A stretch of 62,121 nucleotides of DNA, filler included, from Gemmatimonadota bacterium (GTDB taxonomy: Bacteria; 4572-55; J002), in NCBI GenBank assembly GCA_003697105.1. It is 5 parts of 5 records of this genome, joined end to end, with 100 filler letters (N's around TTAATTAATTAA, not from the genome) between each part and the next. Parts side by side here need not be neighbours in the genome. Positions count along the whole stretch, not along the records: positions 51,044 to 59,121 come from RFFQ01000153.1; 4 more parts are not named here. One strand, 5' to 3'. Under the pieces are notes generated by a model, which had not been told where the DNA came from, ran no database searches, and worked only from the letters and a program-made list of their open reading frames with translations. The translations under genes were made by a program, and so were the position numbers. Shown piece after piece: positions 1-62,121 of the stretch (positions are counted from its first letter, which is position 1; each line of letters begins with the position of its first letter).

Positions 1-7
1 ATAGCGT

Positions 8-1681
8 TTAATTTCCTGCCCATTCTAATTCGTCTTTTGTCACCTTTAATTTTTCAATGGGGCCTTTCAGGTTTTCAATACTGGATTTCAATGTATTATA
101 CAACCAATGGTCTGGAGTCACTTTACTTAACCCTTTCTGGTATTCCTCAATTGCTCGTTCATAATATCCAATTTGAATTTCGCAATCCTTAGAGGTTTTA
201 ATTTCTGGGACTCGCATCCGTTGGTAATGTTGCCCGATAATAAAATAGGGACACGCTTCATCGGGATACTCTGCGGCCATCTTCCGGGCTTCGGCAAGTG
301 CTTGGTCCCGGAGAGCCGGGCTATCATCCATCGCAAAAATAATTTGGCAATAGAGATTGGTTTGATCCGGATTATTTTTTAGGAAGGTTCGGTACGCCAC
401 TAACGCTTCATCCATACGACCCATTCTGCGGTAAATATCGCCAATGACTTTGTAGTAATGGTCGCTTTGCGTAATATCGATCAACTTTTGGTAATAACTA
501 ATGGCTTTTTCATAGTAGGCGGTTGCGTCCTGCCGCTGTTGGGGGGTTACATTTGCGGCATTGTAACAGTCTCCTTCACCTTCAAAGGCACAGTAACTTT
601 TTGCCATTTCTTCATATTCCGCCGCAAACTTTGGATACCACGTCCCCGCTTTCATCGGGTCTGCTTTCAATGCTTTATTCATCTTGGCTTCCGCTTGCGC
701 ATATTGACCGTTCTCAAAATAAAGCCGGATCAGCCGATCAATCGCATAATCATACTCAGAATCGTGATCCAAAGCGGTTTCATACCAGATAATCGCATGC
801 TGAGCATCCTTCAACCGTTCTTGATACACCATCCCGATACGTGCCGATAAATCCGCATGTGATTTTATATCATCCGCCGGAATCATCTTCAGAACATCTT
901 CGTATGTTTGAATCGCCAACTGGGGTTGATTTTCATTTTCATAGATCACCGCCAGTTGCGCCAACGTTCGCCAATCTTTTGTAATTTCATAAGCCTTTTG
1001 ATAGTTTTCTTTCGCACATTGAACATCATGCCGTTGTTGGGCACAAATATTACCCATTTGGGTATAGGCATAGGCTTTTTGAGTGTCGGAATCACAAAAG
1101 GCAAACATTTTTTCGTAGTTGGCAAAGGCATCTTCCCATTGACCTGCTTGCTCATAATCCACCGCATATTTCAAGTATTTGTTGCACGCATCCCCCTGCA
1201 AAGACCCTATTTCCGCTAATAATTTTGAAGCGGCAGCTTTAATCGAATCATCTTTTTTGGTCACCTCCGTTAGGGTCGAGGTACGTTCTTCACCGGTATT
1301 CGCATCGATAATCCGCACGTCGATCTTAAATTGTTTTCCGTCGGGCACGACCTTTCCCATCACAAACAAATCCGCACCAACAATGGGACCCATCTGCTTT
1401 GCTTCAACCGCTAAAATGGTATGGCCTTCTAATGGTTCAATACCCCGGTCTTTCAATTCTTTTTTTAATTGTTTCTGATCGGCTAAAGCGTAACCGTCTG
1501 TCTTTTCAATCGTTTCCAGTATAATTTTGTTCCATTTTTTCGCCACATACTCGATCTCTCGGTCTTTACGCGGAAATTCCAGCACCGCAATACGCAAATC
1601 TTCGGCGGACCCAACCGGAGCAAAAATGGATAACATGAACAGTGATAGCATCAATTTTGACAACAGTCGAACAGACGTCAT
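8..1681 (-). CDS. Secreted TPR-repeat protein with N-terminal CsgG/FlgO-like domain
   Basis: Signal peptide after MTSVRLL (start moved from 1735). RIAVLEF...GADLFVMGKV...IDVRIIDANTGE is typical of the CsgG/TolB-N-like fold. Many TPR helices follow. Confidence 0.7.
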   Translation of the reverse strand: MTSVRLLSKLMLSLFMLSIFAPVGSAEDLRIAVLEFPRKDREIEYVAKKWNKIILETIEKTDGYALADQKQLKKELKDRGIEPLEGHTILAVEAKQMGPIVGADLFVMGKVVPDGKQFKIDVRIIDANTGEERTSTLTEVTKKDDSIKAAASKLLAEIGSLQGDACNKYLKYAVDYEQAGQWEDAFANYEKMFAFCDSDTQKAYAYTQMGNICAQQRHDVQCAKENYQKAYEITKDWRTLAQLAVIYENENQPQLAIQTYEDVLKMIPADDIKSHADLSARIGMVYQERLKDAQHAIIWYETALDHDSEYDYAIDRLIRLYFENGQYAQAEAKMNKALKADPMKAGTWYPKFAAEYEEMAKSYCAFEGEGDCYNAANVTPQQRQDATAYYEKAISYYQKLIDITQSDHYYKVIGDIYRRMGRMDEALVAYRTFLKNNPDQTNLYCQIIFAMDDSPALRDQALAEARKMAAEYPDEACPYFIIGQHYQRMRVPEIKTSKDCEIQIGYYERAIEEYQKGLSKVTPDHWLYNTLKSSIENLKGPIEKLKVTKDELEWAGN

Positions 1682-1763
1682 GACAAAACTCCCTGAATGA
1701 GGTGAATGAGATAACATTGGAATTGTTGACTCCAAACCATACGGTAATTTAGGTTTCAGAATG

Positions 1764-1803
1764 TTTCGACTTCGCTCAGAAGATGTCCCAAGCGAAGTCG
1801 AAA
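1764..1803. repeat. 13-bp inverted repeat hairpin downstream of glyA (terminator or REP-like)
   Basis: TTTCGACTTCGCT (1764-1776) / AGCGAAGTCGAAA (1791-1803). Confidence 0.55.
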
Positions 1804-1845
1804 AAAGTAGCGGTGAAATAGCGCAACCGGAATCAAACCGGCACC

Positions 1846-3117
1846 TTAGTTCAATCCCGGATAAAGCGGATATTTTTCACACAGTTGAATAACATCTTTA
1901 CGGATAGCCTCAGCCGTACGTTGGTGCAGATCATCATCTTTGGAACGCGCGACCGAAAGCATCCGGTCAATGAATTCCACCACTTGCCGGATATCATCTT
2001 CTTTCATACCCCGTGTCGTAATTGCCGGCGTACCAAGACGAATTCCACTGGTGACAAACGGGCTTTTGGTATCAAACGGCACGGTATTTTTATTAACCGT
2101 AATACCGGCTAATCCCAGCAACCGTTCACACTTTTTGCCACTGGCTTTCACATGCGGTGTTTTTAAGACATTCAACAACATCAGATGGGTATCTGTCCCA
2201 CCGGAAACCACATGATACCCTTTTTCAGCAAAGCTTTCCGCCATGAGCTTCGCATTTGCCACCACCTGTTGTTGGTAGGTCTTGAATTCCGGTTGAAGCG
2301 CTTCACCAAACGCCACGGCTTTTGCCGCAATAATATGCATCAAGGGACCGCCTTGTACCCCCGGAAAGACGCTTTTATCAATATCACTTGCATATTCTTC
2401 TTTGCAAAGGACTAACCCCCCGCGGGGACCCCGCAACGTTTTGTGCGTCGTAGTTGTCACAAAATCCGCATGGGGTACCGGACTGGGATGAACTCCTGCC
2501 GCCACTAATCCGGCGATATGCGCCATATCCACCAGCAATTTCGCCCCGACGCTATCGGCAATCTCCCGAAATTTAGCAAAATCGAGTGTGCGCGGATACG
2601 CACTTGCCCCGGCAATCAGGAGTTTGGGTTTGTGCTGTTGAACCTGATCGGCGAGCGTATCATAATTGAGTTGTTCGGTTTCGGGATCGACCTCATACTG
2701 CACCACATTAAAATACATCCCACTGAAATTGATGGGATGTCCATGCGTTAAATGCCCCCCATGTGATAAATTCAACCCCATAATGGTATCCCCCGGTTGC
2801 AAACATGCCAAATAAATCGCGGTGTTCGCCTGTGCCCCCGAGTGCGGCTGCACATTGGCATGATCTGCCCCAAATAAGGCTTTTGCCCGGTCAATCGCCA
2901 GTTGTTCTGCCACATCAACAAACTCACAGCCACCGTAATAACGCTTACCGGGATACCCTTCAGCGTATTTATTGGTCATCACGCTACTCATAGCTTCCAT
3001 GACCGCGCGGCTGGTAAAATTCTCGGATGCAATAAGTTCCAGACCCTCCTGTTGACGCTTGAGTTCGGCTTGAATCGCATCATAAATTTCCGGGTCAGTT
3101 GTTTTTAAGTATTCCAT
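1846..3117 (-). CDS. glyA: Serine hydroxymethyltransferase
   Basis: [22 protein letters not shown] and the PLP-lysine motif [14 protein letters not shown]. Start placed at MEYLKT. Confidence 0.98.
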
Positions 3118-3179
3118 CGTAAACCCCTGATAAAAGAAGATGGTTAAGAAAATATGAAGGACGGGATCGGATTCGGGAA

Positions 3180-3208
3180 AGTGTAACACAATGCCAAAAC
3201 ACTGTCAA
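3180..3208 (-). promoter_or_regulatory. Sigma-70-type promoter of glyA
   Basis: Minus strand TTGACA-N17-TACACT with extended -10 TG. Confidence 0.6.
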
Positions 3209-3440
3209 GCTTAAAAAGCGGATGTAAAGCCAGTTCTCAAGCGGGTAAAAAGGTATAAAAAACCGGAAAAACCTTTCTCTTTCAGTGGTTCGCGCGGCGG
3301 GAGTCATCAGATTTTCTATTGACAAAACAATACCCAGCCATCTACTATTAACCGGCAGATGGTTTTTGGTTTTCAACATAAATTCGGATAGTGTTTGCCA
3401 ACACGAGTAACCTTTAATCTACATCAAGGACAATGATTTT

Positions 3441-4226
3441 ATGGGAATGTTGTCAGGGAAGAAAATCGTAATCGCTGGAATTGCCAGTGAGCGGTCTATT
3501 GCCACTGGAATCGCGGATGCTATGTTTCGGGAAGGCGCAGAGTTAGCCTTCACCTATCTAAATGATCGCTTAAAAGATCGGGTCGCAACCGTTGCCAAGC
3601 GGTGTCATTCAGAACTTTTATTCCCTTGTGATGTCACGGATGATGCGCAAATCAAAGCCGCATTTGAAGCGTTAACTTCCACGTGGGAAACCTTCGATGG
3701 TATTGTTCACGCCATCGCGTTTGCCCCGAAAACGGCATTAAATGGTGACTTTTTGGAGTCGGTGGATCGGGAGGCATTCCGAATTTCGCATGAAGTCAGT
3801 TCGTATAGCTTTGCAGCGATGGCGAAAGAAGCCCGACCGTACTTGAATCCGGGAGCATCGCTGATTACGTTGAGCTATTTAGGTGCGGAACGCTATATCC
3901 CCAATTATAATGTCATGGGTTTGGCGAAAGCCTCTTTAGAGGCAAACGTCCGTTTTATGGCGGCGAGTTTGGGCAAACAGGGCGTCCGGGTAAATGCCAT
4001 TTCTGCCGGACCGGTTCGCACACTTTCTGCCGCCGGTATTACCAACTTTAAAAAAATGTTGTCCCAATTCGAAACATCTGCCCTCCTGAAACGGTTGGTC
4101 ACTATTGAAGAAATCGGCAACAGCGCCGCCTTTTTAGCCAGCGATCTGGCGTCTGCCATTACCGGGCAAATTATCCATGTGGATAACGGATTTAACGTGG
4201 TCGCCGCTACCAATATTCCAGACTAA
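3441..4226 (+). CDS. fabI: Enoyl-ACP reductase (NADH)
   Basis: GIASERSIA, catalytic YNVMGLAKASLE, VNAISAGPVRTL. Confidence 0.96.
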   Translation: MGMLSGKKIVIAGIASERSIATGIADAMFREGAELAFTYLNDRLKDRVATVAKRCHSELLFPCDVTDDAQIKAAFEALTSTWETFDGIVHAIAFAPKTALNGDFLESVDREAFRISHEVSSYSFAAMAKEARPYLNPGASLITLSYLGAERYIPNYNVMGLAKASLEANVRFMAASLGKQGVRVNAISAGPVRTLSAAGITNFKKMLSQFETSALLKRLVTIEEIGNSAAFLASDLASAITGQIIHVDNGFNVVAATNIPD

Positions 4227-4268
4227 ATGGCATCCGGTGTAGCGGTTTACGTCACCGGCGTTGATAAT

Positions 4269-4306
4269 AAAACCCTTCGGATATTGGAACATCCGAAGGG
4301 TTTTTT
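4269..4306. terminator. Bidirectional intrinsic terminator between convergent genes
   Basis: AAAACCCTTCGGAT-N8-ATCCGAAGGGTTTTTT. Confidence 0.75.
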
Positions 4307-4405
4307 CCGTTCTCGCCCCAACCACTCGCGAAATTCTGGCACCGTATGACTCACCGCCGTCAAATTCAAGCCAGCGTTTCAGATGCGACCAATCGCCACA
4401 GAATA

Positions 4406-6595
4406 TCATTTTGAGGTCAGCGTCACCGAACCGTCCCAATCTGCCGGTAGTTGCGCCGGGTCGAGGGTGTTGATTCGCTGAATCATCAGGGTTGCTGCCA
4501 CATCCTGCGGGCGGTGGTCTAGCGCACTCTGGAAATGGAGAAGCGCACTCGCAAAATCCCGCCGCAAATACGCCTCCAAGCCCTGCTGGTAGGCATGGTA
4601 GTATTGCCGGTCTGCTTCCGGGATGGGATCCGAGCGTTCACCGTACACCTCGTACACGCGTACCGCTTCAGACTTCCCTTTCACTTTGATGACGTCCAAT
4701 TGACGGATTAAAAATTGATTCGTTGTCAGCGCGGCGCGGGTAAATTCCGAGATCAAAATCAAGGAGCCATACTGTTTATTTGCCCCTTCTAAGCGCGATC
4801 CCAGATTAACCGCATCACCAATAACGGTATAGTCAAAGACTCGCTCCGAACCCATATTGCCGATCACCATTCGGCCAGTATTAATCCCAATGCGGCAGCG
4901 GATGGCGGGCAACCCCTGTGCTTCCCACACGGTGCGCAATTCGGCTAAACGTTGTTGCATCCGTAGTGCCGCCCGGAGGGCACGGTCCGCATGGTCTGGC
5001 ACAAATAACGGTGCTCCAAACTCTGCCATAATCGCATCCCCTTGATATTTATCGATAATGCCACCTTCATCCAGCACGATCTGGGTCATTTCCGTTAGAT
5101 AGGCATTGAGTAGCCGGACAAGTTCGGTCGGGGTCATTTGTTCGGAAAAAGAGGTAAAACCGGCCAGATCACTAAACAGAACGGTGAGTTCACGCTCTTC
5201 ACCCCCCAATTGCAACCTATCGGGTTGCTCGATAATCTGTTTGACCACGTTCTCCGGCACATAGTGGGCGAATGCCCCCCGAATAAATGCTTGTTCCCGG
5301 TACATCATAAATTTGATCGCCGTACTGATTCCGAAAAAGAGAATCGCAGTACTCGTCAATACACTCACCACCGGAAACAGCGCAAAATGAATCAGTTGGT
5401 GTACCGTCAAGCCAACAATACTCAAAACGATTGTCCCTCCCATCACATAGAGTATCCCGGCCGGTTTGGGCAGGGCAGAAAGGAGAAGTAACACCGCCAA
5501 CAGTACGATCACCCCCAACGTCGGCATGACACCCCACCGGTGATAAAATTGATTTTGAAGCAGACCATTCATCACGGCGGCATGTACCGCAATCAAGGGT
5601 ACATTTTGTTCTAAAGCGGTCTGTCCAAAATCAGAACCCGCTTGAGACGCATCCCCAATAAAAACAAATTTGCCACTGAAAAACGAGCGCAACCCCCCGC
5701 GCCATACCGGATCATTGTACGTTTTAAGCAGTCCATTGACCGTCATGTGGGGAAAATCCGCACCCCACACATTCGGGAAAGGAATATAGGTCCGACCCTG
5801 CTCATCAATGGGGATGATCACATCCTGCTCCAAATAACTTCCCGCCGCCGGAATCCGAATATATTTCCCCCACTCGATCTCCAATTGGTTGAACGCGATC
5901 CCTTCCGCATCCAAAAACATGGCTAAAGCGAGCGAAGGGAAAATGCAATCATCAATTTTGATCAGTAAGAGATAGTGCCGGAAGACACCATCCGCATCCG
6001 GCGGTAAATTGATGTGCCCGGAACCATACGCGGCAGTGGCAAAGGGAGTATATTGTAAGATCGCCCGGCGTGCCCAATAAGGTTGACCGGCATTTTTCTC
6101 GGTTAGACGGTGGCAATAGTCATCTTTCAAACGGCGATAAGCCGGACGGGGTTCCCACAAAAAGGATTGCGGGTGGGTGGAAAGATCAAAAGCGGCAGGT
6201 AAAAACAGAGACCCCAATTCCGTAATGGAAGCGGCAAACATCGAATCCGCCACCGGCTCGCTGGGGTGTGCAAAAATAATATCATAGGCAACAGATTCCG
6301 GTCCCAACGCGGCTAAAATGGAATTGACCCGGGCTAAATCTCGCCGGTCTAACACATTATGGTGATAGGTCTCATTGACAATATCCAGATAAACCACCCG
6401 TTCGGACGCCGGAACCCCATACCCGCGCGCCACCACCCAGCGGTAAAGCCGGTCTAAAGCGCGCATATCCAATGTCGTCCAGACCGAACCGTGCCAAACC
6501 CAGAAAAGCAACACCGGCAGAAGCAGCAGAATAAAAATAAGCGGTAACCGGCGCCGGATAAGCGGGCTATTGAACGCGAAATTCATAACCAACAA
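4406..6595 (-). CDS. CHASE2-domain membrane adenylate/guanylate cyclase (class III)
   Basis: CHASE2 motifs (YDIIF, DADGVFR), three TM helices, then VLFSDLAGFT, DKYQGDAIMA, DYTVIGDAVNLGSRLEG. Confidence 0.92.
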   Translation of the reverse strand: MLVMNFAFNSPLIRRRLPLIFILLLLPVLLFWVWHGSVWTTLDMRALDRLYRWVVARGYGVPASERVVYLDIVNETYHHNVLDRRDLARVNSILAALGPESVAYDIIFAHPSEPVADSMFAASITELGSLFLPAAFDLSTHPQSFLWEPRPAYRRLKDDYCHRLTEKNAGQPYWARRAILQYTPFATAAYGSGHINLPPDADGVFRHYLLLIKIDDCIFPSLALAMFLDAEGIAFNQLEIEWGKYIRIPAAGSYLEQDVIIPIDEQGRTYIPFPNVWGADFPHMTVNGLLKTYNDPVWRGGLRSFFSGKFVFIGDASQAGSDFGQTALEQNVPLIAVHAAVMNGLLQNQFYHRWGVMPTLGVIVLLAVLLLLSALPKPAGILYVMGGTIVLSIVGLTVHQLIHFALFPVVSVLTSTAILFFGISTAIKFMMYREQAFIRGAFAHYVPENVVKQIIEQPDRLQLGGEERELTVLFSDLAGFTSFSEQMTPTELVRLLNAYLTEMTQIVLDEGGIIDKYQGDAIMAEFGAPLFVPDHADRALRAALRMQQRLAELRTVWEAQGLPAIRCRIGINTGRMVIGNMGSERVFDYTVIGDAVNLGSRLEGANKQYGSLILISEFTRAALTTNQFLIRQLDVIKVKGKSEAVRVYEVYGERSDPIPEADRQYYHAYQQGLEAYLRRDFASALLHFQSALDHRPQDVAATLMIQRINTLDPAQLPADWDGSVTLTSK

Positions 6596-7163
6596 TCACC
6601 ATCGATTGACCCGTATAGACATCGAGTTCTTCCAAAAAGGTATCTTGGGGGTCTCGAATCACACCCCCAATAGACCACGGCTTTACGGCAGTTTCCGCCA
6701 AATTCAGCGAATTTTCTGCTTGAAGTTGGTGTTTTAAGGTTTGCCATTCTGCAGACGTACCATCAAGGGTCTCAATTTCGGGGAGAGAATCCGGACTGCA
6801 AATAACGGTTAGCCATTCGCGCTTATTTTTACCGTCAAAGGTCATATATTCAAAGCGATTCGGTAGGATTTTAAGCGGCGTTTTACAGCGGTTTAACCGG
6901 GGTTGGGGATTGACCTGCTGGGCACGTTGCGGGTCAGAATAAATCAAATAAATAAAAGCGATGTCCGCGCTCGAATCCGGTACAACATACACCTGCAAAC
7001 TATCCTGTGGGGTTAATCGATCAAATAATTTCGCTTTACGGGGGCTTTCCGGTTGGGTCGCATTTTGGATTTTAATCCCAATTTGTGCCTGATAGAAATT
7101 TTCAGCGTGAGAGAGACCGGCGAGGCTGAACACGAACACGACAACGAGTAAAAAAGGGTTCAT
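6567..7163 (-). CDS. Secreted hypothetical protein (DUF4384-like)
   Basis: Signal peptide, AGGAGG RBS, overlaps the cyclase start. Family assignment is tentative. Confidence 0.55.
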   Translation of the reverse strand: MNPFLLVVVFVFSLAGLSHAENFYQAQIGIKIQNATQPESPRKAKLFDRLTPQDSLQVYVVPDSSADIAFIYLIYSDPQRAQQVNPQPRLNRCKTPLKILPNRFEYMTFDGKNKREWLTVICSPDSLPEIETLDGTSAEWQTLKHQLQAENSLNLAETAVKPWSIGGVIRDPQDTFLEELDVYTGQSMVIVGYEFRVQ

Positions 7164-7433
7164 GGCGGATAATCCTCCTGCCTAGCATTAAAGTAATGGG
7201 ACGGCGAATGAATCGATTCCGGCTACGTTGCGGGAGATGCCAACCGTTGACTTAACCAATGACAAACCCGGCATCCGGTATTATTTTACACATACGCAAA
7301 AATCGATCACATTTGTAAAGAGTGCACCGCACGAGTGACCTCCTCGTGGGTCAAGTCATTAAATCCCGAGGACATAACATCTGGCGGAGCCAGAAATCGG
7401 TTCATCCCCAAAGGTTATCTGGAAGGAGGCACA

Positions 7434-7859
7434 ATGCAGGTCAAACGTATCTTGGAAACGTCGCTTTATGTAGATGATCTTACCGCGGCAGAGTCATTTT
7501 ACCGGCAGGTGTTAGGTTTACAGCCCTTTACCAAACAGGATGGGCGGCATCTCTTTTTCCGGTGTGGGGATGCCGTATTTCTGCTGTTCAACGCTCAAGA
7601 AGCCCGGCAATCCGAGCACGTACCCGCCCACGGCGCCAGCGGTGCCGGGCATGTGGCATTTCGGATGGATGGGGATGAAATCGACCGGTGGCGAGACCAC
7701 CTGCGCCGGCACAACGTGAAAATTGAGCAGGAAATTGATTGGGGAAACGGCGGGTATTCCCTCTACTTCCGCGATCCAGCGGGCAATAGCTTGGAACTTG
7801 CCACACCTCAAACCTGGGGCATCCCGGCAGATGAAACAGGGAATTATTCCGAAGGCTGA
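7434..7859 (+). CDS. VOC/glyoxalase family protein
   Basis: ETSLYVDDL..AESFY, GHVAF, SLYFRDPAGNSLELA. AGGAGG RBS before ATG 7434. Confidence 0.9.
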   Translation: MQVKRILETSLYVDDLTAAESFYRQVLGLQPFTKQDGRHLFFRCGDAVFLLFNAQEARQSEHVPAHGASGAGHVAFRMDGDEIDRWRDHLRRHNVKIEQEIDWGNGGYSLYFRDPAGNSLELATPQTWGIPADETGNYSEG

Positions 7860-8110
7860 GTCCCATCCGGAGCCTCTAGCAGGCGTTCTAAAAAGTCGTA
7901 TTTGCTGAGGAGTCGCTGGTTTTCTGTTTCCAGTTCCAGAACACGTTGGGAAAGCTCACTCACATGCGCCTCTAATTGGGCAACCCGCGCCACATCCATC
8001 TCACCGCGTTCTGCCCGCAACGTGATTGCCTTTGCAATCGCTCTTGCCGGGGGAGAGTTCAAAATAATTGCCACAATGGGAATTGCCAAAAATAGCGCCA
8101 TTATATCCAT
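7844..8110 (-). CDS. Small membrane-anchored coiled-coil protein
   Basis: AGGAG RBS, N-terminal TM helix, coiled-coil tail. Last gene of the antiporter operon. Confidence 0.65.
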   Translation of the reverse strand: MDIMALFLAIPIVAIILNSPPARAIAKAITLRAERGEMDVARVAQLEAHVSELSQRVLELETENQRLLSKYDFLERLLEAPDGTQPSE

Positions 8111-8137
8111 ATCTGTATCTCCTGTAATAGTAAACAC

Positions 8138-9430
8138 CTAACTTGAGCGGATTTCACCCGCTTTCCAGAGGGTCAGTTTCAGTAAAGCGGGACCATAAAA
8201 GTCTGTAAATGCCACCATCCCGAGGGCAACGGCTTTCACATGGCTGCCAAATTCAGGAAACGTCTTTCCGATGATCACGGCTAACGCGAGGGTCACCCCG
8301 GATTGGTTGAAAAACGCCATCCAGCCCCAATGGCGCAACGTTGAGTTGTCCTCTTTTGCCAATTGGGTACCGCTATAAACGGCGGCAAACAAGGATATCT
8401 TCCGGACAATCAACAACAACAAAATGATGTACCAACTGGTGCGAATGGCGTTCAAATCCAAAGATGCCGCCGTGATGGAAAAAAAGATAACATAAATCGG
8501 AATCGCGCTTTTGCTAATCGCCTCTAAGAATGCGTCACCTTGTTTGAACAGATTTTCAATCACAAAACCTGCCGAGAGACACAGCAGTAGGGCATCTAAG
8601 CCGAGTACATTGGCAATTTGGGTGCAAATAAACGCGGCGGCTAACACAAAAAAGACCGATTCCTCCCGCACATAATGCAAGTAAAATGAGATAATTGCCC
8701 CACACACAATCCCGATGCCAAAAGAACCGGCAAGTTTAATCACCAGTTGCCGAAAAACCACCACATCAATACCCACATCGCTCAAAATCGCCTGAGAGAG
8801 CGAGACGGAAATAGCGGCAAGCACGATGATCACCAGATCACCCAAAATCACCGACCCTAAAATGGTATCTGTCGTCCGTCCTTCGGCGTGTGTTTCCTCG
8901 ATAATAGCGATGGTCTGTACCGGAGAGGTTGCCAGCGCAAAAATCCCGAACAGGATGCCCACGACAATAATCACTAATTGAGATTGTCCCTGCAAAAATC
9001 CAAACAGAAACGGACCCGCCAGCACGGTGAATAAAAAAACGGCAAGAAAACAGATCACCGTCCGGGTTAAGGTGATCATCAGGATCGGTTTCAGACGCTT
9101 TTTCAGCATCTTGATTTTGAGCTTACGTCCCGCGGAAAAGGCAATTAAACTCAGGGCAATCTGGTCGATCAATCCTAAATTCCGCACTACCTCAACAGTC
9201 AAAAAATCAAGAACAAAGGGACCCGCCAGAACGCCCACCACCATGTATCCGGTGATTTTGGGCAGTTTGATGCGGTGCAAGATCATCCCAAAAATGTACG
9301 CCGCCAAAATAATAAACCCTAAGCCGAGGGTGGCTTGAATGGGTCCGCCCATCAGCGTACCGATCGGCAAAATCCCCAAGATAGACATCAGAATCAGGAC
9401 GATAATCAACGCCAAAATTTGGTAGGTCAT
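8138..9430 (-). CDS. Cation:proton antiporter family (CPA2-like) protein
   Basis: About 13 TM helices, KLPKITGYMVVGVLAGP, QSGVTLALA. Confidence 0.85.
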   Translation of the reverse strand: MTYQILALIIVLILMSILGILPIGTLMGGPIQATLGLGFIILAAYIFGMILHRIKLPKITGYMVVGVLAGPFVLDFLTVEVVRNLGLIDQIALSLIAFSAGRKLKIKMLKKRLKPILMITLTRTVICFLAVFLFTVLAGPFLFGFLQGQSQLVIIVVGILFGIFALATSPVQTIAIIEETHAEGRTTDTILGSVILGDLVIIVLAAISVSLSQAILSDVGIDVVVFRQLVIKLAGSFGIGIVCGAIISFYLHYVREESVFFVLAAAFICTQIANVLGLDALLLCLSAGFVIENLFKQGDAFLEAISKSAIPIYVIFFSITAASLDLNAIRTSWYIILLLLIVRKISLFAAVYSGTQLAKEDNSTLRHWGWMAFFNQSGVTLALAVIIGKTFPEFGSHVKAVALGMVAFTDFYGPALLKLTLWKAGEIRSS

Positions 9431-9474
9431 GGGTAGGTTATTTCCACTTCGGGGTGAACATCGAGGTCAAGGGA

Positions 9475-10740
9475 TTATCGTGCATCGCCGGCTTTGCGCA
9501 ACTCCGACCAAAGGAGCCAGGGACTGGTCAACTGAAACACAATCACCGCCAGCAAAACGGTTGGCAAAACCACGGCAGTGACATTATTCTCATACACCAT
9601 CGCATAACTAACCGCCATCGCAATCGATAAACCCCCTTGGGTCAGCAACCCTAATCCGGCAGTCGGGCGTAACACCTTCAGATTCAAGGCGTGGCGGGCA
9701 AGCGCAAATCCCCAAAACTTTCCGATAATGCGGGTCAGAACAAACATAGCGGTTAATGCGCCAATCCAAAAACCAAAATGGAATTGACACATCGCCCCGG
9801 CAACAATCAATAAGATCACATAGAGTACCTTTTCCGCATTCAAAAACATATCAAACAGGATTTTTCGGGTAGGCAAGCGGCGATTGGTTAAAATGATCCC
9901 CGAAACAAAGTTGATGACTAACGGAGACAGGTGTAAAAATGCCGCCAGACCCGAAGAAAAGATGATAAAACCGAGTAATAACACCACCATATCTTCCCGA
10001 TGCCGCGTTTTACGGATAAAAAGATACAACAAAAACCCCATGATTACCCCTAGCAGGATCGAGAGAAGCCCCCATTCCCACGGGTTCAAAATTTGGGATT
10101 CGCCACTGCCGTACACATGAAATGCGGCAAAAATAAACCCAAATGGGATAATTCCGAATAGACCATCTAAACTGGACATGCGCTGGTATAAGGATGTCGT
10201 GACACCTGTCCGCTTGATGCTCTTAAACCGGCTCAAAATCGCAAGACTAGAGGGTGAACTCACGACGGCTACCGACCCCAACATCAATGCCGCGGTTAAG
10301 TCCGCTTGGAATGTTTGCGGGAAAAGCCATTGCAAAAATAGGAACGTCCCCCCAGCAACGATACCAAACGTGACGACGGACACGATCAGCATCACCAGCA
10401 CGTGCCCTAACGGCGTTTTGGAGAGAATCTCCCGCTGGAATTGCAACCCGTAAATAATACCGATCCAGCCCAATTCCAGCACAATAATCGGTTGCAACGA
10501 ATTTAGAATAGTGGCACGGAGTAAATTGAACCCGATGGGTCCGATCAGCATTCCCAAAAAAATATATTCTACACCCGACAGGAAAAAAGGTACGCCGCCA
10601 ATAATGAGACGCGGCTTGAAGAGGGCAAAGCGGGAGACAACAAACCCGATTCCTAATAACCCGATAAATACGAGAATGGACTCCACCGGAACATCTGACG
10701 CAGCCGGGGCACCTGCGAGGAGTGCAAACTGTACCGTCAT
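9475..10740 (-). CDS. Second cation:proton antiporter-like membrane protein
   Basis: About 13 TM helices, YIFLGMLIGP, RIIGKFWG, GLGLLTQGGLSIAMA. Confidence 0.8.
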   Translation of the reverse strand: MTVQFALLAGAPAASDVPVESILVFIGLLGIGFVVSRFALFKPRLIIGGVPFFLSGVEYIFLGMLIGPIGFNLLRATILNSLQPIIVLELGWIGIIYGLQFQREILSKTPLGHVLVMLIVSVVTFGIVAGGTFLFLQWLFPQTFQADLTAALMLGSVAVVSSPSSLAILSRFKSIKRTGVTTSLYQRMSSLDGLFGIIPFGFIFAAFHVYGSGESQILNPWEWGLLSILLGVIMGFLLYLFIRKTRHREDMVVLLLGFIIFSSGLAAFLHLSPLVINFVSGIILTNRRLPTRKILFDMFLNAEKVLYVILLIVAGAMCQFHFGFWIGALTAMFVLTRIIGKFWGFALARHALNLKVLRPTAGLGLLTQGGLSIAMAVSYAMVYENNVTAVVLPTVLLAVIVFQLTSPWLLWSELRKAGDAR

Positions 10741-11081
10741 TCGCCCACCTCAAACGGATGAATTACATGGGTCACCGGAATGACAAACATATACCCCACA
10801 TCGGGGCGGGTAAAATCAATCTGTTCTGAGATCAACACGTCATTTAATTCGGTAGCAGTGGTGGCACTCTCCAACGGGGCGAGGATCACCTTGGTTACAA
10901 ACCGGGAACTTTTGGAGGAGAGGAGCAATCCGGCAAAGATAGGTACTTCTTTCACCAAAATTTCCTGCATCGAAATACCATCCAGAATCGAAGCATCGGG
11001 AATTTCGCATTCCACCATGGCAGAAAGCACATCGTCCAACAGATTTTCATCTGTTAATACAATCACCAAGAGATTATTCAT
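10737..11081 (-). CDS. PII-like (GlnB-fold) small protein
   Basis: 114 aa, LLVIVL...LDDVLSAM N-terminus and GYMFVIPV C-terminus. ATGA-coupled to the antiporter gene. Confidence 0.65.
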   Translation of the reverse strand: MNNLLVIVLTDENLLDDVLSAMVECEIPDASILDGISMQEILVKEVPIFAGLLLSSKSSRFVTKVILAPLESATTATELNDVLISEQIDFTRPDVGYMFVIPVTHVIHPFEVGE

Positions 11082-11546
11082 CTACCCCTCCTCTGATTTC
11101 TGGATAATCTGATAGGCTTCGGCGGCAGATTGGGCGTTTTTCATGGCGACTCGCAGGTCTTGGTGATGAAACAAGCGGGAAATTCCCGCCAAGAGGCTCA
11201 GATATTTTACCCGTTTGGTGGGCGGTGCCGCAATTAAGAACAAAAAGTGCACCGGCTTTCCATCCATGGAGTCAAACGCAATTCCAGATTTGGAAAGCCC
11301 GAACACAATCACCACTTTACTCACCGTCGTCGTCTCCGCATGGGTAATGGCAATGCCGTTCCCAATACCGGTTGATTTGACCCGTTCACGTACGAGAATA
11401 TCTTCGGTCAATCCGGCGGGGTCGGTGATAATCTCGCCGTAACAGGTGGTGGCAAAATCAACCAATTCCTGAATGGCCGCTTGTTTTTCGGTCGATTTCA
11501 TCGGATACAAAATTTTGGCTTCAGTTAATGCTCGCGATAGCTTCAT
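11082..11546 (-). CDS. PTS EIIA domain protein (Ntr/Fru type)
   Basis: RERVKSTGIGNGIAITHA with phospho-His, FDSMDGKPVHFLFLI. Confidence 0.9.
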   Translation of the reverse strand: MKLSRALTEAKILYPMKSTEKQAAIQELVDFATTCYGEIITDPAGLTEDILVRERVKSTGIGNGIAITHAETTTVSKVVIVFGLSKSGIAFDSMDGKPVHFLFLIAAPPTKRVKYLSLLAGISRLFHHQDLRVAMKNAQSAAEAYQIIQKSEEG

Positions 11547-11602
11547 AATGCATTGACTCCTGCTCAAATATCATCAAAATCATTGAGTTAAAAAGTAGTC
11601 GG

Positions 11603-11632
11603 AGTATAGCGGATTCAAGGGGGTACTGTCAA
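11603..11632 (-). promoter_or_regulatory. Sigma-70-type promoter of the EIIA/antiporter operon
   Basis: Minus strand TTGACA-N18-TATACT. Confidence 0.55.
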
Positions 11633-11710
11633 TATATTTCAAGTAGAAGGGCGGCGTCTCAATCCGCTTGCCATATCCCGTAAAAATATGTACATTGAGA
11701 ACTTGCCTAA

Positions 11711-14700
11711 ATGGACCCCGTCTCCGTCTCCGATCATCAAAGAGTACCGTTCATGGATCAACAGATTCAAACCCTTCAAGAACAATCCCAACAGGCTGTT
11801 GGACGCGAAAAAGTCGATCTGCTCAATCAACTGGCGTGGGAGATGCGCATGGCGCCCTCTCCGGCAGCATTGGAAACGGCAGAACAGGCAGAACAACTCG
11901 CCCGGGAATTGGATTACCCCGCCGGATTGTGCCTCAGTTTACGCCACCAAGCCCGTTATCATCTGCAATTTGCGCATTTGGAGCAAGCACAGGCATTAGC
12001 AGAACAAGCTCTTGAACTCGCCGAAATGTTGGGTGACCTGAATGAAATGGGTTACATCTATAATATTCTAGGACGCATCCAAGGACGGTACGGAAACTAT
12101 CCTCAAGCATTAGCCTACTATTTACAGAGTCTGCACTATTTTGAACAAACGGGCAATCAATTCGCTCAGGCAAATCTCCTCTCCAATTTGGGCATTCTTC
12201 ACCTCAATTTGGGAGAGTATGAAAAAGCATTCGATTATCACCTGCAAAGCTACCACATCAAAGAAACATTGAGTGATACCGAAGGCATGGCGAATTCCCT
12301 GTTAAACATGGGTTCTTTGCACCTAAAATGTAACCATTACACCGACGCCATTCAGTGCCACACGCAAGCGTTAGAACTAATGCGTCACCTGCAAGATCGA
12401 GAAGGTGAAGCACTGGTTCTCAGCAATTTGGGAGAAGCCTATCTTCAGTTGGGCGAACTGGAACAAGCCCGGAGCGTTTCCGAACAGGGGCTGGCGCTCA
12501 AGCGGGAGTTCGGCACTCCCGACGATTATACCAAACATCTATTGCAGCTCGCCCGGATATATCAGGCTCAAGGTGAGGTACACTCCGCAAAAGTGTATTT
12601 GCACAAAGCAGAAGAACAGATGCAACGCATCGATTCCAAACCGTTGAAGATGTACGTCCACCAGCGGATGTACGAGATGTACCGGAAATGGGGTGAGGTG
12701 GAACCGGCACTGCACCATCACGAACACTATCACCATCTCTATCAGGAATTATTTAATGAGAATACACAAAAGCGCCGGTATGAGGTTGAGTTGGAAAATT
12801 TACATCGCCAAATTGCCGAAGAAACGCACCTGCGGACACTGATCGAAAACGTTCCCGCCGCAGTTTGGCTGGTAGATACGGCTTTAAAGGTGGTTATCTT
12901 CAATGCCAATTTCAGAAACTTCTTTCAAGCCTTTTATGGCAAGGATGTTATCGCGGGCCAACCGGTACTTCAGGCGATTCCGGAAGATCGAGCCCAAGAA
13001 TGGCGACAATACTACCAACGGGCACTTACCGGAGAACACTTTTTTGTGGAAAAAGCCTTTGAACTGAATCAAGTACACTTGGAATTTGAGATCACGTTTT
13101 GCCCTCTTTTAGATGTTTCCGGTGACATAACAGGGATTAGCGTTTTCATGCAAGATATTTCCGAACGAAAACGCGCCGAACAGTCTCTGCGAGAACGCGA
13201 AGAATTATTAACCTCCATCAACCGGAATCTGTCCGAAGGTATCTACCGCAGTACACCGGATGCCCGGTTGCTCTATGCCAATCAATCCTTTATCAATATG
13301 TTTGGCTATTCCTCCTTTGAAGAGCTAAAAACGGAATCCAGCTTATTTTTATATGCCAATCCCCAACGCCGGCACGAATTAGCCCAACGGATCGCCCAAG
13401 AGGGTCGTTTTGAGAATGAGGAAGTTGAATTTATCCGCAAAGATGGCTCTCATTTTTGGGCGTTGGTCAGCAGTTACGGTGTTTTCGATAAGACCGGACA
13501 GGTGCGGTACTACGACGGCGCCATTAAAGACATTACCGACCGGAAATTGGCAGAAAAGGCACTAGCCGAAGAAAAGGAACGGCTCGCCGTGACGTTACAA
13601 TCCATTGGTGATGCGGTAATTACCACAGATACTCATGGTCACATTGTATCTTTGAACCCTGTGGCAGAAGAACTAACCGGCTGGCAACAGGAAGATGCTG
13701 TCGGCAGAGACCTCAACGAAGTGTTTTTGGTAATCAATGAACAGACGGGCTTACCCGCCGAAAATCCGGTCAAAAAAGTCCTTCAGGAGGGCTGGATAAT
13801 GCGCCTACCCCAACACACCTCGCTCATTACGCGGGAGGGGCAGGAGCTACCCATTGCCGATAGCGCCGCACCCATCCGCAACCAACAAGGTCAAATTATT
13901 GGGGCAGTGGTCGTCTTCCGAGATGTCACCGATGCCCAACGATTACGACGAGCAAAAGAAAACTTTTTGAATGCGATCAGTCATGAACTGCGAACCCCTC
14001 TCACCCCCATCATTGGCTATGTTCAGTTGTTGCAAGAGATGGATTTGCCCCCGAACGTCAAGCACATTCTGGAACGGATTCTAAAATCCGTAGAACGGGA
14101 AAAAAAGCTGGTGGATGATCTGCTGGCAGTCGCCCGGCTCGAAAGTGGAAATATCCAGTACCATTTTACCACCCAAAATGCGTACATGCTATTTTCCCAG
14201 TTGGCAGAAGAAGCCCACAAGTTGGTCACGTTTAGCGTGAAAGAACGCTACGGCCAAGATGAATCCGGGTTTACATACCGGATTCAAATTGCCGAAGAAC
14301 TCCGTACCGTGATGGTTCACGTGGATGTGGATTGCATTCGTCGCGTGATCGAAAATCTCGTCATCAACGCTGTGAAATATTCCCCACCACAGCGCCTGCT
14401 CATTGAATTTGAGGTGATCCTCCGGGAGGAACGGGTCGTCGTCGCCATTTCCGACCGGGGCTACGGCATCCCAGAGGACGAAATTGAGGCGATTTTCGAT
14501 CCATTTTACCAAATCCGAACCCGAGATTATGATGTCTCGGACGGGGTGGGACAAGGCTTGGCAATTGTCAAACAATATGTGGATGCCCATCAAGGCACCA
14601 TCTGGGCGGAAAGTGCCTTGGGTGTGGGGAGCCGCTTCCTATTTGAATTACCGGTGGCAGACTATGTTCAACCCCGCTCTTCCACCACACCGCTCATCTT

Positions 14701-15049
14701 GCTGATCGAAGATGACCCCGAAACCGCCGAATTTATACGCACCTTGCTAGAAGCTCAGGAATACACGATCCAAGTGGCAGAAACTGGAAATACGGCGCTG
14801 GAAAAGCTAAATACCCAAACGGTCGATATGGTTATTCTGGATTTACAACTCCCCGATATGGACGGGCAAACCATTATTTCCCACATGATCGAAACCGGCT
14901 GCAACATCCCCCTGATATTGTGCAGTGCCCAACCTCCAGAAGAACTCGCCCGAATCCAACAAAAGTTGCCCCTCGTCCAAGATTATATCTCGAAGCCTTT
15001 TCATATTAATGAATTTACCCAAAAAGTAACAAATATATTCCCCCATTAA
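11711..15049 (+). CDS. Soluble hybrid histidine kinase: TPR-PASx3-HisKA-HATPase-REC
   Basis: TPR array, three PAS/PAC ends (QDISERK, KDITDRK, RDVTD), SHELRTPL, ENLVINAVKY, DRGYGI, REC LLIEDD..ILDLQLP. Confidence 0.92.
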   Translation: MDPVSVSDHQRVPFMDQQIQTLQEQSQQAVGREKVDLLNQLAWEMRMAPSPAALETAEQAEQLARELDYPAGLCLSLRHQARYHLQFAHLEQAQALAEQALELAEMLGDLNEMGYIYNILGRIQGRYGNYPQALAYYLQSLHYFEQTGNQFAQANLLSNLGILHLNLGEYEKAFDYHLQSYHIKETLSDTEGMANSLLNMGSLHLKCNHYTDAIQCHTQALELMRHLQDREGEALVLSNLGEAYLQLGELEQARSVSEQGLALKREFGTPDDYTKHLLQLARIYQAQGEVHSAKVYLHKAEEQMQRIDSKPLKMYVHQRMYEMYRKWGEVEPALHHHEHYHHLYQELFNENTQKRRYEVELENLHRQIAEETHLRTLIENVPAAVWLVDTALKVVIFNANFRNFFQAFYGKDVIAGQPVLQAIPEDRAQEWRQYYQRALTGEHFFVEKAFELNQVHLEFEITFCPLLDVSGDITGISVFMQDISERKRAEQSLREREELLTSINRNLSEGIYRSTPDARLLYANQSFINMFGYSSFEELKTESSLFLYANPQRRHELAQRIAQEGRFENEEVEFIRKDGSHFWALVSSYGVFDKTGQVRYYDGAIKDITDRKLAEKALAEEKERLAVTLQSIGDAVITTDTHGHIVSLNPVAEELTGWQQEDAVGRDLNEVFLVINEQTGLPAENPVKKVLQEGWIMRLPQHTSLITREGQELPIADSAAPIRNQQGQIIGAVVVFRDVTDAQRLRRAKENFLNAISHELRTPLTPIIGYVQLLQEMDLPPNVKHILERILKSVEREKKLVDDLLAVARLESGNIQYHFTTQNAYMLFSQLAEEAHKLVTFSVKERYGQDESGFTYRIQIAEELRTVMVHVDVDCIRRVIENLVINAVKYSPPQRLLIEFEVILREERVVVAISDRGYGIPEDEIEAIFDPFYQIRTRDYDVSDGVGQGLAIVKQYVDAHQGTIWAESALGVGSRFLFELPVADYVQPRSSTTPLILLIEDDPETAEFIRTLLEAQEYTIQVAETGNTALEKLNTQTVDMVILDLQLPDMDGQTIISHMIETGCNIPLILCSAQPPEELARIQQKLPLVQDYISKPFHINEFTQKVTNIFPH

Positions 15050-15130
15050 ACCGGAAACCCTTTCCTCTTTTTGTAATCAAACAGAGCAACCCATTTTTAC
15101 CCCCACCCCACCCCCAAGGAGGAATACCCG

Positions 15131-16705
15131 ATGTCTGTTACGTATCTCCTCAAAATATGGTTGTTACTCACCCTGATATGTCCCCCTCTCGCCGCTCAGG
15201 ATGAGCCGGACGTATATACGGGCCTGTGTAGCACCCTTAGCCTCAAGCGCGACGCCACAACAAAAGTTCCGCGCATCAGTTCCATAGCATTAATTCGTCC
15301 CCTGAACACCCTCGGCGCGGGTGCGGTTGCCCGCCCGGTCAACTATTCGTTGCGGGTTGACTGTTTCCCCCATGCAGACGAATATCTCCAATCTTATCAA
15401 AGTGTGGTGGATGTTGCCCGGACACGCAACATGCCGATCCGGATTGCCGCCCAAACCGTATTCCGAATCCCAGAACACGCCATCTATGATACCCTTCGCT
15501 ACGGGGGGTATGATCGCACCTTTTTAACCCATTTACCCCCCAATTATGACGGTTCGGAGGAAACACCACTGGTGATAGCCCTGCATGGTGGATTTGGCAG
15601 TGCGTTCAATCTTCAGGCGCAATCGTTGCTAAGTGAAACCGCGGATTCTGCCGGATTTATCGTTGTTTATCCAGAGGGAATCGCAAGTCCATTAGGTATC
15701 CGCACGTGGAATGCGGGTGGATGCTGCGGATATGCCGTAGAGCAAGAGATCGATGATACCGGCTTTATTAACACCCTGATCGACACCTTATTGAACCGGT
15801 ATAATCTCGATCCCGACCGGATTTTTGCGACCGGGATGTCCAACGGGGGTATGATGGCTTACCGGTTGGCATGCGAATTGGGAGATCGCATTGCGGCAAT
15901 CGCACCTGTTGCCGCTACAATGGTGATGCCGGATTGTGACCCGGTGCGGCTGACTCCCATCATCCATTTTCACTCCATTTTGGATGAAAATGTGCCTATT
16001 GAAGGCGGCATTGGCAATGGAATCTCCCATCACTACAATCCACCGGTAGATTCCGTTTTAAACGCGTGGGCAGATGTCGGCAATTGTTTGGTGGATAATG
16101 ATACTCTGTACGCCGGTGACGATTATCTGCACATCCAGTGGCACTCCTGCGATGACGACGCCGAAATCCAACTTTTTGTCACCTCTGATGGGGGGCACTC
16201 GTGGCCCGGCGGGCGTCAAGGATACCCCGGCGCAGACCCTCCTTCCGAAGTGATCCATGCGAATGACCGGATGTGGGCTTTTTTCCAGCAACATCCCTTG
16301 AATAATCCGGTTTATGTCGATCCGGCAATTTTTCAGGCGTGGCGTCATCAAAATTTACAATATGATACCAATGGCGATGGCATCATCACCGCTGAGGATG
16401 TTCAGCGGCTGATCACACGCGGTCAATTCACATTTGGGGTGGAAATTTACCCTAATCCGTTCAACCCGCAAACGGAAATCCGCTTTTCCCTACTGGCCGA
16501 ACTCCCCGTGACGATCCACATTTATGACATCCACGGACGATTAATTTATAACCTGATCGAAAATAAGAGGTTCGCCGCGGGAACGCATCGTTTGGTTTGG
16601 AGCGGGAAAAATCAACACGATCAAGAGGCTCCCAGCGGGGTATATTTGTACCGAATCGAAACGATGCGTTTTCAGGAAACGGGATCGATGATCTTGCTCC
16701 GTTAA
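15131..16705 (+). CDS. Secreted PHB-depolymerase/LpqC-like esterase with EF-hand/dockerin-like loop and FlgD/T9SS-like C-terminal domain
   Basis: ALHGG, WNAGGCCG, GMSNGG nucleophile, GGHSWPGG, DTNGDGIITAED, YPNPFNP. Confidence 0.85.
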   Translation: MSVTYLLKIWLLLTLICPPLAAQDEPDVYTGLCSTLSLKRDATTKVPRISSIALIRPLNTLGAGAVARPVNYSLRVDCFPHADEYLQSYQSVVDVARTRNMPIRIAAQTVFRIPEHAIYDTLRYGGYDRTFLTHLPPNYDGSEETPLVIALHGGFGSAFNLQAQSLLSETADSAGFIVVYPEGIASPLGIRTWNAGGCCGYAVEQEIDDTGFINTLIDTLLNRYNLDPDRIFATGMSNGGMMAYRLACELGDRIAAIAPVAATMVMPDCDPVRLTPIIHFHSILDENVPIEGGIGNGISHHYNPPVDSVLNAWADVGNCLVDNDTLYAGDDYLHIQWHSCDDDAEIQLFVTSDGGHSWPGGRQGYPGADPPSEVIHANDRMWAFFQQHPLNNPVYVDPAIFQAWRHQNLQYDTNGDGIITAEDVQRLITRGQFTFGVEIYPNPFNPQTEIRFSLLAELPVTIHIYDIHGRLIYNLIENKRFAAGTHRLVWSGKNQHDQEAPSGVYLYRIETMRFQETGSMILLR

Positions 16706-16734
16706 ACAGCATCATCCTTTGATGCGATAAAAAG

Positions 16735-16778
16735 AATGAAACCCTCAGGGGGCTAAACACCCTAAGGGCTTCATTTTT
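16735..16778. terminator. Probable bidirectional terminator
   Basis: Imperfect inverted repeat AATGAAACCCTCAGGG / CCCTAAGGGCTTCATT followed by a T-run, between convergent genes. Confidence 0.5.
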
Positions 16779-16833
16779 AATGGCTTACCGCCGGACGAAT
16801 CGCTCAAATGGGCAAACAGGACAAAGGACGTCT

Positions 16834-17013
16834 TCAAAAGCGGGCTTTTAAATTTTCTAAAAAGCGGATGAGTTCGGCATGATGCGACTCATCCACCTCG
16901 CGCAACAACTTCAAAATAGGGTGTAATTCTGGATTGACCAGCACGACCCACGATTCGGGGCGCTCTTTTTTGTCCTTTTCATCCGGATTGATGATAATAT
17001 CGTACATACCCAT
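16834..17013 (-). CDS. Small hypothetical protein (59 aa)
   Basis: AAGGGGG RBS before ATG 17013, co-oriented with upstream genes. Confidence 0.5.
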   Translation of the reverse strand: MGMYDIIINPDEKDKKERPESWVVLVNPELHPILKLLREVDESHHAELIRFLENLKARF

Positions 17014-17026
17014 GATGGTTTCCCCC

Positions 17027-17242
17027 TTAATCAAGCGTAAATGGTTCATCAAATATTTTCACATCAAGCAGTTCGTTAAGTGACGGTTTTACCTCACTCA
17101 ATAGGTCTAAATAGGCTTCAAATCGCTTCACAGAGTCAGGATATTCCAAGCGTTGGTCAAGGTTTTGGGGCGCGGTGTGATCCCAGCAAAAATGGAGGTC
17201 GGGTAAATCATCAAGTGGCGTTTTTCTCGGGGATGATGTCAT
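17027..17242 (-). CDS. Small acidic hypothetical protein, possible partner of the nucleotidyltransferase
   Basis: 71 aa, overlaps the NTase 3' end. Confidence 0.55.
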   Translation of the reverse strand: MTSSPRKTPLDDLPDLHFCWDHTAPQNLDQRLEYPDSVKRFEAYLDLLSEVKPSLNELLDVKIFDEPFTLD

Positions 17243-17747
17243 GATAAAACCGCTCTAAGTCATATTTTTTCAGATAGTTACGAACCGTTTGAGGCGAAAT
17301 ATGCGTCAATTCTATTACTTTTTTGATGTCAGCCAGTTCCTTGAAAGTTCGTTCTGGGTCGTTGCGAATCGCAAATAATTTCAGTGCCATTAAATGTGTG
17401 GGAGAGACAACCCGCGCCGGGACATCGTCAAAAAAGGTCACGAGGCGCGTTTCGTTAAAAATATGGTCGCCGGTTGGTGAATCCACATAAATCAGGTCCA
17501 CCCGAATCCGGTCATTCCAGTGGAAATGATTGGAAAATCCCGCGGATTGGTGAAGCGTTTCAAATCCTTGTGCCTCTAAAAATGCCTGAATTGCTGGCTG
17601 GTAAGCCTCGCGGGTGATAAAATCAAGGTCACGCGTGGTTCGGGTATAGCCGTAGGCATGAAGCGCGAACGCCCCCACAATGGCGTAATCCATGTGGTGG
17701 TCCGCAAAAAACCGGAGCAGGGTCAAAAACCACGGTTTTAGGGTCAT
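17211..17747 (-). CDS. Nucleotidyltransferase (AbiEii/DUF6036-like)
   Basis: IVGAFAL..YG..RTTRDLDF motif, LMALKL, and ADI in the C-terminal helix. Confidence 0.78.
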   Translation of the reverse strand: MTLKPWFLTLLRFFADHHMDYAIVGAFALHAYGYTRTTRDLDFITREAYQPAIQAFLEAQGFETLHQSAGFSNHFHWNDRIRVDLIYVDSPTGDHIFNETRLVTFFDDVPARVVSPTHLMALKLFAIRNDPERTFKELADIKKVIELTHISPQTVRNYLKKYDLERFYHDIIPEKNAT

Positions 17748-20149
17748 TCTTTGAAGTCAACCAACTGATAAATATTGAATTTTCCTTCTTTTCCTCGGAT
17801 AATTTGAGGCGGAAGCGGTTCAACAATGAGACGTTCTGCCAGAGGCAGGTAGGTGGATTCGCTAATCAAGATTTGGCGAGGTTTTGCCAATTCTTCTAAT
17901 CGCGCGGCAAAGTTGACCCCATCCCCGATGACGGTATAGTCCATTTTGCGAGCGGAGCCTACATTTCCGACAACCACCTCACCGGTATTGATACCAATGG
18001 CAATATCAACAAAACCGGGCAACCCTAGTTTTTCTTTCCAAGTGTTCCGCAAATTCTGAAAGCGTGTCCGCATTTCCAAAGCAGTTCGGAGTGCCCGTTC
18101 AATATCATCTTCATAACTGACCGGAGCACCAAAAATCGCCATAATACAATCCCCAATGAATTTATCAATGGTCCCCCGTTGTTCGATGATAATATGGGTC
18201 ATCTCGGTAAAAAAATCATTCAGTAGAGAGACCACCGTTTCCGCCGGAACGCGCTCGGAGAATGCCGTAAAACTTCGCAAATCGGCAAAGAGCGTGGTGA
18301 TCATCCGGCGAGCACCGCCGAGTGTCAATTTTTCAGGATTTTCTAAAATTTCCCGCGCCACCTCATGCGAGACATAACTCCGCAGAATTTCCGTCACCTT
18401 CTCTTTTTCCATTTTCTGCCGGCGGATTTCCTGCGACTTCTGCTGGTCCATAATCTTAAAATGCGTAATATCCTGCATCACCGCGACCCGTCCGATGGTT
18501 TCTTCCAACAACCCTTTCACCGGGGAAAGGCTGGCGTAATAGGTCACCTCATCACCATTTTCTTGAAGCGAAATTTCACCGGTAAGCGGGGCATCTCGCT
18601 CAATAGCCACCTCAAATAATTTTTTTAATTTTGGATTCGGGATGGCATCCCCGACGTACCGGTTGTGTACGTGCGCCGCCGAGACCCCAAACGCTTGTTC
18701 TGCGGCAGGATTGATAATGGTGATGTTGCCGCGATGGTCCGTGACCATGATGAGGTCACTGGTACTTTGCAGGATCGCTTCTACCTTGCCTTTTTCCGTC
18801 TGAATTTCTTCAAAAAGAATGGCATTTTCCAAAGCGATAGAAATTTGATTCGCCAGCAATTGAACATTCCCAAAATCCTCTTCATTAAACATACCGGGTT
18901 CATGGTCTTCTAATATAAACAATGCCAGTAACTTATCTTTGGACTCTAGTGGCATTGCCAGTAGGGAACGCGTGGGAGAATCTTTAAAAAAGGGGAATAA
19001 TTCCGCATCCGTGTGGGCATCCGCCACAAGGAAAGGACGCCGTTTTTTCACCAACCAGCGGGCAAAAACGGGGTCAAGTGGTATCTGGAGGGATTCCGGG
19101 TAGCCCCTTGCGGCATGAGCGCTGATCTCCCATGTTTCCGGCGAGCTAAACTTCAGGGCATAGATTCCACATGCGGTACATTCTACAATCCAGTTTATCT
19201 GGGCAATAATAGCTTGTAGAATTTGTTCGGGGTCAAACATGCCGTTGACCGATTTGCTGACGGCATTGATAATCGATAATTTACCCGCTTGGTCGAGGGC
19301 TTCTTTATACAGTTGGGCATTTTCCACCGCAATGGCGGCTTGATCGGCATGGGTTTGAATCATCACCAAGTCGTCGTTAGAAAACGTACACGTTTCTGCC
19401 GTACTGTGAAGGGTCAAAACGCCGATGGTTTTTTGCATAAATAGCAACGGTACGGCAACAAACGCCGTATAGGGCAACCTGACGGGTAGCGGTGAAGGAG
19501 TAGCGGCACAGATTTGGAGCAGTTGCTGGTTTTGCAACACATAGGGAAGAACCACATCACGAATTTGCGCTTCGGCATCCGCATGAGAATTGTAAGCCGC
19601 TTGAAGGGTAAATTTTTGTTGATTGCGGCGAGTCCGGAGGAAAAGCGCCGCCCCAGTTGCGGGCGTAATCTGGATCAATTTATCCAGAATTATGGTCAAG
19701 ATATGATCCAGATCGAGCGATGCCGTTAATTCTTTGCTGATTTCCCGCATCTGCCGGTTTTGCAAACTCAAAACACGGTGTTCCAAGGCGCGGCGGACAT
19801 GCTCTAAAAAATCATTCAAATTGGGGAGCGGTTTTTGTAGATAATCATAAGCTCCTTTTTTCAACGCCGTGACCGCGGTATCAATGGAGGCAAATGCCGT
19901 CATCACAATCACTTCCATGTCTGGGTAACGCGCTTTCACGTTCTCCAGCAAGGCAAGCCCATCCATGCCCGGCATTTTAATATCGGTAATCATCAAATCG
20001 AATGAAAGCGCTTGCAACACGTCCAGCGCCTCCTCCGCGCTATTCACGGATTGCGCTAGATAATTCGGTTGCATATTCAGAGCTTCTTCCAGTGCCAGAG
20101 CCAGCGTTACTTCATCATCAACCACTAAAATTCGGGCAGCTTTGCTCAC
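17744..20149 (-). CDS. REC-GAF-GAF-PAS class III adenylate cyclase
   Basis: ILVVDDE..ITDIKMP, two GAF ends (AIAVENAQLY, IALENAILF), PAS, LFADLRSFT, DKFIGD, DYTVIGDGVNFAARLE. GTG start inferred. Confidence 0.92.
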   Translation of the reverse strand: MSKAARILVVDDEVTLALALEEALNMQPNYLAQSVNSAEEALDVLQALSFDLMITDIKMPGMDGLALLENVKARYPDMEVIVMTAFASIDTAVTALKKGAYDYLQKPLPNLNDFLEHVRRALEHRVLSLQNRQMREISKELTASLDLDHILTIILDKLIQITPATGAALFLRTRRNQQKFTLQAAYNSHADAEAQIRDVVLPYVLQNQQLLQICAATPSPLPVRLPYTAFVAVPLLFMQKTIGVLTLHSTAETCTFSNDDLVMIQTHADQAAIAVENAQLYKEALDQAGKLSIINAVSKSVNGMFDPEQILQAIIAQINWIVECTACGIYALKFSSPETWEISAHAARGYPESLQIPLDPVFARWLVKKRRPFLVADAHTDAELFPFFKDSPTRSLLAMPLESKDKLLALFILEDHEPGMFNEEDFGNVQLLANQISIALENAILFEEIQTEKGKVEAILQSTSDLIMVTDHRGNITIINPAAEQAFGVSAAHVHNRYVGDAIPNPKLKKLFEVAIERDAPLTGEISLQENGDEVTYYASLSPVKGLLEETIGRVAVMQDITHFKIMDQQKSQEIRRQKMEKEKVTEILRSYVSHEVAREILENPEKLTLGGARRMITTLFADLRSFTAFSERVPAETVVSLLNDFFTEMTHIIIEQRGTIDKFIGDCIMAIFGAPVSYEDDIERALRTALEMRTRFQNLRNTWKEKLGLPGFVDIAIGINTGEVVVGNVGSARKMDYTVIGDGVNFAARLEELAKPRQILISESTYLPLAERLIVEPLPPQIIRGKEGKFNIYQLVDFKE

Positions 20150-20290
20150 GCGATCATCCCCAATCAGTTTTATCAAAATCACATTGCGATGTCGGATAGT
20201 GTAACACATCTGAAAATGAAAGTCAATTTATTTTCGGGTCAAATCTCCTTGCAGGCACGGGTGGCACCGGATCAGCCGTTGACAAAACGC

Positions 20291-20319
20291 TTGACTTTCC
20301 AAAATACGTTCGCTATACT
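20291..20319 (+). promoter_or_regulatory. Sigma-70-type promoter
   Basis: TTGACT-N17-TATACT. Confidence 0.55.
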
Positions 20320-20378
20320 GGTTTCCCCGTTCTAAATATAGCAATATACTTTGCTGACACTAATGCAAGTTTTTATTT

Positions 20379-21428
20379 ATGAATGAGTTACGCAATAAGC
20401 TACTACGCTACCTTCGCCCGCTGATACTCCCTCAAGCGTATCCGGATCGGATGACAACTTTGCAGCACAATTTGCACAATCTCGCCCAATGGAGCATCAC
20501 CTTGGGTCTGGTGATGGCGTGCCTTCTTTTTTTGACAAATCCCCATCCCTCCAAAATATATTTGAGCCTCGGCGGCGCATCATTTTTGCTAATTTTATGG
20601 GGATTGGTCACATCCAACACGGTTATCTCCCGGGTGCTTTCTGCAGTGGATCGCGTCGATCAGGAATTGGATGTCGCTCGCCAGATTCAGTTAAAACTCC
20701 TACCGGCACATATCCCCCAATCCCCATTTTTTGATATTGCGGCATTTTATTACCCCGCACAAGAAGTTGGCGGTGACTTTTTTGACTTTTTACCCCTTAA
20801 CGATCATCAACTTGCTGTGGTTATTGGCGATGTATCCGGCAAGGGAATCTCCGCTGCCCTGCATATGGCGCAAATCCGGGGGATGCTGGGAGTAACGGCT
20901 TCGGTGTACCCGGATCCGAAACATTTTCTGAATGTGATCCACAATGCACTGTGCGCTTCATTGGATAAAAACCGGTTTGTGACACTCTTGTATGGAATTC
21001 TGGATTTTCAAGCGGGAACGTTTTCGTTTATGCGGGCGGGACATGAAGGGTTGATTTACGTCTCCCAATCGGAAGGTACGGTGAAGACATCCGATGTGTT
21101 GCGCCCACCGGGCATGTGCCTCAGTGCCGTCAATCGCGATGTGTTTGATTCCGCGTTAGAGGAATGGTCATTTGAAATCCATGGGGGTGATATGCTGGTT
21201 TTTTATACCGATGGAGTGTCTGAAGCGATGAATCCCCTCAAAGAGGGTTTTGGAGAAGACCGCATTCTGGAAGTCGTGACTCAACATGCCCAACGCTCTG
21301 CCGCCGGAATAGCAAACGCCTTACTCGATGCACTACATGATTTTGTAGGCACAGCGGCTCAGCATGATGATACCACATTAATTGTGATCAAATTTAAAGA
21401 AATGAGTGAGTTAGCCGCCGATAAATAA
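20379..21428 (+). CDS. Membrane SpoIIE/RsbU-type PP2C phosphatase
   Basis: ARQIQ, VGGDFFD, IGDVSGKG, YTDGVSEA, HDDTT; two TM helices. Confidence 0.92.
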   Translation: MNELRNKLLRYLRPLILPQAYPDRMTTLQHNLHNLAQWSITLGLVMACLLFLTNPHPSKIYLSLGGASFLLILWGLVTSNTVISRVLSAVDRVDQELDVARQIQLKLLPAHIPQSPFFDIAAFYYPAQEVGGDFFDFLPLNDHQLAVVIGDVSGKGISAALHMAQIRGMLGVTASVYPDPKHFLNVIHNALCASLDKNRFVTLLYGILDFQAGTFSFMRAGHEGLIYVSQSEGTVKTSDVLRPPGMCLSAVNRDVFDSALEEWSFEIHGGDMLVFYTDGVSEAMNPLKEGFGEDRILEVVTQHAQRSAAGIANALLDALHDFVGTAAQHDDTTLIVIKFKEMSELAADK

Positions 21429-21453
21429 GGTATCAACCGGATTTTAGCTCATT

Positions 21454-22242
21454 CTACCAATCTTGCTCGGGGACGGGTCGCTCTTCGAGGGGCACGCGCC
21501 GTAATTTTTGCTGTGTCGCTTCTTCACTTTCTTGTAACGCCTGTAACAACCGCATTGCATCTTCCTTACTCATGCCTTCCTTTTCATCACCCGCTTGAGC
21601 TTGTTGTTGTTCCTCACCTGTTTCGGATGAGCCCGGTTGCGATTCATTTTGGTGTTGCTCTTGATTTTCACCCGTCTCGGGTTGGGATTGCGCCTGTTGC
21701 TGTTGCTGTTCCCCTTTTTCTTGATCCGTATTTGGCGATGGCTCTTGTTCAGGGTTTTGCTGCTGTTCATCCTGATTCTGCGGGTCTTGTTGATTCTGTG
21801 ATTGGGACTGCTGATTTTCTAGCATCTTTTTCACCACTTCATAATTATATTTGGCATCCATATCGGTCGGGTCATACCGGAGTGCCTGCTTGTACGCCCC
21901 TAATGCCTCAGGGAGCTTGCCCGCTTTGACCAACGCATTCCCCAAGTTATAAAAGCTTTTGGCTTTCAGCGTCGAGTCTGCCAGAGCCGTCGCCGCACTA
22001 TAATATTGCATCGCCGGCTCAAATTGATTCTGTTGGAAGAGAGCGTTCCCCAAATTAAAGTTGACCTCTGGAAGATTCGGGTCTTCTTCTAACATCCGTT
22101 CGTACTGTTCTTGAGCCGCGTCATAATTGCCCGCTTGGTAAGCCTTATTTGCCTGATTATTTCGATATGCCGGTGTGTGGGTAAAACTGGAACAGACCAG
22201 AACAAGCCAAACCGAAACCATAAAAAATGAAAGATACCGCAT
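21454..22242 (-). CDS. batC: BatC-like TPR protein
   Basis: TPRs (FNLGNAL, YNLGNAL), AKYNYE, Q/E-rich linker, MSKEDAMRLLQAL and terminal ..QDW. Confidence 0.7.
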   Translation of the reverse strand: MRYLSFFMVSVWLVLVCSSFTHTPAYRNNQANKAYQAGNYDAAQEQYERMLEEDPNLPEVNFNLGNALFQQNQFEPAMQYYSAATALADSTLKAKSFYNLGNALVKAGKLPEALGAYKQALRYDPTDMDAKYNYEVVKKMLENQQSQSQNQQDPQNQDEQQQNPEQEPSPNTDQEKGEQQQQQAQSQPETGENQEQHQNESQPGSSETGEEQQQAQAGDEKEGMSKEDAMRLLQALQESEEATQQKLRRVPLEERPVPEQDW

Positions 22243-22344
22243 GAGAACCCTCTCATTGTGAAGAGAAAATCAATCTTTTGGAATCCAAAAGATAAAAATC
22301 AGGTAGAATTTTTGTCAACCATTTTTTGCGGGGTCGCCGGGCGG

Positions 22345-22393
22345 TGTATCCAAGCGAAACATACCCAGATACATCATGTAGGGGATGGAAACA
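22345..22393 (+). promoter_or_regulatory. Pair of candidate enhancer (UAS) sites for a sigma-54 activator
   Basis: TGTATCCAAGCGAAACA (22345-22361) and TGTAGGGGATGGAAACA (22377-22393), both TGT-N11-ACA, 32 bp apart. Confidence 0.4.
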
Positions 22394-22461
22394 TAAAAAT
22401 TCAACGCACGGAAAACCTATTTAGCGGGAATGTACAACATAACCCCTTATTTAATAGCACT

Positions 22462-22488
22462 TTAGCACTCTTAAATGCCGAGTGCTAA
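22462..22488 (+). promoter_or_regulatory. CIRCE element (HrcA operator)
   Basis: Perfect TTAGCACTC-N9-GAGTGCTAA upstream of groES. Confidence 0.97.
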
Positions 22489-22492
22489 CATC

Positions 22493-22507
22493 TGGCACAT
22501 GGCTTGC
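22493..22507 (+). promoter_or_regulatory. Sigma-54 (-24/-12) promoter
   Basis: TGGCAC-ATGGC-TTGC with exact GG-N10-GC spacing. Confidence 0.75.
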
Positions 22508-22611
22508 CTATAGCTGCGGGCGTAACATCATTTCGATATCGAATACGTGTTTTTTGTGAATCAAACCCTTTAATATGTTCCACTTTTTTAGATGATCGGA
22601 GGTACTACACA

Positions 22612-22899
22612 ATGGCAGTACGACCTTTAGGTGATCGCATCTTAGTTCAGCGAATCGAAGAAGCTGAAACCGTCAAAGGCGGGATCATCATTCCTGACAC
22701 AGCGAAAGAAAAACCACAACAAGGTAAAGTGGTTGCTGTCGGTAGCGGTAAGGTCAATGAAAAGGGCGAGCGCATGGCGCTGGAAGTCAAAGTTGATGAC
22801 CGCGTGTTGTTTGGTAAATACGCCGGCACAGAAGTCAAAATTGACGGCGAAGAATACCTGATTATGCGTGAAGATGATGTGTTAGGGATTATCGATTAA
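22612..22899 (+). CDS. groES: Co-chaperonin GroES
   Basis: [31 protein letters not shown]. Confidence 0.98.
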
Positions 22900-22969
22900 A
22901 CCTGCTTCACTTCATGCAACGATAGAAAACGAACCAGAGCATAAAAACATTCTCTATTAAAAACCATAA

Positions 22970-24631
<1,662 letters not shown>

Positions 24632-24662
24632 AAATCAAGCCGCTCATCGGCTATACCAATGG

Positions 24663-24699
24663 ACGGGAGATTCTCTGGAATTGAGAATCTCCCGTTTTT
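24663..24699 (+). terminator. Intrinsic terminator of groESL
   Basis: ACGGGAGATTCTC-N7-GAGAATCTCCCGT-TTTT. Confidence 0.85.
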
Positions 24700-24890
24700 C
24701 ATTGCAAAATACCACCCACCAATATCCAATCCGCAGATAATATACCCCACGAAAACAAACGATAAACTACTAATAATAAAAATATTATGCATATATAAAA
24801 CTGACCTTTATACATTGGTAAGTATTTTGCGCTATGATTCGCAAAATACCCCATACGGGTAAAAGGTAGTTTTGGTAAAGGGGGAATGCA

Positions 24891-25973
24891 ATGAGCCACT
24901 CAATGGAACAACTTCGATTACACGCCCGTAACGTACTCATGGAAGTCGTACGGGTTTATTATGAAGACTTTGCCTATGGTGTCGTTACCAATCGTTGGAA
25001 CGCAGAAGTTCGGGAGGCCATTCGGCAAGGGCGATTACTCTTTTTGCAAGATGTCAAACCCGAACATCGTTCAGAAGCAGAAGCGGTGTACGATCATGTC
25101 CTCGAGCAGATCGTGGCAGAATATGTTGCGAACCCTGACCTGATCTACATTGATGCCGAATCCCGTTTGAGTGAATTGGAAAACCCCCCAGAATTTGATA
25201 ACGAAACCTTGCAGAAAGAAAAAGATGAAGCCCGCCGTCTGGCCGATCTGCTGGTTCAAGACCTAGAAATGTTTAAAGGTACTATCGAAAAAGGGATTCA
25301 GGAAGGGAACTTACAGCAACAGATGGGGAAACGCTTTGTGAGTTTGCACAGCTATTACCTCAGCCGGGTGAATGCCGCCCTTGTGAACAAAGAACACTAC
25401 TTTGAACAGGCACTTGCCCGGTTAGTGCGTAAAATTGCAGATCAAATCGGAGTAGACCCGCAATCCGATGACTATTTGCAAAGGATTATAGCGGGTGATT
25501 TAACAGGCTCCGAAGCCGCGAGTATCGCCCTCGAAGCAGATAAATTAAGCAGGGATATTTCTGACCCTTACCAGCAGGTGATCGAACAAATCGACCCCGA
25601 AGCCGATCCGCAAATGTTATATGATATTGCTCTGGCATACATGGACTTACGAGAGTATGATCTGGCATTACGAATTTTTGAACTTTACAACAAACGAGAT
25701 GCTTATCGAAAGCTCCGTAGTAGCGAACCCATAGCGTACTGTTATGCCCATCAAGGAGATATTTTGCGGGCAATTAATTACTTAACGGATGTGATGTCGC
25801 TGGGTTTCGGTGATGATGATTATCTAGGAGTATATTACTTACTAGGCTATTTTTACGAGCGAATTGGCAAAATTAATGATGCGATCGCTGCATATTACCA
25901 TGTGTACCGCTTAGTACCAGCTTTTCGGGATGTGCCGGTTCGGTTAGAACGGTTGGGTGAGTCGTTAACATAG
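24891..25973 (+). CDS. Hypothetical helical protein with C-terminal TPRs
   Basis: 360-aa ORF with RBS. TPR-like YDIALAYMDL and YYLLGYFYERIG. Confidence 0.7.
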   Translation: MSHSMEQLRLHARNVLMEVVRVYYEDFAYGVVTNRWNAEVREAIRQGRLLFLQDVKPEHRSEAEAVYDHVLEQIVAEYVANPDLIYIDAESRLSELENPPEFDNETLQKEKDEARRLADLLVQDLEMFKGTIEKGIQEGNLQQQMGKRFVSLHSYYLSRVNAALVNKEHYFEQALARLVRKIADQIGVDPQSDDYLQRIIAGDLTGSEAASIALEADKLSRDISDPYQQVIEQIDPEADPQMLYDIALAYMDLREYDLALRIFELYNKRDAYRKLRSSEPIAYCYAHQGDILRAINYLTDVMSLGFGDDDYLGVYYLLGYFYERIGKINDAIAAYYHVYRLVPAFRDVPVRLERLGESLT

Positions 25974-25998
25974 CATATTGCCAGACCTCTACCAAATT

Positions 25999-26041
25999 AA
26001 AAACCCGTAGCCCAAAATCAAATGGCTACGGGTTATTTTTT
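25999..26041. terminator. Bidirectional terminator between the TPR gene and the tRNA
   Basis: AACCCGTAGCC / GGCTACGGGTT flanked by A and T runs. Confidence 0.75.
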
Positions 26042-26048
26042 GGCTTCA

Positions 26049-26124
26049 TGGAGCGAGCGACGGGATTCGAACCCGCGACCCTCAGCTTGGGAAGCTGATG
26101 CTCTACCAACTGAGCTACGCTCGC
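26049..26124 (-). tRNA. tRNA-Gly (CCC)
   Basis: GCGAGCGTAGCTCAGTTGGTAGAGCATCAGCTTCCCAAGCTGAGGGTCGCGGGTTCGAATCCCGTCGCTCGCTCCA; cloverleaf, anticodon CCC, encoded CCA. Confidence 0.98.
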
Positions 26125-26142
26125 TTATTTATCTGGAGGCGT

Positions 26143-26171
26143 ACGATAGCAAATTTCGGAAAATATGTCAA
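26143..26171 (-). promoter_or_regulatory. Sigma-70-type promoter of tRNA-Gly
   Basis: Minus strand TTGACA-N17-TATCGT with extended -10 TG. Confidence 0.6.
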
Positions 26172-26177
26172 GCCCAA

Positions 26178-26720
26178 TTAATACTGGCTGACCAACTTGA
26201 TGTACGAAAATGCAATCCCGCCATAGAGTAAAATACCGGCAAACAGAAAAATAAATAAACCACTGAGCGGAAATTTGGAAAACTTGATGGCAATATTCTG
26301 CGAGGTGGAAATCTCCCCATACGTTGCCTTGACCGTCGCAATACCGGCATCTATGGGTGTCCAGGTAAGGCGTCCTAAAGTGTCTGTGGTGCCGGCATCT
26401 TCTAACTTGGGGACACTGCTATTCGGTCGATACTCAACAGATACCACTGCCCCCGAAACCGGTTGACCATTGTTGTCCGTAATGATGAGAGTCACCGGCT
26501 GGTCTTGCTGAGGGTACGTGGCAGATAACTTCAATGAAAGCCCGATGACTTCGGACATTGATGCCTCTTCTGCGGGCGCGGACACTACCGCCATGACGGA
26601 ATCTACGCTAACAGAATCCATAATTGCCATGCTATCCGCTTCCATTTCAGCCTCTTGAGCAAAAATAGGGGCGAACGTCAGCCCACCCAAAAAGATCAAC
26701 AGCATCATCACTCGTGCCAT
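26178..26720 (-). CDS. Exported Ig-like protein with C-terminal membrane anchor
   Basis: Signal peptide, GQPVSGAVVSV..GTTDTLG beta-sandwich pattern, C-terminal TM. TAATG overlap with the transporter gene. Confidence 0.65.
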   Translation of the reverse strand: MARVMMLLIFLGGLTFAPIFAQEAEMEADSMAIMDSVSVDSVMAVVSAPAEEASMSEVIGLSLKLSATYPQQDQPVTLIITDNNGQPVSGAVVSVEYRPNSSVPKLEDAGTTDTLGRLTWTPIDAGIATVKATYGEISTSQNIAIKFSKFPLSGLFIFLFAGILLYGGIAFSYIKLVSQY

Positions 26721-28261
26721 TATGTTGCCTCCTTTCCAGCTTTCAGGGATGTGAGAACCGCTGCCCCCACAATTGGTATAATCAACCAACCCAAAAAGAC
26801 CAGCACATGCAGAATGTTCGCTACGGCAAGATTTTCCACCACAAAATCATGTCCATAAAGCCCGTTTTGATATTCACCCCAGATGCTAAAGCCCAACACA
26901 AACAAAATAATCCCCGGAATCACCAGTTTGATTAACCAATTGAACGTCCAATGAATTTGAATCGGAGAATTGGCGTTCAGGTGCTCTCGGATGTTTTCCG
27001 CCCCAAAGACCCAGCCAATTAGCACACATTCAATCAGACCCATAATCATTAACCCGTAAGAAAATGCCCAGTGATCCGTCAGGTCGAGCAGTGTTAAACC
27101 TAAGGTGCCATCGCTATTCAACCCACTATCAACCACCATTGGTAGCGCAAACAAAATACTGCCCAAGCTACCGAGAATCACTGCCGGAATCAACACCTGG
27201 CGCCGCGGGACATTAAATTTATCAATGACGGCGGAGATCAACGCTTCAACCAGTGAGATACTGGAAGTCAAACCGGCAATAAACAGCAAAAAGAAAAACA
27301 TTAAACCAAAAATGATCATGCTGATACCGGGAAATTCGGCAATACCTTGCGGCACCACAAAGAACATCATGCTCAGGGTACTGGCTTTGGGGACAATCGC
27401 AAAGGTGAAGAGTAACGAGAAAATTGCTAACCCTGCGATAAACTCAAATCCGCAATTCATGAAAGCGATCATCAAGCCGTTACCCGTCTGGTCAGATTTT
27501 TCGGGCAGATAACTGGCGTACGTCGCCATAATCCCAAACCCCAATGAGAGCGTAAAAAACATTTGGCTAAATGCCCCTTGCCAGACCTCAATATTTTTGA
27601 TGACATCAAAATGAGGTGTAAATAAAAGATAAATACCTTCAATACCGTTGGGCAAAGTGACGCCACGGATAATGAGAATGATCATGAAAAGCCACATCAA
27701 TGGTACGGAAACTTTTACGACACGCTCAATCGTACGTGTACCACCGGAAATGGAAATAATATTGGCAATCCAGACAATCACCACAAACAAAACGGTCTTC
27801 CAACTGGCGAGCATATTAAAGAAGTAGGCGTAAGGATTCGGTAAGTCGCCTTCACTAAATCCAAAGGCGGGTACCGCCACACTTGCCTTCCACAACTCGC
27901 CAAATGAGCCGATGAACATCCCCAACACCCATCCGAGAATCGTAATGTAATACATTGTAATAAATCCAGCATTGATCAACGCCCACCAGCCGGTAAACTC
28001 GCCTCTTTTACCGGCGATTCTGCCCAATGCTTCTGGGAACGCCGCTTTTTGGCTGTGACCTAAGCCGAGTTCAAGGATCATCACCGGAATACCAATGACC
28101 ATCAAAGCAATAAGATACGGCAGATAAAATGCTCCGGCGCCATATTTGTAGGCGTTTGCACTAAAAAAAACGATGTTTCCTAAGCCGATTGCCGACCCGG
28201 ATGCCGCGAGAATAAAACCTAACTTCGATTTCCATTGCCCGCGCTCCACTCCGTTTGCCAT
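26720..28261 (-). CDS. Sodium-dependent transporter, NSS/SNF family
   Basis: RGQWKSKLGFILAASGSAIGLGN, QMFFTLSLGFG, AGLTSSISLVE; AAGGAGG RBS. Confidence 0.93.
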   Translation of the reverse strand: MANGVERGQWKSKLGFILAASGSAIGLGNIVFFSANAYKYGAGAFYLPYLIALMVIGIPVMILELGLGHSQKAAFPEALGRIAGKRGEFTGWWALINAGFITMYYITILGWVLGMFIGSFGELWKASVAVPAFGFSEGDLPNPYAYFFNMLASWKTVLFVVIVWIANIISISGGTRTIERVVKVSVPLMWLFMIILIIRGVTLPNGIEGIYLLFTPHFDVIKNIEVWQGAFSQMFFTLSLGFGIMATYASYLPEKSDQTGNGLMIAFMNCGFEFIAGLAIFSLLFTFAIVPKASTLSMMFFVVPQGIAEFPGISMIIFGLMFFFLLFIAGLTSSISLVEALISAVIDKFNVPRRQVLIPAVILGSLGSILFALPMVVDSGLNSDGTLGLTLLDLTDHWAFSYGLMIMGLIECVLIGWVFGAENIREHLNANSPIQIHWTFNWLIKLVIPGIILFVLGFSIWGEYQNGLYGHDFVVENLAVANILHVLVFLGWLIIPIVGAAVLTSLKAGKEAT

Positions 28262-28356
28262 ACATGACCTCCTTACTTCTGGCAGATTAAAGATGTGATA
28301 AATGAGCAATCAAACCATCTGGTGTAGGGTATCATAAAAGCAGGAAATTCGTCAAC

Positions 28357-28397
28357 AAAAAAAGAAGGTGACCGGAAAAAAGATCGGGTCACCTTCT
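28357..28397 (-). terminator. Intrinsic terminator after the hydrolase gene
   Basis: AGAAGGTGACC / GGTCACCTTCT with minus-strand T-run. Confidence 0.75.
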
Positions 28398-28426
28398 GCC
28401 TAACAACTAACAGCCAAAGCAACTAC

Positions 28427-29110
28427 TTAAAATTCATACACCTCGCCGGGTGCCATTACTTTACCCTTCATGCCTTTGGCTTCCAACTGGCGGACGAACA
28501 CCTGCGGGTCGCACTCAATCGGCGGAAATGTATTATAATGCATCGGAATATACAGCCCCGCACCGATCCATTCCGCTGCAATAACGGCATCATCAATCCC
28601 CATTGTAAAATTATCTCCAATCGGAATCAAGCACACATCAATCTTGTGGAACGCACCAATCACAAATTTCAGGTCGCTAAATAAACCCGTATCCCCCATG
28701 TGATAAACCGTTTTACCACCGGTGGTAACCAACATACCGGTGGGCAAACCACCACCAGAACCATCCGGTAGCTCCGAACCATGCAATGCCGGCGTCAACT
28801 TGACTTTACCAAACGGGAACTCACGTGCCCCACCAATGTGCATCTGCCAGACGTTTTTTGCCCCATTCCGAAGGCAGTAATTGCCAACTTCAAATTGTGT
28901 GATAATGGTCGCGTTATTGGCTTTCGCGATCTGCACCGCATCCCCCACATGGTCACCATGACCATGGGTTAACAACACGTAATCCGCCTGTACCTCTTCT
29001 GCAGTGATTTTCGCCAGTGGATTCCCTGTTAGAAACGGATCAAAAATCAAGGTGGTATCACCACTTTCCACTAAAAAGGCGGAATGTCCCTGATAGGTTA
29101 ATGTAGGCAT
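28427..29110 (-). CDS. Metallo-beta-lactamase-fold hydrolase (UPF0173)
   Basis: GHSAF, DPFLTGNP, THGHGDH, YHMGDT, IPMHYNTF. Confidence 0.92.
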   Translation of the reverse strand: MPTLTYQGHSAFLVESGDTTLIFDPFLTGNPLAKITAEEVQADYVLLTHGHGDHVGDAVQIAKANNATIITQFEVGNYCLRNGAKNVWQMHIGGAREFPFGKVKLTPALHGSELPDGSGGGLPTGMLVTTGGKTVYHMGDTGLFSDLKFVIGAFHKIDVCLIPIGDNFTMGIDDAVIAAEWIGAGLYIPMHYNTFPPIECDPQVFVRQLEAKGMKGKVMAPGEVYEF

Positions 29111-29165
29111 AAGTCCCTCCTTACCATAAACGTAAAATGAAGTGCTGAAGTCTCCGCAGAAGTCT

Positions 29166-29242
29166 TCAGCCTAGCTTTATGTATTCCATAATATCAGCCC
29201 ATTCGTCTGGGCTGATGCCCTGTTCTTTGATAAATCGCTCGA
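29166..29242 (-). CDS. 3' end of an unknown gene cut by the contig edge
   Basis: Open frame ERFIKEQGISPDEWADIMEYIKLG* running from the gap. Confidence 0.4.
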
Positions 29243-29342
29243 NNNNNNNNNNNNNNNNNNNNNNNNNNNNNNNNNNNNNNNNNNNNTTAATTAATTAANN
29301 NNNNNNNNNNNNNNNNNNNNNNNNNNNNNNNNNNNNNNNNNN
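29243..29342. other. Artificial contig-joining spacer
   Basis: N run with central TTAATTAATTAA (stops in six frames); same 100-nt spacer at all four gaps. Confidence 0.97.
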
Positions 29343-29372
29343 TGAAATCAGTTTGTTTCGATACGGGCTTGA

Positions 29373-29453
29373 TGAATTACAATCAATCATTGCCTATATA
29401 CATCTGAAACCCATTGAATTCAAAAGAGTTATTACACTTTTAACATGTACTTA
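29373..29453 (+). repeat. 81-bp dispersed repeat, copy 1 (possible IS/MITE end)
   Basis: 78/81 identical to the reverse complement of 62041-62121; lies at a contig edge. Confidence 0.85.
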
Positions 29454-29473
29454 GAATATGGATACCCGGTATC

Positions 29474-30574
29474 ATGAAACGTAAAGACCCGATTAAAGTC
29501 GTGCTGGTGGATGATTCACCGATAGCACTGGCGATTTTGAAGCGCATTCTTTCCACCGATGAGGAAATCGAAATTGTGGGTACGGCGATGAACGGTAAAG
29601 ATGCGCTGGATGTTATCCGATCCACGTTGCCGGATGTGATTTGCACCGACCTCCACATGCCCCGCATGAATGGCTTGGAATTAACACGGATCATCATGGC
29701 GGAATTACCCCGCCCCATTTTGGTGATCAGCAGTGCGGTGCAAGCTGAAGACAAACAAAATGTGTTTCAATTGCTGGAAGCCGGGGCGGTGGATGTGTTC
29801 CCCAAACCGCGTGGGGGCTTAGGCTTACGTTCAGATTATGATGCTCTCTCGGAACAACTCATTCAGAAAATTAAAACAGCCTACACGTTGCAACAGTCCC
29901 AACCTGCTGCCGCTAAACCTGCTGCCGCTAAACCTGCTGCCGCTAAACCCACGCCGCTGACACATCCGGCCTCTGATGATACGCGTTGGACGGATATCAT
30001 CACCGGAGTCCGGGTGGTAGCTATCGGGGCTTCCACGGGTGGTCCCCAAGCCGTAAAAACCATTTTAACCCAACTTCCATTTAATTTTCCGGCGCCCATT
30101 ATCTGTGTGTTACACTTAACCGAAGGCTTTTTAGGTGGCTTGGTGGATTGGTTGGCAGCCCGCTGTAAATTAAAAGTGCGGATTGCCCAAGGCGGCGAAT
30201 CCCCCATGCCCCGCACGGTTTATTTTCCGCCGGAAGGCAAACATCTGGAAGTAGATAATGCCGGACGCTTTGTGGTTTCATCGGCGCCGCCTCATAAAGG
30301 GCATCGACCCTCCATTACGGTAACCTTTAATTCCATTGCTCACCACTACGGCGCGGATGCTGTCGGTATTATTCTGACCGGTATTGGGAGTGATGGTGTG
30401 GAGGGCATGAAATCGATCCACCGCTCGGAAGGCATTACGATTGTTCAGGACGAAGCGAGTAGTATGGCATCGTTGCTACCCAAACAGGTTATTGAACTGG
30501 GGATTGTCTCGCATGTCGTACCTCTTGACAACATGGTATCTACCTTAATGGCGGTACTCGCCTATCATCAATAG
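29474..30574 (+). CDS. cheB: Chemotaxis response regulator protein-glutamate methylesterase
   Basis: REC (VDDS, TDLHMP) plus GASTGGP, catalytic His, RPSI, LTGIGSDG. Confidence 0.93.
   Translation: MKRKDPIKVVLVDDSPIALAILKRILSTDEEIEIVGTAMNGKDALDVIRSTLPDVICTDLHMPRMNGLELTRIIMAELPRPILVISSAVQAEDKQNVFQLLEAGAVDVFPKPRGGLGLRSDYDALSEQLIQKIKTAYTLQQSQPAAAKPAAAKPAAAKPTPLTHPASDDTRWTDIITGVRVVAIGASTGGPQAVKTILTQLPFNFPAPIICVLHLTEGFLGGLVDWLAARCKLKVRIAQGGESPMPRTVYFPPEGKHLEVDNAGRFVVSSAPPHKGHRPSITVTFNSIAHHYGADAVGIILTGIGSDGVEGMKSIHRSEGITIVQDEASSMASLLPKQVIELGIVSHVVPLDNMVSTLMAVLAYHQ
29903..29947 (+). repeat. 15-bp tandem repeat x3 encoding (PAAAK)3 in the CheB linker
   Basis: CCTGCTGCCGCTAAA, three perfect copies. 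Confidence 0.9.
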
Positions 30575-30593
30575 CGCATTGGGAGAGATCATC

Positions 30594-31712
30594 ATGGCAA
30601 ACAAAAAAATTCTAGTTGTGGAAGATGAACATATTACGGCGGAATATCTTGGGTATCGCTTAAAGCATCTGGGATATGAGGTACTGCCTATTCTCAAGCG
30701 TGGGGAGGATGTTATCGAACAGGTGGGTGACCTGCAACCTGATCTTATCTTGATGGATATTATGTTGGAGGGTGATATGGATGGGATTGAAGCCGCCGAA
30801 CGAGTTCAGCAAACCCATGATATTCCAGTAATCTATTTAACCGCCCTTTCAGACCCCCGTACATTTGAACGGGCAAAAGTTACCGGTTCCTTTGCCTATC
30901 TGGTCAAACCGTTTGATGATACCCAGTTACACCGGACTATTGAGATGACTCTGTATAAAAATATGCTGGAACAGCAGATCAAAGAAAGCCAGAAGTGGTT
31001 CTCCACAACCCTGCGTAGTATTGGAGATGGGGTGATTGCGTCTGATGATACCGGACGGGTCAAATTTATCAATCCAGCGGCAGTTACGATTCTGGAAACG
31101 GCGGCAGAAGAGTTGACCGGGCAATCGTGGTACACGTTTTGTCATCTCATCGATGCCGATACCGGCGAGCGCCTGTCAGACCCGGTCGAGCAGGTACTTT
31201 CCTCCAAACAGCAAGTTGATCTGGACGACCGCGCCGCTTTAGTCCTCGCTGATGAACGCCAGAAATTTGTCGAGGTCAATGCCTCGCCGATTATGGTAAA
31301 GCCGGGTATCGTAAACGGTGTGGTCATGGTCATCCGTGACATCAGCCGGAAAAAAGCGGTGGAAGAAGACCTTCGCATCAAGGATATGGCAATTGCTTCT
31401 TCCATTAATGCAATGGTTATCATGGATTTAAGTGGCAATTTGACGTATGCCAACCGCTCGTTTAGGGATCTCTGGGGCTATGACCACCCTGAGGATTGGA
31501 TGGGTGTGCCGAGTACCCATTTCTGGAAAATGGAGGAAAAAGCGGATGAGATTGTGGAATCCTTGCTGGAAGATGAAAGCTGGAGCGGCAAATTGACCGC
31601 GATCCGGCGGGATGGCTCGACGTTTGAGGTGCAATATTCAATGACAATGGTGGTGGATGACACCAACAGACCGATCTGCCTGTTGGCATCCTTTGTCGAA
31701 CTTTCCGCCTAA
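30594..31712 (+). CDS. REC-PAS-PAS protein
   Basis: ILVVEDE, LMDIML, YLVKPF, two PAS domains, no output domain. Confidence 0.85.
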   Translation: MANKKILVVEDEHITAEYLGYRLKHLGYEVLPILKRGEDVIEQVGDLQPDLILMDIMLEGDMDGIEAAERVQQTHDIPVIYLTALSDPRTFERAKVTGSFAYLVKPFDDTQLHRTIEMTLYKNMLEQQIKESQKWFSTTLRSIGDGVIASDDTGRVKFINPAAVTILETAAEELTGQSWYTFCHLIDADTGERLSDPVEQVLSSKQQVDLDDRAALVLADERQKFVEVNASPIMVKPGIVNGVVMVIRDISRKKAVEEDLRIKDMAIASSINAMVIMDLSGNLTYANRSFRDLWGYDHPEDWMGVPSTHFWKMEEKADEIVESLLEDESWSGKLTAIRRDGSTFEVQYSMTMVVDDTNRPICLLASFVELSA

Positions 31713-32896
31713 AATGACCATTTCAGGCGCGCATAAACGAAATTGCCGGTATCTCCGAATTCAGTACCCGGCTCGCCGCGGTAAAATTGACTGATCAGCA
31801 ATACGTCCCAATTTTCCCAAGCAGACCATGCCAAAGCTGGACTTGCAAGAAAGGATTTATCATGAGGGTTCATCATCATTGCCATGGTACCGGTTACCAG
31901 CGGTGAAAATTGGTATCGCATTTCGCCAAACAGGGAGTGCCGTGCCCGTGATAGCTGATTTGCCGGTAAGGGGTCTAACCGCAGTGCCCCGCCGGCTTTT
32001 TTAGTAGTACCTCGTTCGTTGTAAAGTGCTTCTAAGTGCACATAAAGCGAATTGCTGAACGTGTAATCGGCGGAAAGTGCTCCCACCAGATACGGCGCAC
32101 CCTCTGCCTTCTCCTGCGGGATAAAATACGAAAATTCACCCCGAAACCCGCCTCCCCGGATGTCACCCGCCCAGCCGAAACCGGCAACCCATTGTTTCTG
32201 CAGATATTGCCCGCCAATAATCTGAAAATCATAGTTCCACCGGTTGAGTTGCACCAAACCGGCATAGACCTGATCCCTTTCTGCCTCTGCCAACCGGATT
32301 GCCGTTTCTATTTTGGAGGCAATACCCGTGTAGTACTGTACTCGCACACCATCCGTGCCGGGTCGTTCCTCGTAATCAAAATCGGCGTAGGAATAGGTGT
32401 TAAATAGATCATGAGGATTCCAAACGAGATTGATCCCCCAATTCACCCGTTGTCGCCCGATTCGTACTTGCAGATTATCCCGGTAATAATCACACCACAA
32501 CCGGTCAACCATTGTGTGGATGAGCAGGTTATCCTGTTCCAGCCAAACCGTGGATAAATCCACATAACCGGTATCTTTTTCCAACATTTCGGCTAAAAAT
32601 GGATTTTCTTTAACACTGTTACCCCCAAATGCCCGGTTACGGATTTCCACGGCGGCAGTCCAGTTCAGATTGGCGTACCACTTAAAATTGAGCCGGTTGT
32701 GTACGAGCGCATCAAATGTCGGTTCTTTCCAATCCCGGTCATAGGCGACACGGGGCAGAATTTTGAGATAACCGTTGTACGTGTAATCCAGCGTCCACCC
32801 GTTGTCCCAAGGGGTCAGGATCAGGCAACATAACGCAAAATAGGCCATCACCTTGCGTTTTTGTGCCTTTGGGGTAACATCACATTTTGGTTTCAT
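31709..32896 (-). CDS. Putative outer-membrane beta-barrel protein of the ABC operon
   Basis: GRQRVNWG, DYEERPGTDG, terminal ARLKWSF. Start uncertain (32896 or 32848). Confidence 0.7.
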   Translation of the reverse strand: MKPKCDVTPKAQKRKVMAYFALCCLILTPWDNGWTLDYTYNGYLKILPRVAYDRDWKEPTFDALVHNRLNFKWYANLNWTAAVEIRNRAFGGNSVKENPFLAEMLEKDTGYVDLSTVWLEQDNLLIHTMVDRLWCDYYRDNLQVRIGRQRVNWGINLVWNPHDLFNTYSYADFDYEERPGTDGVRVQYYTGIASKIETAIRLAEAERDQVYAGLVQLNRWNYDFQIIGGQYLQKQWVAGFGWAGDIRGGGFRGEFSYFIPQEKAEGAPYLVGALSADYTFSNSLYVHLEALYNERGTTKKAGGALRLDPLPANQLSRARHSLFGEMRYQFSPLVTGTMAMMMNPHDKSFLASPALAWSAWENWDVLLISQFYRGEPGTEFGDTGNFVYARLKWSF

Positions 32897-33566
32897 CCGA
32901 GAGAATCCTGCCGTCTTCCAACCAGACCACGCGCCGGGCACGGTCAATCACCCGTTGGTCATGGGTGGAAAAAATAAAGGTGACTTTTTCCTGCTGATTC
33001 AATTCTGCCATCAAATCTAAGAGGTTTGCTGTGGAGGTAGAATCCAGATTGGCGGTTGGTTCGTCGGCTAACACAAATTTGGGTTTTGCGGCCAGTGCCC
33101 GTGCCACCGCGACCCGTTGTTGTTGCCCGCCGGAAAGCTGTCCAGGGCGGTTATGAGCCCGATCTTTCAAGCCAACGGCGTTGAGGAGTTCCAACGCACG
33201 CTGTTGCCGCTCTTTTTTGGGGCGTTTTTGCAAAAGCATGATAAATTCGATGTTTTCCTGTGCGGTCAAGACGGGAATCAGGTTGTATGCTTGAAAGACA
33301 AAGCCAATGGACTTTAGCCGGAAATCGATCAAATCATTGCCTTTCAGTTGGGTAATTTCCGTTTCTTCCACCCAGACTTTGCCGGAGGTTGGCTGGTCTA
33401 AACCGCCGATCAGGTTCAGGAGTGTCGTTTTCCCCGATCCGGAGGGTCCAACCAGCGCGGTAAATTCTCCTTTTTCAATGGTTAAGTCGATGCCATTCAG
33501 GGCATGGACAGGCACCATACTACTGTTATAGGTTTTTTTCAGGTCTTTTGTGCGAATAACTGCCAT
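32880..33566 (-). CDS. ABC transporter ATP-binding protein (LolD/MacB-like)
   Basis: GPSGSGKT, LSGGQQQRV, LADEPT, STHD. Confidence 0.95.
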   Translation of the reverse strand: MAVIRTKDLKKTYNSSMVPVHALNGIDLTIEKGEFTALVGPSGSGKTTLLNLIGGLDQPTSGKVWVEETEITQLKGNDLIDFRLKSIGFVFQAYNLIPVLTAQENIEFIMLLQKRPKKERQQRALELLNAVGLKDRAHNRPGQLSGGQQQRVAVARALAAKPKFVLADEPTANLDSTSTANLLDLMAELNQQEKVTFIFSTHDQRVIDRARRVVWLEDGRILSDETKM

Positions 33567-33580
33567 CGTGTTGCTCCGTT

Positions 33581-34783
33581 TTACGGGTCGAGAGTTTCGA
33601 TAAATTCGATCAGTCGTTTGCCGCGATTTTGCCACGAGTAGTATTTGGCGGCGGCTAATGCCGCCTGTTGCATGCGCCGGTATTCCACCGGATCGGCAAA
33701 TAGGCGATGGAGGGCGTCCGCCAAGGAGGCGGCATCCTGCGGAGTGAACATCACACCTTGCTCACCATCGGTCATCACATCCTCGACGGTGGGCATCCGC
33801 GAGGCTACGACGGGCAGACCGGCGCGGTAATAATCAAAAATTTTGGTGGGGCAGGTCACCCCAGCACTACGGAAGGTCGGTTTGTAATTCACCAGCCCGG
33901 CACTGGCGTTTTTACGGATAAATTCCATCATCTCTTTGTGTGGTAACCATGTTTTCAGTTGCACAATTCCTGTCAGACCTTTTTCTGCCACTTTGGGGGC
34001 GATTTCTGCTTTGTCCTGATCACGCAGACCGAGCCACGTAAAGGTGATGCCACTATGGCGACACAGGTGTATCGCCTCCAGAATCCGATCCACGTCAATA
34101 TGGGCTGTCAACCGCCCGATATACACGAGGGATTTTCGCTCGTATTGGGGTAGTTGGTTGGGATCGACCTCGTCTCCGCTCACATGGGCACCCAGCGGTA
34201 AAAATCGGGTGGGGATACGCACAAAATCCGCCAGATAGAGCCGTTCTTGAGGGCGAGTGATGCAAACCAACCCATCACAGCGATTTAAACATAGGTGTTC
34301 AATAAGGCGATAGGCGGAAAACCGTTCCACCAAACGGCGGGGCGGTCGCGGGGGTAAGTCCGGCAAATTTTGGTCGCCGTGATAACCGTGTGCTTCAAAA
34401 ATAACGATGAGTCCCAGCCATTTTTTGAGCCCGATCAAATAGGGCAGCAACGTAGAGTTCCGGGTAATGACCACCGGCTTACCGCAGGTGCGATGGCGGG
34501 CAACATACCGTAAGGCTTGCCCGTAAAACCATGCCGTCCATTTGAATTTCCCCAGAATTTGGCGGCGGAAGCAGACCACCCGAAAATTGGGCAAAGGGTC
34601 TAAGCCGAATTTTTCACGCAGAAGGGCATCCGTCTGGATCGCCGGTTCGCCTTCTACAATGAGGGTAGTAGGAATTCCGCCAAGCGCCAGCCCGTAGGTC
34701 GATTGAGTTGAAACCGTCGTCATGGGGGAGCTGGAAATCCATCGAAACTTATTGATAAAAAATATGTGATATGGTGATGTCAT
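33581..34783 (-). CDS. Glycosyltransferase family 4
   Basis: LVYIGRL, PTKIFDYYRAGLPVVAS, YSWQNRG. Confidence 0.88.
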   Translation of the reverse strand: MTSPYHIFFINKFRWISSSPMTTVSTQSTYGLALGGIPTTLIVEGEPAIQTDALLREKFGLDPLPNFRVVCFRRQILGKFKWTAWFYGQALRYVARHRTCGKPVVITRNSTLLPYLIGLKKWLGLIVIFEAHGYHGDQNLPDLPPRPPRRLVERFSAYRLIEHLCLNRCDGLVCITRPQERLYLADFVRIPTRFLPLGAHVSGDEVDPNQLPQYERKSLVYIGRLTAHIDVDRILEAIHLCRHSGITFTWLGLRDQDKAEIAPKVAEKGLTGIVQLKTWLPHKEMMEFIRKNASAGLVNYKPTFRSAGVTCPTKIFDYYRAGLPVVASRMPTVEDVMTDGEQGVMFTPQDAASLADALHRLFADPVEYRRMQQAALAAAKYYSWQNRGKRLIEFIETLDP

Positions 34784-34878
34784 GGCGGTTGTGTTGATGT
34801 TTTTGTGGGTACAAAAATATGAAATACCGTATAAAATTGCGTTATGTTGTCAGGATGTTACCGGACTGCCTGCCCGTA

Positions 34879-36096
34879 TTAAATTGTTCGGATGGCTTCT
34901 GCCGGATGTAGTTTTAATGCCTTCCAAGCTGGATACAGCGCCGAAAGTATCGCGGTGATGAAGACCATCAGGCCGACTTCAAGATAGAATTCTGGAGCCA
35001 GCACTGGATAAATCACGGTGTCATAACCAAAATCTCGTAACCCTTCGGCAAAGACGGACAGATCAATACCGGTACGAGCAACCAACCAGACCGTACCCAT
35101 AGAGACCAACGTGCCTACTATTCCGCCCGTGGCAGCTAAAAAGAGGGTTTCCAGCAAAATCATACTAAACAAGCGAAATTTATTCATTCCGACGGCCATG
35201 AGCATACCGAGTTCGCGCACCCGCTCCAAAATTGCCATCAACATGGTGTTGATAATGCCAAACGCTAAGGCAACAAGGATAATCAGCATGAAAATCGACG
35301 AGGTTTGATTCATAATTTCATTAATGTAGTCCAATTCCGGTGCAGTCTCTTTCCATGTTTCCACTTTCAGAGCGGGCAACTGGGTTCTCAGGGTGGTGGC
35401 AACGGGGTCAACGGCTTCAACGTCGTGCAGAATCAGGGCAATCTCATGGATGGCATTTTCTGTATCTAACAAGTGATTGAGGTCTTCTGCCCGCACATAC
35501 ACTTGATGTTCATCGAACCGGGAGGAGATGGTCTCAAAGATACCCACCACGCGAAACGCGCCGGCGGTGATGTTTCCGTGCCGGTCTTGCAGGGTCAAGA
35601 TGATTTTAGACCGCACGTTTACTTTAAGTTTAGTTGCCAATTTTTTCCCGATGAGGATGGGATTTCGTTTTACACTCTCATCAAAATAGGCGCCTTCGGT
35701 GATCTTCTCGTATATTTTGCTGACCTGCCGTTCTGCGGCGGGGATGATGCCATCAATTTGCACGCCGGAACCCGCTGCTGCTGAAGAGACCATCCCCATG
35801 ACCACCGTTCGTCCGGCGGCGGCGCGAACTTCCGGCAGGCGTCGTAAGCTGTCTATAAGTGCCTGCCCCTTGGGAATGACCCATTTCACCTGCTGATTAT
35901 CGGCAAATTGGGGATGGTGAATTTGCAGATGTGAAATGCTCGTTTCGATCAATGCGTCCATCCGTTGGTTGACCATCCCTTGCGAGAGCGCAATGACGAA
36001 CAAACCGCCCCACAACCCCAAGGCAATGGCAAACATAATCACCAAACTGCGCAATTTACTGCGCCAGATGTTGCGCCACGCGATTAAAAACAGCAT
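34879..36096 (-). CDS. ABC permease (FtsX/LolC/E family)
   Basis: IAWRNIWRSKLRS, ERVRELGMLMAVGM, YPAWKA. Confidence 0.92.
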   Translation of the reverse strand: MLFLIAWRNIWRSKLRSLVIMFAIALGLWGGLFVIALSQGMVNQRMDALIETSISHLQIHHPQFADNQQVKWVIPKGQALIDSLRRLPEVRAAAGRTVVMGMVSSAAAGSGVQIDGIIPAAERQVSKIYEKITEGAYFDESVKRNPILIGKKLATKLKVNVRSKIILTLQDRHGNITAGAFRVVGIFETISSRFDEHQVYVRAEDLNHLLDTENAIHEIALILHDVEAVDPVATTLRTQLPALKVETWKETAPELDYINEIMNQTSSIFMLIILVALAFGIINTMLMAILERVRELGMLMAVGMNKFRLFSMILLETLFLAATGGIVGTLVSMGTVWLVARTGIDLSVFAEGLRDFGYDTVIYPVLAPEFYLEVGLMVFITAILSALYPAWKALKLHPAEAIRTI

Positions 36097-36108
36097 GTTT
36101 TCCTCGTA

Positions 36109-36420
36109 TCAAGTGGGTTTGGAAGATTCTCTCAGGTACAAAAATAAGGGTAATCCGAACGACACGCCCACAACAACCGTACCTATCAGGGGCAACCACA
36201 CTAATTTTACCGGTTGCCGTTTATGTTCGTGGATGATCCAGATCATCAGCACCGTGGCAGAGATGACAATATCCAACCCGAAAGCGGCGCTGATGGGATT
36301 GGCAAACAACAAATCGATTATCCGTGGCAAATCAAGCCCGTTTTGGAATAACCACGGGATTGCTTGAGAATAGGGCAAAATGCCGCCGATAATAGTTAAG
36401 GTTAAGTATAGTTTTTTCAT
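36109..36420 (-). CDS. DUF2834-like small membrane protein
   Basis: FANPISAAFGLD, VGVSFGLPLFLYLRE. Confidence 0.75.
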   Translation of the reverse strand: MKKLYLTLTIIGGILPYSQAIPWLFQNGLDLPRIIDLLFANPISAAFGLDIVISATVLMIWIIHEHKRQPVKLVWLPLIGTVVVGVSFGLPLFLYLRESSKPT

Positions 36421-36443
36421 GGGATTACCTTTAGGGTTTCCGT

Positions 36444-37667
36444 TCAATACCGCATGGCATCCACTGCCCGCAACCGTAACAAGCGCACCACTGGGTAGAT
36501 TGCCGCCAAGCCGGCTAATAGTAACACGGCACCGGCTTGGGCAAAAAATATCCCCGGTTCCACGGAAAAGGGTAAGACCGGTTCCATTCCGTAGCTAGCA
36601 ACGGCTTCTGCGGCTTCCCCCGTCAGATGGATGGGGTGATAGTGCATGTAGATCAACATGGGAATACCGGTGATCATGCCGGCGGTGACCCCGATCCATG
36701 CTAAGAAGATGGATTCAATCAGGATAACCCCCACCAGTTGTTTTTGGCGCATACCGACTGCCACCAGCACCCCAAATTCGCGCATTCGTTCGGCGATCAT
36801 CATCACTAGAGTGTTAAAAATCCCAAAACCGATGATCAGATAGAGCAGCCAGAGCATGATCAGCCCGCCGGCGTTATCCAATTGGATGCTTTGGACAATT
36901 TCCGGCATTAGTTCCGACCAATCCATGATTTCGTATGTGGCGGTATCCAGCGTTGCGCGCAGGGTGTGCATCACCTCGCTTAGATATTTTTGATCCGTAA
37001 TGTTGAGTGCCAAGGAAGTTAACCGGTTGGGGGCAGAATAGAACCACTGGGCTTCGCTCAATGTTAGATAGACCAGTTGCCGGTTGAGTTCCGGTGTGGG
37101 GAACTCAATAATGCCACGAATGGGGTATTTTCCGGCGGCGCTCATGGCGTGGTAGCCTTGCCCAATTAAGACCAGCGTATCGCCCACACTCACTTGCAGA
37201 TATTCCGCTAAGCCACTGACGACCAAAACACCGTTATCGTTAGCTTGCAGATAATCCCCTTTGATGCGTCGATCTTTTAAACCGGTCAACTGGTCTTCTT
37301 TCTCGGGGTCCACGCCGATGACAATGACTCCTTTGGTCAATTCCTCCGTAGCGGCAAGGGCAAACGACTCTAAACGCGGGATGACCTGTGTGACATGTTC
37401 TATCTGGGAGATCGTGCGGATCATCGTCGAGTCGGCTTCAAAGGTATTTTCCAGTGTTTGATCGTTCCAGTATCCAGCGGCATGGATTTGGGCGTAACCG
37501 GTGTTCAGGGTCACCACATTTTTGATCATGTGGTTATATGAACCGAGTTGCATTGAGCGCATAAAAATTGCCAATAACACGGCAAAAAAGATCGATGAAA
37601 TGGTGATTAGCGTCCGGCGTTTATTGCGCCAGATGTTGCGCCACGCCAAATTGAGATACATGGTCAT
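36444..37667 (-). CDS. ABC permease (FtsX/LolC/E family)
   Basis: LAWRNIWRNKRRT, ERMREFGVLVAVGM. Confidence 0.92.
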   Translation of the reverse strand: MTMYLNLAWRNIWRNKRRTLITISSIFFAVLLAIFMRSMQLGSYNHMIKNVVTLNTGYAQIHAAGYWNDQTLENTFEADSTMIRTISQIEHVTQVIPRLESFALAATEELTKGVIVIGVDPEKEDQLTGLKDRRIKGDYLQANDNGVLVVSGLAEYLQVSVGDTLVLIGQGYHAMSAAGKYPIRGIIEFPTPELNRQLVYLTLSEAQWFYSAPNRLTSLALNITDQKYLSEVMHTLRATLDTATYEIMDWSELMPEIVQSIQLDNAGGLIMLWLLYLIIGFGIFNTLVMMIAERMREFGVLVAVGMRQKQLVGVILIESIFLAWIGVTAGMITGIPMLIYMHYHPIHLTGEAAEAVASYGMEPVLPFSVEPGIFFAQAGAVLLLAGLAAIYPVVRLLRLRAVDAMRY

Positions 37668-38419
37668 TAGCGAACCCGTTTCATGTTTTGTTGCGAGAAA
37701 AAGGTATCGTCAATATCGATATTGAAATCTGCCTCAAGATACTCCACCACGGTTTTGTGTCCGGCTTTGTCTGGGTCGGCTGGGATCATTTCCAAGCGGG
37801 TGGGAATCGTCCGGTCATCCATTTTTTTGAATTCGGAAAGGTTCATGGTTTGGACTAAATAGCCGTCCTCGTCGTAGTATTCAACTTGAACTTGAAAATA
37901 GGTCTCTTTGGCAATCCAAATCCGAATTTTGCCCCATACAACTGCGGCTTCGGGTTTGGGCGTCATTTCAATTTTGTAGCAATCGTAGCCCCGGATGGTT
38001 TCCGTCCCAAGTAGGGTGTGATGATAATCTTCGACGATGGATGATTCTTTGATCAAGTCATCATTGGTGAAGTCCGAGCCCATCCATGACTGCATCATCA
38101 TGGAGGGTGGGATTTTAATGGTGCGTTCAATGGAGGGCACCCAGTTCCAGATTTCCTTATCGCGCATCAAAAAGGTGGTGCCTTTATCCCGTGCGGGAGC
38201 GGTGATCACCATCAAGGACCGATCTCTGCCTTTTGACCACCCCTTTAGGGTCATTTCGCGCTGCCAATCAGGGCGAATGATGGTCATTTTCATTTCCATG
38301 TAACTGCTCTCCCCACGCATCAATTGGTCTGCTTTGCGGACGATTTCAGTGGCGTCTTGGGCGTGGAGTGGTAACGTAACTACTAATATTATCAGTATAT
38401 TAAGGTTTATTTTGTTCAT
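37667..38419 (-). CDS. LolA-like outer-membrane lipoprotein-sorting protein
   Basis: Signal peptide, PARDKGTTFL, SWMGSDFTNDDL, FFSQQNMKR. Confidence 0.88.
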   Translation of the reverse strand: MNKINLNILIILVVTLPLHAQDATEIVRKADQLMRGESSYMEMKMTIIRPDWQREMTLKGWSKGRDRSLMVITAPARDKGTTFLMRDKEIWNWVPSIERTIKIPPSMMMQSWMGSDFTNDDLIKESSIVEDYHHTLLGTETIRGYDCYKIEMTPKPEAAVVWGKIRIWIAKETYFQVQVEYYDEDGYLVQTMNLSEFKKMDDRTIPTRLEMIPADPDKAGHKTVVEYLEADFNIDIDDTFFSQQNMKRVR

Positions 38420-39015
38420 GATGTTTCTCCCGAATGAAGGGGTTGGGCATATTTTTGTAGGAGTAATTGCTTGACGGCATCCAACGGGTAATGTTCTGGA
38501 TCGAGCATGTAGTGTAACCCGATCCCATCAAAAATGGCGCCCAATACTTTGGCTTCGCTTTGCGGGTCTTCCGCATCAATCGCTTGAAAGTAGGCTTCAA
38601 GCCAGCTGAATATTTCCGCAAAAACCGTCGCCAAAGTTTCTTGCAGTGCCTGCATAACATCCGGTTGCACCAACAGCCGGCTGTAGAGTTTCCAAAATTC
38701 GATATTTTCCCTTAATGAGGTAAAATAGGCGTCCAGTAATACCCTCATTTTTTCATACGGGTTGGTGGTGTCTTCGGGCATCTCGAACATCCCAGAAATT
38801 TGAGTACAGCCATCTAAGATGATGGCTTGAAGCAAGGCGTTTTTACTTTCAAAGTAATTGTAGATCAATCCCACAGAAATACCTGCCTGCTTGGCAATGG
38901 TATTCATAGAAGTGGTATGAAATCCATTATTGGCAAAGCATTCCAGTGCGGCGCGCAGAATTTTTTGCTGGCTCTTTTCGCGTAAGGCTTCAAATTGTTC
39001 GGGTGTACGCGGCAT
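38416..39015 (-). CDS. TetR/AcrR family regulator
   Basis: ILRAALECFANNGFHTTSMNTIAKQAGISVGLIYNYFESK; GGAG RBS before MPRTPEQ. Confidence 0.93.
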   Translation of the reverse strand: MPRTPEQFEALREKSQQKILRAALECFANNGFHTTSMNTIAKQAGISVGLIYNYFESKNALLQAIILDGCTQISGMFEMPEDTTNPYEKMRVLLDAYFTSLRENIEFWKLYSRLLVQPDVMQALQETLATVFAEIFSWLEAYFQAIDAEDPQSEAKVLGAIFDGIGLHYMLDPEHYPLDAVKQLLLQKYAQPLHSGETS

Positions 39016-39032
39016 CTTTTTTCTCCATTTTG

Positions 39033-39100
39033 ATTGAATGTTCATTCAATATAATCCGTGCAATGAATCTGTCAAGATTAAAATTGAATGAGTCTTCAAT
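39033..39100 (-). promoter_or_regulatory. Promoter with two putative TetR operators
   Basis: Palindrome ATTGAATG-TT-CATTCAAT (39033-39050) and imperfect copy ATTGAATG-AG-TCTTCAAT (39083-39100) flanking minus-strand TTGACA-N16-TATATT. Confidence 0.7.
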
Positions 39101-39106
39101 CAACTA

Positions 39107-40834
39107 TTAATGGCACTGAAAATAACCGGATTTTTCAGCACGGTTTCCAGCACGGTCGGTGACTTGTATTTGGAAATCATATCGCCCGGGCGGGAGGTCA
39201 GGCGGGAGACTCACGTGGACGGAATGGCTTTCCGGATCATAGATGGAAATTTGCTTTTTGCCATTGAGGTAGATATGAATGTCATCTTCAAAGATACCCG
39301 ATGCGTTGTCCGTGAGTACCGCGCGGATCGATGGAGGTGTACGGAACGTTTTGCCATTTGGCGGTGATAGGTGGGAGATTTGGGGCGGTAGGGTATCCGC
39401 AATCACGGCAAATGTTCCCAGATGGTAGATCGAGGCAGAGATGGTACCCTCTAATACGTTCAGGATATTATTTTCAAACCGCCATTGTTTGCCGTCCCAT
39501 TGATAAACACCTGATTGGCGCACCGGCAGGTGGGGGTCGTAGCGGAAACTGAGCCGAACATATTCACGAAACGGTACATCATCGGGTGACCACTGGAGGA
39601 TCGGGCTGGCGAACTGCATTCCACGGGGCAGGGTATCGCTCCAACTTGATGCTGGTATTTCAATGGATGTTATTGCCAGATCACGATAAAGGGACCCTTC
39701 TGTCAGGTGGAGCCGGGCGGTGTGATTCGCGGAGAAAATGGTGTGAGCCTCTCCAGCCCGGGCGTTAGGCGGGTTTGCTACGGGAGCAACGGGGTTTGAA
39801 TCCACGGGACAGGAAACATCGATTTTGAAATCAAGCGTTGCGGTATTGCCGCTCGCATCCGAGGCGACAATGCGGAAGGAGTGGCGTCCCGCGCCGAGTT
39901 TGCGAGTATCCAAAATGCCGTGACCGTAAGGTTGATCGCCAAAAACGGGCACATCACACCGGTATTCCCGGAAGAGGCGATAGTAACGACCTTTGCCACG
40001 CCGTTGCAGGCTAAAATCAATGATGGATTCAATTTGGAGGGTAGTGTCATAGGAAAATTCATCAAATTGAATAAAAAAACGGGATTGATTCTCCTGAAAT
40101 AGTTCGATCCGGTAGGGTCCGTAACGATTATGAATCGCGTTTGACTGTTGGTCTGTCACGCGGACGCCGACAAAAAATTTGCCGCAAATTTCTGGTATGG
40201 TGCGGATTTTATCCGATCCCCACAAAATGAGGGGGCGATTCTGTCCGTTGATCGTAGTGGTTTCATCTACCGGGGTGAGGCTAATGGCTAAAAAGTTGGG
40301 GGCGATGCTATCCGGCACGGCAAAGCCATGAAGGAGCGGGTTCAGCGGATTATCATTTAATTTACGAAATTCAAAATGGAGATGGGGGGCGCCAATGCCG
40401 GTTGAGCCGGAAAACGCGATGATGTCCCCCTTTTGAACGGGGATCGCGTTGGGGGGGAGTGTGATATCAAATCGATAGCGTTGAAGCCGTTGTTGTTCCT
40501 GCTTTGCTCGTTCTTCAATAACACCGGCAAAACGTTGCAAATGGGCATAAACCGCAATATGCCCGTCTGTGGTGGTCAGATAGACTGCTTTGCCGTAGCC
40601 GGTGGCGGCGGCTCGCAAACGGGAGATATAGCCATCGGCGATGGCATAGCAGGCGAAACCCTCCTGATTCCATGTTTTAAAGTCAAGCCCGGCATGAAAG
40701 TGACGAGGACGGTATTCGGCAAAGCTGGAGGTTAAATAGGGGGGATTTATATCGAGGGGCCAGTGGTAGTTTTCAGCACTCCAGAGGATACCGGTTGGGA
40801 GAAAGAGCAACAACGTAAACCAAAGATAGCGCAT
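39107..40834 (-). CDS. M23 family metallopeptidase with C-terminal Ig-like domains
   Basis: HFHAGLD, YAHL, APHLHFE; signal peptide. Confidence 0.88.
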   Translation of the reverse strand: MRYLWFTLLLFLPTGILWSAENYHWPLDINPPYLTSSFAEYRPRHFHAGLDFKTWNQEGFACYAIADGYISRLRAAATGYGKAVYLTTTDGHIAVYAHLQRFAGVIEERAKQEQQRLQRYRFDITLPPNAIPVQKGDIIAFSGSTGIGAPHLHFEFRKLNDNPLNPLLHGFAVPDSIAPNFLAISLTPVDETTTINGQNRPLILWGSDKIRTIPEICGKFFVGVRVTDQQSNAIHNRYGPYRIELFQENQSRFFIQFDEFSYDTTLQIESIIDFSLQRRGKGRYYRLFREYRCDVPVFGDQPYGHGILDTRKLGAGRHSFRIVASDASGNTATLDFKIDVSCPVDSNPVAPVANPPNARAGEAHTIFSANHTARLHLTEGSLYRDLAITSIEIPASSWSDTLPRGMQFASPILQWSPDDVPFREYVRLSFRYDPHLPVRQSGVYQWDGKQWRFENNILNVLEGTISASIYHLGTFAVIADTLPPQISHLSPPNGKTFRTPPSIRAVLTDNASGIFEDDIHIYLNGKKQISIYDPESHSVHVSLPPDLPPGRYDFQIQVTDRAGNRAEKSGYFQCH

Positions 40835-40862
40835 GCGTGGGGTTTATAAGAGTGTGTGTTTT

Positions 40863-42149
40863 TTAAGACGTACTGGATTTCACCGGAGTCAAAAAATTTT
40901 CCGTGAGGGATTTCATTTGATCGACATTTGCATGAACGGAATGGGCGACATCGCGTTGTTGTTCCGTCGCCGATGCAATCTCAAAAATCATATTGAAATT
41001 TTCATCCGCACTTTGGGAAATCTGTTGGATCAATTCATCCATTGTTTGTAAATTATGGCGTTGCCGGGTTGAGAGGTCGGCTATTTTTTGCAGTGCTTCT
41101 GCTAATCCGCGAATCTCTTCCACAATCGTTTGAAGTAATTTGGTGGCGGCGGTAATTACGGTATAGCCGGTGGTGATCTCATCCAGTTCCGCTTGGCTTT
41201 GGGTGATGGTTTCTTCCGCGATGGATTGAATTTCCAGCACTTGCTCGTCAATATTTCGCAATGAGATATGGGTTGTTTCGTTTAATTCCCGGATTTCGTC
41301 GGCAATAACGGCAAATCCTTTGCCGAATTCGCCGGCTCGGGCAGATTCGATTGCCGCATTGAGGGAAAGCAGGCTGGTTTGTTGCGAAATTTCACTGACT
41401 GTTCGTAGCACCGAGTCAATTTCGGACAGGCGCGAGGCGAGTTCCGAGATTTTCATCGTGGTGGTGGATGCCACGTTTGAGATGGACTCGATTCGCTCCA
41501 AGGCGTGTTGGGACGCCGTACCTCCTTCTTCCGCCGCATTGGAGATATGCCCGTAAATATCTTTTGCTTGCTCTACAGCCGTACTAACTTCTTGCGAAAA
41601 GTCGGAGATCTCTTTGGAAAGGCGAACCAATGACATTACGCTTTTGGATTGGCTGCTCAGGCTACGCGCCACATGTTGAACATGATCGGTGGTCTGGCGG
41701 GTTTGTTCGTCCAATGTATGGAACGTGTGCTGAAATTGATCCATTGCCAGATGCAGTTGCCGGCTGTTTTCTTGAAAATTTGTCAGGGCGTACAGTTCCC
41801 GGTCAGAAAGGGTGTTTAGCCGGTGGAAAATCTGTGCAAATTCATCTGTGCCGTGGACGGGTAAGGGCGATAGTTGTGTATCATCTAACGTGAGGAGGGC
41901 GTCTAAATGGGTTTTCATCTGCTTCAGGGGCGTTTGTAACAGCCATCGGACAAACCCGTATTGAATCCCGCCGAGCACGCCACCAAGGATTGCTACGAGG
42001 ACGTAGGATGTCATTTTGGGCGGGGAAACCCCGCTAATGGTGTGGAGCAGTAGTGTTAGCCCCACGGCGCAGAATATCCCTGTGACGACAAGCACCCCTC
42101 CCAAACGGTGGGAGAGATTCCACAATTTCCACGGTTGCCTATCCGCCAT
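40863..42149 (-). CDS. Methyl-accepting chemotaxis protein
   Basis: Two TM helices, HAMP (GTDEFAQI), QTSLLSLNAAIESARAGEFGKGFAVIADEIR. Start uncertain. Confidence 0.9.
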   Translation of the reverse strand: MADRQPWKLWNLSHRLGGVLVVTGIFCAVGLTLLLHTISGVSPPKMTSYVLVAILGGVLGGIQYGFVRWLLQTPLKQMKTHLDALLTLDDTQLSPLPVHGTDEFAQIFHRLNTLSDRELYALTNFQENSRQLHLAMDQFQHTFHTLDEQTRQTTDHVQHVARSLSSQSKSVMSLVRLSKEISDFSQEVSTAVEQAKDIYGHISNAAEEGGTASQHALERIESISNVASTTTMKISELASRLSEIDSVLRTVSEISQQTSLLSLNAAIESARAGEFGKGFAVIADEIRELNETTHISLRNIDEQVLEIQSIAEETITQSQAELDEITTGYTVITAATKLLQTIVEEIRGLAEALQKIADLSTRQRHNLQTMDELIQQISQSADENFNMIFEIASATEQQRDVAHSVHANVDQMKSLTENFLTPVKSSTS

Positions 42150-42329
42150 CTGATGCCTCGTTTTGTTGTAAGTAAATACAGTAAATCCAGCAAGTTGGAT
42201 TCTAAGGTGACGGTTATGAACTGTCAAGTGGAAAAATTTACGGAGGCTTTTATCTTTTTGATTTTGTTAAGGGGTTATCTTCTTATTTTTCATGCTGTTA
42301 TGGGTTTATTCGCTTTTTCAAGAAAATGA

Positions 42330-42358
42330 TTGACATTTTTTAGGTTTTCGTATAGACT
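42330..42358 (+). promoter_or_regulatory. Sigma-70-type promoter of punA
   Basis: TTGACA-N17-TAGACT. Confidence 0.55.
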
Positions 42359-42408
42359 TACCCCAGTTTTCTCTAAATTCTGAAAATTTTTGTGTTGAGG
42401 TTTTTTTT

Positions 42409-43239
42409 ATGCAAAAGAGTCAACTTCGACAGCACATTGATGAGGCTGTAGCGTATATTCGCCAACATGTGACCGATGTTCCTGAGGTCGCGATTATTTT
42501 AGGTACTGGCTTGGGTGGCATTTCCGATGTCATTGAAGATAAAAAGGAGATTCCGTACAGCGATATTCCGCATTTTCCGGTATCCACCGTTATGAGCCAT
42601 GCCGGGAATCTTGTTTTTGGTCAGATTAGCGGAAAATCCGTGGTGATGATGGCGGGGCGGGTGCATTATTATGAAGGTTACACGATGCAACAAGTGACGT
42701 TCCCCGTGCGAGTAATGAAATATTTAGGGGCGAACACCCTGTTTATTTCGAACGCTGTGGGTGGAATGAACCCTCAATATCGCAAAGGGGATATTGTGTT
42801 GACGACAGACCATATTAACTTGATGGGTGATAACCCGCTGATTGGTCCAAATGATGATACCATTGGGCCGCGTTTCCCGGATATGTCTGCTCCGTATGAC
42901 CGCGAACTTATTGATTTAGCGGAAGATGTCGCTTTGAATGAAAAGATTCGTACTCAGCGCGGGGTGATGGTCGCGGTGGCGGGTCCCAATCTGGAAACGC
43001 CGGCGGAGTACCGTTTTTTACGGGCGATTGGCGCGGATACGGTAGGGATGTCTTCTGTACCGGAGAATTTGGTCGGTGTGCATATGGGGATGCGGGTGAT
43101 GACCTTTTCCATTGTTACGGATTTGTGTTTCCCGGATTTTCTCGCACCGGTCAATATTGAGGAAATCTTGCAGATCGCGGCAGAATCCGGTAAAAAATTA
43201 GAACGGCTCATCTGCAAACTTCTGGAACGGATGGAATAA
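42409..43239 (+). CDS. punA: Purine nucleoside phosphorylase (trimeric type)
   Basis: ILGTGLG, GRVHYYEG, GPNLETPAE, VGMSSVPE. Confidence 0.93.
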   Translation: MQKSQLRQHIDEAVAYIRQHVTDVPEVAIILGTGLGGISDVIEDKKEIPYSDIPHFPVSTVMSHAGNLVFGQISGKSVVMMAGRVHYYEGYTMQQVTFPVRVMKYLGANTLFISNAVGGMNPQYRKGDIVLTTDHINLMGDNPLIGPNDDTIGPRFPDMSAPYDRELIDLAEDVALNEKIRTQRGVMVAVAGPNLETPAEYRFLRAIGADTVGMSSVPENLVGVHMGMRVMTFSIVTDLCFPDFLAPVNIEEILQIAAESGKKLERLICKLLERME

Positions 43240-43294
43240 TACCCCCAGCCTGTGATTTTTTTCAACACTTTCGCAGAAAGTATGACAACGTGAC

Positions 43295-43639
43295 ATGAAA
43301 TTTATTCTCGCCAATTGGTTTATCACCGCATTAGCGATTCTCGGAACTGCTTATATCTTACCCGGTATTTCGGTCAGCGGATTTGTCGCCGCGCTGATGG
43401 CGGCAGTTGTGCTGGGGTTTGTCAACGCACTGATTCGTCCGATTCTTATCTTGTTGACTTTGCCGGTAACCGTTCTGACATTAGGTCTGTTTTTGTTTGT
43501 GATCAATGCGTTGCTGTTGCTTTTTGTTTCGGTTGTGATGGGCAATAGCTTTGTTGTGGATGGTTTTTTCAATGCAGTGATAGGCTCGTTTTTAATCAGC
43601 TTTATTAACTCAATGTTACACTGGCTGTTGGAGACCTAA
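43295..43639 (+). CDS. YvlD/DUF360 ('phage holin family 4') membrane protein
   Basis: VNALIRPILILLTLPVTVLTLGLFLFVINA. Confidence 0.88.
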   Translation: MKFILANWFITALAILGTAYILPGISVSGFVAALMAAVVLGFVNALIRPILILLTLPVTVLTLGLFLFVINALLLLFVSVVMGNSFVVDGFFNAVIGSFLISFINSMLHWLLET

Positions 43640-43782
43640 ACTAACGATTTGTCGGCATATTTCATGCGTAAAAATTCAGGTTCATCTCAAGTTCAAAATC
43701 TATTTAGGGATGAGCTGACATTTTCATGAATCCGGTGACTGATTCGATTTGAAAGCTCCATTTTTAAGGAAGGATGCTCTCT

Positions 43783-43893
43783 ATGGAGAAAACATTTGAA
43801 GCTCGGCCCCGCTATGAAGATGGGATTGCGATTGTCGATCTGAAGGGCGAAATTAACATTTTTGCCGAAGATATTTTGACCCAACTCCATAAA
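43783..43893 (+). CDS. STAS-domain anti-sigma factor antagonist, 5' part cut by the gap
   Basis: AGGAAGG RBS; MEKTFEARPRYEDGIAIVDLKGEINIFAEDIL. Not in the ORF track. Confidence 0.7.
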
Positions 43894-43993
43894 NNNNNNN
43901 NNNNNNNNNNNNNNNNNNNNNNNNNNNNNNNNNNNNNTTAATTAATTAANNNNNNNNNNNNNNNNNNNNNNNNNNNNNNNNNNNNNNNNNNNN
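43894..43993. other. Artificial contig-joining spacer
   Basis: N run with TTAATTAATTAA. Confidence 0.97.
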
Positions 43994-44056
43994 GAAAATC
44001 CGCCGATGTTTACCGAACCGGTTGCCGGTATGCCACCCAGTATCGGCGATAAATAG
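43994..44056 (+). CDS. 3' end of an upstream gene, probably ccoO/ccoNO
   Basis: Frame ENPPMFTEPVAGMPPSIGDK* directly before ccoQ. Identity inferred from gene order only. Confidence 0.4.
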   Translation, partial: ENPPMFTEPVAGMPPSIGDK

Positions 44057-44068
44057 GAGTAACTTCCC

Positions 44069-44230
44069 ATGATTAAAACGGTATTACAGTCGATTGATGG
44101 CATTGGGGCGTACCCAGCGTTCTCACTGGCGCTCTTTTTTGTGGTCTTCAGTGCGATTGTATTGAAAGTCATTTTTATGAATAAGAACGATGTTAAAGAA
44201 ATCAGTGAATTACCACTGAACGATGATTAA
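44069..44230 (+). CDS. ccoQ: cbb3-type cytochrome c oxidase subunit CcoQ
   Basis: 53 aa MIKTVLQSIDGIGAYPAFSLALFFVVF...ISELPLNDD, AGGAG RBS, upstream of ccoP. Below the ORF-track cutoff. Confidence 0.82.
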   Translation: MIKTVLQSIDGIGAYPAFSLALFFVVFSAIVLKVIFMNKNDVKEISELPLNDD

Positions 44231-44255
44231 TATTCATAATGAAGGAGCCAAACCG

Positions 44256-45029
44256 ATGGCACATCATCCGGTTGATGAATTATTCGATCATGATTATGAT
44301 GGAATTCAGGAGTTTGATAATGACTTGCCACCTTGGTGGTTAAATCTGTTTTACCTGACGATCATTTGGTCTGTCTTGTATTTGCTGTATTACCATGTGA
44401 CAGGGATTGGTCTGTTGCAAGCGGAAAAATACAATAAAGAAGTGGACCCGCAATGGACTCGCCGTGCCGACCCCAATTACCAACCCCCCTTTTGGGCAGC
44501 GTATTCTTTTCATTCACCCTATGAAGGATCGCGCAAAGATGTTACGCCGCGCATGATGGCGGAAAATCCGGGGTTGTTTGGTGAAGCGGCTCTGATTGAA
44601 GAAGAAACGATTGAATACGAACCCCTCTTTGATGCCGCCAACCTTGCCGCCGGACGGGAGTTGTTTGAACGGAATTGCGGGGCAACCTGTCACGCGAATG
44701 ACGGGGGCGGAAACATCGGACCCAATTTAACCGATAATTTTTGGATCCACAGCGAAGGCGATATCAATGGGATTATCCGCACAATTGAACGTGGTGTCCC
44801 CGCTAAAGGGATGATCGCCTGGAAGCGCATTCTCAAGCCCGAAGAAATTCACCAAATTGGGAGCTACGTTTTAACACTACGCGGTACGACCCCTGCCAAT
44901 CCCAAACCCCCGCAAGGAGAGGAGTACCCGCTCCCGCCAAGCCTTCGTGAAGATACCGGTACCGGCGACGAAGTGCCTACCGAAGAGAATACGACGCCTG
45001 CGGAAGCCGAGGAATCCAACCAATCATGA
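44256..45029 (+). CDS. ccoP: cbb3-type cytochrome c oxidase subunit CcoP (single heme)
   Basis: HDYDGIQEFDNDLPPWW, heme motif CGATCH, GPNLTDNFWIH, GMIAW. Confidence 0.9.
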   Translation: MAHHPVDELFDHDYDGIQEFDNDLPPWWLNLFYLTIIWSVLYLLYYHVTGIGLLQAEKYNKEVDPQWTRRADPNYQPPFWAAYSFHSPYEGSRKDVTPRMMAENPGLFGEAALIEEETIEYEPLFDAANLAAGRELFERNCGATCHANDGGGNIGPNLTDNFWIHSEGDINGIIRTIERGVPAKGMIAWKRILKPEEIHQIGSYVLTLRGTTPANPKPPQGEEYPLPPSLREDTGTGDEVPTEENTTPAEAEESNQS

Positions 45030-46453
45030 ACGAAAATGTTTCAAGCGAATCTCCCGTGGTAGAAGAATCCTATCGCGACCGGATCAGTACTGTTGATGAA
45101 CAAGGCAAACGGGTGTGGATTTACCCGAAAAAGCCCAAAGGGACGTTTTATAATGCGCGGACGATCTTCAGTATTTTCCAATTAGGGATTTTGTTCGCGT
45201 TGCCGTTTATCAAGGTCGATGGGCATCCCTTTATGCAGTTTGATATTCTAGGGCGGAAGTTCATCTTGTTTGGGCAAGCATTTTGGCCCCAAGATTTCCA
45301 CTTGTTTGCCCTTGCCATTATCACATTTTTTGTCGGGATCATTCTGTTTACGGCAGTGTATGGGCGGGTTTTTTGTGGATGGGGCTGCCCGCAAACGCTC
45401 TTTATGGAGATGCTCTTCCGTAAAATTGAATATTGGATCGAAGGTGATGCCCATCGCCAACGAGCGCTCGCTCGGGCACCATGGACGGGGGAGAAAATCT
45501 TCAAACGATCCATGAAATATGCGATCTTTCTAGGGTTATCGTTCTTGATTGGAAACCTTTTTCTAGCGTACATCATCGGGGTTGACCGGCTATTTGAGAT
45601 TGTCACTCAGCCACCGGCGGCAAATCCGGGTGGCTTCACCTTTGTGCTGATTGTCACGGGGATTACTTTTTTTATCTATGCTTATTTTCGGGAGCAACTC
45701 TGCCTGATTGTTTGCCCCTATGGGCGGTTGCAATCCGTTTTGCTGGATAAAGAATCGATTGTCGTCGCGTACGATTTTAAGCGGGGTGAGCCGCGAGGTA
45801 AGCGCAAAAAAAACCAACCTGATGATCATCTGGGGGATTGTATTGATTGCAAATTATGCGTCCAAGTTTGCCCGACAGGGATCGATATCCGCAACGGTAC
45901 TCAATTAGAATGTATCAACTGTACGGCATGTATTGATGCGTGTAATTCCATCATGACCAAGGTCAATAAGCCTAAAGGCTTGATCCGGTACGCCTCGTAT
46001 AATGCGATAGAAGAGTCGCGTAAATCGCACATCACGGGGCGGGGTGTGGCGTACACAGTCGTGTTGGTGGGATTAGCCGTCTTACTCACGTTTTTACTCA
46101 CGACGCGCACCGATGTGGAAACCACGGTATTACGGACGCCCGGTGTACTCTACCAACGGGTAGAAGCGGAAGATGCACTTCGTAATCTGTATTCGGTGAA
46201 AGTGGTGAATAAAACGTTTGATGAAATACCCGTCTCTTTCAAATTGGAATCGCATTCCGGGCGGGTTGAACTTATCGGTGTCGATCATCTGGATGTGGAA
46301 TCGCAGGAAGTGGCGGAAGGTGCCCTATTTATTTATATCCCCGAAAATGATGTACAGGGACCGAGCATGAAGATCAAAGTTGGGGTCTATAATGATGAAA
46401 CGGGCGAGCTTTTACAAACGGTCAAAACGGCATTTTTAGGACCTGCAATGTAG
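45026..46453 (+). CDS. ccoG: Cytochrome c oxidase accessory protein CcoG/FixG
   Basis: GRVFCGWGCPQT, CPYGRLQ, CIDCKLCVQVCPTGIDIR, CINCTACIDAC. Confidence 0.96.
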   Translation: MNENVSSESPVVEESYRDRISTVDEQGKRVWIYPKKPKGTFYNARTIFSIFQLGILFALPFIKVDGHPFMQFDILGRKFILFGQAFWPQDFHLFALAIITFFVGIILFTAVYGRVFCGWGCPQTLFMEMLFRKIEYWIEGDAHRQRALARAPWTGEKIFKRSMKYAIFLGLSFLIGNLFLAYIIGVDRLFEIVTQPPAANPGGFTFVLIVTGITFFIYAYFREQLCLIVCPYGRLQSVLLDKESIVVAYDFKRGEPRGKRKKNQPDDHLGDCIDCKLCVQVCPTGIDIRNGTQLECINCTACIDACNSIMTKVNKPKGLIRYASYNAIEESRKSHITGRGVAYTVVLVGLAVLLTFLLTTRTDVETTVLRTPGVLYQRVEAEDALRNLYSVKVVNKTFDEIPVSFKLESHSGRVELIGVDHLDVESQEVAEGALFIYIPENDVQGPSMKIKVGVYNDETGELLQTVKTAFLGPAM

Positions 46454-46462
46454 GGAAATATC

Positions 46463-46927
46463 ATGAATATCAAAAAATGGTTAGGGCACTGGGGATTCCG
46501 GATGGCGGTACTTTATACCAGTTTTGTGCTCTTTCTGGCCGGTTTTGCCATTTTTTCCATGTTTTTCCCCTTCGATCTGGTCGCTAAGGATTATTATGAG
46601 CAAGACCTGAAATATCAGCAACAAATTGATCGCATCCAACGGACGCGAGCGCTTCCCGGTGGCTTGAAATGTACTTACAACCCGGAGCGCGATGTGATTC
46701 TGATTACGTATCCCGCCTATCTGGATCAAGAGCAAATCCGGGGGGAAATTACGCTTTTTCGTCCGGCAAATGCCGCCTATGACCGGACGATTCCGGTTGA
46801 CGTGAATTCTGAAGGGACACAACGTATTGATACAACCCACCTGCCCAAAGGACTGTGGCGGGTGAAAATCCTCTGGCAAGCCGGTGAGGATGAATATTAC
46901 AATGAAGAAGTGGTTGTGTTACAATAA
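46463..46927 (+). CDS. ccoH: FixH/CcoH family protein
   Basis: N-terminal TM, LVAKDYYEQDLKYQQQID, follows ccoG. Confidence 0.85.
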   Translation: MNIKKWLGHWGFRMAVLYTSFVLFLAGFAIFSMFFPFDLVAKDYYEQDLKYQQQIDRIQRTRALPGGLKCTYNPERDVILITYPAYLDQEQIRGEITLFRPANAAYDRTIPVDVNSEGTQRIDTTHLPKGLWRVKILWQAGEDEYYNEEVVVLQ

Positions 46928-46956
46928 CAGGAAACTCTTTCAACCATCTGCTGAAC

Positions 46957-46989
46957 AAACCGCGCGGAGACTCTCTTCGGGCGGTTTTT
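46957..46989 (+). terminator. Intrinsic terminator after the cco cluster
   Basis: AAACCGC...GCGGTTTTT hairpin. Confidence 0.6.
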
Positions 46990-47030
46990 CATAAGATACT
47001 TTTTCTCCGTAAAACAGTTCAGGGTTGCCA

Positions 47031-49406
47031 ATGAAATCTATTCACGTTCTGTTTTCCATCCTGACCGGAATGATTCTGTTGACCACCGCCGCTGTTTTTC
47101 CCCAGCCGAACCTACCTTTTTCGGATGGCGCTACCACTCCTTACATATACGATGCCGAAACCGGTAACGGAACACACCTGCCACTGGTTCGAGAGGGACT
47201 GGACCCGCGCCCACGCTCCGTTGAGACTCTGGTGATTATCATGGTTGAATTTCGGGATGAGTCCTTCGATGCCGGGCATACGCCGGATTATTTTCGCCAA
47301 CTATTTTTCGGGCGAAATAGTGGTGATAAGAGCGTTCACCGCTTTTATTTTGAAAACTCGTATGGACGTACCCGTCTGGATGGCGCAGTGTACGGTCCTT
47401 TTTATCTGGACGTGCCAATGGCAACCTACGGCGCCAATGATAATCTGACTTACCGCCTGATTGGAGACGCCCTGCGGGCGGCAGACCCTACCGTTGATTT
47501 TGAAGCTTACGGTAATGGTCAGGGCAATATTGCTCATCCAATTGTGATTCATGCCGGCATCGGGCAAGAAGAAGACCCCGAAAACACCGATTTGCTCTGG
47601 TCGTTGCGGTGGGGCAACGATCTGAATCAAGGTACGTATGATGGTCAGGATGCCGATTGGGGTATTATCCTTGCCGAATCCTCACCCGTTGGAGTCGCGG
47701 CACATGAGTTAGGGCATGATTTTGGGTTGATCGATCTGTATGATTTTGATACGGGGGATGATACCCGGTGGGATTACAACAACTATCCGGTGGTATCGTG
47801 GTGTATTATGGCAAGTGGCTCGTGGGCAAAACACCGGCAGCCCGGTGATACCCCCACCCATTTTTGTGGCTATAACAAAATGAAGTTGGGCTGGCTGAAT
47901 CCGGTGGTTGTCGCCGGTGGGCAGGAGGTGAACATCAATGCCCAGGAAGTCACTTATCACAATGCCCTGTTCAAAATTCCGTTAGCGGTTTATGATCTGC
48001 CGGTTGGGGAAGGTACCATCCGCGCGGAAGAGTACTTTTTGCTGGAAAACCGGTATCCTCAAGCGGCGGGTATCCAATTTGATCGCTACGGGGTGGATGG
48101 GCAACCACTGGATACGGGTATCATTATCACCCATGTGGATGAACGGCAGATTCACCCCCAACGGCAGGAACTCTGGAACAGCAGTGAATCTCCAACTCAC
48201 CCTTCTTTGCCCCATTATGCCCTCTGGATTGAAGACCCCGGTATGGAAGCGATACAGGATCATCGCGTCAATTCCCAACGGAAACTGGATGCGGCGTATG
48301 CCCTTGAAGATGGTCAATTTTTTGTGGATGACGTTTTACCAGCAAACGGTAATTTACTTTTCCCCAACACCCGTACCAATGACGGCGACCCCACCGGAGT
48401 TTCGATCCGAATTTTAACACCTTCTGCGGAAACAATGGCAGTACGCTTTTTCGGCGGAGATGATCTGCCGCCAGAGCTTACGGTAGCCCTCCTTCCCAAC
48501 GCCGCATTTCCAGATCAGATCAGTATCGGAATGGTTGCCAATGAACCGCTTAATCCATTGCCGCTCTTTTCGGCACACGTGCGTGTTAATGATGGGGACG
48601 TGGTTCCACTGCGTTTAATTGATGACCAACGGGCGTTCGGACATGTTCAGGTTATGGATGGAATGAGTTATTTGCAGGTTTCGGCGTATGATCTCGCCCG
48701 AAATAAAACCACCATTGAGCGGGTGCTGGCTTCCTTTCGGGTTACCCCACATCAGGCGCAGGTACTCTATTCCCCAGACCAACAGCTCCACATTGACTTG
48801 CCGCCAGATGCTATCTTGAACCCTCAACGCTGGATTGTCACCTCTCTTCCGGAACCGGGTCCACCGTATAATATGGATTCATGGGTGTTACAAAGTGAGG
48901 TTTATCAGGTGATTACAACCGACCCCGTTCTGAAAAAACCGGTACAACTCCGCTTTACGGCGGCGTTGCAACCGGATCATGCTACCATTCTCTACCACAC
49001 GGCGGGTGGCTGGCAACCGCTGGTCACGTGGGGCGATGGTAATCAGTTTACCGCAGAAATCACTGGATGGGGAAGTGGTCTGTTCGCCCTTGGTGTCTCC
49101 TCCGGCAACCATTCCGATGCACCGGCGGCAGTGCGGATGTATCCCAGCGTTCCCAATCCGTTTAATGCTCGCACGGCAATCCGATATACCTTGCCGCGTT
49201 CCTTACAAGTCGATTTTCGGATTTATAACCTGAGGGGGCAAGTGGTGCGAACGCTCGTCACAGGGATTCAACCCGCCGGAGACCACACGTTGGTATGGGA
49301 TGGGCGGGATGATCGCGATCTGGCTGTGGAAAGTGGTGTGTATTATGCCAGATTGCGCGTGGTAAATCGATCAGACTACGGGATACCATTAGTATTAATG
49401 AAATAA
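47031..49406 (+). CDS. M6 (immune inhibitor A) family metalloprotease with FlgD/T9SS-like C-terminal domain
   Basis: VIHAGIGQE, AHELGHDFGLIDLYD, WCIMASGSW, EYFLLENR, PNPFN. Confidence 0.9.
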   Translation: MKSIHVLFSILTGMILLTTAAVFPQPNLPFSDGATTPYIYDAETGNGTHLPLVREGLDPRPRSVETLVIIMVEFRDESFDAGHTPDYFRQLFFGRNSGDKSVHRFYFENSYGRTRLDGAVYGPFYLDVPMATYGANDNLTYRLIGDALRAADPTVDFEAYGNGQGNIAHPIVIHAGIGQEEDPENTDLLWSLRWGNDLNQGTYDGQDADWGIILAESSPVGVAAHELGHDFGLIDLYDFDTGDDTRWDYNNYPVVSWCIMASGSWAKHRQPGDTPTHFCGYNKMKLGWLNPVVVAGGQEVNINAQEVTYHNALFKIPLAVYDLPVGEGTIRAEEYFLLENRYPQAAGIQFDRYGVDGQPLDTGIIITHVDERQIHPQRQELWNSSESPTHPSLPHYALWIEDPGMEAIQDHRVNSQRKLDAAYALEDGQFFVDDVLPANGNLLFPNTRTNDGDPTGVSIRILTPSAETMAVRFFGGDDLPPELTVALLPNAAFPDQISIGMVANEPLNPLPLFSAHVRVNDGDVVPLRLIDDQRAFGHVQVMDGMSYLQVSAYDLARNKTTIERVLASFRVTPHQAQVLYSPDQQLHIDLPPDAILNPQRWIVTSLPEPGPPYNMDSWVLQSEVYQVITTDPVLKKPVQLRFTAALQPDHATILYHTAGGWQPLVTWGDGNQFTAEITGWGSGLFALGVSSGNHSDAPAAVRMYPSVPNPFNARTAIRYTLPRSLQVDFRIYNLRGQVVRTLVTGIQPAGDHTLVWDGRDDRDLAVESGVYYARLRVVNRSDYGIPLVLMK

Positions 49407-49412
49407 CATAGG

Positions 49413-50024
49413 ATGGTGTGGGTGATGAAATCTATCGGATGGATGGTGTTGGTTTGCTTCTGTTGCACGCTCTCTATGGCACAATCATACCGTAAAGTTC
49501 CGGTTGAACCCGGTGACCGATGTGTGATTACCGGTAGCCCATTGACCGTTTATGATTCTGTTCTGATTTACAACGGGCAGCGGGTTCCTTTACGGGCAGA
49601 GGTCGTCAGCCAATTTCTGAATCAGCCGGATAAGTACTTGGAAAAATTGGAGATGCCACCTCAGCGGGCCGCTCACCGGTCTGTGGCAGAATTTTCATTG
49701 ATCTGGCTTTTGTTCTGGATATGGGTTGGCAGCGCGCTTGCCATTGGTATGATTTGTGCGGCGGTTGCTTCCCAAAAGGGACATCCACCGTGGCTTTGGT
49801 TTTGTTTGGGGGTGGTGGGACATGTGGGGTCTCTCTGGTGGATTATCTGGATTCATCCCCACAAGAGGCGAGCTGTTCCGCCGGAATTTGACCAACCTCC
49901 GACACTGGCTGAGATTGTTGAGTGTGTTAAATGTGGTCTTAAAGGGGAGGCGCTTCCCCAGAAATGTGCGGAATGTGGCGCTTCTTGGCGGGCTAAAATT
50001 ACCGGTAATGATCCTACGTCGTAG
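49413..50024 (+). CDS. Membrane protein with YHS/TRASH-like N-domain and C-terminal zinc ribbon
   Basis: Signal peptide, DRCVITG..FLNQPDKY, two TM helices, CVKC..CAEC. Confidence 0.6.
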   Translation: MVWVMKSIGWMVLVCFCCTLSMAQSYRKVPVEPGDRCVITGSPLTVYDSVLIYNGQRVPLRAEVVSQFLNQPDKYLEKLEMPPQRAAHRSVAEFSLIWLLFWIWVGSALAIGMICAAVASQKGHPPWLWFCLGVVGHVGSLWWIIWIHPHKRRAVPPEFDQPPTLAEIVECVKCGLKGEALPQKCAECGASWRAKITGNDPTS

Positions 50025-50053
50025 GCGATGGGCTTCTTTTCACGAGGTTTATA

Positions 50054-50656
50054 ATGAAAATTTACATAATTTATTGGTTATCTTTAACCCTGACACTGAG
50101 TCTGACTTCTATTGCGTATGCGGACCCGCCGGATTGGGCAGGCCAGTTCAACGTTTCGGATTACGAATTTAACGCCAGTATGACGGGTATCTTGCTTATC
50201 AATGGGGAAGTTGCCCGGGATTCGCTGAACCAGATCGCGGCGTTTGTTGAAGATGAGGTGCGCGGTGTGGCAACCCCGATTGCTATTGGCGATCAATGGC
50301 TCTTTTTTTTAACCGTCTATAGCAATGCGGCAGTAGGGGAGATGATCACTTTTCGGGCATATATCGCCGGGCAAGATACCGTTTTACCGGTAGCAGAAAC
50401 GATAGAATTCCAGTTGAATGCCATTATCGGGCAACCCAATGCCCCCTTTGAATGGAATGTAACCCGCCTGATTTACGATCTCAACCAGAATCAACAGGTG
50501 GATGTGGGAGACATCCAATGGCTTTGCCAATTTTATCTCGGATCACAGCTAGGTGACCCGAATTATTTTAGCCAATTCGATTATGACCAAAATCATGCAA
50601 TTGATGAAACGGATTTGGTGTACTTGATGACGATCTGGTGTGGAGGGCAACCCTGA
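50054..50656 (+). CDS. Secreted protein with C-terminal dockerin-like domain
   Basis: Signal peptide; duplicated Ca loops DLNQNQQVDVGDI and DYDQNHAIDETDL. Confidence 0.7.
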   Translation: MKIYIIYWLSLTLTLSLTSIAYADPPDWAGQFNVSDYEFNASMTGILLINGEVARDSLNQIAAFVEDEVRGVATPIAIGDQWLFFLTVYSNAAVGEMITFRAYIAGQDTVLPVAETIEFQLNAIIGQPNAPFEWNVTRLIYDLNQNQQVDVGDIQWLCQFYLGSQLGDPNYFSQFDYDQNHAIDETDLVYLMTIWCGGQP

Positions 50657-50943
50657 TGAGCTGTTTTTTCGTTGTTTTGGTGATGTTAATGGCGATAGTC
50701 CCGGCGGGATATGCTGATCCTCCGGATTGGGATTTGGACCCAGCGGCATTCCAGTACACTTGCAACATCACCGGTATATTATATGTGAATAATGAGCCGG
50801 CTTTCGACCCCTTTAATGAACTCGCCGCTTTCGTGGATGGTGAGATTCGAGGTGTAGCGTCACCGGTACAAGTGGGGAATATGTGGCTTTTCTTTCTGAC
50901 CGTTTATTCCAACGAGGTGGTGGGTGAGATGATTCATTTTCAA
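50656..50943 (+). CDS. Paralog of the preceding secreted protein, cut by the gap
   Basis: TGATG coupling; shared YADPPDW..AAFV.GE.RGVA..WLFFLTVYSN. Confidence 0.75.
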
Positions 50944-51043
50944 NNNNNNNNNNNNNNNNNNNNNNNNNNNNNNNNNNNNNNNNNNNNTTAATTAATTAAN
51001 NNNNNNNNNNNNNNNNNNNNNNNNNNNNNNNNNNNNNNNNNNN
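50944..51043. other. Artificial contig-joining spacer
   Basis: N run with TTAATTAATTAA. Confidence 0.97.
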
Positions 51044-51975
51044 AGCGGGTCAACTTCAATTTCCGGTGTTCCGCCGCTTTCCCCTCCGATGCCGTCCAGT
51101 GGGACATTGAAGATGGGGTCTTGATTCGAGAAATTGATGATTTGCAAGTTGTCGCTGATTTCACCTGCCCGATCCGGACTAAAATGCACCTGAAAGTCAT
51201 AAACTTCGGTTTCGGCGATTTCCAAGATGCCGCTAACCTCTAAAATGGCACTTGGATTCCCCCATTCCAAAACCCCCAACCCGCTTACTTCAATGGTAAA
51301 AGCCGGATCGAACGTGACTAAACTGGTGATATAGAGGTCGTCATCACCGGTATTCGCAATGCTCACCGTTTGGCTTGCCATTTCGCCAATTTCGACCTCG
51401 CCATATGTGATACTCAATGGAGAAACAGACATTTCCCCCACGTCATCATCTGTAAGGTTTGGTGCGCCCGGCGTGCCGTCTTCTGTTTCGGCTAGCCAGG
51501 CATACGGTTGGCTGTTATCCAATACTGGCGCAATTAACTCCAGAGACCGGTTTCGATCATCTCCATCGGCATCGTCGGGCCACGGTCGATCATCTAAATA
51601 CGGAACCAGATCAACCAAATTGTCATCTGGGTCGAACAGGCGTACCTGATCACCATCATTACCTAAATCAAACCCATAACTGCCGATGACGTTATCCACA
51701 TCGTCATAATAGGCTTGAAAGGCACTCAAATTTCGGGCGAGTACGACATATTGACCCGCCGGTAACGAGTATGGGGGCAGAGTGAATTCTTCGTCCCCGC
51801 CATTCCGAAAAATCCACCCGCCCAAATTCAACGAGGTTGGTCCCGCGTTATACAGCTCGATAAATTCAGTTTCATCACTTAAATATGGGTTGTACTGAAT
51901 CTCATTGATGACGACTTGCGCTTGCGCCAAACTCGCCCCGATCAAGAGCCAGAAGAGAATTAATCGTGATAACAT
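51044..51975 (-). CDS. Secreted lamin-tail-domain protein with ASH/Ig-like repeats, 3'-truncated
   Basis: VVINEIQYNP..EFIELYN, LGNDGDQVRL, GTPGAPN, then SVSPLSITYGEV..IANTG. Confidence 0.82.
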
Positions 51976-52030
51976 GACTGCTCCTTTTTTATTTGTGGGG
52001 TGACACTACGTTCTATTCGGAAATATTTCC

Positions 52031-54490
52031 TTATTTGAGCAATACCATTGGTCGCGTTTCGGTAAACTCTCCGGCATCAAGGTGATAGAGATATACTCCT
52101 GATGGAACGGGTGTTCCGGCACTGTTCGTCCCGTTCCATTCCACCGCATAGTGATCTGCCGCTTGCGGCTGATCGACTAAAACCCGGATCAACTGCCCCT
52201 TGAGGCTGTAAATCGATAGTGTGGCGTGAGTTTCCACCGGTAACGTGTAGCGGATAGTCGTTTTGGGGTTAAACGGATTGGGGTAATTTTGGAGTAATGT
52301 GTAATGTTGAGGCGTCGTTTCCACTGCCGGCAGTTCAACCCCTTTGGGATCGGCAAGTTTGATGTTGTCTATCTCCACGAGCGCGGTTCCAGACTGCTTC
52401 ACGTAAAATTCCAACGTGGCAATCACGCCGCCGCCGGTAACGGCGCCGCCCGCGCCGTAACTGAATGCCGCATAGCGGGTTTGTCCTGCCTCAATGGTCG
52501 CCTCAATATCTGCCACATACCGTCCAGATTTCCCCAGAAAGCCGCGTTGCTCAATCTGCCGGAGTTCCAGTTGTTCCGGGGCGTAGCGCACATCAAACTG
52601 GTACGCGCCCAGACCTTCCGCATAGCTCACATTATCAACCTGTACATCAATTGCCAGTACCTCTCCGGCAGAGACCGACCGGTTATAATTTGCCAAACTG
52701 ACTTGAATCTCATGAACGCCGGTGGGCGTACCGGTGGAGGGTATTTCTTCCGGGAAGGGGCTGGTTTCACCCCAGTGAGATGCAATGATCTGTAAATCCA
52801 GCACATCGATACAGCCATTTTCATCAAAATCATATGCCGGAACGTACCCGACCTCACCGGAACAGGTATTCCAGCGATCCGCAACCAACTGAATATCGAG
52901 CGCGTCCACTTCACCGTCATTATCGGGATCGAACGGATAGGGTTGCTCCACAATCGAGACGCTACCGTTGGCAATCCGCGTGGGGATACTCACCCCGTGA
53001 ATATTACCCACCTGCACATTATCAAAGGTGATGTTTGCCGTGCCCATTCCTAAACTTGTCCAGTAGATGACACCCAAAATGCCGGCGCCGCTGGGTCCGG
53101 CATTATCGCCGTAGCTGTATGCGCCAAAGTCCAATCGACCGGCGGTATTATCCACAACCGGTCCCAGTGGGGAGACGGTACGTCCGGTACTGCCTAGAAA
53201 ATCACCCAATTCGACCGAATCGACCTGCACGAGTGCCGCATTAAAGGTTACATCCAGATCGAAGGCACCTAAATTGTTGACATCATCAATCACAATATGG
53301 GTCACAAAGGGCATCCCCTCCGATGTTTGTTGCCAACTGGGATCGACTCGAACGACGGTATTCGTGGGTTGTCCCACATTAAACCGGTAGGTATTGTTGG
53401 GCGCACCGCCCGGATCGGTGGCGCGTTCTCCATCACCGGCAATTGCGGCGACATAGTAATCAACGGTGGTGCCCAAAGCTTGTCCCGGAATATCTGCCGT
53501 GTACGTTACCGGGTCGGAGCCACCGCCACCGCCACCGCCGCCTCCTTGTGGCGTGGCGTAAATTCGCATTCCATCCACGTGGCAACCGCTGGTGTTGCAC
53601 GAGCCATTACTGAACGTACTTATCATGTCAAATGTTTCGCCGTTGTAGCTTAAACTGGCGGTATAGGGGGGTTGGGGGGTTGGGTCATCATCGTCCACTT
53701 CCAGCCAGATGTTGCCATACAGTTGGCTACTCGTCAGGGTGTACGTATGTCCGGCGTTGTCTTCAATGGTGATAATCGCTCCCGGAACGACATTCGACCC
53801 GTTGAGGTCGTCATAAATTGTGCCACCAAAGGCAAACTCATCTTCACCGGGACCGCCGTCATAATGGCATGCTCCGCAGTCCTCACCGGGGCGGTGCGAT
53901 TCATCCTCATCATCGTCCCGCAAGCCCCAATCAAAGCGGGTTTCATGTACCGGTGGGATGAATGACACGGCGGGGACTTCGGTCATGGCAACTTCGGTAA
54001 AATTAACACCGCCATCTATGCTATAAAAGAGGGAGACGGACTCGACCCCGCTCTCATCTAAGACGGTCGTTTGAACCTCATAAGGACCGTTTTCGTCTTC
54101 GGTATCTGGCAATTGAGTGGTGTTGCTGATCAAGGGTCCACCGGTTGCCCCGGGGAAGGATGCCGGGTCTCCTGGATTTGTCACCTCTGCCGGATTGCCC
54201 GGATCGGGGTCACCAATTGACCACGTGCCGGTGGAATCTTGCAATTCCACACCGTTGGAGTAGCCATCATTGTCAGAATCAATGGCGGCGAGTACCGCAT
54301 CCCAAAGATGGTTGTTCGCGGCAAAATCATCGGCAAAGGGGGTATGGGTGCCCCCTTGTTGGGTCGCGTGGCAGGAGAGGCACATATCAACTGCGCCATT
54401 GGGGATTTGATTTTCATAGCCGGGCAGTGCCCAGACCACTAGAGGGGCGCAAATAAAAAGAATACCGAGTAAAATCAACTGCTTATACAT
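52031..54490 (-). CDS. Secreted multi-heme c-type cytochrome with cohesin-dockerin-cohesin and FlgD/T9SS-like domain
   Basis: GGAGG RBS and signal peptide. Heme motifs CLSCH (54368-54382), CGACH (53864-53878), CNTSGCH (53579-53599). Two cohesin-like repeats (LGAFDLDVTFN / LGAYQFDVRY), dockerin (DPDNDGEVDALDI..DFDENGCIDVLDL), LLQNYPNPFNP. Confidence 0.8.
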   Translation of the reverse strand: MYKQLILLGILFICAPLVVWALPGYENQIPNGAVDMCLSCHATQQGGTHTPFADDFAANNHLWDAVLAAIDSDNDGYSNGVELQDSTGTWSIGDPDPGNPAEVTNPGDPASFPGATGGPLISNTTQLPDTEDENGPYEVQTTVLDESGVESVSLFYSIDGGVNFTEVAMTEVPAVSFIPPVHETRFDWGLRDDDEDESHRPGEDCGACHYDGGPGEDEFAFGGTIYDDLNGSNVVPGAIITIEDNAGHTYTLTSSQLYGNIWLEVDDDDPTPQPPYTASLSYNGETFDMISTFSNGSCNTSGCHVDGMRIYATPQGGGGGGGGGSDPVTYTADIPGQALGTTVDYYVAAIAGDGERATDPGGAPNNTYRFNVGQPTNTVVRVDPSWQQTSEGMPFVTHIVIDDVNNLGAFDLDVTFNAALVQVDSVELGDFLGSTGRTVSPLGPVVDNTAGRLDFGAYSYGDNAGPSGAGILGVIYWTSLGMGTANITFDNVQVGNIHGVSIPTRIANGSVSIVEQPYPFDPDNDGEVDALDIQLVADRWNTCSGEVGYVPAYDFDENGCIDVLDLQIIASHWGETSPFPEEIPSTGTPTGVHEIQVSLANYNRSVSAGEVLAIDVQVDNVSYAEGLGAYQFDVRYAPEQLELRQIEQRGFLGKSGRYVADIEATIEAGQTRYAAFSYGAGGAVTGGGVIATLEFYVKQSGTALVEIDNIKLADPKGVELPAVETTPQHYTLLQNYPNPFNPKTTIRYTLPVETHATLSIYSLKGQLIRVLVDQPQAADHYAVEWNGTNSAGTPVPSGVYLYHLDAGEFTETRPMVLLK

Positions 54491-54537
54491 GATATATCCT
54501 CCAAAAATACAGGTGAGAGAAACCGGTAGTTTCCGGT

Positions 54538-55932
54538 TCAATCGGTTTCCGTTTCATCATCGCTGATGAGACCGTACTTTTTTAATTTGTAGTGCAAATG
54601 ACTGCGGCTAACCCCCAGCAACCGCGCGGCTTGCGCCTGTACGTCTTTTGATGTTGCTAATGCTTTAGCAATAATCTGTTTTTCGATGTCTTCGATGAGT
54701 TCGGGTAAGGTTTCGCCGTTTTCCAAGCGGCGCAAATAATTCTCACTATCGGTTGGTTCGCTATTCATCTTTTCGAAGGTTTCGGGCAAGGCGGTGGGGG
54801 TAATGGTTTCGGTGGGGGAGAGTACGACGGCGCGTTCGATCACATTTTGCAATTCCCGAATATTGCCGGGCCAGGAATAGTGTGTGAGCAGGCGGTAGGT
54901 TTCGGCACTGAGGACGGTCTGTTTGTTTAGTTGGCGGTTGTACTGTTCCAAAAAGTGTTGTGCCAATAAAGGGATGTCATCTTTACGTTCTGCCAAAGGG
55001 GGTAGATGGATCTGCACCACGCTCAGGCGGTAGTACAAATCTTGCCGGAATTTGCCGGTGTCCATCAGCTGTTGTAGATTTTGATTGGTGGCGGCAATGA
55101 TCCGCACGTCCACTTTGATGGGTGAGATGCCGCCAACCCGCTCAAATTCCTGCTCCTGCAATGCCCGTAGAATTTTAGCTTGTAAGCTGAGTTGCATATC
55201 GCCGATCTCATCTAAAAAGAGGGTGCCCCCGTTGGCGAGTTCAAATTTTCCCTTTTTTTGCTGGTGGGCGCCGGTGAAAGCTCCTTTTTCATAGCCGAAC
55301 AACTCGCTTTCCAGTAGATCGTGGGGGATGGCGGCACAGTTGATCTTAACAAAGGGCTGGTGAGCCCGGTCGCTGAGTCCGTGAATCGCTTTGGCAATCA
55401 GTTCTTTGCCGGTGCCGCTTTCTCCTAAAATCAGAACCGTTGTGGGCGTAGGCGCCACCTGCCGGACGATTTCAAAAATATGTTGCATCTTGCTGTTCCG
55501 GCTGATGATATTCCGAAATTCATATTGTTGCCGGACTTCCTCCCGTAATTGGCGGTTTTCCCGCCGCAGGTCATAGACCTCCAGCGCTTTGGCGACGGTA
55601 GATTTGATCTGGTTGACTTCAAATGGTTTGGTGATATAGTCAAACGCACCCTGGCGCATTGCCTCAACGGCACTTTCAATCGAACCATGCGCCGTAATGA
55701 GTACAACCGGAACATCTGGGGCGATCTGCTTGATTTCGCTCATTAACTGCATCCCATCCATGTTGGACATGCGAATATCACTGATGACCAGATGGCATTC
55801 GATTAATTTGAAGGTTTCCAAAGCAGTCAACCCATCTGTGGCGGTGCGGATGGTGTGCCCTTCTTCCTCTAGCATCATCCGCAAGACGGTCAGCATATTT
55901 TTTTTGTTATCGACAATCAGGATATGCGCCAT
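54538..55932 (-). CDS. Sigma-54-dependent (NtrC/AtoC-type) response regulator
   Basis: REC, GESGTGKE, ESELFGYEKGAFTGA, FLDEIGD, WPGNIRELQN, Fis HTH. Start at MAHILIV with GGAG RBS. Confidence 0.95.
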   Translation of the reverse strand: MAHILIVDNKKNMLTVLRMMLEEEGHTIRTATDGLTALETFKLIECHLVISDIRMSNMDGMQLMSEIKQIAPDVPVVLITAHGSIESAVEAMRQGAFDYITKPFEVNQIKSTVAKALEVYDLRRENRQLREEVRQQYEFRNIISRNSKMQHIFEIVRQVAPTPTTVLILGESGTGKELIAKAIHGLSDRAHQPFVKINCAAIPHDLLESELFGYEKGAFTGAHQQKKGKFELANGGTLFLDEIGDMQLSLQAKILRALQEQEFERVGGISPIKVDVRIIAATNQNLQQLMDTGKFRQDLYYRLSVVQIHLPPLAERKDDIPLLAQHFLEQYNRQLNKQTVLSAETYRLLTHYSWPGNIRELQNVIERAVVLSPTETITPTALPETFEKMNSEPTDSENYLRRLENGETLPELIEDIEKQIIAKALATSKDVQAQAARLLGVSRSHLHYKLKKYGLISDDETETD

Positions 55933-56085
55933 ATCCAACTCCGGGAATCCGTTGGAGTTCCAAAATCTGAAGGGTGAGTAACTTCGGTTTAGAGTCCTGG
56001 GGTCAAGACACCTTGTGACCCCGACGTCTGTCAAAAAATTTGAAATCGATTCCAGTTTGCGTCAAAGAATTTGTACGCGGTGAGC

Positions 56086-57360
56086 TTAGTCCGAATGGGT
56101 GGAAACGGTGTCCGACACGGGTGAATCCTCGATATTACCATCCTCCGTTATATCACGGATAGGCAGTACTATTGTAAAAACCGTGCCATTTCCGAGTTCG
56201 CTATCCACCAGAATTCGCCCGCCGTGCTCTGAGATGATGTTGGCGGCAATGGCTAACCCCAGCCCGGTGCCTTCATCTTTCGTGGTAAAAAAGGGTTCAA
56301 ACAGCATGGAAAGGTTTTTACGCGGGATGCCCAGACCGGTATCAATAAACGCAATTTCGATGCGATGTGTGATATGGCGGGTTTTTAGGGTCAACTGGCC
56401 GCCATGGGGCATGGCTTGTATCGCGTTCAGAAAGAGATTTAAAAAGACCTGATGTAATGCGTTGCGGTCAACGGCGGTCAAGGGTAAATGGGGGTCGTAT
56501 GTTTCGATGACGTTCACATGTGGCGGCAGAGTTTCCTGAGCTAAATTGACCACTTGATGGAGTATCTCGTTGATGTCTCGCTGTTCCAATTGCAGTTTTA
56601 CTGGGCGGGAATATCGCAAGAAGTCGTTAATAAATTCGTTTAAACGGCTGGCTTCCTCCTGAATCGCCGCCGTGAGTACCCGGCAACGGAGGTTTTCAAG
56701 TTCCATGCTTTGGATAAGATCGGTTGAGCTTTTGATGATACTCAGTGGGTTACGGATTTCATGGGCAATCCCCGCCGAAAGCCGCCCAATCGCTGCCATC
56801 TTCTCTTGCCGGGAGATTTCCGTCCGTGCCCGTTGTAACTCTGTATTTTGGGCTTCCAATGAGGCTATCATTTTCGCCGTCTGGATTTTTTCCCGGCGGT
56901 ACTCCCGTCCCATAAAATAGACCACCAAGCCGATCACAAAAAAGAGGATTATCTTTGAGACCGTCTCAAAAATCTCATGATCGAAGACGGTCAATTCGTG
57001 GGCTTGCGGCGAAAAAATCAAGGTACTGCCAAATCCAATTGATGCCAACGTGCAGACCAGAATAACCCCCTTGAGATGCTGTTCTGCCGCGATGATGATG
57101 ATCGGAATGGTATAGAGCGGAAAAAACGCGCTTTCGTAAGCTCCGGTGGTGTAAACAAGCGTGGTCGTGAGGATGATGTTGGTCAGAGAGTCAATCAGAT
57201 GTTTTTCTTTTAGATGCTGGCTGGCAAGATATTGTAGCAAGATTGCCCCGAAAAATGCGCCGTAAACGTAAAGACGGGCATTGCCCGCATCGCCAAATAG
57301 CAGAAAGAACACCAGAGCGGCAACGGCAGTAAGGACATTAATTTGATCGAATAGTTTCAT
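56086..57360 (-). CDS. Membrane sensor histidine kinase (PilS/NtrB-like)
   Basis: About 5-6 TM helices, AHEIRNPL, NLFLNAIQAM, DTGLGI, FEPFFTTK, GTGLGL. Confidence 0.93.
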   Translation of the reverse strand: MKLFDQINVLTAVAALVFFLLFGDAGNARLYVYGAFFGAILLQYLASQHLKEKHLIDSLTNIILTTTLVYTTGAYESAFFPLYTIPIIIIAAEQHLKGVILVCTLASIGFGSTLIFSPQAHELTVFDHEIFETVSKIILFFVIGLVVYFMGREYRREKIQTAKMIASLEAQNTELQRARTEISRQEKMAAIGRLSAGIAHEIRNPLSIIKSSTDLIQSMELENLRCRVLTAAIQEEASRLNEFINDFLRYSRPVKLQLEQRDINEILHQVVNLAQETLPPHVNVIETYDPHLPLTAVDRNALHQVFLNLFLNAIQAMPHGGQLTLKTRHITHRIEIAFIDTGLGIPRKNLSMLFEPFFTTKDEGTGLGLAIAANIISEHGGRILVDSELGNGTVFTIVLPIRDITEDGNIEDSPVSDTVSTHSD

Positions 57361-57436
57361 GAGCCATCTTTCTGATCCCGAAAACTCAAAGATACGAAAA
57401 AACAGTGTGTCAGCGAGTCTAGTGGTTCCAAATTTT

Positions 57437-59071
57437 TTACCAACGGTAACCTACAGAAAGCCAGAGGTGATGCCCTTGGCGCAGGTCGCCGGTTTGATAG
57501 AAATACTGCCCTTGTAGCGTTATGTTTTGAGGTTTCCATAAATAAGACCCGTACCACCGCAATTCTTGCTGGTTGAGGGTGCGACTCATTTCGTGGGATT
57601 GATTGTAGTGCTCTAACCGCACGGTAACACCTGCCGATCCCCACTCAAATGTACGGTACAGATCAACGGAAGGCGCATGACCCTTTAGAAAGCGGTTATC
57701 GGCGTATTGGTAGCGCACTGTCAGAATCGATTGGGCATCCCACAGGGAATTGACCCGTAGGTAGTGAGACACGGAAAATGCCGGTTTTGTCTGCCCCGTT
57801 TGAACCCGCCAGCCAATGGATGTGCCGGTCTTCAACGAGGGGGAGAGTTTCCAGTCTCCACCCCCACGAAACCCCTGTTGTTGCGCGTTAAAAAAGAGGC
57901 TATCGGGAATATCTCGATTTTCGGTCTGCCGCACGTTTTCCGAGTGGGTATAGGCGGCAGAAATATGCATATTGGCGTGTACTTGATAGCGGATCGAAAG
58001 ATTAAACCGGCTCAGTTGCAGTTGACCCGCGCCGGTATTCGCTTTCCAGCCACGATTGAGATCGACTTCTGCTTGTTGGTAAACGGATAACCGGCGGTGT
58101 TCCCAGTAGTTTGCTTGCAGATACAGCACCTCCCGGCTAACTTCACCTTGGATATATTGCCCCACTACGCCCACAGTTGCCTTGTATTTACGGGAGCGAT
58201 AATCGCCGCGATCCAGATAGAGATACCCTCCATATTTTTGCTGGTCCGGATTCGGCTCCGAACGGGTTAAATCCGGTTGAAATCCACCTAAAACACCAAT
58301 GCCCCAACCCGTGGCATGATAGACCGCTTCCATGCCATCCCAACTGCCGCCGCCCCGCATGTAATCAGAATAAATCCGCCCGAAATGGAGGGTGTACGAC
58401 GACGGTTGGTAACTCAGTTCCGCATAGTAGAACCGGTTTCGCCATTCTGTCTCGCGGACCGCGGCGCTAATATTCCGGCGGCGCATTTGGTAGCGGCTGC
58501 GGGCTTTCAAGCGGAAATGGAGCGGCATACCCCCCAAATTTTCCACTTTATACGTGATTCTAAATTGGGGTTGGTAAAAATCTTCGCCAAATTTAGACTG
58601 ATCCTGAAATGCTTCCACTCCCACTTCCGCGCGTCCCCGAATCGTTGTGTTGAGTTGATCCGCCGGGGGTGGGGGTGGGAGGAGTTCCGGTCGAGTTTGG
58701 GATTCGGAGGGGCTGGAGCGAACTTTAGGGAGCATTTCGGGTGCTCCGGCTTGCTTTGTGTGGGGGGTGAATCGCACTTCGTCTGCTACTTGCAAATTTG
58801 TTGTTTGGGATTCCACTTCACAAGCGGCTGAATGTGGTGCGACATGACGTACCCGCAGGATGGCGACTGGTGTTCCATTCCGCCAGACCTGCACCCGGTC
58901 GTCTATTTCTATTCCGGCGGCTTTGCCCTGATCGATGTAAACCATGCCGGCAGCGATGTACTTAATTTTAGCCGTGCCTTGTGCTTGTGCGGTCCCAATT
59001 ATCAGCAGAATAAACCATAATACAGCAAAAAATAAATTGTGCAGGTAGTTAATTCGATCTCTTTTTGTCAT
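57437..59071 (-). CDS. Putative outer-membrane beta-barrel protein with small N-terminal beta domain
   Basis: Signal peptide, VYIDQGKAAGI..DDRVQV domain, Pro-rich linker, amphipathic beta strands, terminal LSVGYRW. Confidence 0.72.
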   Translation of the reverse strand: MTKRDRINYLHNLFFAVLWFILLIIGTAQAQGTAKIKYIAAGMVYIDQGKAAGIEIDDRVQVWRNGTPVAILRVRHVAPHSAACEVESQTTNLQVADEVRFTPHTKQAGAPEMLPKVRSSPSESQTRPELLPPPPPADQLNTTIRGRAEVGVEAFQDQSKFGEDFYQPQFRITYKVENLGGMPLHFRLKARSRYQMRRRNISAAVRETEWRNRFYYAELSYQPSSYTLHFGRIYSDYMRGGGSWDGMEAVYHATGWGIGVLGGFQPDLTRSEPNPDQQKYGGYLYLDRGDYRSRKYKATVGVVGQYIQGEVSREVLYLQANYWEHRRLSVYQQAEVDLNRGWKANTGAGQLQLSRFNLSIRYQVHANMHISAAYTHSENVRQTENRDIPDSLFFNAQQQGFRGGGDWKLSPSLKTGTSIGWRVQTGQTKPAFSVSHYLRVNSLWDAQSILTVRYQYADNRFLKGHAPSVDLYRTFEWGSAGVTVRLEHYNQSHEMSRTLNQQELRWYGSYLWKPQNITLQGQYFYQTGDLRQGHHLWLSVGYRW

Positions 59072-59080
59072 TCTAAAACT

Positions 59081-59116
59081 CTCCCAATTCTTCCCAACTC
59101 CCCAACTCCCCAACTC
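59081..59116. repeat. Short 8-bp tandem repeat (CCCCAACT-like)
   Basis: ctcccaat-tc-ttcccaact-ccccaact-ccccaact-c near the contig end. Confidence 0.6.
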
Positions 59117-59121
59117 ATAAA

Positions 59122-59221
59122 NNNNNNNNNNNNNNNNNNNNNNNNNNNNNNNNNNNNNNNNNNNNTTAATTAATTAANNNNNNNNNNNNNNNNNNNNNNN
59201 NNNNNNNNNNNNNNNNNNNNN
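59122..59221. other. Artificial contig-joining spacer
   Basis: N run with TTAATTAATTAA. Confidence 0.97.
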
Positions 59222-61838
59222 ACTTAAAGGCGTAAATCATTCCGGTTAGCGCGGTGGTATTGGGTTGGTAATTTGTCATAGAGAGTATTTGATACCCGAA
59301 TTTTTCCAGCATATGCTCAATCGATTGCGGTCCCTGTTCGTGCCATTCAATCAGCAATATATCAAATTGGTCCAGCAGATTATTAGTCCATAGGTTATCC
59401 AGAATTTCATATTCGCTTCCTTCCACATCGATTTTGAGTATTTTTTGATGCGCTGGATAATCTTCCAGAATCGGTTGCAGTACCTCATGAGCGCTGCGGA
59501 ACTGGACTAGCGTAGTTTCCAAGGTATCGGTTTCAGAATATATACCGGATTGAAACACCCCGTTAAGGCTCAAGTGTTGCTTGGAATAAGTCATTTCTGC
59601 CGTGCGGTTTTCATTGCCTAAACCAAAAGGAAAAACCTTAATTTTCGGGGTAATCGAAGGGTTCAAAGCGATATTCTGTTCGGCTAATTGGGCTGTATAG
59701 GGAAAGAGTTCATACCCAAACAACTGTTCCACTAAATCGAATTGAGCAAAATAGAGGCTGGTGAAGCCAACGTTCATGCCCAGATCGAATACAATGGCCG
59801 GTTTCGTGAGGTGTACATGGTAGCACCGGTGGATGAAGACTTCCTCAAACACATAGTAATTGTTGGATGCCGTAAAATAAAAACGAATATCTTCGTACCG
59901 GATGATGATTTTACCATCCGGGTGCTGTTCCATGCTTAGATCATAATGGTGCATTAATTTTTGAAAACCGGTACAGCCATTCAGCAACGCCATTTGGTCG
60001 GGGAACCGGAGGGAAATATTCAATAGCGGTAGCTCCAGCATGTTTTTTTCGGCATGATACCGGACTTCATCAATAGAGACCGGTTCTGTAAATAACCGCA
60101 TGGTCACGTCGCAATTCCTGATTTTGGATATCGCCGCTTTGTAATATGCCCAATCTTTTAATTTTAAGGGAAACTGCTTTATTCGATTCAAGATGCTCTT
60201 ATGGGTGTTCGGGAATGGGTCTTTTTGGGAGGCTATCCAAAAGATACAGGGAATGAACCGTACTTTTTCTATCAGTGATAATTGGGGCAGTTTCGTACAA
60301 TCTGCCGCTAATTGTACGGCAAACGTAAGGGTTGGAAATAGTGCCGAAGCTTTGCTCTGAACCTTGATGGCAGCTAAATTCTGTTGCAGACCACCGCCAA
60401 TTCCGTTCATTTGTTTTCGGAAATAAAAGTAGGGGAGTTGGATGAAGGCTCCTCTCAGAGCAAGTTCAGCCACAAAAAAGAGATCAAAGGCTAATCGTTT
60501 TTTGAAAAGTATGGTACTGGCTACTGATCGCCGCATCATCCCATAAAACGTGTTATTGAGCCACTGAATCTGCGGCAAGATGGTGGCTAATCGTTTGGCC
60601 GGGGACGTTTGGTTCAGGGTATGCACGTATTCGGGGTGGGAATGAAGTTGGCTATTTTGAACGATACTGCTATTTGTGGCGCACAAAACCGCTTCAGGAT
60701 GCGTTTCCAATGCCTCCACACACACTTCGATGTACTTCTCATGCCACCAATCGTCATCACATGCCCACATCAGATATTTGCCCCGCGCGTTTTGCCGCAA
60801 AAATTCGTGATTACCGATAATTCCCAAATTGTGATCTTGCCGGTAATAGCGGATGCGTGAATCTCTGGCACAGGCTTCTTCTGCAATGGTTTGAACCCGT
60901 TTATCTGGTGAGGCATCGTCCGAAATAATGATTTCCAGATTTTTATAGGACTGTTGAGTGATCCTTTCCAGAGTGTGGGCGAGTCCATCCGGGCGATTAT
61001 ACGCCAAAATGCAGACGGAAACCAAAGGTTTATCTGGCGGAGGTGTTGAGGGCGATTTTTCAGTGCGGATTGTTATTTGAGGCTTAGTTTTAGAGGTTTC
61101 TGGGGGAATCACTTTTTCATACCCCAAAAGTTCAAAATCTCGTTCAAATAGCCGGTTTATCTTACGGATCGACTCGGGTCTCATTCGATGGATATAGCGG
61201 TAGCCAAACGGATTGTTGGCTGATTCCCCATTCCGATCCGTCCCACTTCTGACATTTTTGTTAATAACCGGAGCATTAGCAATGTTTACTCGGTCCAGAA
61301 ATGCCTGAAAATCCATCTCGAAATTCTCAACCCGACCAATAAACGACGCCAGTTGTTGGTCCCCAAGATGTGTCCAGTAATGTGCGGGATGGAGCAGAAA
61401 ATTAGTATTCCGTCCGCTGTCATAAATTTGATCCTCGGTTACCCCATCAAACCATTCATCAAAATCCAGATGAGCTTGATACAATTGGGTGGAGATTTCC
61501 GCCAGTTGTTTCATGACGTGATCCCGTATCCAAGATTCTGGGAAATTTTCATTCGGCTCCCATTCCAGATCGTATTGAAGTTGCTGGAATCCCGAATAGA
61601 CCCGGTCATAAGGATTTCTCACAAAGGAAGCTACTAGGTAGTCGAGTTTACTCTCCGGAAGACAGACGAAGTCGGCACAGGTAATGTGCTGATGTACGAT
61701 CCGGTTGAGGTAGGGGTTGAAATAAAAGAACTTATCATACGGGCTTTCATCGTAGGGCATTAATCGGGCGGTAAGAGTCTGGCTGGCAGCTTTCCACGGC
61801 AAAAGCATTACAAATTTTTTGGTGTGCGAGATGATCAT
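59222..61838 (-). CDS. Fusion: sulfotransferase family 2 + GT2 glycosyltransferase + FkbM methyltransferase (stop codon not seen)
   Basis: IISH..KFV..PWKAASQT, FVRNPYDRVYS, FIGRVENF; LVSVCILAYNR, IIISDDAS, WACDDD; VFDLGMNVG, LKIDVEGSE. Confidence 0.88.
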
Positions 61839-61876
61839 CGGGTAAAGACACTATTCATCTTGAATTTTATGATTAT

Positions 61877-62040
61877 TTATGACTGCTTGAGCCACTTTTT
61901 ACGAAAGGCTTTGATTTCATCGGGAGTACAAAAATGGGTCATATATTTGGAGTTATAACGCCTAAGTCCTCTTTTATTCCGTGTCTGAATGCCTCATTTA
62001 CTGTTGTTGACCCCACCTTTGACATCGTGTGAACGAGATT
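61877..62040 (-). pseudogene. Remnant of a sulfotransferase-like capsular polysaccharide (NKWYS-type) gene
   Basis: N-terminal-type motif LVHTMSKVGSTTV joined out of frame to C-terminal-type RYNSKYMTHFCTPDEIKAFRKKW; 5' end abuts the repeat. Confidence 0.55.
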
Positions 62041-62121
62041 TAAGTACACGTCAAAAGTGTAATAACTCTTTTGAATTCAATGGGTTTCAGATGTATATAG
62101 GCAATGATTGATTGTCATTCA
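62041..62121 (-). repeat. 81-bp dispersed repeat, copy 2 (possible IS/MITE end), runs off the window
   Basis: Reverse complement of 29373-29453 with 3 mismatches. Confidence 0.85.

Follow-up and report, generated by a model that had tools for sequence, protein, structure and literature searches.

In characterised cellulosomes, the partners of a scaffoldin's own dockerin are cohesins that belong to other proteins and differ in type from those of the scaffoldin (type I/II specificity). Among haem proteins, MtrC and OmcA of Shewanella are decahaem lipoproteins that leave the cell by type II secretion and receive electrons through a porin-cytochrome conduit. The cytochrome maturation system I (Ccm) needs little in its substrates beyond an exported CxxCH motif, and cargo of the type IX secretion system (T9SS) can end either released or anchored.

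Cohesin and dockerin modules have also been described outside cellulosomes. In the passages of Chadwick et al. 2022 (PMC9012536) that deal with these modules, ANME archaea are described as having 'scaffoldin-like', non-cellulosomal proteins with a dockerin plus several cohesins. The corresponding passage of Timmers et al. 2017 (PMC5244752) speculates on a cohesin/dockerin role in 'MHC adhesion', and cell-cell or matrix roles are proposed for such proteins in the relevant parts of papers on ANME and SRB (PMC5244752, PMC10553843).

Here we describe a protein of a hot-spring Gemmatimonadota bacterium, labelled P0001, that is a real, non-cellulosomal cohesin-dockerin protein, predicted to lie at the surface, and that also carries three haem-attachment motifs. 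Haem sites and cohesin-dockerin modules on one surface protein make an unstudied combination, and one that could fix a redox protein into a surface network. We lean towards reading P0001 as a modular T9SS cargo protein whose head would carry haem and whose tail would act as a connector; that it is loaded with haem, that it is displayed at the surface and that its cohesins and dockerin pair at all are inferences.

The gene and the layout of its product

The window, that is, the whole stretch of DNA that was analysed (62,121 nucleotides), consists of five contigs with N spacers between them. The gene lies on the contig at 51044-59121, and its true neighbours are therefore only those on that contig; FixG/FixH and an M6 peptidase were rejected as neighbours because the spacers place both on another contig. 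The gene itself (52031..54490 on the minus strand, as are all the features given below) is an open reading frame of 819 codons plus a stop, established from the ORF list, the translation and metagenome contigs. A Shine-Dalgarno sequence, GGAGGA, can be read at 54497..54502, 6 nt ahead of the ATG at 54490, and so favours this start over an upstream TTG at 54541. Two hot-spring metagenome runs each contain a contig that spans the whole 8078-base stretch, with 1 and 6 letter differences and 0 gaps; the runs belong to one study, and one of them may be the assembly's own source. Since contigs from both runs span the gene whole, it is not an assembly chimera. A sigma-54 promoter pattern was matched 25 times against 32 expected, with 0 matches between the regulator gene and the P0001 gene, so that sigma-54 control by the adjacent regulator is without support.

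From the N-terminus, P0001 consists of a signal peptide, a Temptin_C-like domain with a CxxCH motif, an Ig-like domain that is split by a nested domain of ~120 aa (with one CxxCH and one CX4CH motif), a cohesin-like module, a dockerin, a cohesin and a T9SS type A sorting domain. The predicted signal peptide (residues 1-21, MYKQLILLGILFICAPLVVWA; 54428..54490), read by eye from the translation, is hydrophobic, with a type I-like cleavage site between VWA and LPG and no lipobox. The two halves of the Ig-like domain, which is unnamed, were located by their matches to two other proteins: the N-terminal half (residues 117-173; 53972..54142) matches P0185 20-75 and P0215 26-85, and the C-terminal half (residues 329-377; 53360..53506), which follows a Gly8 linker, matches P0185 79-126 and P0215 85-129. 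Because P0185 and P0215 have the Ig-like domain in one piece and P0001 has it split by ~155 residues, the domain with two haem motifs (residues ~193-314; 53549..53914), delimited by its relatives, by alignment A2 and by an AF2 model, is nested within it.

The first-pass annotation had read one secreted polypeptide with three haem-attachment motifs, two cohesin-like modules, a dockerin-like module and a sorting-type domain. This is borne out by the open reading frame, the signal peptide and the Pfam and TIGR04183 matches. The motifs are not a product of chance either: of the 8 cysteines left after signal-peptide removal, 6 belong to the three CX2-4CH motifs, and in 200,000 shuffles of P0001, three such motifs arose in 0 and two in 6. 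The whole arrangement was found in P0001 alone: a homologue search with the full-length sequence gave no other protein of this architecture, and a scan of the genome contigs with the whole protein gave 74 pattern matches, 0 of them confirmed. The PDB, searched by sequence with all of P0001, gave only dockerin, FlgD-type and trivial CxxCH-segment matches, and the ESM Atlas gave no usable match to residues 1-400.

Domains that carry the haem motifs

The Temptin_C-like domain (residues 21-107; 54170..54430) exceeds the cut-off of 27 for PF24784, with 50.8 bits, or 55.6 bits in the genome search, and is the sole Temptin_C copy in the Pfam search of the genome. It contains a TSP3-like calcium loop, DSDNDGYSNGVE, and haem motif 1, C37LSCH41 (54368..54382), whose two Cys and one His are kept by 17 of 17 Temptin_C-type sequences in the alignment. 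In animal temptin, according to the part of the source that treats its cysteines (PMC2762978), the cysteines sit in two disulfides. This is one starting point for an alternative in which the Cys-X-X-Cys-His motifs of P0001 hold no haem but make disulfides or bind a metal ion, so that the T9SS surface protein would have a purely structural or adhesive role. Fitting this alternative, the alignment of 17 holds no second conserved His or Met that could be a distal ligand. A cytochrome model matches 0 of the 17 members. The AF2 model of the domain (17 sequences) has a pLDDT of 57.1, which is too low for use, and the profile A1 of the Temptin_C family finds no solved relative in the PDB by sequence, only trivial matches of the CxxCH-segment type.

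The nested domain carries haem motif 2, C205GACH209 (53864..53878), and haem motif 3, C298NTSGCH304 (CX4CH; 53579..53599), both placed on alignment A2. All 43 of its sequences have C205, C208, H209, C298 and H304, and 42 have C303; motif conservation, which the first-pass annotation had made a test of its claim, thus extends to all three sites. The spacing of the motifs varies: the first is CX2 in 33 sequences, CX4 in 9 and CX3 in 1, and the second is CX4 in 21 and CX2 in 21. Position 199 is His in 34 of the 43 and Met in 6, and M289 is kept in 42. H199 and M289 are candidates for the distal haem ligands of this domain, to judge from these conservation patterns. Against disulfides or a metal site stand the invariant His right after the second Cys at all three sites, and the interchange of CX2, CX3 and CX4 together with the His/Met alternation at one further position, which is the pattern of haem c sites and axial ligands and not that of disulfides.

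Residues 110-400, used as a query, drew 740 matches with E no higher than 0.001, matches to the Ig-like domain counted in. Of the 149 non-self matches listed (from the best 150 of 740), 57 carry the dihaem domain, and 56 of these 57 have at least two CX2-4CH motifs. The family is unnamed and consists mostly of small exported proteins with the order CxxCH, predicted transthyretin-like sandwich, CX2-4CH; several members of A2 begin with a lipoprotein-like signal ending in Cys, as read from the alignment. Pfam matches among the 43 members include Cytochrome_C7 in 21 (at E up to 0.1), Cytochrome_CBB3 in 19 and CarboxypepD_reg (PF13620) in 31, the last without a match in P0001 itself, and relatives partly match NCBIfam NF041895 'choice-of-anchor V' and TIGR01904. 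In P0108, P0127, P0137 and P0148, the dihaem domain adjoins bona fide cytochrome c domains, which also argues for haem. A standalone paralogue of 158 aa (C186) is present in the same genome, in a locus with tyrosine-catabolism genes around it and no redox genes.

The AF2 model of the nested domain (pLDDT 83.6) predicts a transthyretin-like beta-sandwich flanked by the two haem motifs. VIA, run on this model, gave 1r6v_A at Z 7.8 and 5aq0_B at Z 7.6, over 77 residues with an rmsd of 2.5, where a Z under 8 may reflect a common arrangement. Foldseek against the PDB gave no match at E 0.001 or below, the dihaem profile A2 found no solved relative in the PDB by sequence beyond trivial CxxCH-segment matches, and the ESM Atlas returned only unnamed 'hypothetical protein' clusters for residues 190-315. 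A core predicted to be an ordinary transthyretin-like sandwich would suit a structural protein as well.

P0001 combines the features by which a c-type cytochrome is recognised here, namely CXnCH motifs, predicted export and a maturation system in the genome. The latter is Ccm system I, seen as three Cytochrom_C_asm matches and CcmE at 84.8 bits; a search of the genome for ResB (PF05140) gave no match. The genome's Ccm system and T9SS parts were also counted as support for the reading of the first-pass annotation. Of the profiles named there, Cohesin, Dockerin_1 and FlgD_ig score above their cut-offs in P0001, but those of cytochrome c do not: no curated cytochrome c family reaches its cut-off (Cytochrome_CBB3 14.6 against 27, TIGR01904 13.3 against 27). 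No report of haem binding, and no characterised member, was found for either haem-motif family in the literature or in the PDB by sequence. These two results favour disulfides or a metal site; the co-occurrence with real cytochrome c domains and the Ccm system I of the genome count against them, and overall we consider that alternative unlikely. If it were correct and the head had no haem, P0001 would be one more modular T9SS surface protein.

Connector modules, export and the surface network

The Pfam Cohesin model (PF00963) matches whole P0001 in two stretches with 50.3 bits against a cut-off of 24.1, the best at 605-709. Of the two cohesins proposed at first pass, module 2 (residues 586-735; 52286..52735) exceeds the cut-off when searched alone, with 40.5 bits. 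Module 1 (residues 384-514; 52949..53341) reaches only 20.0 bits alone, under the cut-off, and is assigned by its homology to module 2 (29% identity over 97 aa, E 2e-13). The dockerin between them (residues 515-582; 52745..52948) exceeds the Dockerin_1 (PF00404) cut-off of 22.9 both in the whole protein (25.5 bits, 520-570) and alone (31.0 bits). Its two calcium loops, DPDNDGEVDALD and DFDENGCIDVLD, are 12 residues long, have D or N at positions 1, 3, 5, 9 and 12, and each lead into a helix. When the PDB is searched by sequence, the top match to this dockerin is 3kcp_A (E 1.4e-4). Complex prediction of the dockerin with cohesin 1 and cohesin 2 gave scores of 0.05 and 0.03, which bear neither way on their pairing. 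The Pfam matches of P0001 include no carbohydrate-binding module.

The C-terminal sorting domain (residues 736-819; 52034..52285) matches TIGR04183, the T9SS type A sorting domain, at residues 736-814 (32.1 bits, cut-off 23) and FlgD_ig at residues 744-803 (31.3 bits, cut-off 27). The genome encodes PorU (649.9 bits, cut-off 420) and SprA (508.6 bits summed, against 200), along with 93 ORFs that have a CTD-like tail. With a sorting domain on the protein and the machinery in the genome, P0001 classes as T9SS type A cargo. No discussion of a T9SS-exported cytochrome was found in the literature searched.

P0001 is one of 23 ORFs that hold the 14 cohesin and 16 dockerin matches of this genome. Among those scanned are a subtilase and several giant adhesin-like proteins; the subtilase, C160, has cohesins, a dockerin and a CTD. 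Elsewhere, P0003 carries the cohesin-dockerin-cohesin-CTD cassette on a subtilase (33% identity over 54% of the query), and a phmmer search of the genome's ORFs with the cohesin-dockerin-cohesin cassette found no close paralogue. Haem motifs occur in 0 of the 22 other cohesin/dockerin ORFs, so that P0001 alone among the 23 has at least two CxxCH motifs, and none of the genome's multihaem cytochromes has a dockerin or cohesin.

Outside this genome, the haem head is present in neither of two genomes of the same class. An unrelated, Marinimicrobia-like protein, P0095, combines the dihaem domain (45% identity, E 3e-28) with Dockerin_1, Cohesin and a T9SS tail, and its connector modules have no detectable BLAST similarity to those of P0001; judged by sequence, P0095 joins these parts independently of P0001. 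The first-pass annotation knew of no characterised example of the combination, and the literature searched indeed holds no paper on a fusion of haem motifs with cohesin and dockerin. The dihaem domain of P0001 recurs in fusion with dockerin or cohesin in P0095 and P0148, both from other organisms, and the combination is not a one-off.

In the reading that we favour, P0001 would be exported by Sec, and Ccm would attach two haems to the nested domain, with H209 and H304 as proximal ligands and probably H199 and M289 as distal ones; a third haem may go onto the Temptin-like domain, also via Ccm. The folded protein would then cross the outer membrane via the T9SS and stay at the cell surface, where its dockerin and cohesins would clip onto other members of the 23 ORFs. 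P0001 would thus be the one redox-active member of this network, a tethered small cytochrome for extracellular electron exchange or redox chemistry, and not a scaffold for other cytochromes.

The haem head may also be real and the protein released after T9SS export, as a soluble redox enzyme or shuttle whose cohesins and dockerin have targets beyond this cell's surface proteins, such as other cells or a matrix. T9SS cargo has both fates, and the CTD type alone leaves the choice between them undecided. A CTD-like tail is found on 13 of the 23 cohesin/dockerin ORFs, and the same kind of tail on so many fits a common surface location and counts against release. The cell-cell or matrix roles proposed in the relevant parts of the ANME and SRB papers (PMC5244752, PMC10553843) would agree with it, and we hold release to be improbable. 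That the dockerin binds the cohesins of other P0001 copies to build branched haem-bearing chains, or that P0001 is a scaffold onto which redox enzymes dock, is decidedly unlikely in spite of the two cohesin-type modules and one dockerin on the chain and the canonical, near-symmetric dockerin loops: characterised scaffoldin dockerins pair with cohesins of a different type, carried by other proteins, and not with their own, and the docking of other redox enzymes envisaged at first pass has no candidates in this genome, since with haem motifs in 0 of the 22 other ORFs there is nothing redox-active to dock.

If the head does bind haem, two widespread and uncharacterised domain types, the Temptin_C-like CxxCH domain and the CxxCH-sandwich-CX4CH domain, would be new kinds of c-type cytochrome domain, P0001 would exemplify type IX export of a cytochrome, and cohesin-dockerin modules would be seen to hold a redox protein in place, which for ANME consortia has so far been a matter of speculation. 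A wider claim can be framed: cohesin-dockerin pairing would build a redox-active layer outside the outer membrane, in which a T9SS-exported small cytochrome with two undescribed haem-domain types is clipped into a surface network and its haems are thereby placed at the cell surface by plug-and-socket assembly; the arrangement would have arisen independently in Marinimicrobia-like bacteria (P0095) and would be a general, unrecognised way to display cytochromes. We regard this claim, taken as a whole, as unlikely. Residues 22-380 make a small construct for haem chemistry, and the genome's 14 cohesin and 16 dockerin matches are a defined set for a pairing map.

Comparison with described systems

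As haem proteins outside the outer membrane, MtrC and OmcA are a possible functional analogy to P0001; no sequence or fold relation between them was found. We know of no conduit to P0001, nor of a route that feeds electrons to a T9SS-displayed protein.

The closest relatives of the head are found in two families. Bacterial Temptin_C proteins (~222 aa; Ignavibacteria, Melioribacter and Bacteroidota by source names) have the domain directly after the signal peptide, with the invariant CxxCH and the calcium loop, at 44-53% identity to P0001, and many end in a T9SS-type sorting tail as P0001 does. They consist of head and tail only, whereas P0001 has a dihaem module and a cohesin-dockerin cassette as well; P0051, with Temptin_C and a dockerin, is the nearest mixed form. 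The nested domain is by sequence a member of the unnamed dihaem family, with 30-50% identity in A2 and all of the invariant residues. It differs in that it sits in a loop of another domain, within an 819-aa T9SS protein, and in that P0001 falls under the cut-offs of NF041895 and TIGR01904 (13.3 bits for the latter).

For the connector tail, CipA of C. thermocellum (PDB 3kcp, 2b59) also has cohesin and dockerin on one chain, its dockerin is the best PDB match to that of P0001 by sequence, and both calcium loops of the P0001 dockerin are canonical. Unlike this cellulosomal scaffoldin, P0001 has no carbohydrate-binding module and no glycoside hydrolase context, and its cohesin 1 is under the cut-off alone. 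The non-cellulosomal ANME proteins, as far as the passages on them go, are alike in several respects: a single secreted chain holds both cohesin and dockerin, the organism shows no sign of a cellulosome, and there are many such proteins per genome with varied heads, as in the genome of P0001. In those passages (PMC9012536, PMC5244752), haem motifs on the chain are not described and the anchors are of the S-layer or PGF type, whereas the head of P0001 is a haem module and its anchor is a T9SS tail.

Gene, genomic setting and module order

The interval 52031..54490 (-) is a single open frame encoding P0001. Two starts were considered: TTG 54541 overlaps the stop of the preceding gene, and ATG 54490 has GGAGGA 6 nt upstream and is followed directly by a typical signal peptide. 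On the strength of this upstream motif and the immediate signal peptide, ATG 54490 is taken as the start.

In P0001, Pfam identifies Temptin_C (50.8 bits against a cut-off of 27) at residues 21-107, Cohesin (50.3 bits over the full length) and, at residues 520-570, Dockerin_1 (25.5 bits over the full length, 31.0 when the module is searched alone), and NCBIfam identifies a T9SS type A sorting domain at residues 736-814 (32.1 bits, cut-off 23). Searched separately, cohesin module 1 (residues 384-514) scores 20.0 bits and module 2 (residues 586-735) 40.5 bits; the two are homologous (E 2e-13), with 29% of 97 aligned residues identical. In its sequence the dockerin shows a canonical calcium loop of 12 residues twice, with a helix after each loop, and the solved structure that it matches best is that of the CipA dockerin (E 1.4e-4). 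The three CX2-4CH motifs, C37LSCH, C205GACH and C298NTSGCH, account for 6 of the mature protein's 8 cysteines, and three such motifs arose in none of 200,000 shuffles of P0001.

Because the window consists of five joined contigs, gene order across its spacers (29243-29342, 43894-43993, 50944-51043 and 59122-59221, each 44 N, 12 bases and 44 N) is not real. The P0001 gene is within 51044-59121, which is contig C31 of a source genome of 4.18 Mb in 199 contigs (96.85% complete). FixG/FixH and M6-peptidase genes (45026-49406) were rejected as neighbours, being on contig C30. The true neighbours are all on the same (-) strand: a 558-aa ORF (57437-59113; no Pfam family at E <=0.01), then a histidine kinase and a sigma-54-type response regulator ending 47 nt before the P0001 gene, and, downstream, a secreted protein with LTD and Ig domains that runs into the end of the contig. 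In a single hot-spring metagenome study, one contig from each of two runs, one of which may be the source, spans all 8078 bases, differing from this piece at 1 and 6 letters, respectively, with 0 gaps; the fusion thus did not arise by chimeric assembly. Together with the Pfam and NCBIfam matches, this confirms the combination of haem motifs, cohesin, dockerin and sorting domain proposed in the first-pass annotation.

The haem-motif domains

The stretch linking Temptin_C to cohesin module 1 has no named Pfam family. Queried with residues 110-400, an exhaustive HMMER search finds 740 proteins at E <=0.001, in two classes: one matches an Ig-like domain (residues ~117-173 and ~329-377), and the other the segment between (~193-314). 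The Ig-like domain is unbroken in the small proteins P0185 and P0215 and occurs in many copies in giant proteins; matches of the other class are mostly 110-300 aa, several aligned members having a lipoprotein-like signal. Thus, CxxCH...CX4CH marks a domain of its own, here called the dihaem domain, which is inserted into a loop of the Ig-like one. Among the matches listed, only P0001 itself covers the whole 291-residue query in one stretch.

In an alignment of 43 dihaem sequences, motif 1 is invariant (43/43), as are the His and the first Cys of motif 2, whose second Cys is kept in 42. The spacing varies: CX2 in 33, CX4 in 9 and CX3 in 1 for motif 1, CX4 in 21 and CX2 in 21 for motif 2. Position 199 is His in 34 sequences and Met in 6, and M289 is kept in 42. 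At haem c sites the spacing can interchange around an invariant His, and axial ligands alternate between His and Met; disulfides behave otherwise. For these reasons we read both motifs as probable haem c sites. With a domain HMM, 57 of the 149 non-self matches listed contain the dihaem domain, 56 of them with at least two motifs. The 43 members match CarboxypepD_reg (31), Cytochrome_C7 (21) and Cytochrome_CBB3 (19) in Pfam, and choice-of-anchor V (18) and TIGR01904 (13) in NCBIfam; in the longer homologues P0108, P0127, P0137 and P0148 the domain adjoins true cytochrome c domains. P0001 itself passes no cytochrome model of Pfam or NCBIfam.

The AF2 model of the dihaem domain is a beta-sandwich (pLDDT 83.6) resembling transthyretin-like domains (5aq0_B, Z 7.6, rmsd 2.5, 77 residues aligned). 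Foldseek returns nothing for it at E <=0.001, and a profile search of solved structures by sequence finds no solved or characterised relative. The source genome also encodes a standalone paralogue of 158 aa (C186:64862-65389, -; L001:7860-8336 in the extracted locus; family HMM E 8.9e-25, 30% identity). Its gene has an alpha/beta hydrolase gene on one side and homogentisate/HPPD-type dioxygenase genes on the other.

In the Temptin_C head, the CxxCH is invariant in all 17 aligned sequences and adjoins an equally invariant calcium loop, DxDxDG...NG.E. Most relatives are ~222 aa long, with the head and a T9SS tail, and their source names include Ignavibacteria, Melioribacter and Bacteroidota. The alignment keeps no further His or Met, none of its 17 members matches a cytochrome model, and in animal temptin, as described in part of PMC2762978, the cysteines form two disulfides; haem at this site is accordingly graded lower, as possible. 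The AF2 model of this domain is too poor for use. Haem c, which had been suggested for all three motifs, is thus well supported by motif conservation at the two nested-domain sites and less secure in Temptin_C. In a distant genome of the same domain only (G024:C30:30958-34296, locus L003), two adjacent ORFs of 477 and 312 aa have N-termini resembling the Temptin_C head of P0001 (48% and 46% identity).

The connector modules and their distribution

The closest relative of the cohesin-dockerin-cohesin-tail cassette is in P0003, a subtilase of another organism (33% identity over 54% of the query), and related cohesins are joined to heads of VWA, LRR and papain type. Given this variety, the cassette is a general connector, its cargo in P0001 being the haem head. 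The source genome has 14 cohesin matches (13 over the cut-off) and 16 dockerin matches, distributed over 23 ORFs, 4 of which have both and 13 a CTD-like (T9SS sorting) tail. They include giant adhesin-like proteins and a Peptidase_S8 subtilase (C160:37594-41721, locus L008) with two cohesins, a dockerin and a T9SS tail, the same kinds of module as P0003 in a different order. Separately, C47:3329-44911 (-) is one uninterrupted frame (13,861 codons) in which weak Ig/CTD-like repeats are numerous, a candidate giant surface protein.

Two tandem genes of the window, 50054-50656 (+) and 50638-50943 (+, truncated at the end of its contig), encode small secreted paralogues. The former has a C-terminal dockerin that scores 20.6 bits in one search, just under the cut-off, and 23.0 bits in another, and its unnamed N-terminal domain of ~120 aa matches an internal domain of P0095 (36% identity, E 8e-20); this domain seems to travel with cohesin-dockerin systems.

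Two other proteins fuse the dihaem domain to connector modules: P0095 (1056 aa), with a further CxxCH, PKD domains, Dockerin_1, Cohesin and a T9SS tail, and P0148, with Dockerin_1 and PSCyt1. P0095 and P0001 share 45% identity in the haem domain and no BLAST-detectable similarity in the connectors, so their fusions were probably made independently. Candidatus Marinimicrobia is the source name given to clusters neighbouring the P0095 family. The haem head is absent from both genomes of the same class among 40 others searched, and a scan of 185,579 species genomes reveals no relative of the whole of P0001. As far as can be seen P0001 is lineage-specific, and the general idea of the fusion recurs in other lineages.

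Export, proposed function and known systems

The genome has three Cytochrom_C_asm matches, one adjoined by CcmE, and no ResB match, which points to cytochrome c maturation by system I. T9SS parts include PorU (649.9 bits) and SprA. Of 93 ORFs with a CTD-like tail, only P0001 has more than one haem motif; the sole other with a haem-type motif (C110:233-1105, +) has a single CX4CH, CNAPYCH.

From its signal peptide, P0001 would be exported by Sec, after which Ccm would attach two or three haems in the periplasm. T9SS carries folded cargo. Judging from the tail and the machinery, P0001 would then cross the outer membrane by this route, with PorU removing the tail. The modules suggest that it could finally be held at the cell surface by cohesin-dockerin pairing with other proteins of the cell that have such modules. 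A branched self-polymer of P0001, proposed in the first-pass annotation, is possible but less likely. The companion idea that it docks other redox enzymes finds no candidates in the genome, where none of the 22 other cohesin/dockerin ORFs has a haem motif.

At the surface, the haems of a tethered P0001 could exchange electrons with outside substrates or perform redox chemistry; no electron path to it was found in this analysis. Several multihaem ORFs have 8 to 22 CxxCH each. A cluster at C114:4500-24092 (locus L012) contains ORFs with 9, 11, 19, 17 and 8 CxxCH, NrfD-like, 4Fe-4S, NapC/NirT-like and cytochrome b561-fused members, a 400-aa ORF without a family and two response regulators with fused GCV_H-like domains; C117:1-6000 (locus L013) has ORFs with 22 and 20. 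These clusters may be an extracellular electron transfer apparatus.

A literature search, with the supplementary domain tables (S4 Data) of PMC9012536 outside its scope, found no description of a cytochrome-cohesin/dockerin fusion or a T9SS-exported cytochrome. The portions consulted of Chadwick et al. 2022 (PMC9012536) report dockerin-plus-multi-cohesin proteins in ANME archaea, and those of Timmers et al. 2017 (PMC5244752) speculate on 'MHC adhesion'. P0001 is of the same kind as the non-cellulosomal cohesin-dockerin surface proteins, but it is built from two uncharacterised haem-motif domains.
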